Source of the DNA: a virus | Taxonomy: Duplodnaviria; Heunggongvirae; Uroviricota; Caudoviricetes | IMG/VR virus record: IMGVR_UViG_2778261168_000003 | Strand: one strand, 5' to 3' | DNA: 35,120 nucleotides | The notes under the pieces: generated by a model | What the model was told of the DNA's origin: nothing | The model's database searches: none | Seen by the model: the letters and a program-made list of their open reading frames with translations, nothing else | Shown: in pieces, positions 1 through 35,120 of the stretch | Layout of the letters: each line of letters opens with the position of its first letter | Numbering within the stretch: position 1 is the stretch's first letter | Position numbers and translations under genes: made by a program

Positions 1-1017
1 TCACACTTCTAGCGTTGCGAGGGGGTTGAATCTCAGAGCCGTCTCAAGATGATCGGGTGCTAAATGGGCATAGCGCATAGTCATTTTTATATCGTGATGT
101 CCGAGGATTTTTTGCAAAGCAAGGATATTTCCACCCGACATCATGAAGTGCGCCGCAAACGTATGGCGCAGAACGTGTGTCAGTTGACCGCGAGGGAGCA
201 CGATAGACGTTTTTTCCATCACGGATAAAAATTGAAAATAGCAGTCTGTAAAGAAATTGAACCCATCAAGCGCCATGATCTCTTCGTAAAGCTCTTTACT
301 GATAGGGATGCTTCTGTTTTTCTTCCCCTTCGTTCTTACAAAGGTAATTCGGTATTTGGTCACTTGCGAGCGGGTAAGATTTATTGCTTCTCGCCAGCGT
401 GCGCCTGTGCTTAGGCATATCTTGACTACCAGTGCCAGAATTGGGTCCTGACGTTTGCAATCAGCCAGCAGTTCAACAATCTGCTCATGGGTAAGCCATG
501 CCATCTCTTTTTCTGCGATGGTGAATTTTCGCATGTTCTCCAGTGGGTTCGGATACGACCATTCGCCCAGGCGGGATAGTTCGCTAAAAACACTACTTAG
601 ATAGCTTTGCTCCAGGTTAATGGTGACCGGGCTTGCTCCTTTCTTCCATTTCTCGCTGAAGTAGATCTCACCTGTCAGGCGTTTATCTCGATAGTGGGCA
701 AACATTTTAGAGGTTAGATCAGTTGCAAGGGGATTGCCCAGAGCGTCAACCATCAACAGCAGTTTGTCATAGACATGCTGCCCAGCTGTCAGAGATTTAC
801 CATGTAGTTTGAACCATAGCTCAATCACGTCTTTCAATGTCCGACGATCCACTGATTCGCCCAGCCAGGGCTTTGCTTCGGTTTCTTCCATCGTGTGACG
901 CTCAAAAGCCAGAGCTTCGCCTTTGGTGGCGAATTGTTTACGCACACGACGTCCACTACGTCCGGCGGGGTAACATTCGCAAAGCCATTTTCCTGTGGTG
1001 AGTTTTCGTACTGCCAT
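1..1017 (-). CDS. int: Tyrosine integrase (P2 Int-like)
   Basis: Minus-strand ORF; C-terminal region carries tyrosine-recombinase motifs (ARWRE, HVLRHTFA, LGHHDIKMTMRYAHL). Start chosen at the Met of MAVRKLTTGKW (338 aa), not the upstream in-frame extension to 1095. Stop codon at positions 1-3. Confidence 0.85.
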   Translation of the reverse strand: MAVRKLTTGKWLCECYPAGRSGRRVRKQFATKGEALAFERHTMEETEAKPWLGESVDRRTLKDVIELWFKLHGKSLTAGQHVYDKLLLMVDALGNPLATDLTSKMFAHYRDKRLTGEIYFSEKWKKGASPVTINLEQSYLSSVFSELSRLGEWSYPNPLENMRKFTIAEKEMAWLTHEQIVELLADCKRQDPILALVVKICLSTGARWREAINLTRSQVTKYRITFVRTKGKKNRSIPISKELYEEIMALDGFNFFTDCYFQFLSVMEKTSIVLPRGQLTHVLRHTFAAHFMMSGGNILALQKILGHHDIKMTMRYAHLAPDHLETALRFNPLATLEV

Positions 1018-1203
1018 AAAAAATGCCCTCCAGTAGAGAGCATTTTTACTGTATGTATAACCAGTGTCAATGTATGAAATCCTGCGACCATACATCTCAC
1101 TGAAGCCATAATGAAGTTAGCTATTTTTTGCTATGTGAGTATGTGACTTTTGCGGTTAGCCTGCGGCTCATTGTTATATTAGGCGCAGATATAAAAGCAA
1201 AAT

Positions 1204-1395
1204 TTATCGCGAGTTTTTAGTACAGATTTTTTTTGATTTACTAATAGTTCCATCATTGCAAACGAACTTTCCATCGGAGGTACAGTGAGAGACACCTCCC
1301 TTTTTCCCAGAACAAGGATAATTTTTAGCATAGGTAGTTAGTGGGTTTAATAACAAAGAGCATGATAAAACCACAAAAAATACCTTACCAAGCAT
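1204..1395 (-). CDS. Small secreted Cys-containing protein (moron candidate), unknown function
   Basis: 63-aa ORF with hydrophobic N-terminal signal-like segment ([23 protein letters not shown]) and several Cys in the mature part; lies in a very AT-rich stretch between int and cI. Confidence 0.35.
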
Positions 1396-1410
1396 AGTTT
1401 CCTCCCGGTA

Positions 1411-1986
1411 TTACCTAACGTACTTAATTGTTAAACTTATAATTTTCCCAATTATTTCAACATCTTCTATCTTGCACTCGAAGGCTCTGTTTCCACCCTC
1501 GACGAAGATTCTTCCACCGGGTAAACGAGTAATGTCACGGATCGTTATTTCGCCATCAATACTTATTACCCATTTACCATCACGTATATCATCAAATTCC
1601 TTATCACAAATAAATTCAGAATTATTATCTGTGATTACAAAAAGATTCTTGAATGCCGACGGTAGAAATTCTCTATCGAAAATATAAAAACCGTCTTCAC
1701 ACAAGGCCCCATCAGATAATACATATTTAGCAACTTCCATAGTATTTGTATTACCTGAAGTTTGCTTTGAACCATGCCCGGTTGTGAGCCAATTAAGCGA
1801 GGTGCCTGTTTCAAGGGCGCACTGGATTACCCATTCTGCTGGGAATGAGTCACGCATGTAGCGTGTGGCGAGTGTACTTTTAGAGATTCCTAAATGATCG
1901 CACAACGCCTGTCGAGTCTTGAATCCATAAGCTTCTACCATGCGCTCTATAGCGCCTCGTCCGCCTTTCTCCAAATTCATGGTCAC
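1411..1986 (-). CDS. cI: Immunity repressor, 186 CI-like
   Basis: 191-aa minus-strand ORF upstream of and co-oriented with int; N-terminal HTH-like segment (LCDHLGISKSTLATRY); divergent from the apl/cII early operon as in phage 186. Confidence 0.75.
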   Translation of the reverse strand: MTMNLEKGGRGAIERMVEAYGFKTRQALCDHLGISKSTLATRYMRDSFPAEWVIQCALETGTSLNWLTTGHGSKQTSGNTNTMEVAKYVLSDGALCEDGFYIFDREFLPSAFKNLFVITDNNSEFICDKEFDDIRDGKWVISIDGEITIRDITRLPGGRIFVEGGNRAFECKIEDVEIIGKIISLTIKYVR

Positions 1987-2004
1987 TCCAAGTGAACTTT
2001 TATC

Positions 2005-2033
2005 TTGACGATTTCACTGTGCGATCGTATGTT
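2005..2033 (+). promoter_or_regulatory. Candidate sigma70 early lytic promoter (pR-like) in the cI/apl switch region
   Basis: TTGACG (2005-2010), 17-nt spacer, TATGTT (2028-2033), upstream of apl; near-direct repeats CGATCGTAT / CGATCCGTAT nearby could be operator half-sites. Confidence 0.35.
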
Positions 2034-2105
2034 TATGGTGTTCACAAAATACAAACGATCCGTATTCGTCCTGATTAATCATCATTAAACGAGGAATGTT
2101 GCATC

Positions 2106-2327
2106 ATGAGACCTAACATTTCAATCACTCTTACCACGCCTCATGTGACTATTGAACGCTATAGCGAGCTGACAGGGCTATCCATCGATACCATCAATGA
2201 CATGTTGGCTGATGGACGCCTTATCCGTCACCGTCTGCGCAAAGATAAAAAACGCGAAAAAGTGATGATCAACATAGCAGCAATGACCGTTGATGCGCTT
2301 TCAGAATGCAATCTAAACCTTAATTAG
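2106..2327 (+). CDS. apl: Apl/Cox-like excisionase and early transcriptional regulator
   Basis: 73-aa basic ORF, first gene of the rightward early operon directly opposite cI; position matches 186 apl / P2 cox. Confidence 0.55.
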
Positions 2328-2353
2328 TTCGATTCTGAAATACATCAGAGGCA

Positions 2354-2869
2354 TTGACCATGTTTGATTACCAAGTTTCCAAACATCCACATTTTGATGA
2401 AGCCTGTCGTGCATTCGCATTGCGCCACAACCTGGTGCAACTGGCAGAACGTGCTGGCATGAATGTGCAGATTCTGCGGAACAAGTTGAACCCAGCTCAA
2501 CCTCATTTATTAACCGCACCAGAAATCTGGCTGCTTACCGATCTGACTGAAGATTCAACGCTGGTAGATGGTTTTCTGGCTCAGATTCACTGCCTGCCAT
2601 GCGTACCGATTAATGAGGTGGCAAAAGAGAAACTGCCACATTACGTCATGAGTGCAACCGCAGAGATCGGGCGTGTTGCTGCAGGTGCGGTATCTGGCGA
2701 TGTAAAAACCAGTGCAGGTCGTCGTGATGCTATCAGCAGCATTAACTCTGTAACACGACTGATGGCGTTGGCTGCTGTTTCATTGCAGGCCCGTTTACAG
2801 GCTAACCCTGCGATGGCGAGTGCAGTTGATACCGTGACTGGCCTCGGTGCTTCATTCGGTTTGCTGTGA
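2354..2869 (+). CDS. cII: CII-like lysogeny establishment activator
   Basis: 171-aa ORF after apl; N-terminal sequence ([24 protein letters not shown]...[17 protein letters not shown]) resembles 186 CII as I recall it. Confidence 0.7.
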
Positions 2870-2876
2870 GGTGCTT

Positions 2877-3077
2877 ATGCTGACGAAAGAACCATCATTT
2901 GCATCGCTGCTGGTAAAGCAAAGCCCGGCAATGCACTACGGTCACGGCTGGATCATGGGTGAGGATGGAAAACGCTGGCATCCGTGCCGTTCACAAGATG
3001 AATTGCTGGCAGAACTATCTACGAAAAAACGGGGGAACAAATGGCTATTGAAGGCGCTGCGGCGACTGTTCCATTAA
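2877..3077 (+). CDS. Small early protein (at the position of 186 fil), hypothetical
   Basis: 66-aa ORF starting at ATG 2877 with upstream GAGGTG; placed by synteny only. Confidence 0.4.
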   Translation: MLTKEPSFASLLVKQSPAMHYGHGWIMGEDGKRWHPCRSQDELLAELSTKKRGNKWLLKALRRLFH

Positions 3078-3382
3078 GACCCGGTGAACGCCTGAATGGA
3101 CTTAATCATATTGCGGAGTTAAGGGCGAAAGTTTTTGGTTTGAATATTGAGTCAGAGCTTGAGCGGTTTATTAAAGATATGCGTGATCCACGGGATCTCA
3201 ATAATGAACAAAATAAACGGGCACTGGCTGCCATATTCTTTATGGCAAAAATTCCAGCTGAACGTCATAGCATCAGCATTAATGAGCTGACCACTGACGA
3301 AAAGCGGGAGTTGATTAAAGCAATGAATCATTTTCGTGCAGTGGTGAGCTTATTTCCCAGACGGCTAACCATGCCGAATTAA
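3041..3382 (+). CDS. Early-region hypothetical protein
   Basis: 113-aa ORF in the early operon; no recognisable motif. Confidence 0.45.
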   Translation: MAIEGAAATVPLRPGERLNGLNHIAELRAKVFGLNIESELERFIKDMRDPRDLNNEQNKRALAAIFFMAKIPAERHSISINELTTDEKRELIKAMNHFRAVVSLFPRRLTMPN

Positions 3383-3449
3383 CCAACTAATGAAATTAAT
3401 GGCGTAAACCCGCCGGGCATCCCTTTATCTAAATTCAGGAGAATTGCTT

Positions 3450-3683
3450 ATGCGTAATATTGAAACCCTCACGACCAAAACCGGACCGGATGATGCAGGT
3501 CTTAATCTTTTACTTACAGAGGCTCGTCTGGAAGAACGCCGGGCAAGGGCTGAAGCAATGGCTGCTCGCCTCGATAGCCTGGCGTGTCATATCACCTCCC
3601 GCCAGCTAAACCACGTCGAAGCGGCAGAACTGCTGCGTGTGACTGCTGAAGCAATCCAGAACGAAGCGCAGGAGATCCACTGA
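3450..3683 (+). CDS. Early-region hypothetical protein
   Basis: ATG at 3450 preceded by AGGAG; 77 aa; stop overlaps the start of the next gene. Confidence 0.45.
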   Translation: MRNIETLTTKTGPDDAGLNLLLTEARLEERRARAEAMAARLDSLACHITSRQLNHVEAAELLRVTAEAIQNEAQEIH

Positions 3684-3910
3684 TGGCTGATGCAATGGAT
3701 CTTGTACAGCAGCGCGTTGAAGAAGAACGCCAGCGCCATATCCGTGCTGCCCGTGCCAAAACGCCGGGCGTGTCCCGCGTGCTTTGCGTTGAGTGTGAAG
3801 CGCCAATTCCGCCAGCACGCCGCCGTGCCATTCCTGGAGTGCAGCTTTGCATTACCTGCCAGGAAATCGCAGAGCTGAAAGGCAAACATTACAACGGAGG
3901 TGCTGTATGA
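3683..3910 (+). CDS. TraR/DksA-family C4 zinc-finger protein
   Basis: 75-aa ORF with CVEC-x17-CITC four-Cys arrangement typical of the TraR/DksA C4 zinc finger; ATGA overlap with the downstream dam start. Confidence 0.6.
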   Translation: MADAMDLVQQRVEEERQRHIRAARAKTPGVSRVLCVECEAPIPPARRRAIPGVQLCITCQEIAELKGKHYNGGAV

Positions 3911-4764
3911 GCACCATCCTGAAATGGGCGGGTAATAAAACCGCCATTATGTCCGAACTGAAAAAATACCTTCCTGCTGGCCCGCGACTGGTTGAACCTT
4001 TCGCGGGTTCTTGTGCTGTGATGATGGCGACGGATTACCCCAGCTATCTGGTTGCGGATATTAATCCTGATTTAATCAACCTCTATAAAAAGGTTGCTGC
4101 TGATTGCGAGGCGTTTATATCTCGTGCCAGAGCTTTATTTGAGGAAGCAAACAGGGAGGTGGCTTATTACAACATAAGGCAGGAGTTTAATTACTCCTCT
4201 GAAATTACTGATTTCATGAAAGCGGTATATTTCCTGTATCTCAATCGTCATGGTTACCGTGGGTTATGTCGCTATAACAAGAGCGGGCATTTCAACATTC
4301 CCTATGGGAATTATAAAAATCCGTATTTCCCTGAAAAAGAAATTCGCAAATTTGCAGAAAAAGCCCAGCGAGCAACGTTTATCTGCGCCAGCTTTGATGA
4401 AACGCTGGCGATGTTGAAGGCGGGGGATGTGGTGTATTGCGATCCGCCTTATTACGGTACGTTTTCCGGTTATCACACTGACGGCTTCACTGAAGATGAC
4501 CAGTATCACCTGGCATCCGTTCTTGAACATCGGTCATCAGAAGGACATCCGGTCATTGTTTCTAACAGTGACACATCCCTGATCCGTTCGCTGTATCGCA
4601 ATTTTACTCACCACTACATCAAGGCAAAACGCAGCATCGGCGTAGCAGCTGGTGAGAGTAAATCTGCAACAGAAATCATCGCTGTTTCTGGGGCGCGCTG
4701 CTGGGTGGGATTTGATCCTTCGCGTGGCGTGGATAGTTCTGCCGTGTACGGAGTGCGTGCATGA
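3907..4764 (+). CDS. dam: DNA adenine methyltransferase (Dam-like)
   Basis: N-terminal AdoMet motif (ILKWAGNK...EPFAGSCAV) and catalytic DPPY motif (CDPPYYGTF); GGAGG RBS 7 nt upstream of ATG 3907. Confidence 0.85.
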
Positions 4765-7175
4765 GCCATGCTGATATGAACAACTGCAGCGGCTTTAACG
4801 AGGCCGCCGCAGCATTCTCATGGAACAGCCCGAAAAAGGCTATTAACCCTTATCTGGACCCGGCGGAAGTTGCGCCGGTTTATGCGCTTTCAAACCTGAT
4901 CACTCTGTACGCTGCCGATAACGAGCAGGAACAACTGCGCCGCGAGGCACTGAGTGATCAGGTCTGGGAGCGTTATTTCTTTAATGAATCCCGTGATCCT
5001 GTCCAGCGCGAAATGGAGCAGGATAAGCTCATTAGCCGGGCAAAGCTGGCGCATGAGCAGCAGCGTTTTAATCCAGACATGGTCATTCTGGCGGACGTCA
5101 ACGCTCAGCCTTCCCATATCAGCAAGCCGCTGATGCAACGTATTGAATACTTCAGCAGCCTGGGCAGGCCAAAGGCTTATTCCCGCTATTTGCGTGAGAC
5201 GATTAAGCCATGTCTGGAACGACTGGAGCATGTACGCGAGAGTCAGCTATCCACTTCTTTTCGCTTTATGGCAAGCCATGAAGGGCTGGACGGCCTGCTG
5301 ATCCTGCCTGAAATGAGTCAGGCTCAGGTGAAACGCCTGTCCACCCTTGTTGCTGCGCATATGAGCATGTGTCTTGATGCAGCTTGTGGCGATTTGTATG
5401 CCACCGATGACGTTAAGCCAGAAGAAATCCGCAAAACATGGGAAAAGGTGGCAGCGGAAACCCTGCGTCTGGATGTTATTCCGCCTGCGTTTGAGCAACT
5501 CCGTCGGAAAAGAAACCGCCGTAAACCCGTGCCCTATGAACTCATTCCGGGTTCGCTGGCGCGTATGTTGTGTGCCGACTGGTGGTATCGGAAATTATGG
5601 AAGATGCGTTGCGAATGGCGGGAAGAGCAGTTGCGTGCTGTCTGCCTGGTCAGCAAAAAAGCATCCCCCTATGTCAGCTATGAAGCCGTGATGCATAAAC
5701 GTGAGCAGCGCCGTAAGTCGCTGGAGTTTTTTCGTTCTCATGAACTGGTGAACGAAGACGGCGACACGCTGGATATGGAAGATGTGGTAAACGCCAGCAG
5801 CAGCAACCCTGCGCATCGCCGCAATGAGATGATGGCCTGTGTTAAAGGTCTGGAGCTTATCGCGGAAATGCGCGGTGACTGCGCCGTTTTCTACACCATC
5901 ACCTGTCCGTCACGTTTCCATTCCACGCTAAATAACGGCAGGCCCAACCCAACCTGGACAAATGCGACGGTAAGACAAAGCAGTGATTATCTGGTCGGCA
6001 TGTTTGCTGCATTTCGTAAGGCGATGCACAAAGCCGGATTGCGGTGGTATGGCGTGCGGGTGGCTGAGCCGCATCATGACGGTACAGTTCACTGGCACCT
6101 GTTGTGTTTTATGCGCAAAAAAGACCGCCGCGCCATCACTGCATTACTGCGTAAGTTTGCCATCCGTGAAGACCGCGAGGAGTTGGGCAATAACACAGGG
6201 CCGCGCTTTAAGTCTGAGTTGATTAACCCGCGCAAAGGAACGCCGACAAGCTACATCGCGAAATACATTAGTAAGAACATTGACGGGCGTGGTCTGGCTG
6301 GCGAGATCAGCAAGGAAACGGGTAAATCCCTGCGTGATAACGCTGAATACGTTAATGCCTGGGCGTCTCTGCATCGTGTTCAGCAATTCCGCTTCTTTGG
6401 CATTCCGGGGCGTCAGGCTTACCGTGAACTGCGATTACTGGCTGGTCAGGCGGCAAGGCAACAGGGGGACAAAAAAGCAGGTGCGCCGGTACTGGATAAC
6501 CCGCGCCTTGATGCAATCCTGGCTGCTGCTGATGCTGGTTGTTTTGCCACCTACATCATGAAGCAGGGCGGCGTACTGGTTCCCCGCAAATATCACCTGA
6601 TCAGAACCGCTTATGAAATCAACGAAGAGCCGACCGCCTATGGCGATCACGGCATTCGTATTTATGGCATCTGGTCACCCATTGCAGAGGGCAAGATCTG
6701 CACTCATGCAGTGAAGTGGAAAATAGTTCGTAAGGCCGTTGACGTTCAGGAGGCGGCAGCCGACCAGGGCGCTTGCGCCCCTTGGACTCGTGGCAATAAC
6801 TGTCCCCTTGCTGAAAATTTGAACCAACAAGGGAAAGACAAATCAGCTGATGGGGATACCAGAACGGACATTACCCACATGGATGACAAGGAGTTGCACG
6901 ATTACCTACACAGTATGAACAAAAAAGAGCGCCGGGAACTGGCTGCAAGGTTACGCTTGGGGAAACCGAAACGGCGTAGAGACTACAAACAGCGAATTAC
7001 AGACCATCAACGACAGCAGCTCGTCTATGAACTGAAGTCCAGAGGATTTGATGGCAGCGAGAAAGAGGTCGATTTACTCCTTCGCGGCGGCAGTATTCCG
7101 TCAGGAGCAGGCCTGCGTGTCTTCTATCGGAACCAGCGTTTGCAGGAAGATGATAAGTGGCGGAACCTGTATTAA
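4761..7175 (+). CDS. A: Rolling-circle replication initiator gpA (P2 A-like)
   Basis: 804-aa ORF; HxH-type motif ([10 protein letters not shown]) and tyrosine motif (YIAKYISK) as in P2 gpA; ATGA overlap with dam. Confidence 0.9.
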
Positions 7176-7267
7176 TTACGCGGGTTAACAATTCGTGCTC
7201 TTAATAATACCAGGCATATCAGGCTGATGAACGTAAAAAAACGTTTTACATCAGTAAGATTATTATA

Positions 7268-7287
7268 TACTGTAAATATAAACAGTG
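7268..7287 (+). promoter_or_regulatory. LexA (SOS) box
   Basis: TACTGTAAATATAAACAGTG: perfect CTGT-N8-ACAG with AT-rich spacer, about 40 nt upstream of the Tum-like ORF. Confidence 0.6.
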
Positions 7288-7328
7288 GTTATCTATACAG
7301 TGTTGTTTGCGGTGTCATAGGAGGAAAG

Positions 7329-7517
7329 ATGCAGGACTATTTTTTGGAGTCTTTGAAGCTCCAGCGCATTGATTTTTTTCTTAAGCTTGTAGCGGCTAGT
7401 GAGTGTAGTGATGAAGAGAAGGGGCTGGCCCTGCAGTGGGTTTCTGAATTGACTGATGAACTCATGGCAAAAATCAGAAGCCACGAATACAACCGCTCAA
7501 TGGATGTCATCAGCTGA
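7329..7517 (+). CDS. SOS-controlled small protein, candidate Tum-like antirepressor
   Basis: 62-aa ORF with AGGAGGA RBS immediately downstream of the LexA box; position (after A, before cos) matches 186 tum. Assignment is by context, not sequence recognition. Confidence 0.4.
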   Translation: MQDYFLESLKLQRIDFFLKLVAASECSDEEKGLALQWVSELTDELMAKIRSHEYNRSMDVIS

Positions 7518-7527
7518 GGTGACTTTT

Positions 7528-7761
7528 ATGCGCATTGAAATAATGATCGATAAAGAGCAGAAGATTAGCCAGTCTACCCTGGACGCCCTTGAATCCGAGC
7601 TTTACCGCAATCTGCGCCCCCTGTATCCCAAAACGGTAATCCGTATCCGTAAAGGTAGCTCTAACGGTGTGGAACTGACCGGACTGCAACTGGACGAAGA
7701 AAGAAAACAAGTGATGAAAATTATGCAGAAGGTGTGGGAAGACGACAGCTGGCTGCATTGA
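7528..7761 (+). CDS. DinI-like protein
   Basis: 77-aa ORF; MRIEIMIDK...LESELYRNL...RKIMQKVWEDDSWL resembles E. coli DinI (MRIEVTIAK...ETWESADDWF); RBS GAGGTGA. Confidence 0.7.
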   Translation: MRIEIMIDKEQKISQSTLDALESELYRNLRPLYPKTVIRIRKGSSNGVELTGLQLDEERKQVMKIMQKVWEDDSWLH

Positions 7762-7874
7762 TTTTGTCAATAGACGCTTGTTTTTACTAATCAAAAAGGG
7801 TTACATATGAGTGAGAGGCGATGTCAATCAGATATCGCCTTGTTTTTTGTCAAGAAAAGAATAATAGGCTAAAA

Positions 7875-8552
7875 ATGAAAATTAATAATGTAGCGTTACC
7901 AATATCTCTTGCTGTAATCCTAACTGGTTGCGTGCCACATGCTTCTAACCGAAATATCACTGCTATTGAAGTGGTGAAGCCTGCTATTGGGCAAAGTGCT
8001 ACCGCCTACATGGGCGATCCCATTATCACATCTGCTACTGGATTTAAAACGGACGTACTAGAACTTGGTGCGGCTAATGGTGCATTGTCTTCTATCGCTG
8101 CTGGTACATATTGCAGTGAGGGGAATGGAATTTACCGCAATTATCATAACCCTCAAGCTGTTGCGTTAAAAAATCTCTATGGGCAAATCGGTAACTATGT
8201 TGATTATGTTAGTTACGATGCTGCAAAAAATGAGATATCACCGCCAAATGGTACTTCTTATACTGCATCAGAAATTTCTATCAAACGTGTTCCTGATGGG
8301 CTGTGTCGAGTTAGTAACTCATTGGTTAAGACTATCGAATACAATGGAAATGCAGGCGGTGTAATGAAGTTCACCTATCGTGAATTTGCAAACGATATGG
8401 CTCGTGCAGCATTTACAACAGATTTTTCTGTAGATTCTAAGGGAAGTGACGTTATCGCTTACAAAGGTGCCAAGTTCAAAGTGAACAAGGCTGATAACTC
8501 GTCTATTTCTTATACAATTATTTCTGGCTTTGACAAGGCTGTCACGTTCTAG
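7875..8552 (+). CDS. Lipoprotein of unknown function (cargo gene)
   Basis: Signal peptide with lipobox (ISLAVILTGC); 225 aa; AT-rich codon usage unlike the phage core. Confidence 0.6.
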   Translation: MKINNVALPISLAVILTGCVPHASNRNITAIEVVKPAIGQSATAYMGDPIITSATGFKTDVLELGAANGALSSIAAGTYCSEGNGIYRNYHNPQAVALKNLYGQIGNYVDYVSYDAAKNEISPPNGTSYTASEISIKRVPDGLCRVSNSLVKTIEYNGNAGGVMKFTYREFANDMARAAFTTDFSVDSKGSDVIAYKGAKFKVNKADNSSISYTIISGFDKAVTF

Positions 8553-8655
8553 GTTTCACGCTTGCTGAGTATGTTACGATTTTGCACATTCTGCATAAAC
8601 GCGCATGTCTATGCTGCATGAGATCGCATGATCGTTTGAGGATCTTTTGTGTTAA

Positions 8656-8680
8656 GGCCCGCCAGTTCTGGCGGGCTTTT
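8656..8680 (+). terminator. Rho-independent terminator-like hairpin
   Basis: GCCCGCCAG-TT-CTGGCGGGC stem followed by TTTT. Confidence 0.45.
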
Positions 8681-8725
8681 GCGTAGATCATGCAGGTGCA
8701 TGAAAACCACTACATAAAGCGGGCA

Positions 8726-8744
8726 GGCGTGGCGGGGATACGAG
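8726..8744. other. Candidate cos (cohesive end) site
   Basis: GGCGTGGCGGGGATACGAGCGCGCGCT resembles the P2/186 cohesive-end sequence as recalled from memory (186 GGCGTGGCGGGGAAAGCAT; P2 GGCGAGGCGGGGAAAGCAC, followed by GCGCGCT). Confidence 0.45.
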
Positions 8745-8896
8745 CGCGCGCTAAGTCATATAAGAGTTATATATTGATTTGATTGCTGGACATGCATACA
8801 GTATCGCTCTATCATCTAATAAATCTTAGAGTATTTGACAATGTTTGGATAAAATGGAACCTAACTTATTCATAATCCGCTAAACAGGGATGTCAG

Positions 8897-18127: not shown

Positions 18128-18521
18128 AGCAGTGCCTTATGTCCGCAATAACCCGGACAAACTGCATCTGTTTGTGGATAACGGTTCGCTGGTTGCCACG
18201 GGGGCCAGCTCCATGTCATGGGAGTACCGCTATACCCTGAACGTGGTGATAGAGGATTTCAGCGGCGACCAGAATCTGCTGATGGCCCCGGTTTTATTGT
18301 GGCTGCGGGATAACCAGCCCGATGCCATCAATAACCCGGCGTTACGGGAAAAGCTATTCACCTTTGAGGTGGATATTCTGCGCAACGATGTCTGTGATAT
18401 CAGCCTTAACCTGCAACTGACGGAGCGTGTGCTGGTCAGCACTGACGGCAGTGTGTCGAGCGTTGAAGCTGTAGCAGAACCCGATGAACCTGAAGAAATG
18501 TGGACGGTGAAACGTGGCTGA
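18069..18521 (+). CDS. R: Tail completion protein R-like
   Basis: 150 aa; synteny with P2 R. Confidence 0.7.
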   Translation: MRVRSETVNKPQSLRHALNKAVPYVRNNPDKLHLFVDNGSLVATGASSMSWEYRYTLNVVIEDFSGDQNLLMAPVLLWLRDNQPDAINNPALREKLFTFEVDILRNDVCDISLNLQLTERVLVSTDGSVSSVEAVAEPDEPEEMWTVKRG

Positions 18522-18966
18522 ACTGCAGAAGGTGGACGACTGGCTGAGTGTCTTGCTGACGAATCTGGAGCCAGCCGCAAGAAGCCGCATGATGCGTCAG
18601 CTGGCGCAGGAACTGCGCCGGACACAGCAGCAGAATATCAGGATGCAGCACAACCCTGACGGTAGCAGCTATGAACCGAGACGGGTAACAGCACGCAGCA
18701 AAAAGGGTCGCATCAAACGTCAGATGTTTACAAAGCTGCGCACCACCAAATACCTGAAAACTGCCGCCAGCGCCGATTCTGCCAGCGTGCAGTTTGAAGG
18801 TAAGGTGCAGCGCATTGCCCGCGTTCACCATTACGGCCTGCGTGATCGTGTAAGCCGTAATGGTCCGGAAGTGCGGTATGCAGAGCGGCGATTATTAGGT
18901 TTCAATAACGATATAATGTTGAAGTTAATTGATCTGTTAACTCGGCATTTAATTAATCCAAACTAA
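18514..18966 (+). CDS. S: Tail completion protein S-like
   Basis: 150 aa; synteny with P2 S; the last ~20 codons are AT-rich and overlap the convergent cargo gene. Confidence 0.7.
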   Translation: MAELQKVDDWLSVLLTNLEPAARSRMMRQLAQELRRTQQQNIRMQHNPDGSSYEPRRVTARSKKGRIKRQMFTKLRTTKYLKTAASADSASVQFEGKVQRIARVHHYGLRDRVSRNGPEVRYAERRLLGFNNDIMLKLIDLLTRHLINPN

Positions 18967-20158
18967 GTTTATATTTCTCAATGTGATTATTGATGTGATT
19001 AAAGAACATTCTTGGATTCCAACCTTTTGTGAGTTCAGAAATTAAATACTCATCAACCATGTCGAGTGCATAGTCTAAGGTCGGCTGTAAAAGTAGCCCC
19101 CCAATTGATCCAACTACTGGAGCTAAAGGAGATGTAATATTCGATGCCGCTAAGGCTCCAGTTAACATCATGGCAATGCTCTTAGTCGAACGGCCTAAAA
19201 AGGAATCAAAAAATCCTTTTGAGTTTGATATGCTATCAATGTAATATTTTGAGATGTCACTCGCTGAACTGCTTTGTTCTGCTTCTTTTAACCATTTTCT
19301 GAATTTTTTAGCATGACGATCATTTCTGAGCCTCATGATGTCATTCATTGGTAATCCCATTTCAATAAATGATTTACGTAAGTCAGGGAAGTTTTCAATG
19401 AGTGAAATTTGTTTGAATATCTCATTCTTATCAATTGTAATTAATGCTTGGCTGATAATTGCACTCACATTGTCTGTTATGTGGGGGCGAGCTTTTTTAT
19501 TAACGAGATATTTAAAGTTGAACAGTTCTTCTGCAACTTTTCCTAACTTTTTTTTATCGGTAAGACTCAAATCTGTTAATTTCTCTTTAGTTAAATCGAT
19601 TCCCAACTGGTTAAGTTTACCACTATTCAAAGCTGATATTGTCATGTCAACACAGTCTTTTTCTAAACCTTTGGGAATGTCTAAGTAGTTATCTCTCAGT
19701 TTTTTAATAAGATTTCTTTTTTCACCAGGTTTAAGACCTTTTCTTAATACGCTGAGCCCAGTTGAGATCGACTCCTCAGGGTCCGTATGTACGGTACTAT
19801 TAAATCTCATGCTAACTAATGGAAGAGTTCCAGGTATCGGAGATGAAATGTATCCAACATTGGCAGTCCATAATGAAAAACTAAGAGCCTCTTGGTCAAT
19901 TAATCTCTCAACATCATATAGGCCTATCTCATTAACCAGAAAAGCAAGTGGAACGTTTTCTCCATATACTTTGAAGTTTAATTTTTCATTTAAAATAAAA
20001 CCCTCAAATAGCTTTGATCTAATATTTTGAAGTTTTTTAGGTTGATCTATTATGTCTTGCTTCGTGAGCTGTGTTTCGCCAATCATAATATATTTTCGGC
20101 AGTAATCGTTTAGTTCTGTATCAAATAAAGCATTCGATATATCTATTTTTTTTGACAT
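18953..20158 (-). CDS. Cargo protein of unknown function at the S/V (P2 orf30-type) locus
   Basis: 401-aa ORF antisense to the late operon in a strongly AT-rich insert; hydrophobic stretch near the C-terminus (IAMMLTGALAASNITSPLAPVVGSIGGLLL); no recognisable catalytic motif. Confidence 0.6.
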   Translation of the reverse strand: MSKKIDISNALFDTELNDYCRKYIMIGETQLTKQDIIDQPKKLQNIRSKLFEGFILNEKLNFKVYGENVPLAFLVNEIGLYDVERLIDQEALSFSLWTANVGYISSPIPGTLPLVSMRFNSTVHTDPEESISTGLSVLRKGLKPGEKRNLIKKLRDNYLDIPKGLEKDCVDMTISALNSGKLNQLGIDLTKEKLTDLSLTDKKKLGKVAEELFNFKYLVNKKARPHITDNVSAIISQALITIDKNEIFKQISLIENFPDLRKSFIEMGLPMNDIMRLRNDRHAKKFRKWLKEAEQSSSASDISKYYIDSISNSKGFFDSFLGRSTKSIAMMLTGALAASNITSPLAPVVGSIGGLLLQPTLDYALDMVDEYLISELTKGWNPRMFFNHINNHIEKYKLSLD

Positions 20159-20333
20159 CTTATGATCCTGTTATCCTTGTGAGGACACCCTAGAGTAATA
20201 GTGAATTTATAAATACACAGCGGCATAAATTAGATCTTTTAAGATTTTTTTTCAATCTATAAATATATATAAGTGAAAAGTGATTTTTTGACTGTGAGGG
20301 CGGCAAAAGGTGTGGGACGACTTTAAAAGTCAT

Positions 20334-20351
20334 TGTGCTATTGATTACACA
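20334..20351. promoter_or_regulatory. Late-activator (Ogr) dyad TGT-N12-ACA upstream of V
   Basis: TGTGCTATTGATTACACA; shares TGTGC-ATT with the dyad upstream of FI. Confidence 0.4.
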
Positions 20352-20397
20352 AGCTTGCGACCTATCCAGGTGACTCCTGGAAAGACATTCTATAGGC

Positions 20398-20976
20398 ATG
20401 AACGCACAACTAACAGAAATCATGCGCCTTATCACCAACCTAATCCGCACTGGTGTAGTCACCGACGTGGACCGGGAGAACTGGCTTTGTCGGGTGAAAA
20501 CGGGCGAGCTTGAAACTAACTGGATCAGCTGGCTGACGCTGCGTGCAGGGAATGCCAGGACATGGTGGCGACCATCGGAAGGTGAGCAGGTGGTGGTGCT
20601 GAGCATGGGCGGCAATCTGGAAACCGCGTTTGCGCTGCCCGCCATCTATTCGAATCAGTTCGCGCCACCGTCGACGTCGGCGGACGCCTGCGTGACAGAA
20701 CATCCTGACGGTGGCTGGTTTGAATACGAACCCGCCACCGGGCGCTGGTATGTCAGAGGCATCAAATCAATGGTCATTGAGGCCGCTGACAACATCACCA
20801 TGAAAACCAGTGAGTTTGTACTGGAGGCTGACCGCACGCGCATTAACAGCGAAGTGGTGATCAATGGTGGCATTACCCAGGGCGGCGGAGCGATGAGTTC
20901 TAACGGGATCGTGGTTGATGCGCATCAGCATACTGGCGTCCTGAAAGGCGGCGATACCACCGGAGGCCCGGTATGA
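20398..20976 (+). CDS. V: Baseplate spike/assembly protein V
   Basis: 192 aa; N-terminal LIRTGVVTDVD...CRVKTGE...WLTLRAGNARTWW resembles P2 gpV as recalled. Confidence 0.8.
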   Translation: MNAQLTEIMRLITNLIRTGVVTDVDRENWLCRVKTGELETNWISWLTLRAGNARTWWRPSEGEQVVVLSMGGNLETAFALPAIYSNQFAPPSTSADACVTEHPDGGWFEYEPATGRWYVRGIKSMVIEAADNITMKTSEFVLEADRTRINSEVVINGGITQGGGAMSSNGIVVDAHQHTGVLKGGDTTGGPV

Positions 20977-21332
20977 CGCTTTATAGCGGGATGAACAATA
21001 CCAGCGGCAAAGCCATTACTGATATTGACCATCTGCGCCAGTCGGTGCGGGACATTCTGCTGACCCCACAGGGTAGCCGCATTGCCCGTCGTGAATATGG
21101 TTCCCTGCTGTTGGCGCTAATAGACCAGCCACAAAATCCGGCGTTACGCCTGCAGGTCATGTCGGCAGTGTATGTGGCGCTGAGTCGCTGGGAGCCACGG
21201 CTGACGCTGGATTCCATCACCATCAACAGCAACTTTGACGGTTCTATGGTGGTGGAGCTGACCGGGCGGCGGAATAACGGTGTGCCTGTGTCCCTTTCCG
21301 TATCAACAGGAGCAGAGAATGGCAGTGATTGA
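20973..21332 (+). CDS. W: Baseplate wedge protein W (gp25-like)
   Basis: 119 aa; ATGA overlap with V; synteny. Confidence 0.8.
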   Translation: MTLYSGMNNTSGKAITDIDHLRQSVRDILLTPQGSRIARREYGSLLLALIDQPQNPALRLQVMSAVYVALSRWEPRLTLDSITINSNFDGSMVVELTGRRNNGVPVSLSVSTGAENGSD

Positions 21333-22227
21333 CCTTTCGCAGTTGCCTGCGCCGCAGATTGTGGATGTGCCGGACTTTGAGACGCTGCTTACCGAACGCA
21401 AGGCAGAATTTGTGGCGCTTCATCCGAAAGATGAGCAGGAAGCAGTGATCCGCACGCTGGAACTGGAATCTGAACCCGTCACCAAATTGTTGCAGGAGAA
21501 TGCTTACCGTGAGTTGCTTCTGCGCCAGCGCATTAACGAAGCCGCGCATGCTGTGATGGTGGCTTACGCGATGGGCGGCGATCTTGACCAGCTCGCTGCC
21601 AACTACAACGTGAAACGCCTGACGGTGACGCCTGCTGATAATGACGCTGTGCCACCCGTTGCGGCTGTGATGGAAAGCGATGAAGCGTTACGCCTGCGTG
21701 TGCCTGCGGCTTTTGAAGGGCTTTCGGTTGCGGGGCCAACCGCAGCTTATGAATTTCATGCCCGAAGCGCCGACGGTCGGGTGGCGGATGCCAGTGCAAC
21801 CAGCCCGGCACCTGCAGAGGTGGTACTGACTGTCCTTAGCCGCGAAGGCGACGGAACAGCAGAAAAAGACCTGCTGGATGTGGTGGAGAACGCCCTGAAC
21901 AGTGAGAACGTCCGCCCGGTGGCTGACCGTCTGACGGTTCGCAGCGCAGAAATCATACCGTACCGCGTGGAAGCCACCATTTTTCTCTATCCGGGGCCGG
22001 AAGCAGAGCCGGTAATGGCAGCGGCAAAAGCCAGCCTGCAGAAGTACATCGCCAGTCAGACGCGGCTTGGTCGGGATATTCGCCGTAGCGCCATCTTTGC
22101 CGCCCTGCATGTTGAGGGTGTGCAGCGTGTGGAGCTGGCTTCGCCGCTGGCGGATGTGGTTTTGAACAAAACGCAGGCGGCATCATGTACGGAGTGGAGC
22201 GTGACCAACGGGGGAACGGATGAATAG
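21319..22227 (+). CDS. J: Baseplate protein J
   Basis: Start at ATG 21319 (AGGAG RBS); 302 aa, the same length as P2 gpJ. Confidence 0.8.
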   Translation: MAVIDLSQLPAPQIVDVPDFETLLTERKAEFVALHPKDEQEAVIRTLELESEPVTKLLQENAYRELLLRQRINEAAHAVMVAYAMGGDLDQLAANYNVKRLTVTPADNDAVPPVAAVMESDEALRLRVPAAFEGLSVAGPTAAYEFHARSADGRVADASATSPAPAEVVLTVLSREGDGTAEKDLLDVVENALNSENVRPVADRLTVRSAEIIPYRVEATIFLYPGPEAEPVMAAAKASLQKYIASQTRLGRDIRRSAIFAALHVEGVQRVELASPLADVVLNKTQAASCTEWSVTNGGTDE

Positions 22228-22825
22228 TCTGCTGCCATCGGGGTCAACTTCACTGGAGCGCCGACTGGCGCAGACCTGTAGCGGGATTTCTGATCTGCAG
22301 GTGCCGCTGCGTGACTTGTGGAATCCGGCTACCTGCCCGGTCAGCTTCCTGCCTTATCTCGCCTGGGCGTTCTCTGTGGATCGCTGGGACGAAGGCTGGA
22401 CAGAAAGCGTCAAGCGCCAGGTGGTGAAGGATGCTTTTTATATTCATCAGCATAAAGGGACCACCAGTGCCGTGCGGCGGGTGGTGGAGCCGTTCGGCTT
22501 TCTGATCCGCATTATTGAGTGGTGGCAGACCGGAGAGGCACCGGGCACGTTTCGTCTGGATATCGGCGTGCAGGACCAGGGCATCACTGAAGATACCTAT
22601 CTGGAACTTGAGCGGCTGATAAGCGATGCCAAACCATGTAGCCGTCACATGATCGGCATGTCCATCAATCTGCAGACCAGCGGTCCGCATTGGGTGGGGG
22701 CCGCCAGCTATCTTGGCGAAGAAATCACGATCTATCCGTATATCAACGAAACAATTATTTCCGGCGGCACCGCGCATGAAGGTGGGGCGGTCCATGTTAT
22801 TGACACAATGAGAGTGAATCCATGA
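22220..22825 (+). CDS. I: Baseplate protein I
   Basis: 201 aa; overlaps J stop and H start; synteny. Confidence 0.75.
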   Translation: MNSLLPSGSTSLERRLAQTCSGISDLQVPLRDLWNPATCPVSFLPYLAWAFSVDRWDEGWTESVKRQVVKDAFYIHQHKGTTSAVRRVVEPFGFLIRIIEWWQTGEAPGTFRLDIGVQDQGITEDTYLELERLISDAKPCSRHMIGMSINLQTSGPHWVGAASYLGEEITIYPYINETIISGGTAHEGGAVHVIDTMRVNP

Positions 22826-24552
22826 GCACAAAATTTTATACCCTGCTGACGGATATTGGCGCGGCGAAACTTGCCAGCGCCGCCGCGCTCGGTGTGCCTT
22901 TAAAAATTACCCATATGGCGGTCGGCGATGGCGGCGGAACATTGCCAACGCCGGACGCAAAGCAGACAGCATTGGTAAATGAGAAACGCCGGGCTGCGCT
23001 GAATATGCTCTATATCGACCCGCAGAACAGCAGCCAGATTATTGCCGAACAGGTGATCCCAGAAAACGAGGGCGGTTGGTGGATACGTGAAGTGGGCCTG
23101 TTTGATGAGTCCGGGGCATTGATTGCCGTGGGCAACTGCCCGGAAAGCTATAAGCCACAACTGGCTGAAGGCAGCGGGCGCACCCAGACCGTGCGCATGG
23201 TGCTGATTACCAGCAGTACGGACAATATCACCCTGAAAATCGACCCTGCTGTCGTGCTGGCAACCCGTCATTATGTAGATCAACAAATAGAAATTCATGA
23301 GCAATCGCGCCGCCATCCTTCTGCGTCTTTGACAGAAAAGGGATTTGTACGTCTGTATAGCGGTGTGGAAAGCAATGATGAAACAGTCGCTGCAACGCCA
23401 AAAGCAGTGAAAATAGCGATGGATAATGCCAGCGCCAGACTGGCAAAAGACCGCAATGGTTCTGATATTCCCAATCCGGCACTGTTTGTTCAGAATCTGG
23501 GATTGAAAACGACTGTTGATAAAGCTGCATCAGCGATTCAGCCAGGAGATTATGGAATTGGCCTGGCTTATCTGAAAACCATGGGAACCAAATCGCAATT
23601 TTTTGCTTATGGTACAGCTGTCGGCTATCCAGAAGTGCCAACACATGGTGCTGGTTTCCAGGCCTGTTACAACGACAATCGACGTGCACAGATTTATGTC
23701 GCTAATGATGGCAAGATGTACTGTCGATTCAGCATGTTATCGAAAATTGCCGATGATGAAACACCGTGGAATCAGGTGTTCACCAGTGCACATTATCCAG
23801 AAGCATCAGTGAGTGTTAAAGGAATGGTGCAATTGGGGAACGATGTAAACAGCGTGTCAGAAAATGTTGCGGCGACATTGAAAGCGGTAAAAATTGCGAT
23901 GGACAACGCCAGCGCGAGACTGGCAAAGGACCGCAATGGTGCTGATATTCCTGACCCGACTTTGTTTATTCAGAATCTGGGACTTAAACCGACGGTTGAT
24001 AAGGCTGAAAGTGCTCTGCAACAGGGAGCATACGGAATCGGTAGCAATAATAACTACGAAATGGGTGAGGTTTCACAGTTTCTTGCATATTCAGGTAATG
24101 CAGATGAAGTGCCATCGAATGGTGCAGGTTTTCAGGCTGTGTATAACAAGAACAGACGCGCGCAGATTTTCATCACCGGAGCAGGGGAAATGTATCACCG
24201 TTTCAGCGGCTCTGATACGGTTAAAGACAATACAACACTATGGCGTCGGGGTGTTTGTGAAGATGAATTTTCATTTGGCAGCAATTATCACCGAATAACT
24301 GGCGGTGTGCTGAAGCAGTTTTTTAACAGTTATTTTTCCGGGGCAACTGGTGTGGTGAATAAAGAGTATCAGGTGAATTTTCCGACACCATTTGCCCGTC
24401 AGTGCTGGTACGTGATCCCCGTTTTCCGTTCGTCACACGGTGGGAGTGTTGAGGGTGTCGCCATTACAGCTATTACTGCAACTGGCTTTACTCTGAGCAT
24501 CACCGGAGATAACGGTGGATGGAATATTGGGTTTATTGCGGAGGGGGTCTGA
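22822..24552 (+). CDS. H: Tail fibre protein H
   Basis: 576 aa; N-terminal MSTKFYTLLTDIGAAKLA... tail-fibre N-domain; variable C-terminal part contains a 160-aa tandem duplication. Confidence 0.85.
   Translation: MSTKFYTLLTDIGAAKLASAAALGVPLKITHMAVGDGGGTLPTPDAKQTALVNEKRRAALNMLYIDPQNSSQIIAEQVIPENEGGWWIREVGLFDESGALIAVGNCPESYKPQLAEGSGRTQTVRMVLITSSTDNITLKIDPAVVLATRHYVDQQIEIHEQSRRHPSASLTEKGFVRLYSGVESNDETVAATPKAVKIAMDNASARLAKDRNGSDIPNPALFVQNLGLKTTVDKAASAIQPGDYGIGLAYLKTMGTKSQFFAYGTAVGYPEVPTHGAGFQACYNDNRRAQIYVANDGKMYCRFSMLSKIADDETPWNQVFTSAHYPEASVSVKGMVQLGNDVNSVSENVAATLKAVKIAMDNASARLAKDRNGADIPDPTLFIQNLGLKPTVDKAESALQQGAYGIGSNNNYEMGEVSQFLAYSGNADEVPSNGAGFQAVYNKNRRAQIFITGAGEMYHRFSGSDTVKDNTTLWRRGVCEDEFSFGSNYHRITGGVLKQFFNSYFSGATGVVNKEYQVNFPTPFARQCWYVIPVFRSSHGGSVEGVAITAITATGFTLSITGDNGGWNIGFIAEGV
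23350..24230 (+). repeat. Tandem duplication of about 480 bp (160 aa) inside tail fibre gene H
   Basis: Near-identical nucleotide runs start at 23386 and 23866 (GCGATGGA.AA.GCCAGCGC.AGACTGGCAAA.GACCGCAATGGT); protein units AAT.KAVKIAMDNASARLAKDRNG.DIP.P.LF.QNLGLK.TVDKA...GAGFQA.YN.NRRAQI. Confidence 0.8.
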
Positions 24553-24986
24553 TGAGTTATTTTTACAGTCCATCAAGAAATGCATTTTATAACAGTGAAC
24601 TGAAATCTGATTATTACGATGCTCTCGATGCGTGGCCGGATGACTGTATTGAGGTAAGTGATGCAGTCTATCAGGAGTTTTATCTTGGTTATCGGGAAGG
24701 GTACAAAATGGTTGCAGGCACTGATAACCAGCCATCATGGGAAGAACGTCCACCATTGACCCATGAGGAACAGGTGGAACAGGCAGAAATGATGAAACAG
24801 ATGCGCATTAATGAGGCTAACAACCTGATTAATGAAAAACAATGGCCATCAAAATTACAGCTTGGCAGGCTGAACGAAATGGAGACAACCAGATTTAATG
24901 CGATGCTGGATTATCTTGAGTTACTTGAAAATATTAATGTAAGTGATGCCCCGGATATAGTCTGGCCTTTATCACCAGAAGTCTGA
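24552..24986 (+). CDS. G: Tail fibre assembly chaperone G
   Basis: 144 aa starting at ATG 24552 (TGATG overlap with H stop); synteny. Confidence 0.7.
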   Translation: MSYFYSPSRNAFYNSELKSDYYDALDAWPDDCIEVSDAVYQEFYLGYREGYKMVAGTDNQPSWEERPPLTHEEQVEQAEMMKQMRINEANNLINEKQWPSKLQLGRLNEMETTRFNAMLDYLELLENINVSDAPDIVWPLSPEV

Positions 24987-25024
24987 ATACATCCCCGCGT
25001 CTTCGGGGATTCCTGTATCCGCCG

Positions 25025-25042
25025 TTGTGCCATTTTTCATAC
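25025..25042. promoter_or_regulatory. Late-activator (Ogr) dyad TGT-N12-ACA upstream of FI
   Basis: TGTGCCATTTTTCATACA, centre about 85 nt upstream of the FI start. Confidence 0.45.
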
Positions 25043-25118
25043 AAACCACATAACGTGCATCCTGCTCGTATCAACCAGAACATAGGCAGACCCCCTCTAC
25101 TACCGGAGAGACTGCCTT

Positions 25119-26291
25119 ATGGCTCAGGATTACCACCACGGGGTGCGCGTTGTTGAAGTCAACGAAGGCACCCGATCCATTACCACGGTGAGCACCGCCA
25201 TCGTGGGTATGGTCTGCACGGGCGATGATGCCGATGCAAAAATGTTTCCTCTTAATAAACCCGTGCTGATCACTGATGTGCTGACTGCCAGCGGTAAAGC
25301 GGGTGAGTCCGGCACGCTGGCCCGTTCGCTGGATGCCATCGCTGACCAGGCAAAACCCGTGACCGTTGTTGTGCGTGTGCCGCAGGGGGAAACGGAAGAA
25401 GAAACCACGACCAATATCATCGGCGCAGTGACTGCTGAAGGTAAAAAAACTGGCATGAAAGCCCTGTTATCTGCCCAGTCACAGCTCGGGGTTAAACCGC
25501 GCATTCTCGGCGTGCCAGGTCATGATAACAAAGCCGTTGCTACTGAGTTGCTGAGCGTGGCGCAAAGCCTGCGTGGGTTTGCTTACCTGTCAGCGTATGG
25601 CTGCAAGACGGTGCAGGAGGCGCTCACTTACCGTGAAAACTTCAGCCAGCGCGAAGGAATGCTGATCTGGCCTGACTTTACTGGCTGGGACACGGTGCTG
25701 AATGCCGAAGCAACGGCATATGCCACCGCTCGTGCGCTTGGTCTGCGCGCCAAAATTGACGAGCAGACCGGATGGCACAAAAGCCTGTCCAACGTGGGCG
25801 TGAACGGTGTCACCGGAATTTCTGCTGATGTGTTCTGGGATCTGCAGGACCCGGCAACAGATGCAGGTCTGCTTAACCAGAACGACGTCACCACGCTTAT
25901 CCGCAAAGACGGTTTCCGCTTCTGGGGTTCCCGCTGTCTGAGCGATGATCCGCTCTTTGCCTTCGAAAACTACACCCGCACGGCGCAGGTGCTGACGGAC
26001 ACAATGGCAGAAGCGCATATGTGGGCGGTGGACAAACCGCTGAACCCGTCGCTGGCCCGCGACATTATCGAAGGTATCCGCGCCAAAATGCGCAGCCTGG
26101 TCAGTCAGGGCTATCTCATTGGTGGTGATTGCTGGCTGGACGAGTCGGTGAATGACAAAGACACACTGAAAGCCGGAAAACTCACCATCGATTACGACTA
26201 CACGCCAGTACCGCCACTTGAAAACCTGATGCTGCGTCAGCGCATCACCGATCAGTACCTGGTGAATTTCTCCAGCCAGGTAAGCGCGTAA
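25119..26291 (+). CDS. FI: Tail sheath protein FI
   Basis: 390 aa; size and position match P2 FI. Confidence 0.85.
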
Positions 26292-26300
26292 GGGGGCAAC

Positions 26301-26816
26301 ATGGCTTTACCACGTAAATTAAAACACCTGAACCTGTTTAATGACGGGAACAACTGGCAGGGGATCGTTGAGTCGCTGACGCTGCCGAAATTCACCCGCA
26401 AATATGAGAAGTATCGCGGCGGCGGAATGCCTGGTGCAGTTGATGTGGATCTGGGGCTTGATGACAGTGCGCTGGACACAGAATTTTCCATTGGTGGTAC
26501 TGAACTGCTGCTGTTTAAGCAGATGGGCAAAGCTACGGTGGATGGCATCCAGTTGCGCTTTACCGGCTCTATCCAGCGTGACGATACCGGGGAAGTGCAG
26601 GCCGTGGAGCTTGTGGTGCGTGGACGTCACAAAGAAGTGGATTCCGGCGAGTGGAAGACGGGCGAAAGCAACACCACCAAAGTGACCAGTACCAACAGCT
26701 ACGCGAAGCTGACCATCAATGGTGAGGTGCTCTATGAAGTGGACCTTATCAACATGGTGGAAATTGTGAACGGTGTGGACCTGATGGAAGCGCACCGCAA
26801 CGCCCTCGGCCTCTGA
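26301..26816 (+). CDS. FII: Tail tube protein FII
   Basis: 171 aa immediately after sheath; synteny. Confidence 0.85.
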   Translation: MALPRKLKHLNLFNDGNNWQGIVESLTLPKFTRKYEKYRGGGMPGAVDVDLGLDDSALDTEFSIGGTELLLFKQMGKATVDGIQLRFTGSIQRDDTGEVQAVELVVRGRHKEVDSGEWKTGESNTTKVTSTNSYAKLTINGEVLYEVDLINMVEIVNGVDLMEAHRNALGL

Positions 26817-26870
26817 TGTATCTGAACGGCGCGGGATTCCGCGCCAGAACCCAATTTACAGGACAGCAAA

Positions 26871-27173
26871 ATGAGCGATAAGCAGACTGAAAAGACCATT
26901 CAACTGGATACCCCCATTATGCGCGGTAAAACAGAAATTACCGAAATTGTGTTGCGTAAACCGCAGTCCGGTGCGCTGCGCGGCACACGCCTGCAGGCCA
27001 TTATGGATATGGATGTGAATGCGATGATGACCGTGATCCCCCGCATCTCCAGTCCGGCACTGACTGCACAGGAAATTGCAGAGATGGACCCGGCAGATCT
27101 CACTGCCATGTCGGTTGAGGTTGTCACTTTTTTGTTGAAGAAGTCGGTGCTTGCCGGTTTACCGACAGCCTGA
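26871..27173 (+). CDS. E: Tail assembly chaperone E
   Basis: 100 aa between tube and tape-measure genes; contains a T-TTT-TTG slippery heptamer near its 3' end. Confidence 0.75.
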   Translation: MSDKQTEKTIQLDTPIMRGKTEITEIVLRKPQSGALRGTRLQAIMDMDVNAMMTVIPRISSPALTAQEIAEMDPADLTAMSVEVVTFLLKKSVLAGLPTA

Positions 27174-27307
27174 CGGTTGACGATCTGGTGGCAGATATCG
27201 CCACCATCTTTCACTGGCCGCCATCCGTTACTGACGTTATGCCGCTGACCGAAGTGCTGGAATGGCGGTATAAAGCGATTCAGAGAAGCGGGGCCAACGA
27301 TGAGTGA
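27128..27307 (+). other. Putative -1 programmed frameshift site and E' extension (E+E' fusion)
   Basis: Slippery TTTTTTG at 27128-27134; the -1 frame is open from there to TGA at 27305-27307 (extension ...FVEEVGACRFTDSLTVDD...LEWRYKAIQRSGANDE), ending over the T start codon. Confidence 0.6.
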
Positions 27308-30300
27308 TAATAACCTGCGCCTGCAGGTCATTCTTAATGCGGTTGACAAACTCACCCGCCCATTCCGTGCTGCACAGGCCAGTTCGAAAGAGCTGGCTGG
27401 CGCAATCAGAAACTCCCGTAACGCATTAAAGCAACTCAATCAGGCGGGTAACAGCCTGGAAAAATTTCGCAAGCTGCAGGCAGATAACAAAAAGTTAGGC
27501 GACAGGCTGAACTATGCCAGACAGAAGGCAAATTTGCTTAGTTCTGAGCTGGAAGCGATGGAACAACCATCACAACGGCACCTTGTGGCTTTAGGTCGGC
27601 AAACGCTGGCAGTCCAACGCCTGGAAGAACAACAAAAATATTTGCAGAAGCAAACGGCGCTTGTGCGTGCAGAACTGTACCGGGCGGGAATTTCTGCGAA
27701 AGATGATGCGGGAGCAACTGCCCGTTTAGCCCGTGAAACATCACGTTATAACCAGGAACTTTCGAAACAGGAGGCACGGCTGAAGCGACTGGGGGAAGCT
27801 CAGCGCAGGATGAATGCGGCGCGTGCCAGTTATGCCCGTTCACTGGAGGTGCGTGATCGTATTGCAGGTGCCGGAGCCACCACCACGGCTGCAGGGCTGG
27901 CAATGGGTGCGCCAGTGATGGCAGCAGTAAAAAGCTATACCAGCATGGAAGATGCCATGAAAGGTGTGGCAAAGCAGGTCAATGGTCTGCGTGACGATAA
28001 TGGCAACCGCACTGCACGTTTTTATGAAATGCAGGATGCCATCAAGGCTGCCAGCGAACAGCTGCCGATGGAAAACGGTGCGGTGGACTTCGCTGCACTG
28101 GTTGAAGGTGGGGCGCGCATGAACGTCGCAAACCCTGACGACAGCTGGGAAGACCAGAAACGTGATCTGCTGGCCTTCGCCAGCACGGCAGCAAAGGCGG
28201 CAACAGCCTTTGAGCTGCCAGCGGATGAACTGTCAGAAAGTCTGGGGAAAATCGCCCAGCTCTACAAAATCCCTACCCGCAATATTGAACAGCTCGGTGA
28301 TGCGCTGAACTATCTGGATGATAACGCCATGTCGAAAGGGGCAGACATCATTGATGTCATGCAACGCCTGGGCGGTGTGGCTGATCGTCTGGATTATCGT
28401 AAAGCGGCGGCACTGGGTTCCACCTTTCTGACACTGGGCGCTGCGCCGGAGGTTGCAGCCAGTGCAGCAAACGCGATGGTGCGTGAATTGTCCATTGCCA
28501 CCATGCAAAGCAAGAGTTTCTTTGAAGGGATGAATCTGCTGAAACTCAATCCTGAAGTGATTGAAAAGCAGATGACGAAGGATGCGATGGGAACTATCCA
28601 GCGTGTGCTGGAGAAGGTGAACGCACTGCCGCAGGACAAGCGTCTGTCTGCCATGACCATGTTGTTTGGTAAAGAGTTTGGCGATGACGCGGCGAAACTG
28701 GCAAACAACCTGCCGGAACTACAGCGCCAGCTAAAACTGACTGCGGGCAATGATGCGCTCGGTTCCATGCAGAAAGAATCCGACATCAACAAAGACTCAC
28801 TTTCTGCTCAGTGGTTGCTGGTCAAAACCGGAGCGCAGAACACCTTCAGCAGCCTGGGCGAAACGCTGCGCCAGCCGCTGATGGATATTCTGTACACGGT
28901 GAAAAGCGTCACGGGGGCGTTGCGCCGCTGGGTGGAAGCTAACCCGGAACTGACGGGCACACTGATGAAAGTAGCAGCGGTTGTGGCTGCGGTGACAGTG
29001 GGCCTCGGCACCTTAGCGGTGGCGCTGGCTGCAGTGCTGGGGCCGCTGGCAGTCATCCGTCTGGGATTCTCTGTGCTGGGTATCAAAACGTTACCTTCCG
29101 TTACGGCAGCAGTAACTCGAACCAGCAACGCGTTGTCCTGGCTGGCTGGCGCACCACTGGCACTGCTGCGACGCGGGCTTGCTTCATCGGGCAACGCCGC
29201 AGGTTTACTTACTGCGCCGTTGTCGTCTTTGCGCCGCACGGCATCACTGACGGGAAATGTCCTGAAAACTGTAGCAGGTGCGCCAGTTGCACTTTTGCGG
29301 TCTGGATTATCCGGTTTACGTGCTGTTGCTGTGATGTTTATGAATCCTCTGGCGGTACTGCGCGGTGGACTGACCGCCGCAGGTACGGTGCTGCGAGTAC
29401 TGGCATCTGGTCCACTGGCGATGCTGCGCGTTGCCCTGTATGCCATATCTGGTCTGTTAGGTGCTCTGCTCAGTCCGATAGGTCTTGTGGTTACTGCACT
29501 GGCAGGCGTGGCGCTGGTTGTCTGGAAATACTGGCAACCCATCATCGCATTTCTCGGTGGCGTGGTGGAAGGATTCAAAGCGGCGGCAGGTCCCGTCAGT
29601 GCAGCATTCGAACCACTTAAGCCTGTGTTTCAGTGGATTGGCGACAAAGTGCAGGCGCTGTGGGGCTGGTTTACTGATCTGCTGACACCCGTTAAGTCGA
29701 CCTCTGCCGAACTGCAGAGCGCAGCGGCAATGGGGCGGAGATTCGGGGAGGCACTGGCGGAAGGGCTGAATATGGTCATGCATCCGCTGGACTCCCTGAA
29801 ATCCGGTGTTTCCTGGTTGCTGGATAAACTCGGCATTGTCAGTAAAGAGGCTGCAAAGGCGAAACTGCCGGAAAGCGTGACGCGTCAGCAACCTGCGACG
29901 GTGAATGCAGACGGTAAAGTGATGATGCCATCGGGTGGTTTTCCGTCATGGGGATATGGCTTTGCGGGGATGTATGACAGCGGCGGGTATATCCCGCGCG
30001 GGCAGTTTGGCATTGTCGGTGAAAACGGGCCTGAAATTGTCAACGGCCCGGCAAACGTGACCAGCCGGAGAAATACCGCTGCACTGGCTGCGGTTGTCGC
30101 CGGAATGATGGGCGTTGCTGCCGCGCCAGCAGAGCTTCCACCGTTGCATCCTTTGGCGCTTCCCGCGAAAGGCGGTGAAGCGATGGTGAGTCGCGCAGTC
30201 ACTGTGCCGCCCGTTTACCAGATTGAGGCACCAACGCAGATCATCATCCAGACGCAGCCAGGACAAAGTGCGCAGGATATTGCACGGGAGGTGGCCCGCC

Positions 30301-30377
30301 AGCTTGATGAACGTGAACGCAGGCTGAAGGCAAAAGCCAGGAGTAACTACAGCGATCAGGGGGGATACGACGCATGA
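27300..30377 (+). CDS. T: Tail tape measure protein T
   Basis: 1025 aa; coiled-coil N-terminal region, internally repetitive Ala/Leu/Gly-rich segments; position after E/E'. Confidence 0.85.
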   Translation: MSDNNLRLQVILNAVDKLTRPFRAAQASSKELAGAIRNSRNALKQLNQAGNSLEKFRKLQADNKKLGDRLNYARQKANLLSSELEAMEQPSQRHLVALGRQTLAVQRLEEQQKYLQKQTALVRAELYRAGISAKDDAGATARLARETSRYNQELSKQEARLKRLGEAQRRMNAARASYARSLEVRDRIAGAGATTTAAGLAMGAPVMAAVKSYTSMEDAMKGVAKQVNGLRDDNGNRTARFYEMQDAIKAASEQLPMENGAVDFAALVEGGARMNVANPDDSWEDQKRDLLAFASTAAKAATAFELPADELSESLGKIAQLYKIPTRNIEQLGDALNYLDDNAMSKGADIIDVMQRLGGVADRLDYRKAAALGSTFLTLGAAPEVAASAANAMVRELSIATMQSKSFFEGMNLLKLNPEVIEKQMTKDAMGTIQRVLEKVNALPQDKRLSAMTMLFGKEFGDDAAKLANNLPELQRQLKLTAGNDALGSMQKESDINKDSLSAQWLLVKTGAQNTFSSLGETLRQPLMDILYTVKSVTGALRRWVEANPELTGTLMKVAAVVAAVTVGLGTLAVALAAVLGPLAVIRLGFSVLGIKTLPSVTAAVTRTSNALSWLAGAPLALLRRGLASSGNAAGLLTAPLSSLRRTASLTGNVLKTVAGAPVALLRSGLSGLRAVAVMFMNPLAVLRGGLTAAGTVLRVLASGPLAMLRVALYAISGLLGALLSPIGLVVTALAGVALVVWKYWQPIIAFLGGVVEGFKAAAGPVSAAFEPLKPVFQWIGDKVQALWGWFTDLLTPVKSTSAELQSAAAMGRRFGEALAEGLNMVMHPLDSLKSGVSWLLDKLGIVSKEAAKAKLPESVTRQQPATVNADGKVMMPSGGFPSWGYGFAGMYDSGGYIPRGQFGIVGENGPEIVNGPANVTSRRNTAALAAVVAGMMGVAAAPAELPPLHPLALPAKGGEAMVSRAVTVPPVYQIEAPTQIIIQTQPGQSAQDIAREVARQLDERERRLKAKARSNYSDQGGYDA

Positions 30378-30859
30378 TGATGGTGCTGGGATTGTACGTG
30401 TTTATGCTGCGCACCGTACCGTATCAGGAGCTGCAGTATCAACGCAGCTGGCGACATGCGGCAAACAGTCGGGTAAATCGTCGTCCGTCCACGCAGTTTC
30501 TGGGACCGGACAACGACATGCTGACGCTTTCTGGTGTTCTTATGCCGGAGATAACAGGCGGCAGGCTGTCGTTGCTGGCACTGGAGCAGATGGCAGAACA
30601 GGGGAAAGCATGGCCCCTGATTGAAGGCAGCGGCACGATTTATGGCATGTATGTGATTGAGGGACTGAATCAGACTAAAACGGAGTTTTTTCGCGATGGT
30701 ATGCCGCGCCGGATTGAGTTCACCCTGTTGCTCAAACGGGTGGATGAATCCCTGTCCGATATGTTCGGTGATCTCAGTGCGCAGCTGAATAATCTGCAGG
30801 ATACGGCAACGTCTGCATTAAGCGATATCAGTAAAACTGTGGGAGGGCTGCTGTCGTGA
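30374..30859 (+). CDS. U: Tail protein U
   Basis: 161 aa; ATGA overlap with T; synteny. Confidence 0.8.
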   Translation: MMMVLGLYVFMLRTVPYQELQYQRSWRHAANSRVNRRPSTQFLGPDNDMLTLSGVLMPEITGGRLSLLALEQMAEQGKAWPLIEGSGTIYGMYVIEGLNQTKTEFFRDGMPRRIEFTLLLKRVDESLSDMFGDLSAQLNNLQDTATSALSDISKTVGGLLS

Positions 30860-31956
30860 ATTTCAGTTCTGAACTGCTTAACAAAGGCAACAAAACTCCG
30901 GCATTCAGCATCAGTATTGAAGGGAGGGATATCACCACTGTGCTGGACAACCGCCTGATGGGGCTGACGCTGACGGATAACCGGAGCTTTGAAGCAGACC
31001 AGCTTGATCTGGAGCTGGACGACGCCGACGGAAAAATCGTGCTGCCGCGCCGTGGTGCGGTCATTACGCTGGCGCTGGGCTGGAAGGGGCAGCCGCTTTT
31101 CCCGAAAGGGGCATTCACGGTGGACGAGATTGAACACACTGGCGCACCGGACCGCCTGACCATCCGGGCGCGAAGTGCTGATTTTCGGGAAACGCTGAAT
31201 ACCCGCCGTGAAAAATCGTGGCACAAGACCACGGTCGGGGAAGTGGTGAAGGAAATAGCTGCGCGTCACAAACTGAAGATGGCACTGGGTAAAGACCTGT
31301 CGGATAAACCCGTGGATCATATAGACCAGACTAATGAGAGTGACAGCAGTTTTCTGATGCGGCTGGCGCGCCAGTACGGTGCTATTGCGTCGGTGAAAAA
31401 TGGCAATCTGTTATTCATCCGGCAGGGACAGGGTAAAAGTGCCAGCGGTAAACCACTGCCGGTGATCACTATCACACGCAAGGACGGCGACAGTCACCGA
31501 TTTACCCTGGCAGATCGCGGAGCCTATACGGGCGTAATTGCCAGTTGGTTGCATACCCGCGAACCTGCGAAGAAAGAAAGCACCACGGTGAAGCGTAAGC
31601 GCAGGACCGCAAAGCAGAAGAAAGAGCCGGAAGCGAAGCAGGGCGATTACCTGGTGGGTACGGATGAAAACGTGCTGGTACTTAATCGCACTTATGCCAA
31701 CCGAAGCAACGCTGAACGGGCAGCGAAAATGCAGTGGGAACGCCTGCAACGCGGCGTTGCGTCATTCTCGCTACAACTGGCGGAAGGTCGGGCAGATCTC
31801 TACACGGAAATGCCAGTGAAAGTCAGTGGCTTTAAACAGCCGATAGATGATGCGGAATGGACCATTACGACTCTGACGCATACCGTCAGCCCGGATAACG
31901 GTTTTACGACCAGTCTGGAGCTTGAAGTGAGGATTGATGATTTCGAAATGGAATGA
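30856..31956 (+). CDS. D: Tail protein D (late gene D)
   Basis: 366 aa; last late gene before ogr; synteny. Confidence 0.8.
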   Translation: MNFSSELLNKGNKTPAFSISIEGRDITTVLDNRLMGLTLTDNRSFEADQLDLELDDADGKIVLPRRGAVITLALGWKGQPLFPKGAFTVDEIEHTGAPDRLTIRARSADFRETLNTRREKSWHKTTVGEVVKEIAARHKLKMALGKDLSDKPVDHIDQTNESDSSFLMRLARQYGAIASVKNGNLLFIRQGQGKSASGKPLPVITITRKDGDSHRFTLADRGAYTGVIASWLHTREPAKKESTTVKRKRRTAKQKKEPEAKQGDYLVGTDENVLVLNRTYANRSNAERAAKMQWERLQRGVASFSLQLAEGRADLYTEMPVKVSGFKQPIDDAEWTITTLTHTVSPDNGFTTSLELEVRIDDFEME

Positions 31957-32046
31957 TTCTTCGCAATGGAGAACTTTTAAGTTTGCAAAATGGAATAATG
32001 CGGTATCATTATTGTGAATTTAGCAAAAATGGGGAGAACTCGAAAA

Positions 32047-32265
32047 ATGATGATTTGCCCACTGTGTGGAAGTGCCGCCCATACTCGCAGCAGTTTTCAG
32101 GTATCTTCATTGACCAAAGAGCGTTACAACCAGTGCCAGAACATTAACTGCAGCCATACTTTTGTTACCCATGAAACTTTTGTTCGTTCGATTGCAACGC
32201 CAAAAGAGTCAAATCCGGTTCAGCCGCATCCAATGAAATCAGGACAGGTGGCGCTCTCTCTTTGA
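32047..32265 (+). CDS. ogr: Ogr-like zinc-finger late transcription activator
   Basis: 72 aa from ATG 32047; CPLCGSAAH...CQNINCSHTF closely parallels P2 Ogr (CPLCQHAAH...CQNVNCSATF). Confidence 0.8.
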   Translation: MMICPLCGSAAHTRSSFQVSSLTKERYNQCQNINCSHTFVTHETFVRSIATPKESNPVQPHPMKSGQVALSL

Positions 32266-32351
32266 CGCTGCCGCCATTTTGCCGCCATCGTTAAAAAACA
32301 GTGCTTCTAACATCATGATTTTAAACAGCATAAATTTAAGGCAACAAAAAA

Positions 32352-32388
32352 CCCATCAACCTTGAACCGAAATGGCGGGGTTGATGGG
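32352..32388 (-). terminator. Hairpin with T-run on the minus strand, possible ybjL terminator
   Basis: CCCATCAACC...GGTTGATGGG stem with an A-run on the plus-strand 5' side (T-run for the minus strand). Confidence 0.35.
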
Positions 32389-32500
32389 CTCCACAAAATG
32401 GGGACATCAAAGAAAAGCAGTGGCACTAATTAAGACTGATGCCCTGCGGAAAAGTTCTGCGGTTGTGCAAAAAAATTTCATTTTCAGGGCAACTTCAGTT

Positions 32501-34186
32501 TTATCCTAATCCTGGCCATACCATGACGATGATTGTCCCTGCCAGCGTCAGCAGGACGTTGGCGATTGCGTAGGTGCCCGCATAGCCCAGCGCAGGGATG
32601 TTACTGCGAGCTGTATCACTGATGATCTCCATTGCCGGCGCGCAGGTGCGTGCGCCCATCATTGCGCCGAACAACAGTGCGCGGTTCATTCGCAATACAT
32701 AAGCACCGAACAAGAAACAGATAACCACGGGCACAAGACTGACAATTAATCCGGCAATCAACATCTGACCGCCAATCGCGCCCAGGCCGTTATTAATACC
32801 GCTACCGGCGCTCAGACCAACGCCTGCCATAAACACCATCAAGCCGAACTCTTTCACCATGCTTAATGCACCTTGCGGAATGTAACCGAAGGTCGGGTGG
32901 TTAGCACGCATAAAGCCCAGCATAATTCCGGCGAATAACAACCCGGCAGCGTTCCCCATGCCGAAACTGAATGTGCTGAACTGGAAGGTGATCATCCCGA
33001 TCATCAGCCCAATAACAAAGAAGGCGCAAAATGCCAGCAGGTCAGTGACCTGGCTGTGAATCGAGATAAAGCCGATGCGATCGGCGATGGTTTTTACGCG
33101 ACGGGCATCACCGCTGACTTGTAAAACGTCACCTTTGTTAAGCACGACGTTGTCATCTATCGGCATCTCAATCTGGCTACGAATGACGCGGTTAAGGAAG
33201 CAACCGTGATCGGTCAACTTCAGTTGTGCGAGACGTTTACCTACAGCGTTATGGTTTTTAACGACCACTTCTTCAGTGACGATACGCATGTCGAGAAGGT
33301 CACGATCGAAAACTTCTTTACCGTTACGGAAGCTGGGATCGAGTCGGGCATGGGCGTCGGGATAGCCTACCAACGCTATTTCATCGCCCATTTGTAGCAC
33401 GGCATCACCGTCTGGATTTGCCAGAATCCCGTTACGTCGAATACGTTCAATGTAGCAGCCGGTTTGTCGATAAATACCCAGTTCACGCAGATTTTTGCCG
33501 TCGGTCCAGGCCACCAGCTCCGGGCCGACGCGATAGGCGCGGATCACCGGTAAATAAACCTTACGGTTGGCATCAGTGTCCAGGCCACGTTCGCGGGCGA
33601 TTTGCTGGGCGCTGGTCTGTAAGTCCTGATGCTGCAATTTCGGCAAGTAACGCGCACCAACAATCAAACTCACCAGACCGATTAAATAGGTTAAGGCATA
33701 CCCGAGGCTCAGATTATCCAGTGCCAGTGAGAGCTGCCTGCTTTCCATGCCGGAATGACGCAGTGTATCGCCAGCACCGACCAGAACCGGTGTCGACGTC
33801 ATAGAGCCTGCTAACATACCGGCCGTCAGGCCAATATCCCAGCCAAACAGCTTACCTAACCCTAAGGCGATCACCAGCGCACTGCCAACCATCACCAGTG
33901 CTAACATTAGGTAATTTTTCCCATCGCGAAAAAAAATGGAAAAAAAGTTCGGTCCGGCTTCGACCCCGACGCAGAAAATAAACAGCATAAAGCCAAGATT
34001 AAGCGCATCGGTGTTAATGCTGAAATGTTGTTGGCCTAATAACAGCGATACGACTAAAACGCCAATGGAATTACCCAGTTGGATCGAACCAAGTCGTAAC
34101 TTTCCGAGACATAGCCCAAGCGCGAGGACCACAAATAATAACAGAATGTAATTCCCATTTAACAATTCGGCGACGTTTATATTCAC
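32501..34186 (-). CDS. ybjL: Putative transport protein YbjL (host gene)
   Basis: 561-aa multi-pass membrane protein with two central soluble domains; recognised as E. coli YbjL; neighbours ybjM and grxA as in E. coli K-12. Confidence 0.85.
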
Positions 34187-34455
34187 GGAGGCTAACTTCT
34201 TGTTTACTAGTAAGCTGTTGAAAGAAATGGTAATTTACGATAATGTTTTTTACCAGAATTCAGGGCGCAGATTCATTCAGCGCACCTAAACGATAGTAAA
34301 GTAACAATATATTTTACTAGTGTAATCACATTAGGTATCAACGGCTATATGAATTGCGTTGGCCTATATTAGCATGGAATGCGAAGCGGCTTTATCTTAC
34401 TGAACGCCACACTGGCGAAAAATGTGTTCGATAGACGCAGTGTCAGGAGGAACGA

Positions 34456-34833
34456 GTGAAACATAAACAACGTTGGGCGGGGGCAATCTGCTGTTTTGTC
34501 CTCTTCATTGTGGTGTGCCTTTTTCTGGCGACGCACATGAAAGGCGCTTTTCGGGCTGCCGGGCATCCTGAAATCGGCTTGCTATTTTTCATTCTTCCTG
34601 GAGCAGTGGCCAGCTTCTTTTCACAGCGTAGAGAAGTCCTGAAACCTCTGTTTGGCGCAATGCTGGCGGCACCCTGTTCGATGCTCATTATGCGGCTGTT
34701 TTTTTCACCGACGCGCTCATTCTGGCAAGAGCTGGCATGGTTACTAAGCGCGGTGTTCTGGTGTGCGCTGGGGGCACTGTGTTTCTTATTTATCAGTAGT
34801 TTGTTTAAACCACAGCACAGAAAAAATCAGTAA
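34456..34833 (+). CDS. ybjM: Inner membrane protein YbjM (host gene)
   Basis: 125-aa hydrophobic protein between ybjL and grxA. Confidence 0.8.
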   Translation: MKHKQRWAGAICCFVLFIVVCLFLATHMKGAFRAAGHPEIGLLFFILPGAVASFFSQRREVLKPLFGAMLAAPCSMLIMRLFFSPTRSFWQELAWLLSAVFWCALGALCFLFISSLFKPQHRKNQ

Positions 34834-34853
34834 AGCCCTCAACGCGAGGGCTT
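34833..34853. terminator. Bidirectional terminator hairpin between ybjM and grxA
   Basis: AAGCCCTC-AACGC-GAGGGCTT between convergent gene ends. Confidence 0.5.
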
Positions 34854-34862
34854 GTCAGACGA

Positions 34863-35120
34863 TCAGGCGTCCAGATTTTCTTTCACCCATGCAGCAAAAT
34901 CGGTATAGCCGCCGATATGTTGCTGATCGACAAAAATCTGCGGCACGGTTTCTACGGGTTTACCTGCCTTTTGTTGTAGATCTTCTTTAGTGATCCCTTC
35001 CGCACGAATATCTACATACTGATACTGAAAATCATCGCGTTCATTGCTCAATTTCTCAGCCAGATCTTTTGCACGCACACAGTAAGGGCAACCCGAACGA
35101 CCAAAAATAACGGTTTGCAT
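34863..35120 (-). CDS. grxA: Glutaredoxin 1 (host gene)
   Basis: 85 aa with CPYC active site (MQTVIFGRSGCPYCVRAKDLA...); start codon is the last three bases of the window. Confidence 0.9.
   Translation of the reverse strand: MQTVIFGRSGCPYCVRAKDLAEKLSNERDDFQYQYVDIRAEGITKEDLQQKAGKPVETVPQIFVDQQHIGGYTDFAAWVKENLDA

Follow-up and report, generated by a model that had tools for sequence, protein, structure and literature searches.

Organization of the SOS unit

The window, by which we mean the whole stretch of DNA analysed here (35,120 nucleotides, IMG/VR record IMGVR_UViG_2778261168_000003), is a prophage of the P2/186 family, in which an integrase, a CI repressor, an ORF at the Apl position, CII and a gpA-like replication gene follow in that order. 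Directly downstream of the gpA-like gene lies a compact unit made up of an SOS operator, two small genes and a terminator. The features on which the following analysis is based are:

1-1095 (-), integrase, from the gene order of the window
1411-1986 (-), 186-type CI immunity repressor (Pfam Phage_CI_repr and Phage_CI_C)
4761-7175 (+), P2 gpA-like replication gene (gene A), directly upstream of the SOS unit
7245-7273 (+), putative sigma-70 promoter of the SOS unit, from its position and by analogy with p95 of phage 186
7268-7287 (strand not applicable), SOS box 1 (LexA operator), TACTGTAAATATAAACAGTG, overlapping the -10 element
7283-7302 (strand not applicable), candidate SOS box 2, CAGTGGTTATCTATACAGTG, its 16-nt core overlapping that of box 1 by a single base
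7329-7517 (+), ORF1, predicted antirepressor gene of the tum/tumA type, 62 aa, with an AGGAGG Shine-Dalgarno sequence at 7319-7324
7528-7761 (+), ORF2, DinI-like gene of the tumB type, 77 aa, with a GAGGTGA Shine-Dalgarno sequence at 7516-7522
7815-7850 (+), intrinsic terminator with an 11-bp stem and a T run (hairpin 7815-7841), from a terminator scan
7875-8552 (+), predicted lipoprotein gene, 225 aa, lipobox LTGC, phrog_1353

The ribosome-binding site of ORF2 overlaps the stop codon of ORF1. To evaluate the coding character of each gene, we compared substitutions at the first, second and third codon positions with those in diverged relatives. The counts are 8/3/21 for ORF1 against SopEPhi and 14/8/44 for ORF2 against PSP3, a third-position bias in both cases, and by this measure both genes are under purifying selection. 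Downstream, the hairpin at 7815-7841 folds with -17.5 kcal/mol (z = -3.8), and none of 200 shuffled sequences was equally stable; this terminator closes the two-gene unit and is the positional counterpart of t95a in phage 186.

Several competing features of the same region were considered and rejected. Antisense ORFs at 7293-7484 and 7510-7794 contain stop codons in Fels-2 or SopEPhi, and the substitutions fit the plus-strand frames. An extended 96-aa form of ORF1 beginning at 7227 would start upstream of both the promoter and the operator and matches no Pfam family; RefSeq also disfavours it, annotating the 62-aa ORF in E. coli HS. The terminator scan additionally reported a hairpin at 7506-7523, spanning the ORF1 stop codon and the ORF2 Shine-Dalgarno sequence, which we do not regard as a regulatory element: it is no more stable than shuffled sequence (z = -1.3) and is missing from PSP3 and SopEPhi. 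A search of Rfam found no RNA family between positions 7000 and 8000.

Promoter and LexA operator

Box 1 matches the LexA consensus (the gammaproteobacterial SOS box) at 17 of 20 positions and has a perfect CTGT-N8-ACAG core. It is the sole match to the consensus with three or fewer mismatches in the 35 kb window, and none of 100 shuffled sequences contained any such match; it is also the only occurrence of CTGT-N8-ACAG in the window, where 0.32 would be expected by chance. The box sits 92 nt after the stop codon of gene A and 61 nt upstream of the ORF1 ATG, and it is identical in the DuoHS prophage of E. coli HS. We compared this arrangement across ten divergent Peduoviridae loci (the window, Fels-2, SopEPhi, PSP3, 186, ESSI2_ev015, ESSI-2, ENT90, YenM_324 and YenM_201.16). 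All ten have a perfect-core LexA box at 38-65 nt before the Tum-type start codon, while the sequence flanking the box cannot be aligned between lineages. The near-consensus LexA box that the initial annotation had placed before the two small genes is thus both unique in the window and conserved.

The putative promoter consists of a -35 element TTTACA (7245-7250), a 17-nt spacer and a -10 element TACTGT (7268-7273). Its layout is the same as that of 186 p95 (TTCACA, 18 nt, TACTGT), in which the LexA box likewise supplies the -10 element through its first six bases. A generic promoter scan made no strong sigma-70 call at the SOS unit, because TACTGT fits the -10 consensus at only 3 of 6 positions; the promoter would be placed here by analogy with p95. 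The location of the unit directly downstream of the gpA-like gene, as in p95-tum, agrees with the earlier proposal of a LexA-repressed promoter at a position equivalent to that in 186.

Relationship of ORF1 to phage 186 Tum

An alignment of ORF1 with 186 Tum, proposed in the initial annotation as a check, succeeded at the level of profiles. Pairwise BLASTP gave no alignment of ORF1 with either 186 Tum or PSP3 TumA, so profile methods were needed to establish the link. In the PHROG collection ORF1 matches phrog_698 (E = 5.9e-38), a family labelled 'unknown function', and residues 1-70 of 186 Tum match the same family (E = 5.9e-6, positions 6-44 against 6-44); phrog_8554 and phrog_1993 are also matched by both. 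Direct comparison by hhalign of a profile of four ORF1-type sequences with one of four 186-type N-domains gave a probability of 96.9% and E = 1.4e-10, with collinear residues (1-45 against 1-45). The two families share the motif (L/I/V)-E/Q-R-(I/V)...(R/K)-(L/M)...C...(E/D)-(K/R)-x-(I/L/V)-A-L-x-W/L-(I/L/V)-(A/S)-E. Judged from these profile comparisons, ORF1 is a homologue of the N-terminal half of 186 Tum.

The AlphaFold2 model of ORF1, computed from the single sequence (pLDDT 91.5), is a helical hairpin formed by residues 2-23 and 28-61, with the conserved cysteine in the turn. Foldseek searches with this model returned generic helical hairpins alone, every one with E > 1, and the ORF1 family had no hit in a PDB sequence search. 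Neither Pfam, NCBIfam nor PADLOC has a match to ORF1.

These results bear on how the family is annotated. The RefSeq label of ORF1 is 'hypothetical protein', and phrog_698 has no Pfam or NCBIfam model, while full-length Tum proteins are mislabelled in databases as 'RecA filament binding protein DinI' and in RefSeq as 'DinI family protein'. The profile link, taken together with the published DuoHS deletion described below, would justify naming the ORF1 family Tum-type antirepressors, and the practical value of the present analysis lies in this annotation upgrade.

ORF2, a DinI-like gene

The identification of the second gene as DinI-like, also made in the initial annotation, is borne out. ORF2 matches Pfam DinI (PF06183) over the full profile (positions 1-63 of 63) with E = 6.6e-23 and 81.3 bits, against a cutoff of 24.2, and matches the structure of E. 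coli DinI (1GHH) over residues 1-75 with E = 2.7e-6. Its product retains the C-terminal Q-x-x-W-E...W motif and is 78% identical to PSP3 TumB and 41% identical to residues 71-145 of 186 Tum. In the 186 record, the internal GTG that starts a separate 'truncated Tum' is exactly where this segment begins. ORF2 scores 42.7 bits against the NCBIfam equivalog model for host DinI, whose cutoff is 111 bits, so it is a phage paralogue of DinI, distinct from the host protein.

ORF2 is most likely a separable DinI-type accessory that would modulate RecA filament activity and hence the SOS signal. The exact role of DinI is called elusive in the literature, and deletions of the dinI homologues of Gifsy prophages had no measurable effect on induction.

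Occurrence of the module and previous experiments

The closest characterized relative is DuoHS, the prophage of E. coli HS. The ORF1 and ORF2 products are 100% identical to ECHS_RS04495 and ECHS_RS04500, respectively, and gene order, box 1 and both Shine-Dalgarno sequences are the same. DuoHS differs from the window by a few substitutions in the box 2 spacer and the leader, and it carries different cargo beyond the lipoprotein gene. In the 2025 Phollow paper, the gene called 'tum' is ECHS_RS04495 of DuoHS, the exact counterpart of ORF1 (PMC12055606). The primers used for the delta-tum mutant, NHR24 and NHR28, join the ATG of ECHS_RS04495 to its TGA and leave TGAGGTGACTTTTATGCGCATTG intact, that is, ORF2 with its ribosome-binding site (PMC12055606). 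After mitomycin C, neither DuoHS delta-tum nor a lexA(Ind-) strain showed lysis or viral foci (PMC12055606). The need of ORF1 and of cleavable LexA for induction has thus been shown in DuoHS, with identical proteins, and ORF2 is insufficient for induction in the ORF1 deletion. The initial annotation had suggested a split or alternative arrangement of the antirepressor function. The split of the gene stands, the two ORFs corresponding to the N- and C-terminal halves of Tum, but the antirepressor function itself is unsplit, as the deletion of ORF1 alone in DuoHS demonstrates.

In Fels-2 of Salmonella LT2, 97.5% DNA identity extends over positions 7180-7860 (681 bases), and the same two ORFs are present as STM2728 and STM2726.1 (STM2727), the latter a member of the DinI family whose annotation points to similarity with 'TumB [PsP3]'. 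Fels-2 differs from the window by two amino-acid changes in ORF1 and by a box 2 that is nearer to the colicin sequence. The mutagen MX raises expression of Fels-2 STM2727 5.5- to 14.8-fold, and STM2726-STM2727-STM2728 were flagged as one operon (PMC2225428). We infer from its number that STM2727 is the DinI-like gene of Fels-2. Induction of the unit by DNA damage has thus been shown in Fels-2. The same 681-base unit is about 98% identical to that of many P2-like phages of Klebsiella.

More distant relatives preserve the layout with much less sequence similarity. In PSP3, gene A is followed by the same two-gene arrangement, which a LexA box precedes by 40 nt, and the PSP3 record describes tumA as 'similar to 5' end 186 tum; UV induction of prophage' and tumB as 'similar to dinI and 3' end of 186 tum'. 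TumA of PSP3 is far diverged from ORF1: hhalign gives E = 0.012 and a probability of 3.5% against the ORF1 family, compared with E = 4e-6 against the 186-type family. The split of tum in two in Fels-2 and PSP3 is stated by Lemire 2011, citing Bunny 2002 (PMC3121763), and the upstream gene of PSP3 is named there as the carrier of antirepressor activity (PMC3121763).

Phage 186 shares with the window, in p95-tum-t95a-orf97, the position of the unit, a LexA box over the -10 element, an N-terminal antirepressor, a C-terminal DinI part and a terminator after tum. It differs in that both domains are fused in one 146-aa Tum, to which internal starts add a DinI-only product; the 186 record treats this truncated Tum as a modulator and not as a CI inhibitor. 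Tum inhibits CI after LexA derepression of p95 (PMC7708051), and it does so by binding and inactivating CI according to Shearwin 1998, as that work is cited in PMC7708051 and PMC3121763. A comparable logic is found in the Gifsy and Fels-1 antirepressors GfoA, GftA and FsoA, where, as in the window, a LexA-repressed operon encodes a small antirepressor and a DinI homologue (PMC3121763). In those operons dinI comes first, the reverse of the order here, and the prophages and their repressors are lambdoid.

Four phages carry a LexA-boxed gene of the Tum-N type with no adjacent DinI gene:

ESSI2_ev015 (L005), 1201-1413
ESSI-2 (L006), 1201-1425
ENT90 (L007), 1201-1398
YenM_324 (L008), 1189-1400

In the ESSI-2 and YenM_324 records this gene is unannotated. 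Their existence indicates that the antirepressor domain can stand alone and that DinI is an add-on. Of 5426 complete E. coli genomes, 1125 contain the split module and 5 a near-full-length fused tum of the 186 type, the latter counted at megablast sensitivity; the textbook fused Tum is the rare form among them. The two-gene module is thus already known, and it has been put to experiment in DuoHS, whose two proteins are identical to these. Its importance is that it decides whether DNA-damaging antibiotics wake a very common prophage family (about one-fifth of complete E. coli genomes), one that is also present in Klebsiella and Salmonella. The module matters for phage-mediated gene transfer, and this biology is established.

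Proposed mechanism of induction

The presumed target of ORF1 is the CI repressor at 1411-1986, which matches Pfam Phage_CI_repr (2.8e-33) and Phage_CI_C (8.6e-27) and is 98% identical to DuoHS CI and 32% identical to 186 CI. Its match to the S24 peptidase family, which would provide self-cleavage, is below the Pfam cutoff. A CI with no S24 domain above threshold fits induction driven by an antirepressor, not by cleavage. With ORF1 and Tum beyond the reach of BLASTP and CI only 32% identical to its 186 counterpart, the surface of contact may differ from that in 186.

We conclude, with a probability of about 0.93, that the unit is the SOS induction operon of a Fels-2/DuoHS-type prophage of the P2/186 family, with ORF1 as the antirepressor of CI and ORF2 as an accessory. 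In a healthy lysogen, LexA would occupy the operator, formed by box 1 over the -10 element and the overlapping box 2, and keep the promoter shut. Upon DNA damage, RecA-stimulated self-cleavage of LexA would release the promoter, from which a short RNA would be transcribed as far as the 7815-7841 terminator. ORF1, as a 62-aa helical hairpin, would then bind the 186-type CI, so that the lytic promoter is no longer held; with CI inactivated, lytic transcription would begin and the prophage would enter lytic growth. ORF2 would meanwhile modulate the activity of the RecA filament and hence the SOS signal. Direct binding of CI by ORF1 is proposed here by homology with 186 Tum.

Other explanations of the same locus were weighed against this one. 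In phage 186 a single 146-aa protein holds both parts, which might suggest that the two ORFs descend from a fused tum that was broken by a stop codon and are now a non-functional pseudogene. We regard this as extremely improbable: the codon-position pattern points to purifying selection on both ORFs, ORF2 has its own Shine-Dalgarno sequence and an ATG at the residue of the internal GTG of 186, and the split form far outnumbers the near-full-length fused one in E. coli (1125 of 5426 complete genomes against 5). Moreover, a Tum-N-type gene occurs with no DinI neighbour in ESSI-2, ESSI2_ev015, ENT90 and YenM_324, and the identical module works in DuoHS. It is also very unlikely that ORF2 is the real inducer, acting via RecA, and that ORF1 is a bystander. 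ORF2 is the only one of the two to belong to a named family, and whole Tum proteins carry the database label 'RecA filament binding protein DinI', but an in-frame deletion of ORF1 alone ends the induction of DuoHS with ORF2 in place. The 186 record likewise has the DinI-only truncated Tum as a modulator and not as a CI inhibitor, CI offers RecA no self-cleavage domain (S24 being below cutoff), and the LexA box is retained in phages that have only the Tum-N-type gene.

A third explanation takes the LexA box as a fortuitous match and has the genes read from the upstream early lytic transcript, with no SOS control. In its favour, both genes share the strand of gene A and lie beyond it, and no strong sigma-70 site was called here by the generic promoter scan. 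We give this explanation almost no credence: a 17/20 match appeared in none of 100 shuffles, a box at the same distance is present in 10 of 10 diverged loci despite their diverging flanks, and the operator is near-identical to colicin SOS operators known from experiment. In addition, the Fels-2 unit is induced by damage, and induction of DuoHS is blocked by lexA(Ind-). The reading that we prefer is thus that of an SOS induction operon in which ORF1 would be the antirepressor.

Candidate double operator

Inspection of the operator of this SOS induction operon reveals a second, overlapping box. The window displays the double-operator pattern ...CAGTGGTTAT-N4-ACAGT..., in which the second core overlaps the first by one base, and a double overlapping operator (boxes 1 and 2) is present in the window, E. 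coli HS, Fels-2 and SopEPhi, while 186 and PSP3 each have a single SOS box. More than 1000 Col-type plasmids carry a sequence 86-91% identical to the stretch of about 42 nt across both boxes; in them it adjoins, on the upstream side, cea (ColE1) and a Klebsiella bacteriocin gene. In an alignment with the upstream regions of ColE1 cea and of the Klebsiella bacteriocin gene, the columns CAGTGGTTAT and TACAGT are invariant; among the phage copies (window, HS, Fels-2 and SopEPhi), GGTTAT and ACAGT are invariant and the central spacer is variable.

Colicin operators such as that of ColE1 cea have, like the window, two overlapping SOS boxes. Operators of this double type are reported to be bound by two LexA dimers and to prevent untimely expression of a lethal function (PMC2994835). 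They differ from the window in what they control: colicin operators drive colicin genes, whereas the operator in the window drives an unrelated antirepressor, and the likeness ends at the edges of the operator. By analogy with the colicin case, box 2 would also be occupied by LexA. Near-identity of spacer bases that make no contact would indicate exchange of a regulatory cassette rather than convergence. By sequence, the tum operator of the Fels-2/DuoHS lineage is a colicin-type double SOS box, unlike those of 186, PSP3 and the other lineages examined. We propose tentatively, at slightly less than even odds, that it also works as in colicin operons and that it reflects cassette exchange between Col plasmids and P2-like phages and not convergence.

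If two LexA dimers bind in the colicin manner, tum would rank with those SOS genes that are held most tightly and fire last, and if this is true, the decision to lyse would be kept for severe or sustained damage. A literature search found no paper that ties tum to a colicin-type operator; the primary Fels-2 paper lay outside the scope of this search and may already note it. The colicin-type double operator is a small detail, and possibly an unreported one.

Neighbouring genes

The gene that directly follows the terminator of the SOS unit, at 7875-8552, encodes a predicted lipoprotein with the signal MKINNVALPISLAVILTGC, for which phrog_1353 is the sole family match. It occupies the position of 186 orf97 and bears no relationship to Orf97. 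A longer ORF of 243 codons, at 7821-8552, has the exact length of 186 orf97, yet shows no homology to it and was rejected; the likely start at 7875 gives the lipoprotein signal. Its Fels-2 homologue, STM2726, is listed with STM2727-STM2728 as one damage-responsive operon (PMC2225428), and the 186 terminator t95a is annotated as a partial terminator. By analogy, the lipoprotein gene may possibly be a third gene of the SOS unit, reached by read-through.

Four other regions of the window deserve mention. A variable cargo locus lies between the SOS unit and the portal gene, and there two overlapping genes at 8897-10548 (+) match the PADLOC candidate defence system PDC-M03. The gene A component of this pair (304 aa, E = 2e-122) has a weak HipA_C-like kinase signal, and the gene B component (246 aa, E = 3e-93) has a Pfam HIRAN domain (1e-13); DuoHS has a different gene at this place. 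Two minus-strand ORFs, of 401 aa (18953-20158) and 151 aa (20190-20645), are located inside the plus-strand tail and baseplate block. Neither has a Pfam or PADLOC match, and together they may form a second cargo (moron) locus. A 63-aa ORF at 1204-1395 (-), located between the integrase and cI, combines several cysteines with a signal-like, hydrophobic N-terminus; Pfam gave no match to it, and E. coli HS has a hypothetical protein of equal size in the same place. Host DNA flanks the prophage on the right and contains the RybB sRNA at 32343-32421 (-) (Rfam, 105 bits) and a ybjL-like permease with Asp-Al_Ex and TrkA_C domains at 32501-34186 (-). DuoHS has the same right-hand neighbourhood in E. 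coli HS (ogr and then ybjL, with rybB), and the rybB/ybjL flank suggests that the host is E. coli-like and that the attachment site is shared with DuoHS.

Follow-up and report, generated by a model that had tools for sequence, protein, structure and literature searches.

The DNA analyzed here is a stretch of 35,120 nucleotides, which we call the window; it represents a prophage of the P2 family and within it of the Fels-2/DuoHS type. Its backbone comprises a 186-type CI repressor, CII, Dam, the replication gene A (positions 4761-7175) and tail genes, with the portal and terminase genes on the minus strand from position 10583, and the prophage also encodes a holin, an endolysin, LysB and LysC. 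It appears to adjoin ybjL, as DuoHS does in E. coli HS. A module with a gene for a lipoprotein separates the LexA-controlled tum/dinI switch from the hypervariable defense hotspot of P2 (Table 1). A sequence-only reading had described this gene as that of a prophage-encoded lipoprotein of unknown function. Both parts of this description hold, as the element is a P2/Fels-2-type prophage and as neither the libraries nor the literature give a function for the protein.

Table 1 Features of the lipoprotein locus. Positions are those of the window
Feature	Position	Strand	Basis
LexA (SOS) box CTGTAAATATAAACAG, 5' of the tum-type operon	7270-7285	+	CTGT-N8-ACAG
62-aa ORF (phrog_698), opening the SOS-controlled operon	7329-7517	+	189-nt CDS in Fels-2, DuoHS and other relatives
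DinI-like (TumB-type) gene	7528-7761	+	Pfam DinI E=1.2e-22; annotated DinI in relatives
Facultative lipoprotein module, 843 bp	7760-8602	+	blastn against L003 and L004
Invariant 15-mer AAAAGGGTTACATAT, candidate promoter or operator	7794-7808	+	directly 5' of the hairpin
Conserved 11-bp hairpin (7815-7841) plus T-run; terminator- or attenuator-like	7815-7850	+	terminator scan, folding
Lipoprotein CDS, 225 aa	7875-8552	+	phrog_1353 E=3e-105; signal, conservation, dN/dS
Signal peptide, residues 1-18	7875-7928	+	lipobox reading
Lipidated Cys19 (predicted)	7929-7931	+	lipobox L-T-G-C
Intrinsic terminator hairpin, backbone-owned	8654-8680	+	GC stem 8657-8676 + UUUU
PDC-M03 candidate defense pair in the variable slot	8897-10548	+	PADLOC
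HipA-like kinase (PDC-M03A)	8897-9811	+	PADLOC E=2e-122
HIRAN protein (PDC-M03B)	9808-10548	+	PADLOC E=3e-93

The open reading frame on the plus strand extends from 7821 to 8552 and would code for 243 amino acids; an internal ATG at 7875 yields a protein of 225 amino acids that ends with the TAG at 8552. We reject the longer reading as unlikely. Every homolog compared starts (MK...) at the position of ATG 7875, an AGG/AGGG Shine-Dalgarno motif is found 7-9 nt 5' of this codon in divergent homologs, and ATG 7821 is located inside a conserved hairpin. We therefore place the start at 7875. Residues 1-19 of the protein (MKINNVALPISLAVILTGC) start with a basic n-region (Lys2), which is followed by a hydrophobic core free of charges and by the lipobox L-T-G-C, in the layout M-K-INNVALPISLAVI-L-T-G-C19 and with the predicted cleavage site between MKINNVALPISLAVILTG and C19. 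This layout agrees with the lipobox rule [LVI][ASTVI][GAS]C with the cysteine at 15-35, and we take the signal at 7875 to satisfy the PROSITE rule PS51257. Since C19 is invariant in 22 close homologs and a canonical lipobox is kept in 155 of the ~183 family members sampled, with mostly near-lipoboxes or type I signal peptides in the remainder, the signal is no chance motif. The residue at position +2 is Val20 in the window and A, V, S or T across the family, never Asp. In E. coli lipoproteins without Asp at +2 are sorted to the outer membrane (the Lol rule), and by this rule the protein encoded at 7875-8552 is predicted to be anchored in the outer membrane. Cys80 and Cys144, both invariant in the close subfamily, would fit an oxidizing compartment.

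Residues 1-223 of the protein align to positions 1-230 of the 230 positions of the phrog_1353 HMM (E=3.1e-105). When compared with an E. coli allele of 94% nucleotide identity, the gene shows 35 synonymous and 7 non-synonymous changes. The resulting dN/dS of 0.05 indicates a real gene under strong purifying selection and, together with the reading frame and the conserved signal, confirms the 225-residue lipoprotein with an LTGC lipobox that had been proposed earlier.

The gene is facultative in prophages of this type. Two sister prophages (L003 and L004) with the same PDC-M03 cargo and no lipoprotein gene match the window in blastn only at 7001-7759 and 8603-11000, and the stretch of 843 bp in between, 7760-8602, is thus the module. 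It is an insert that is present or absent between collinear phages and it deviates in GC content (40.7% for the lipoprotein gene; gpA has 52.9% and the whole window 50.9%). The module is a self-contained one-gene accessory unit (moron) that is gained or lost as a whole. Between dinI and the lipoprotein gene the DNA folds into a hairpin (7815-7850; fold energy -16.6 kcal/mol, z -3.7). Its pairing at 7815-7841 is preserved by compensatory replacements that arose twice independently, once in E. coli NCTC11121 (C-G to T-A) and once in a Buttiauxella prophage (G-C to T-A). Judged from the sequence, this upstream hairpin is part of the module itself and might act as a terminator, an attenuator, a 5' stabilizer or an operator. 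The 15-mer next to it is unchanged in the window, in Fels-2, in NCTC11121 and in the Buttiauxella prophage, which has no dinI.

A terminator hairpin downstream of the gene had been taken for the gene's own. Such a hairpin does exist (8657-8676 followed by UUUU; -26 kcal/mol, z -4.7 on folding), but the segment 8603-8752 is common to related prophages without the lipoprotein gene, where its terminator comes after dinI. Consequently this terminator is the backbone's, and the hairpin that the module owns is the upstream one. The placement of the gene in a cargo region is likewise only half right, as the gene is a facultative insert but lies on the constant side, at the margin of the variable hotspot. 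The region 7100-8900 gave no match to Rfam.

Close copies of the lipoprotein are found in well-known phages. It corresponds to STM2726 of the Salmonella phage Fels-2 (99.1% identical protein) and to ECHS_RS25360 / WP_000700647.1 of the E. coli HS prophage DuoHS (100% identical), and the protein of the Klebsiella phage ST11-OXA245phi3.1 is also 100% identical, so that its identity over the three host genera (E. coli, Salmonella, Klebsiella) amounts to 99-100%, also in many P2-like Klebsiella phages. Positions 7100-8752 of the window are ~98% identical to Fels-2, to the Salmonella phage RE2010 and to dozens of P2-like phages and prophages of Klebsiella pneumoniae, and the clinical K. pneumoniae carriers include the lineages ST11, ST258 and ST512. 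The module is present in 50 of the 5,426 complete E. coli genomes, HS with DuoHS and ATCC 8739 among them, always once and always on the chromosome; ~1,279 E. coli genomes have a P2-like backbone and only 50 carry the lipoprotein. Database labels are everywhere 'hypothetical protein' or 'lipoprotein', and full-text literature searches yielded no functional study for STM2726, EcHS_A0921, WP_000700647 or phrog_1353. The gene is therefore not new to the databases; what is undescribed is the large family to which it belongs, with its apparently new fold (see below).

The hotspot of P2 between the replication/tum genes and the portal gene Q holds anti-phage cargo (Rousset et al. 2022, PMC9122126). 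In the window the slot 3' of the lipoprotein gene is occupied by the PDC-M03 pair. In relatives it contains AbiU (Fels-2, Klebsiella phages), bSEFIR (Buttiauxella), PD-T7-4-like, PD-Lambda-3_B/HEPN-like or NsnA/PD-T4-2-like genes, and unknowns. A functional tie of the lipoprotein to PDC-M03 is ruled out, as each is found without the other and the PDC-M03 pair is present in many E. coli genomes that lack the lipoprotein beside it. When 46 IMG/VR loci with the lipoprotein gene are compared, the upstream kilobase falls into 5 clusters, one of which comprises 40 loci, and the downstream 2 kb fall into 25 clusters. Thus, the gene marks the border between constant and variable DNA, and by its location it belongs to a defense island or hotspot. 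The protein has no match in PADLOC-DB 2.0 at E<=0.1, and the papers on the P2 hotspot contain no mention of the gene.

The upstream neighborhood suggests when the lipoprotein might be made. The LexA box is the sole perfect CTGT-N8-ACAG within the whole window, and the DinI-like gene is the last backbone gene 5' of the module. In DuoHS, tum is a LexA-controlled antirepressor that was shown experimentally to trigger induction of the phage (PMC12055606). In the Fels-2-positive Salmonella strain TA100 the mutagen MX increased expression of the predicted operon STM2726-STM2727-STM2728 (all p<0.05), with an induction of 2.6- to 14.8-fold that is given as a range over the three genes and not gene by gene (PMC2225428). 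This spread would fit an attenuated read-through of the hairpin 7815-7841, and replication of the prophage could be an additional contributor to the rise. A promoter scan returned no convincing sigma-70 promoter for the lipoprotein gene. From the candidate TTGTCA-18-AAAAAT transcription would start inside the lipoprotein open reading frame, and a leaderless mRNA from a -10 element AATAAT at 7861 is ruled out by the conserved Shine-Dalgarno motif. Several distant homologs have a terminator and promoter-like boxes 5' of the gene. We infer that the lysogen would produce the lipoprotein and that DNA damage would increase its synthesis, either by read-through of the upstream hairpin or from a promoter just 5' of it. 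Nevertheless, the hairpin 7815-7841 looks like an efficient terminator, so that expression in the lysogen can only be presumed.

As the gene lies directly 3' of the LexA-controlled tum operon and rose with this operon after DNA damage in Salmonella, the lipoprotein might serve its own phage during the lytic cycle that SOS induction sets off. It could prevent new virions from adsorbing again to sister cells and debris ('anti-Kronos', as T5 Llp) or aid in envelope breakdown and release. We regard such a role as quite unlikely, since most E. coli P2-like prophages do without the gene (50 of the ~1,279 genomes have it), the lipoprotein does not co-vary with the tail fiber, many family members are not in phages, and the phage already has a holin, an endolysin, LysB and LysC. 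In addition, the gene does not keep DuoHS virions from being trapped on capsule-less lysogens and debris (PMC13622650). A function of the lipoprotein as a spanin is ruled out, because LysB and LysC are encoded elsewhere in the prophage.

The family of the lipoprotein corresponds to PHROG 1353, a family without assigned function, which our profile search extends far beyond phages (~2,400 clusters). A word-indexed search had yielded 27 enterobacterial clusters; the exhaustive profile search gave 2,434 clusters (50% identity) at E<=1e-3 and 1,256 at E<=1e-10. Members are found in Pseudoalteromonas, Shewanella, Acinetobacter and Methylotuvimicrobium and also, outside recognizable mobile elements, in Nitrospirales, Treponema, Chlorobiaceae and Flavobacteria, and many of the hosts are environmental and not host-associated. 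Across 128 aligned sequences P36, G47, G158 and E170 are invariant, and C19, Y156, Y168, R177, D187, K197, N208, I211, Y213 and F219 are conserved in at least 90%. The conserved core is formed by the C-terminal ~75 residues, and the same region ends longer secreted proteins. The lipoprotein has no Pfam-A match at E<=1, nor has any of 40 family members, and there is no match in NCBIfam or, by sequence, in the PDB; profile and member-wise searches are likewise empty.

With the alignment of 128 sequences AlphaFold2 produced a confident all-beta model (pLDDT 90.7, pTM 0.76, 17 strands), in which a flexible tether to about residue 28 is predicted to be followed by a compact all-beta body. Structure prediction followed by a fold search had been suggested as a check with the sequence-only reading. 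Among the known exclusion lipoproteins no fold relationship was found, and a significant match of the predicted structure to known inhibitors was not obtained either. According to the model the fold is apparently new, with no solved relative.

The fold search also bears on the proposal that the protein is an orphan lipoprotein which acts in the periplasm as an inhibitor or immunity factor and neutralizes an enzyme that arrives from outside and degrades the envelope, for instance the lysozyme of a phage tail, a peptidoglycan hydrolase of a T6SS or bacteriocin, or host lysozyme. Analogous inhibitors (T4 Spackle, MliC/PliC, T6SS immunity proteins) are often located on mobile elements. The model resembles none of the known inhibitors to a significant degree, none of the loci examined has a cognate toxin gene in the vicinity, and DuoHS lysogens without a capsule still suffer lysis from without, which together render an inhibitor function rather unlikely.

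Enterobacterial homologs of 53-61% identity sit in cargo islands of mobile elements, where genes for large serine recombinases, for a nuclease of the OLD family, for a putative AbiC and for a MobA relaxase are among their neighbors. More distant homologs are likewise single genes and lie in phage tail regions (Acinetobacter Vieuvirus phages, the Moraxella phage Mcat28), in SSU5-like phage-plasmids (~95-120 kb; E. coli, Citrobacter, Shigella) and in Edwardsiella plasmids. Temperate phages or phage-plasmids of at least four further kinds carry relatives, each as a single gene, and we conclude from these sequences that unrelated temperate elements have captured the family repeatedly. As no neighbor gene is conserved across taxa in the distant genomes, the lipoprotein probably acts autonomously.

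It could be argued that the gene is a passenger without a selected phage function, that is, a hitch-hiking bacterial lipoprotein gene kept by its linkage to the backbone. It is always annotated as hypothetical, has no known phenotype and is dispensable in many sister prophages. On the contrary, the low dN/dS, the 99-100% identity over three host genera while the flanking cargo turns over (25 downstream clusters), the independent capture of distant members by unrelated phage types and the maintenance of the upstream hairpin by compensatory changes all point to selection, and we consider a mere passenger very unlikely.

The sequence-only reading had pointed to the phage lipoproteins Llp and Cor as models for superinfection exclusion. 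Llp of T5 is a small lytic-conversion lipoprotein that blocks FhuA; its gene adjoins that of the receptor-binding protein of T5, and Llp matches the receptor of this protein. The protein described here shares with Llp that it is a phage lipoprotein which has a lipobox and for which an anchor in the outer membrane is predicted, that it probably acts as a lone gene and that it is possibly made when the phage goes lytic. However, it has ~206 mature residues and no sequence or fold similarity to Llp, and its gene is found in identical form in phages with unrelated fibers, ~14 kb away from gpH. Cor (phi80/N15/HK022/T1) is a small superinfection exclusion lipoprotein tied to phages that use FhuA. 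It likewise is a prophage moron lipoprotein for which action at the outer membrane against incoming phages is proposed, but there is no overlap with Cor in PHROG or Pfam, and the family described here spans several phyla. In contrast to the FhuA setting of Cor, the receptors in the hosts considered here are LPS or capsule (PMC13622650).

The analogy to Llp and Cor is a sensible but so far unsupported hypothesis. Its simplest form, in which the putative lipoprotein blocks the receptor of its own phage, is disfavored by four observations. First, the lipoprotein is related neither in sequence nor in fold to Llp, Cor or other known exclusion lipoproteins. Second, its gene is not close to gpH, as noted above. 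Third, the lipoprotein does not co-vary with the fiber: it is 99-100% identical in the window, in DuoHS, in Fels-2 and in the Klebsiella phage, and the receptor-binding parts of the fibers are unrelated, as gpH can be aligned among these phages only over the N-terminal 210-225 amino acids and the Klebsiella fiber cannot be aligned at all. Fourth, the receptor of DuoHS is the O9 O-antigen, and capsule-less DuoHS lysogens still adsorb DuoHS virions, which remain trapped on these cells and on debris, and die by lysis from without (PMC13622650).

A further group of mobile-element lipoproteins that are expressed in the carrier cell comprises Bor/Iss, Bor being encoded by lambda, and the plasmid-encoded TraT. 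Bor/Iss and TraT are outer-membrane lipoproteins that give serum resistance, and TraT also causes surface exclusion. TraT is similar in size to the protein described here, which differs from the whole group in that it matches no Pfam model at E<=1. By analogy to Bor or TraT, the lipoprotein might be an envelope factor of lysogenic conversion that is unrelated to phages and benefits the host by serum or complement resistance, by tolerance to detergents or antimicrobials, by adhesion or by vesiculation. An outer-membrane lipoprotein is what the signal predicts, prophages of clinical Klebsiella pneumoniae very commonly have the gene, one 80% identical copy lies beside a CS1-type fimbrial operon and a phage-plasmid copy is near fimbrial genes. 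The spread of the family in free-living bacteria and its conserved polar residues would also suggest a general envelope ligand. Nevertheless, the protein has no similarity to Bor, Iss or TraT, many hosts of the family are environmental, and the recurrent placement beside defense genes is left unexplained. We therefore hold such a conversion factor to be possible but doubtful.

The hotspot location, the context of defense islands and the linkage to the SOS switch lead us to favor, tentatively and with less than even confidence, that the lipoprotein is an envelope-acting exclusion or defense factor aimed at other phages. The grounds for this role are the genomic location and analogy. In the mechanism we suggest, the lipoprotein would work alone in the envelope and would bind a component that is conserved among Enterobacteriaceae and that would not be the strain-specific LPS or capsule receptor of the phage itself. 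Its most likely benefit would be the exclusion of heterologous phages or of other envelope-attacking agents, both during lysogeny and during induction. The action would then resemble that of Cor, Llp or TraT without kinship to them. Against the exclusion of other phages speak that no PADLOC model matches, that the family occurs also outside recognizable mobile elements and that capsule-less DuoHS lysogens with the gene are unprotected from DuoHS.

Several polar residues of the lipoprotein are constant across phyla: E170 is present in every sequence, and R177, D187, K197 and N208 are kept in 90% or more of them. This pattern would fit better to a general envelope ligand than to a receptor blocker engaged in an arms race. 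It argues for an ancestral function in a general interaction with the envelope, which phages would then have co-opted. It is conceivable, though we would not count it as probable, that a huge and so far undescribed family of exported lipoproteins (~2,400 clusters, at least five phyla) has been captured repeatedly as a one-gene module that responds to DNA damage and confers phage resistance. If this were true, it would represent a new mechanistic class of superinfection exclusion that acts via a conserved envelope target and is independent of the receptor of the phage.

Llp, Cor and Bor are the classic examples of changes made by phages to the host surface, and all of them are small and narrowly distributed. 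In contrast, the lipoprotein described here is large and stems from a huge uncharacterized family without a Pfam entry or a structural relative. It also borders the best-studied phage defense hotspot, and yet the surveys of this hotspot passed it over. The genes old, tin and fun(Z) of P2 occupy the same region, from the replication/tum genes to the portal gene Q. However, the products of these hotspot genes are cytoplasmic nucleases or other effectors and the genes are swapped fast, whereas the lipoprotein is predicted to be exported and its gene stays at the constant edge. If the lipoprotein alters phage susceptibility or the envelope, this would matter for phage therapy of Klebsiella and for the understanding of lysogenic conversion; should its role in the envelope be a general one, a function would be gained for thousands of 'hypothetical lipoproteins'. 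With DuoHS in E. coli HS a genetically tractable and already instrumented system is at hand for this gene.

The conserved C-terminal domain of the lipoprotein family comprises ∼75 residues (IEYAGKSG..F.YSEF..ARDAFTREF...KGA.FE...A.N..I.YKV). The same domain forms the C-terminal end of three longer secreted proteins of 340–381 aa (P0101, P0154, and P0166); these lack a lipobox and carry a type I signal peptide instead. As the domain also terminates these longer proteins, we suggest that it is a portable domain. In the 90% identity clustering of the protein collection, the lipoprotein itself (window 7875–8552) was placed under a representative of 308 aa, a branched-chain amino-acid aminotransferase. 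This grouping looks like a clustering artefact and is the reason why the first homology search gave no full-length match above 90% identity.

The region upstream of the lipoprotein gene contains an SOS switch and, between this switch and the gene, an invariant 15-mer followed by a hairpin and a T-run (see table). The SOS switch corresponds to the tum region that was shown to control the induction of DuoHS, the related prophage of E. coli HS. The pairing of the hairpin is preserved in divergent prophages by two independent compensatory substitutions, and a search of this element against Rfam gave no match.

Features of the window and of related loci
Feature	Locus	Position	Strand	Remark
SOS switch	window	7270–7761	+	perfect LexA box, 62-aa ORF (phrog_698), DinI-like gene
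15-mer, hairpin, T-run	window	7794–7850	+	AAAAGGGTTACATAT
PDC-M03	window	8897–10548	+	two-gene candidate defence system; PADLOC matches to both genes
ORF, 401 aa	window	18953–20158	-	
ORF, 151 aa	window	20190–20645	-	
ORF, 561 aa	window	32501–34186	-	beyond ogr end of prophage
Three-gene set	L030 (E. coli NCTC11121)	4131–6009		includes STAS-like protein; slot after lipoprotein
463-aa protein of DuoHS	L005 (E. coli HS)	5577–6968		slot after lipoprotein

Downstream of the lipoprotein module, the variable slot ahead of the portal gene Q is occupied by PDC-M03, for which the literature search found only a passing mention. Its two genes overlap by 4 nt. One product is a 304-aa HipA-like kinase (PADLOC E = 2e-122, weak Pfam match to HipA_C), and the other is a 246-aa HIRAN-domain protein (PADLOC E = 3e-93) whose N-terminal start is weakly HipA-N-like. 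The contents of this slot in L030 and L005 have no match in PADLOC and may be defence cargo of an uncharacterised kind.

Further downstream, the plus-strand tail and baseplate genes are broken up by the minus-strand ORFs of 401 and 151 aa, which have no match in Pfam or PADLOC. Together they resemble an accessory (moron) locus, which would be the second in this prophage; at the equivalent site a Klebsiella relative carries a different minus-strand gene (230 aa).

In size and position, the 561-aa ORF corresponds to ybjL, the gene next to the DuoHS prophage of E. coli HS. This agreement in size and position suggests that both prophages share a common integration site.

Follow-up and report, generated by a model that had tools for sequence, protein, structure and literature searches.

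Gene map around the 19-nt motif

The window (the whole stretch of DNA analysed, 35,120 nt) starts at the stop codon of an integrase gene, so that attL lies outside it, and runs through a prophage into host genes. The features that frame the motif studied here are the following:

1-1095, minus strand: integrase
1411-1986, minus strand: CI repressor of the 186 type
3847-4764: Dam methylase
4761-7175: replication protein A
right-arm end, before the lipoprotein gene: DinI-like gene
7872-8552, plus strand: lipoprotein gene, last of the right arm (lipobox LTG/C; phrog_1353; 100% identical to its homologue in Escherichia coli HS phage 1)
8726-8744, plus strand: candidate 19-nt cohesive-end sequence (cosN equivalent), identical to the cos of HS phage 1 and of SEN8
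8897-9811, plus strand: HipA-like kinase, 304 aa (HipA_C, weak; PADLOC PDC-M03A, 2e-122)
9808-10548, plus strand: HIRAN-domain protein, 246 aa, with the HIRAN domain C-terminal (HIRAN; PADLOC PDC-M03B, 3e-93)
10583-11623, minus strand: portal gpQ, first conserved left-arm gene (Phage_portal; 92-94% identical to HS phage 1, C-terminus divergent)
11620-13386, minus strand: terminase large (ATPase) subunit gpP (Terminase_6N, Terminase_6C, Terminase_5)
15441-16091, plus strand: terminase small/endonuclease subunit gpM (Phage_term_smal, E = 3e-40)
among the packaging and head genes, with Q, P and M: scaffold and capsid genes
32047-32262: ogr, end of the late genes
32343-32356: attR core AACAAAAAACCCAT, intact and identical to the att core of HS phage 1
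32501-34833: host genes ybjL and ybjM, beyond attR

The motif sits in the 344-bp intergenic region between the lipoprotein and kinase genes, with A (4761-7175) on one side and Q (10583-11623, minus strand) on the other. A position between A-side accessory genes and Q is also what we found in 120/120 IMG/VR contigs carrying the 26-mer made of the motif and the CGCGCGC that follows it (among the matches listed). An earlier note on this DNA had drawn the arms in the same way, with the lipoprotein gene closing the right arm and the kinase cassette opening the left one, and the map bears this out: the lipoprotein gene (7872-8552) lies left of the motif and the kinase and HIRAN genes (8897-10548) lie between it and Q. 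In P2, circular phage DNA is cut at cos by a terminase made of gpP and gpM; the cohesive ends that result have 19-nt 5' overhangs, and the gpQ portal is the route by which the DNA enters the procapsid. A cognate P2-type terminase (gpP and gpM), full-length, is encoded in the same element as the motif.

A cohesive-end sequence shared with a mapped phage

The 19-mer at 8726-8744 (plus strand) reads GGCGTGGCGGGGATACGAG, letter for letter as the earlier note had quoted it when proposing a candidate cos site, and window positions 8726-8752 read GGCGTGGCGGGGATACGAGCGCGCGCT. A pattern search for GGCGWGGCGGGGA gave a single exact match in the 35,120-nt window, at 8726. With two mismatches allowed, two further matches appeared, at 4721 and 29958, for a chance mean of 1.6; a second cos-like site in the window was accordingly rejected, these matches (<=2 mismatches) being at chance level.

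Direct experimental evidence on the function of this 19-mer comes from a sister phage. Using mitomycin C to induce E. coli HS, Zünd et al. 2021 (PMC8008629) located the cos of HS phage 1, by start-site analysis and PhageTerm, as 5'-GGCGTGGCGGGGATACGAG-3' at 926016-926034 (PMC8008629, Suppl. Table 4). We confirmed the 19-mer at exactly 926016-926034 of NC_009800, where it matches the window at 19/19 positions; by our own arithmetic, an exact 19-mer match to a mapped cos is expected by chance ~2 x 35120 / 4^19 = 3e-7 times per window. The cos reading of the earlier note is thus supported by a mapped, identical 19-mer. Of the 180 bp directly preceding the 19-mer on its left, only three differ between window and HS phage 1. 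Annotated relatives point the same way. The record of Salmonella phage SEN8 (Felsduovirus) begins with GGCGTGGCGGGGATACGAGCGCGCGC, the same 26 nt, and its last position corresponds to 8725 in the window. The identical 19-mer has been annotated and published as the cos of SEN8, and in Escherichia phage Cartapus the same stretch is annotated 'homologous to the cos of P2 phage'. An identical site is also present in Fels-2, RE2010, SopEPhi and many Klebsiella prophages. This cos variant is therefore already known, mapped and annotated in sister phages, and the present site is a further copy.

Outside three replaced cargo or tail-fibre segments (8757-10643, 18891-20397 and 23412-25117), the window is 92-97% identical to HS phage 1, and for the prophage in general the figure is about 96-97%. 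Both terminase subunits are nearly unchanged, with 587/588 identical residues in gpP (99.8%) and 214/216 in gpM (99.1%), and since terminase and cos are both near-identical, enzyme and substrate are essentially those of a phage with mapped ends. All genes of HS phage 1 except its cargo gene and a LysA-like gene have homologues without internal stops in the window. These are 82-100% identical (41% for G), most of them over their full length; the partial alignments are those of Int (1-336 of 343, at the window edge), LysB (17-142) and S (1-142 of 148) and, among the swapped tail-fibre genes, H (1-229 of 583) and G (35-123).

Several differences from HS phage 1 lie away from cos. Its LysA-like gene, between lysozyme and LysB, is without counterpart at window 17560-17620, and the N-terminus of LysB differs. 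Replacement at 23412-25117 affects assembly protein G and the C-terminal part of tail fibre H, a swap of the host-range module. The segment 18891-20397, of 1.5 kb, is inserted between tail genes S and V at the second P2 variable slot and has no equivalent in HS phage 1; its cargo gene, a 401-aa ORF on the opposite strand (18953-20158, minus strand), gave zero matches in Pfam, PADLOC and PHROGs.

Judging from these sequence comparisons, positions 8726-8744 are very probably the cos of an apparently intact P2-family (Fels-2/186-like, Felsduovirus-like) E. coli prophage integrated next to ybjL, which terminase would cut to leave 19-nt 5' overhangs, presumably at the same place as in HS phage 1. 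The remaining uncertainty is only whether the present prophage is active. The cos could be genuine and yet functionally dead, a conserved relic never cut in this strain because the prophage is cryptic or non-inducible. Inducibility is not readable from sequence, attL lies outside the window and relatives do decay at this locus, as in E. coli E300010, where an IS100 lies 13 bp left of the nick and A is a pseudogene. We nevertheless consider such a relic very unlikely, since the replication, lysogeny, head, terminase, tail and lysis genes are shared, free of internal stops, with the inducible HS phage 1, the core of the cos module is 100% identical to that of Fels-2 and HS, and the attR core at 32343-32356 is intact.

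The reading of 8726-8744 as a working cos can also be set against the classical phages of the family. For this, the record ends of P2, 186, PsP3 and P4 were joined, all sequences were anchored on the top-strand nick and the comparison was left ungapped. One pattern, with zero gaps, is common to the window and these four: CATGCA..TGCATKAAAACC....C..AAAGCGGGCR up to the top-strand nick, then GGCGWGGCGGGGA.A..A. as overhang, then YGCGCGC past the bottom-strand nick. PMC5694545 credits Ziermann & Calendar 1990 with a core of ~55 bp shared by P2 and P4 cos, and its elements AAAACC, AAAGCGGGCR and YGCGCGC are all present in the window, where the core can be delimited as follows:

8696-8751 (-30 to +26), plus strand: cos core of ~56 bp, GTGCATGAAAACC...AAAGCGGGCA, then the 19-mer, then CGCGCGC

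Ungapped, this core is 56/56 identical to that of Fels-2 and E. coli HS and 55/56 to those of SEN8, Cartapus, KP12 and SopEPhi; identity falls to 45/56 with PsP3, 44/56 with 186, and 43/56 with both P2 and P4. The alignment to P2 and 186 that the earlier note had named as a check is thus gapless, with 43/56 and 44/56 positions identical in the core. The sequences it gave for these two phages are also correct: NC_001895 1-19, from P2, reads GGCGAGGCGGGGAAAGCAC, and NC_001317 1-19, from 186, reads GGCGTGGCGGGGAAAGCAT, the first 13 nt of which are identical to the window, and the GC-rich tail it had likened to P2 is CGCGCGC here vs TGCGCGC in P2. Both 19-nt stretches carry a cohesive-end annotation, and in both records, which start at cos, a leftward portal gene comes next. 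Within the overhang, identity is 16/19 with ENT90 and a Yersinia phage, 15/19 with 186 and PsP3, and 14/19 with P2 and P4. The window 19-mer fits the GGCG(A/T)GGCGGGGA... cohesive-end type of the P2 family, with its conserved 5' part matching at 13/13 positions, and, in exact 19-mer and flanking core, the cos variant of Fels-2, SEN8 and HS phage 1 (...GGGGATACGAG followed by CGCGCGC). Its last six bases are unlike those of P2 and 186 (ATACGAG vs AAAGCAY), so that the assignment depends on annotations and on a single mapping by sequencing, done in a sister phage, rather than on classical biochemistry.

The idea that the motif is a chance G+C-rich match, the true packaging site lying elsewhere (for example beside Q) or packaging being of the pac/headful type, might draw on the position of the P2 and 186 cos only ~170 bp from the portal stop vs 1.86 kb here, but it has next to no probability and is already effectively refuted by the 56/56 core identity with Fels-2/HS and the gapless 43-45/56 with P2/P4/186, by the spread of the cos-Q distance in 86 related contigs with the same cos (172-3550 bp, among the matches listed), and by the mapping of the HS phage 1 ends to the same motif.

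For a cos at 8726-8744, the predicted nicks are 8725^8726 on the top strand and 8744^8745 on the bottom strand, which would produce 5' overhangs; these positions were taken from the 186 record ('top strand cut at 5' end and bottom strand cut at 3' end'). The heptamers 5' of the two nicks form a quasi-inverted repeat, GCGGGCA (8719-8725) on the top strand and GCGCGCG on the bottom strand (complement of CGCGCGC at 8745-8751), as compared with GCGGGCG and GCGCGCA in P2. Packaging would then proceed as in P2. After induction and excision, the genome would circularise, the gpP ATPase and gpM would recognise a module of ~150 bp (8602-8751) and the two strands would be nicked at 8725^8726 and 8744^8745; the resulting linear genome with 19-nt 5' overhangs would be packaged via the gpQ portal. 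The expected virion map is cos, kinase, HIRAN protein, Q, P, late genes, ogr, att junction, int, CI, A, DinI, lipoprotein, cos.

The conserved module around the predicted nick

Scanning IMG/VR for the 26-mer returned at least 120 contigs, of which 112 distinct sequences were used to calculate information content; the 26 searched positions are identical by construction, and the flanks were free to vary. In these 112 sequences (ungapped, among the matches listed), each position from about -124 to -1 carries 1.4-1.9 bits of information, as against ~0.1 bit left of -130; right of about +30, the value falls to 0.35 and then to ~0.1-0.2 bit. Recombination junctions fall at the same borders. Twenty E. 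coli genomes with the same kinase cassette match the window only from 8601-8609 rightwards, their left neighbour being different, and Fels-2, HS and others share the left side with the window and diverge from it at 8752-8756; seven Fels-2-type phages (the window included) have seven different sequences from +27 on. Information content and junctions together delimit a module, within which the following elements can be distinguished:

8602-8751 (-124 to +26), plus strand: conserved cos module, ~150 bp, beyond which the phages have unrelated sequence on either side
8603-8607, 8616-8620 and 8626-8630 (-123, -110 and -100), plus strand: three direct GCATG boxes, recognised by their positional conservation
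8654-8680, plus strand: G+C-rich hairpin followed by TTTT (repeat 8654-8665 / 8668-8679; stem -69..-63 / -56..-50), from the repeat finder
8689-8693 (-37) and 8698-8702 (-28), plus strand: proximal box pair, an inverted CATGC and a GCATG, just upstream of AAAACC

P2, P4, 186, PsP3, ENT90, the Yersinia phage and the Fels-2 group all have the three direct boxes equally far from the nick without gaps, except that the first box of P2 is one base off; in P2, P4, 186 and the Fels-2 group, the boxes at -37 and -28 keep their position as well. GCATG has a density of 23 per kb in 8553-8725 vs 1.2 per kb in the whole window (~20-fold). The hairpin, whose distance from the nick is conserved, shows evidence of conserved pairing, with 91% of cells paired vs 31-50% when the partner is slid, and 4/7 of its pairs have changed on both sides in a compensatory manner (P4, ENT90, 186). 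A consensus terminator scan missed this hairpin (8654-8679), as it did the one at 10556-10579, and both were recognised by the repeat finder, direct reading and the pair count. The 8654-8680 hairpin is likely the terminator of the lipoprotein transcript, and it could be merely a transcription terminator.

Boxes and hairpin all lie on the right-arm side of cos, and CGCGCGC is all that is conserved past the bottom-strand nick. Given the positional conservation of the upstream GCATG boxes and hairpin, which extends to P4, a satellite that shares little else with its helper, we infer that they may form the part recognised by terminase. Confinement of such a recognition part to the right-arm side would explain that unrelated cargo starts only 7 bp past the bottom-strand nick. 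In its strict form, with the cos of the P2 family and P4 as a one-sided ~150-bp module having three boxes, hairpin and proximal pair on the right-arm side and needing only 7 bp beyond the bottom-strand nick, this proposal is tentative and we regard it as unlikely. If the boxes were indeed the terminase recognition site, this would explain both the exchange of defence cargo flush against +26 and the way in which satellites copy the packaging signal of their helper. This one-sided arrangement of boxes and hairpin is the modest residue of possible novelty at the locus, and part of it may already be described in Ziermann & Calendar 1990. On the minimal cos, the P4 cosmid papers gave no information. 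A natural truncation of the module exists in E. coli E300010 (NZ_CM128601.1, around locus positions 3900-4041), where an IS100 inserted 13 bp left of the nick has left the site without its upstream boxes and hairpin.

The 67-nt core at 8686-8752 occurs in 1277/5426 complete E. coli genomes (about a quarter); a few records labelled as plasmids, seemingly phage or chromosome entries, have it as well. Homologues of psu, sid, delta and alpha were absent from the 120 IMG/VR contigs with the 26-mer (among the matches listed), which gave no evidence for a use of this cos variant by P4-like satellites. One metagenomic viral contig, IMGVR_UViG_3300011853_000021, has two opposed copies of the 26-mer, at 3440-3465 (minus strand) and 6704-6729 (plus strand), 3.2 kb apart, which may be an assembly artefact or a rearrangement.

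Cargo beside cos and comparison with known phages

The kinase/HIRAN cassette that separates cos from Q is absent from HS phage 1 and matches the PADLOC candidate defence system PDC-M03. The hipIN modules (Gerdes et al. 2021, PMC8262856) have the same kinase plus HIRAN architecture, and in them the HIRAN domain has been proposed to sense DNA ends; our literature search found no experimental test of a hipIN-like or PDC-M03 cassette. The cassette has its own promoter-like site at 8787-8815 and ends at a perfect 10-bp hairpin, 10556-10579, which it shares convergently with Q and which fills the 34-bp gap between them. We rejected a cos placed next to Q as in P2 and 186, for which just these 34 bp, forming the hairpin, would be available. 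The same cassette in the same slot is present in 21 complete E. coli genomes and in 3/120 IMG/VR contigs (among the matches listed).

The 1857 bp that separate cos from the portal stop here, vs ~170-180 bp in P2 and 186, are typical of the family. Among the matches listed, the 86 contigs with the same cos have a median cos-Q distance of 1620 bp, 12 of them being without insert, and in contigs with the same cos the distance from DinI to cos also varies, from 205 to 3444 bp. These variable distances indicate that both sides of cos are cargo slots. The cargo swap has its right junction within the 3' end of Q and not in the intergenic terminator: the last ~20 codons of Q (10583-10643) are unlike those of HS phage 1 (346 aa vs 341 aa), and homology to HS resumes at 10644. 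A retron St85-type system fills the cos-Q slot of E. coli E300010, whose gene A is a pseudogene.

A cargo position beside cos has been described since 1996. Dodd & Egan (1996) are cited for retrons Ec67 and Ec86 replacing DNA between cos and a terminator in 186-related prophages, the cosL-Q interval has been termed a hotspot (PMC5694545), and the gpA-gpQ region by cos is a defence hotspot of P2-like phages (Rousset et al. 2022). In all of these, foreign genes replace the DNA from cos to terminator or portal, as the kinase/HIRAN cassette does, although their cargo is unlike the hipIN-like PDC-M03 cassette. For the prophage studied here, the position of cos fixes the virion map: the kinase/HIRAN cassette occupies the cargo slot next to the left cohesive end, and the slot at the right end belongs to the lipoprotein gene. 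Annotation benefits from this, and the element can be read as carrying cargo at two separate positions, one on each side of cos. No new biology is added, since the cos is mapped or annotated in sister phages, its core is widespread in E. coli and cos-side cargo has been known since the work on retrons Ec67/Ec86.

One of the systems with which this cos can be compared is phage lambda. The lambda cos (cosN and cosB) receives staggered nicks that give 5' cohesive ends, and its recognition sequences lie asymmetrically on one side. The staggered nicks and 5' cohesive ends are thus a likeness with the cos described here, and a one-sided recognition element in the P2 family would be another, by analogy; lambda differs in its 12-nt overhang, and its sequence and terminase recognition elements are unrelated to those of the window cos.

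Closer are P2 and P4 (cos GGCGAGGCGGGGAAAGCAC), which have the architecture and the 19-nt 5' overhang found in the window. P4 further has CGCGCGC as its tail, together with the GCATG boxes upstream and the hairpin, whereas P2 is without the hairpin, has the tail TGCGCGC and confines its cargo (old, tin) to the right-arm side of cos. In 186 and PsP3 (cos GGCGTGGCGGGGAAAGCAT), the GCATG boxes and the hairpin are at the same distances as in the window, and the CI repressor of 186 is of the same type as that of the present prophage. They differ from it at overhang positions 14, 16, 17 and 19 and in their TGCGCGC tail, and carry no cargo, the portal gene lying ~175 bp past cos.

The nearest counterparts are HS phage 1, SEN8 and the Fels-2-type phages, which have the same upstream module, the same position of cos between DinI/lipoprotein and portal, and a near-identical terminase. 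HS phage 1, SEN8 and Fels-2 differ from the window cos region only in the cargo to the right of +26, which is a 463-aa hypothetical protein in HS, a 565-aa hypothetical protein in Fels-2, a hypothetical protein and an HNH endonuclease in SEN8, and the kinase/HIRAN cassette in the present prophage.

Follow-up and report, generated by a model that had tools for sequence, protein, structure and literature searches.

An AT-rich antisense gene between tail genes S and V of a P2-like Escherichia coli prophage is a candidate single-protein anti-phage system

The window analysed here, a 35,120-nt stretch of viral DNA, carries gene S at 18514..18966 (plus strand; Pfam Phage_tail_S, E 5e-40) and gene V at 20398..20976 (plus strand; Phage_base_V), with an ATG-started ORF on the minus strand between them (18953..20158) that encodes a protein of 401 amino acids. 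Only 10 of 5426 genomes carry this cargo gene, all 10 being E. coli with a CDS annotated for it, and its product corresponds to RefSeq entry WP_060588806.1, named 'hypothetical protein'. An earlier note on this DNA had described an AT-rich antisense ORF of 401 amino acids between S and V; the ORF was indeed found at that place, with a GC content of 0.34 against 0.56-0.57 in its flanks. Expressed as GC and GC3, the values were 0.341 and 0.299 for the cargo ORF, 0.555 and 0.614 for S, and 0.572 and 0.653 for V, such that the composition of the gene is clearly foreign to that of its neighbours.

Alignment with an empty-site phage revealed that homology ends at approximately 18912, within S, indicating that the last ~18 codons of S come from AT-rich DNA. 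The 3' end of S has thus been rebuilt by the insert (18912..18966, plus strand; GC 0.255), and the S tails vary among all occupied loci. The cargo ORF and S converge, with an overlap of 14 nt between their stop ends. On the right side, the strongly AT-rich part stops near 20290, whilst positions 20291-20397, with a GC content of 0.47, are part of the V promoter region and not of the cargo. The right border of the cargo is marked by a TGT-N12-ACA dyad upstream of V (20334..20351, plus strand), which was also present at the equivalent place in the empty-site phage; from established knowledge of P2 late promoters, we take this dyad to be a probable Ogr-type late-promoter activator site. No terminal or direct repeats of the kind left by transposons or IS elements were found around the insert.

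The 239 nt upstream of the antisense cargo gene are AT-rich, particularly at 20159..20290 (minus strand; GC 0.27), where the gene presumably has a promoter of its own. A Shine-Dalgarno-like AGGA precedes the ATG by 8 nt, and positions 20201-20218 form an imperfect palindrome, whilst a consensus scan returned no canonical sigma-70 promoter in this region and no terminator.

The position between S and V, known as orf30, is the classical P2 position for cargo (PMC3091744, PMC6823313), and the proposal of the earlier note that the gene occupies a slot for non-essential cargo agrees with this and with the state of the site in relatives. Escherichia phage 500465-1 and Klebsiella phage KP12 were among the phages with an empty S-V site, where the 2601-nt query corresponds to a span of just 1232 nt and the S-V gap was 68 nt, and 35 of the 51 sampled E. 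coli prophages with S-V flanks were likewise empty. The description of the gene as lying inside the late operon, made in the same note, was imprecise, as the slot is the boundary of two late units, at the end of the unit ending in R-S and ahead of the V promoter region; this location between two late transcription units probably explains why insertions are tolerated there. Taken together, these data support the view that the gene is horizontally acquired, non-essential cargo (a 'moron') in a P2-like E. coli prophage. Comparison of the locus across P2-like prophages, which the earlier note had called for, showed that the slot is filled by unrelated single genes, several of them defence-like. 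The alternative cargo in E. coli included TIR, SIR2, FRG and DUF2971 single genes, which matched PADLOC models, and also DUF6216. The same slot holds homologues of the cargo gene, at 40-70% identity, both in IMG/VR contigs and in prophages from the genera Pantoea, Erwinia, Raoultella and Citrobacter.

Homologues of the 401-residue protein formed 69 clusters in a word-indexed search and 1139 in an exhaustive profile search, with clusters defined at 50% identity. Family members were full-length, were retrieved with E-values down to 1e-180 and spanned several phyla, among them Proteobacteria, Bacteroidota, Lentisphaerota and Firmicutes; repeating the word-indexed search with a divergent alignment yielded no further annotated relatives. 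The dN/dS ratio was 0.08-0.12 among close alleles, whilst the closest homologues not identical to the window gene had diverged from it to saturation of synonymous sites, so that the ratio was not computable for that comparison. Full-length homologues in many taxa, together with this ratio, place the ORF far beyond chance, and the cargo gene encodes a real, conserved protein under purifying selection. The family is patchily distributed and horizontally transferred, and at most other loci examined its members had a composition shifted towards AT (GC 0.42 versus 0.63, for instance).

No match to the protein was obtained with Pfam, PADLOC or NCBIfam HMMs, and the best PHROGs hit had an E-value of 0.17, in keeping with the earlier description of an ORF with no recognisable motif. 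PADLOC-DB v2.0.0 (2023) contained 0 families matching at E <= 1, and the Pfam glycine-zipper families PF13488, PF13441 and PF20721 likewise gave nothing at E <= 1. A tblastn search of 50,697 phage genomes returned no match, no sequence relatives were found in the PDB, and the predicted structure had no neighbour among PDB entries and none in a Foldseek search of BFVD at E <= 0.001; the resemblance to structural or housekeeping proteins of phages that, in the earlier note, would have refuted its reading was therefore absent from PHROGs, tblastn and BFVD Foldseek results alike. The best, though insignificant, Foldseek matches were to GBP, atlastin and GIMAP, and a P-loop GTPase was rejected because the conserved K-V-x-G-E-N of the family differs from Walker A. 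Searches of the literature on WP_060588806, on glycine-zipper defence proteins and on the S-V slot found no characterisation; WP_060588806 itself appeared in none of the papers found and was absent from the DefensePredictor supplements. Since neither defence HMMs nor structures match the protein, its function is approached through guilt by association.

The AlphaFold model of the 401-residue protein was confident (pLDDT 81.6, pTM 0.77). Invariant columns and column entropy singled out two regions of lowest entropy. The first, codons 48-135 (19754..20017, minus strand), is the most conserved part of an N-terminal alpha/beta domain, was modelled with pLDDT >90 and contains, in invariant or near-invariant columns, the motifs FE52, K63-V-x-G66-E-N68-x-P-L, LWT and H-x-D126-P-E-E-S130. 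The second, codons 361-386 (19001..19078, minus strand), forms a conserved C-terminal helix with the motif LDxxD369EYLxSxLTKG379W380xP382RxF, of which D369, G379, W380 and P382 were invariant in the family alignment, P382 being the sole invariant column among 56 divergent members.

Preceding this helix is a Gly/Ala/Ser-rich hydrophobic hairpin, or 'glycine zipper', at codons 326-358 (19085..19183, minus strand), which hydropathy and the family consensus, GAGxGxxIxGxxGxxxGA, mark as putatively membrane-inserting. The Kyte-Doolittle maximum fell at this hairpin in 35 of 45 aligned homologues, many of which were more strongly hydrophobic (up to 1.8) than the window protein, in which the zipper is degenerate (GALAASNITSPLAPVVGSIGGLLL) and the maximum just 1.2-1.3. 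The hydrophobic C-terminal segment reported previously is thus present, at ~326-358, and moderate in this protein. AlphaFold confidence was low across residues 336-370, and the hairpin may be buried or peripheral instead of transmembrane. Weak matches to Pfam glycine-zipper families were obtained for 4 of 56 distant members (C19orf12-like at 9e-6; Gly-zipper_Omp and Gly-zipper_YMGG at 3e-3), and for one homologue the NCBI name is 'glycine zipper family protein'. The hairpin and the invariant KGWxP are the sole mechanistic clue that the sequence offers.

The genomic neighbourhoods of homologues were frequently those of mobile elements and defence genes. Another P2-like phage has a homologue in its A-Q (old/tin) hotspot, one in Rahnella adjoins CI at a prophage end, and in a Klebsiella P4-like satellite one occupies the hotspot close to the integrase, with a complete Septu system (PtuA 1e-126, PtuB 1.5e-82) as its immediate neighbour. 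In Neomoorella, a homologue adjoins a type III R-M system and a PhD/PIN toxin-antitoxin pair, and the neighbours of others match PDC-S33, PDC-S01, ShosTA, NucC and methyltransferases. Most of the 141 neighbour ORFs were not defence genes, and some homologues have ordinary-looking chromosomal surroundings: Pseudomonas copies adjoin acyl-CoA genes and an AraC regulator, and one in P. fluorescens is near PAAR/amidase genes. Another homologue is near an RHS protein. Co-location with defence systems hence recurs in unrelated genomes and mobile elements, though it is not universal. An all-against-all BLAST of neighbours at 22 loci, seeking a conserved partner gene of the toxin-antitoxin or two-gene type, recovered only syntenic Pseudomonas copies; there is no conserved partner, and this is a single-gene system. 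P2 tail-gene hotspots have been described as defence loci, with most untested unknowns in such hotspots turning out to be protective (PMC13586616), whilst the S-V (orf30) slot lay outside the hotspots mined in the functional screen of Rousset et al. 2022. The comparative context strongly links both the S-V slot and the protein family to anti-phage defence.

The best explanation for these observations, to which we would assign roughly even odds (about 0.5), is that the S-V cargo gene is a stand-alone, lysogen-expressed gene for a single-protein anti-phage defence that would act on the membrane upon infection. Expression would most likely take place from the lysogen. Residues 1-325, predicted to adopt a novel alpha/beta and helical fold with conserved acidic/polar motifs and variable helical patches, would sense an infection cue and hold the C-terminal effector in check. 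Upon activation, the hairpin (326-358) and the KGWxP helix may insert into, or oligomerise in, the inner membrane, and the incoming phage would fail as the membrane potential is dissipated or a membrane step is blocked. From its context and its glycine-zipper segment, we infer a putative abortive-infection or exclusion protein, and the gene is a good candidate for a hitherto undescribed anti-phage system consisting of one protein. A broader proposal, which is tentative and on present evidence rather doubtful, is that the whole ~400-aa family represents an unrecognised, self-contained immune protein of new fold, whose novel N-terminal sensing domain would free the zipper hairpin to open or gate a lesion in the membrane once infection occurs. 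Sensor and pore would then share one protein, which would be shuttled among P2-like phages, satellites of the P4 type and defence islands.

Superinfection exclusion, in which a constitutive inner-membrane hairpin would block phage genome entry in the absence of cell death or sensing, is an unlikely alternative. The prophage location and presumed lysogen expression would suit it, as would a hairpin that leaves the two conserved soluble parts facing the cytoplasm, and P2 accessory slots do carry the exclusion genes Z/fun, tin and old. However, a conserved soluble domain of 325 residues with invariant polar residues exceeds the needs of known small exclusion proteins, and the family spans distant phyla and envelope types, including Gram-positive-type Neomoorella, as well as non-phage islands, a spread that a generic intracellular trigger fits better than a phage-specific entry block. 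It is similarly improbable that the gene serves fitness or lysogenic conversion, such as an envelope or stress function that helps the host independently of phages. P2-like accessory slots are of mixed purpose (bioRxiv 10.1101/2024.10.15.618418), several homologues sit among metabolic or regulatory genes and no defence model matches the protein; yet the family repeatedly adjoins bona fide defence systems, occurs in three P2 hotspots and the P4 hotspot, is patchy, horizontally transferred and AT-shifted, and shares the S-V slot with alternative cargo that is defence-like.

We regard as highly improbable an accessory that benefits the phage itself, as an anti-defence factor or a modulator of lysis or the membrane in the prophage's own lytic cycle. 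Few anti-defence genes are known from P2, and none was detected in P4 (PMC13586616); whilst the gene sits among late genes beside the lysis and tail modules and its segment looks membrane-active, it runs antisense to the late units on either side and is therefore not co-transcribed with them. Furthermore, most close relatives are viable phages that do not carry it, and homologues occur in satellites and chromosomal islands that lack structural genes. Least probable of all is a toxic membrane protein for addiction or interbacterial competition, since, although glycine-zipper segments are found in pore-forming toxins and homologues lie near PAAR/amidase genes (one) and an RHS protein (another), the protein carries neither a signal peptide nor a domain associated with secretion, is mostly a conserved soluble domain and has no conserved immunity or antitoxin neighbour, and the family is found mainly with phages, satellites and defence genes.

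Several known systems resemble the candidate defence gene in part. Other orf30 cargo, namely P2 ORF30, the DUF6216 gene of the BL21 P2-like prophage and the 741-bp ORF of phage R18C, similarly consists of a single AT-rich, non-essential and often antisense gene between S and V whose place is taken by unrelated genes in other relatives, as here. The DUF6216 protein from the BL21 slot is nonetheless unrelated to the cargo protein (hhalign probability 0.3%), which at 401 aa is also larger than P2 ORF30 (87 aa) and has a family that extends outside P2-like phages. Old, Tin and Z/Fun of P2, together with hotspot systems described by Rousset et al. 2022 and by Vassallo et al. 2022 (PD-T4-x, Rst_), are prophage cargo, often of a single gene, in accessory hotspots flanked by core genes, and they shield the lysogen from other phages; the homologue in the A-Q hotspot shares its location with old/tin; the cargo protein, however, matches none of their PADLOC models. 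Lambda RexB and the 2TM/SLATT effectors of CBASS and related systems share the proposed mode of action, in which a short hydrophobic helix would perturb the inner membrane after an infection signal, but they rely on separate sensor or signal proteins or on recognised domains, whereas the cargo protein is one chain of ~400 aa with no SLATT or other Pfam match. At the level of the family consensus, a Gly/Ala-rich, GxxxG-type hairpin of ~30 residues is held in common with Gly-zipper_Omp (PF13488), Gly-zipper_YMGG (PF13441) and C19orf12-like (PF20721), though the zipper makes up 8% of the cargo protein and the N-terminal 325 residues have no counterpart in those families.

No other source currently yields as many new bacterial immune systems as the hotspots of prophages and satellites, and the cargo gene is a concrete candidate that would be cheap to test, being single, native to E. 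coli and partnerless. Its family, of >1,000 clusters, has been missed entirely by Pfam, PADLOC and NCBIfam annotation, and its confident predicted structure resembles no solved fold. Should the gene prove protective, it would add to the defence repertoire a new fold and possibly a new coupling of sensing to membrane damage, would improve defence annotation for many genomes, and would make the S-V slot, which also houses TIR, SIR2, FRG and DUF2971, the third productive P2 hotspot; should it not, it would be another unexplained moron.

Elsewhere in the window, the 243-aa ORF located after gene A was compared with the 243-aa ORF in the same position of L051, and the two proved unrelated. A structured-RNA search of the window identified host RybB as its sole find.

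By gene content, the window holds an almost complete P2/186-like prophage, which runs from an integrase (1..1095, minus strand) through a CI-type repressor (1411..1986, minus strand), the replication gene A (4761..7175) and the portal and terminase genes (10583..13386, minus strand) to the capsid, lysis and tail genes, the last phage gene being D (30856..31956). The host gene for the RybB sRNA (32343-32421, minus strand; Rfam 105 bits) lies just past D, followed by a host ybjL-like transporter gene (Asp-Al_Ex/TrkA_C) and ybjM (32501-34833), and the presence of host genes directly beyond D places the right end of the prophage and its att site around 32,000-32,340.

The AT-rich antisense gene described in the earlier note was located between tail genes S (18514..18966; Phage_tail_S, E 5e-40) and V (20398..20976; Phage_base_V), at 18953..20158 on the minus strand, opposite to S and V. 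It has an ATG start and 401 codons, and its composition is foreign: GC/GC3 is 0.341/0.299, whereas S has 0.555/0.614 and V 0.572/0.653. In close relatives (Escherichia phage 500465-1, Klebsiella phage KP12 and some 40 records with flank identities of 90-95%) S and V neighbour one another without the cargo, and the 2601-nt query covers 1232 nt, the S-V spacer being 68 nt. A junction alignment with an empty-site phage refined the borders of the insert. On the left, homology to the empty site ends within S at approximately 18912, the last ~18 codons of S (18912-18966) consisting of AT-rich insert DNA (GC 0.255), and the convergent reading frames of S and the cargo gene overlap by 14 nt at their stops. 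Occupied loci each have a different C-terminal tail of S, so recombination here rewrites the end of S repeatedly. On the right, strongly AT-rich DNA stops near 20290. No repeats were found flanking the insert, nor was a canonical sigma-70 promoter or an intrinsic terminator found for the gene. Its status as cargo is close to certain.

The gene had been placed inside the late operon, and it does lie among late genes. The ~100 nt preceding V have a GC of 0.47 and contain a TGT-N12-ACA dyad (20334-20351) that is also present in the empty-site phage. Ogr-dependent late promoters of P2 have a dyad of this type, and P2 gene V heads its own late operon; the slot is therefore the boundary between two late units, not the interior of one.

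S/V flanks of this type were retrieved from 1050 of 5426 E. coli genomes, and in an evenly spaced sample of these loci the slot was empty in 35 of 51. Occupied slots carried single genes in either orientation, encoding DUF6216 (as in BL21), DUF2971, FRG, TIR and SIR2 proteins or hypotheticals. For instance, the compared loci L044-L048 included sense-oriented TIR (266 aa) and SIR2 (407 aa) genes, and antisense FRG (311 aa), DUF2971 (289 aa) and, in BL21, DUF6216 (268 aa) genes. Comparison of the two proteins ruled out kinship between the cargo protein and the DUF6216 protein of BL21. Four of five tested slot genes matched PADLOC models for defence or candidate defence (PDC-S66/SpbK, ThsA/LmuA-like SIR2, PDC-S15 and PDC-S31). 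Judged from sequence, the S-V slot has the look of a hotspot in its own right for single-gene defence. Published work agrees with this: P2 has three classical horizontally acquired regions, of which orf30 is one (PMC3091744), ORF30 itself being a 261-bp gene of unassigned function (PMC6823313), and P2 tail-gene hotspots carry defence systems, with most tested unknowns from such hotspots protecting against phage (PMC13586616). Rousset et al. 2022, the one functional screen whose coverage was checked, was limited to the cos-adjacent hotspot and does not have the S-V slot within its scope.

The cargo protein, annotated in E. coli as the ‘hypothetical protein’ WP_060588806.1, had been said to lack a recognisable motif, and searches bore this out: Pfam, PADLOC-DB and NCBIfam gave no match, PHROGs nothing better than E >= 0.17, a tblastn search of 50,697 phage genomes no match, and a profile search of the PDB was empty. 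An AlphaFold2 model from a 45-sequence alignment was confident (pLDDT 81.6, pTM 0.77), falling below pLDDT 50 only at residues 336-370. It showed an alpha/beta domain at the N-terminus (~1-165), then a helical region, then four helices at the C-terminus; Foldseek searches with this model returned no hit in the PDB or BFVD at E <= 0.001.

Four conserved blocks were evident, at residues 51-75 (F-E52 ... K-V-x-G66-E-N68-x-P-L), 121-135 (H-x-D-P-E-E-S), 301-330 (Y306-I-D ... K-G-F-F ... G322-K-x-T-K-S) and 361-386 (L-D-x-x-D369-E-Y-L ... T-K-G379-W380-x-P382-R-x-F), with variable stretches at 25-45, 185-200, 220-250, 260-275 and 290-300. The predicted hydrophobic C-terminal segment also held up; it is the only one in the protein, lying between the last two blocks (326-358) in a part of low model confidence, and in the window protein itself it is degenerate and of moderate hydropathy (KD 1.2-1.3). 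Across the family this segment is Gly/Ala/Ser-rich (consensus GAGxGxxIxGxxGxxxGA) and forms the hydropathy peak in about three quarters of members, and 4 of 56 divergent members weakly matched Pfam glycine-zipper families (C19orf12-like, 9e-6; Gly-zipper_Omp and Gly-zipper_YMGG, 3e-3). In the family, then, the glycine-zipper-like hairpin is conserved, and the KGWxP helix that comes after it is invariant.

A word-indexed search retrieved 69 clusters, none with a Pfam domain, and those named were all ‘hypothetical’ except for one ‘glycine zipper family protein’. An exhaustive profile search expanded this to 1139 clusters (at 50% identity) at E <= 1e-3, 428 at <= 1e-10 and 180 at <= 1e-30. Leaving aside shorter, apparently partial sequences, members were colinear and of 350-480 residues, so domain fusions are absent. 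They were found in Enterobacterales, Vibrio, Aeromonas, Pseudomonas, Acinetobacter and Marinobacter as well as Burkholderiales, Arcobacteraceae, Cyclobacteriaceae, Victivallales and Neomoorella, and close alleles gave dN/dS values of 0.08-0.12. The exact gene is rare in E. coli, occurring in 10 of 5426 complete genomes, each time in this prophage slot. In Candidatus Burkholderia verschuerenii, a leaf symbiont with a reduced genome, the homologue is split into ORFs of 174 and 143 aa (locus L017, 9180-10176) and is apparently a pseudogene. A further homologue-bearing contig, labelled Leifsonia sp. (L013), has a GC of 0.39, not a plausible value in an actinobacterium, and is probably contamination or mis-binned.

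Genomic context is the chief functional evidence for the family. Homologues 40-70% identical to the cargo protein lie antisense in the S-V slot of P2-like prophages from Pantoea, Erwinia, Raoultella and Citrobacter; IMG/VR contigs had the same arrangement. The cargo is far more diverged than its flanks, for instance in Citrobacter (43% identity versus 81-89% for S, V and R), and the AT shift relative to the surroundings recurs in most other loci. Members also occupy the A-Q (old/tin) hotspot of another P2-like phage, after gene A and before the portal gene (L051, 6114-8185), and a Rahnella prophage end beside a CI repressor (L049, 6337-8185); in both, one unrelated gene of unassigned function precedes the member (243 aa and 208 aa, respectively). 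The Klebsiella/Enterobacter member is carried by a P4-like satellite, at its integrase-proximal hotspot (integrase ... AlpA-DUF927 primase), directly adjoining a complete Septu system (PtuA 1e-126, PtuB 1.5e-82). This satellite hotspot (L002-L005, 6853-11389) also holds a 213-aa gene of unassigned function and an 81-91-aa gene by the integrase, with a DDE_3 transposase insertion in some copies and, in one genome, a DarT/NADAR (DarTG) pair just outside the integrase. The Neomoorella member adjoins a type III R-M pair and a PhD/PIN toxin-antitoxin pair, that of Aeromonas is within an integrative element, and those of Marinobacter, Victivallales and Albidiferax have PADLOC-positive neighbours; ShosTA, NucC and methyltransferases were present among the 141 neighbours scanned. 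These loci establish that the family is associated with defence hotspots, and since no neighbour was found to be conserved across them, it is a stand-alone protein. There were also non-defence contexts, namely Pseudomonas copies by an AraC regulator and acyl-CoA metabolism genes, a P. fluorescens copy near PAAR/amidase genes and another member near IS3 and RHS genes.

The earlier reading of the gene as defence-type cargo is thus partly supported, strongly so by context, its specific function being putative, and we place the probability of some anti-phage role at roughly 0.6. It resembles Old, Tin and Fun of P2, as well as hotspot systems from recent screens, as prophage-borne cargo that probably protects the lysogen. 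A membrane-effector mechanism specifically is a more tentative proposal, rated less likely than not; in acting on the membrane the protein may be like RexB and the 2TM/SLATT effectors. The gene would be transcribed in the lysogen from its own AT-rich upstream region, its antisense orientation shielding it from the silent late operons and allowing transcriptional collision only in lytic growth. The conserved soluble part may sense infection and hold the C-terminus in check; upon activation the hairpin would insert or oligomerise in the inner membrane, and might collapse the membrane potential or block a membrane step, as with other membrane-acting abortive-infection effectors. Rival readings are constitutive superinfection exclusion, a fitness function independent of phages, an accessory role beneficial to the phage, and a toxin or addiction role.

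As all sequence, profile and fold tests failed, the cargo protein falls outside the Old/Tin/Fun, hotspot-system, RexB and 2TM/SLATT families, and by sequence it is a new family among putative single-gene defence candidates of prophage hotspots. It is not categorically new, because the concept is established and the function putative, and a gene of this sort in a P2 hotspot will not surprise the specialist. It nonetheless merits testing, which would cost little, being an unannotated family of >1,000 clusters with a single-gene architecture, a confident model without a structural neighbour in the PDB or BFVD, and recurrence in three P2 hotspots and a P4 hotspot.

Elsewhere in the window, the main A-Q (old/tin) hotspot (7200-10550) is likewise AT-rich (GC 0.38-0.44). 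It encodes a 243-aa ORF (7821..8552) with no match in Pfam or PADLOC, and the PADLOC candidate two-gene system PDC-M03, consisting of PDC-M03A (8897..9811; E 2e-122), with a weak HipA_C kinase-like match, and PDC-M03B (9808..10548; E 3e-93), with a HIRAN domain. The GC also falls, to 0.43-0.46, at 23500-25000, across the 3' portion of H (tail fibre) and the Caudo_TAP tail-fibre assembly gene (24519..24986), which would fit a host-range cassette exchanged on its own.
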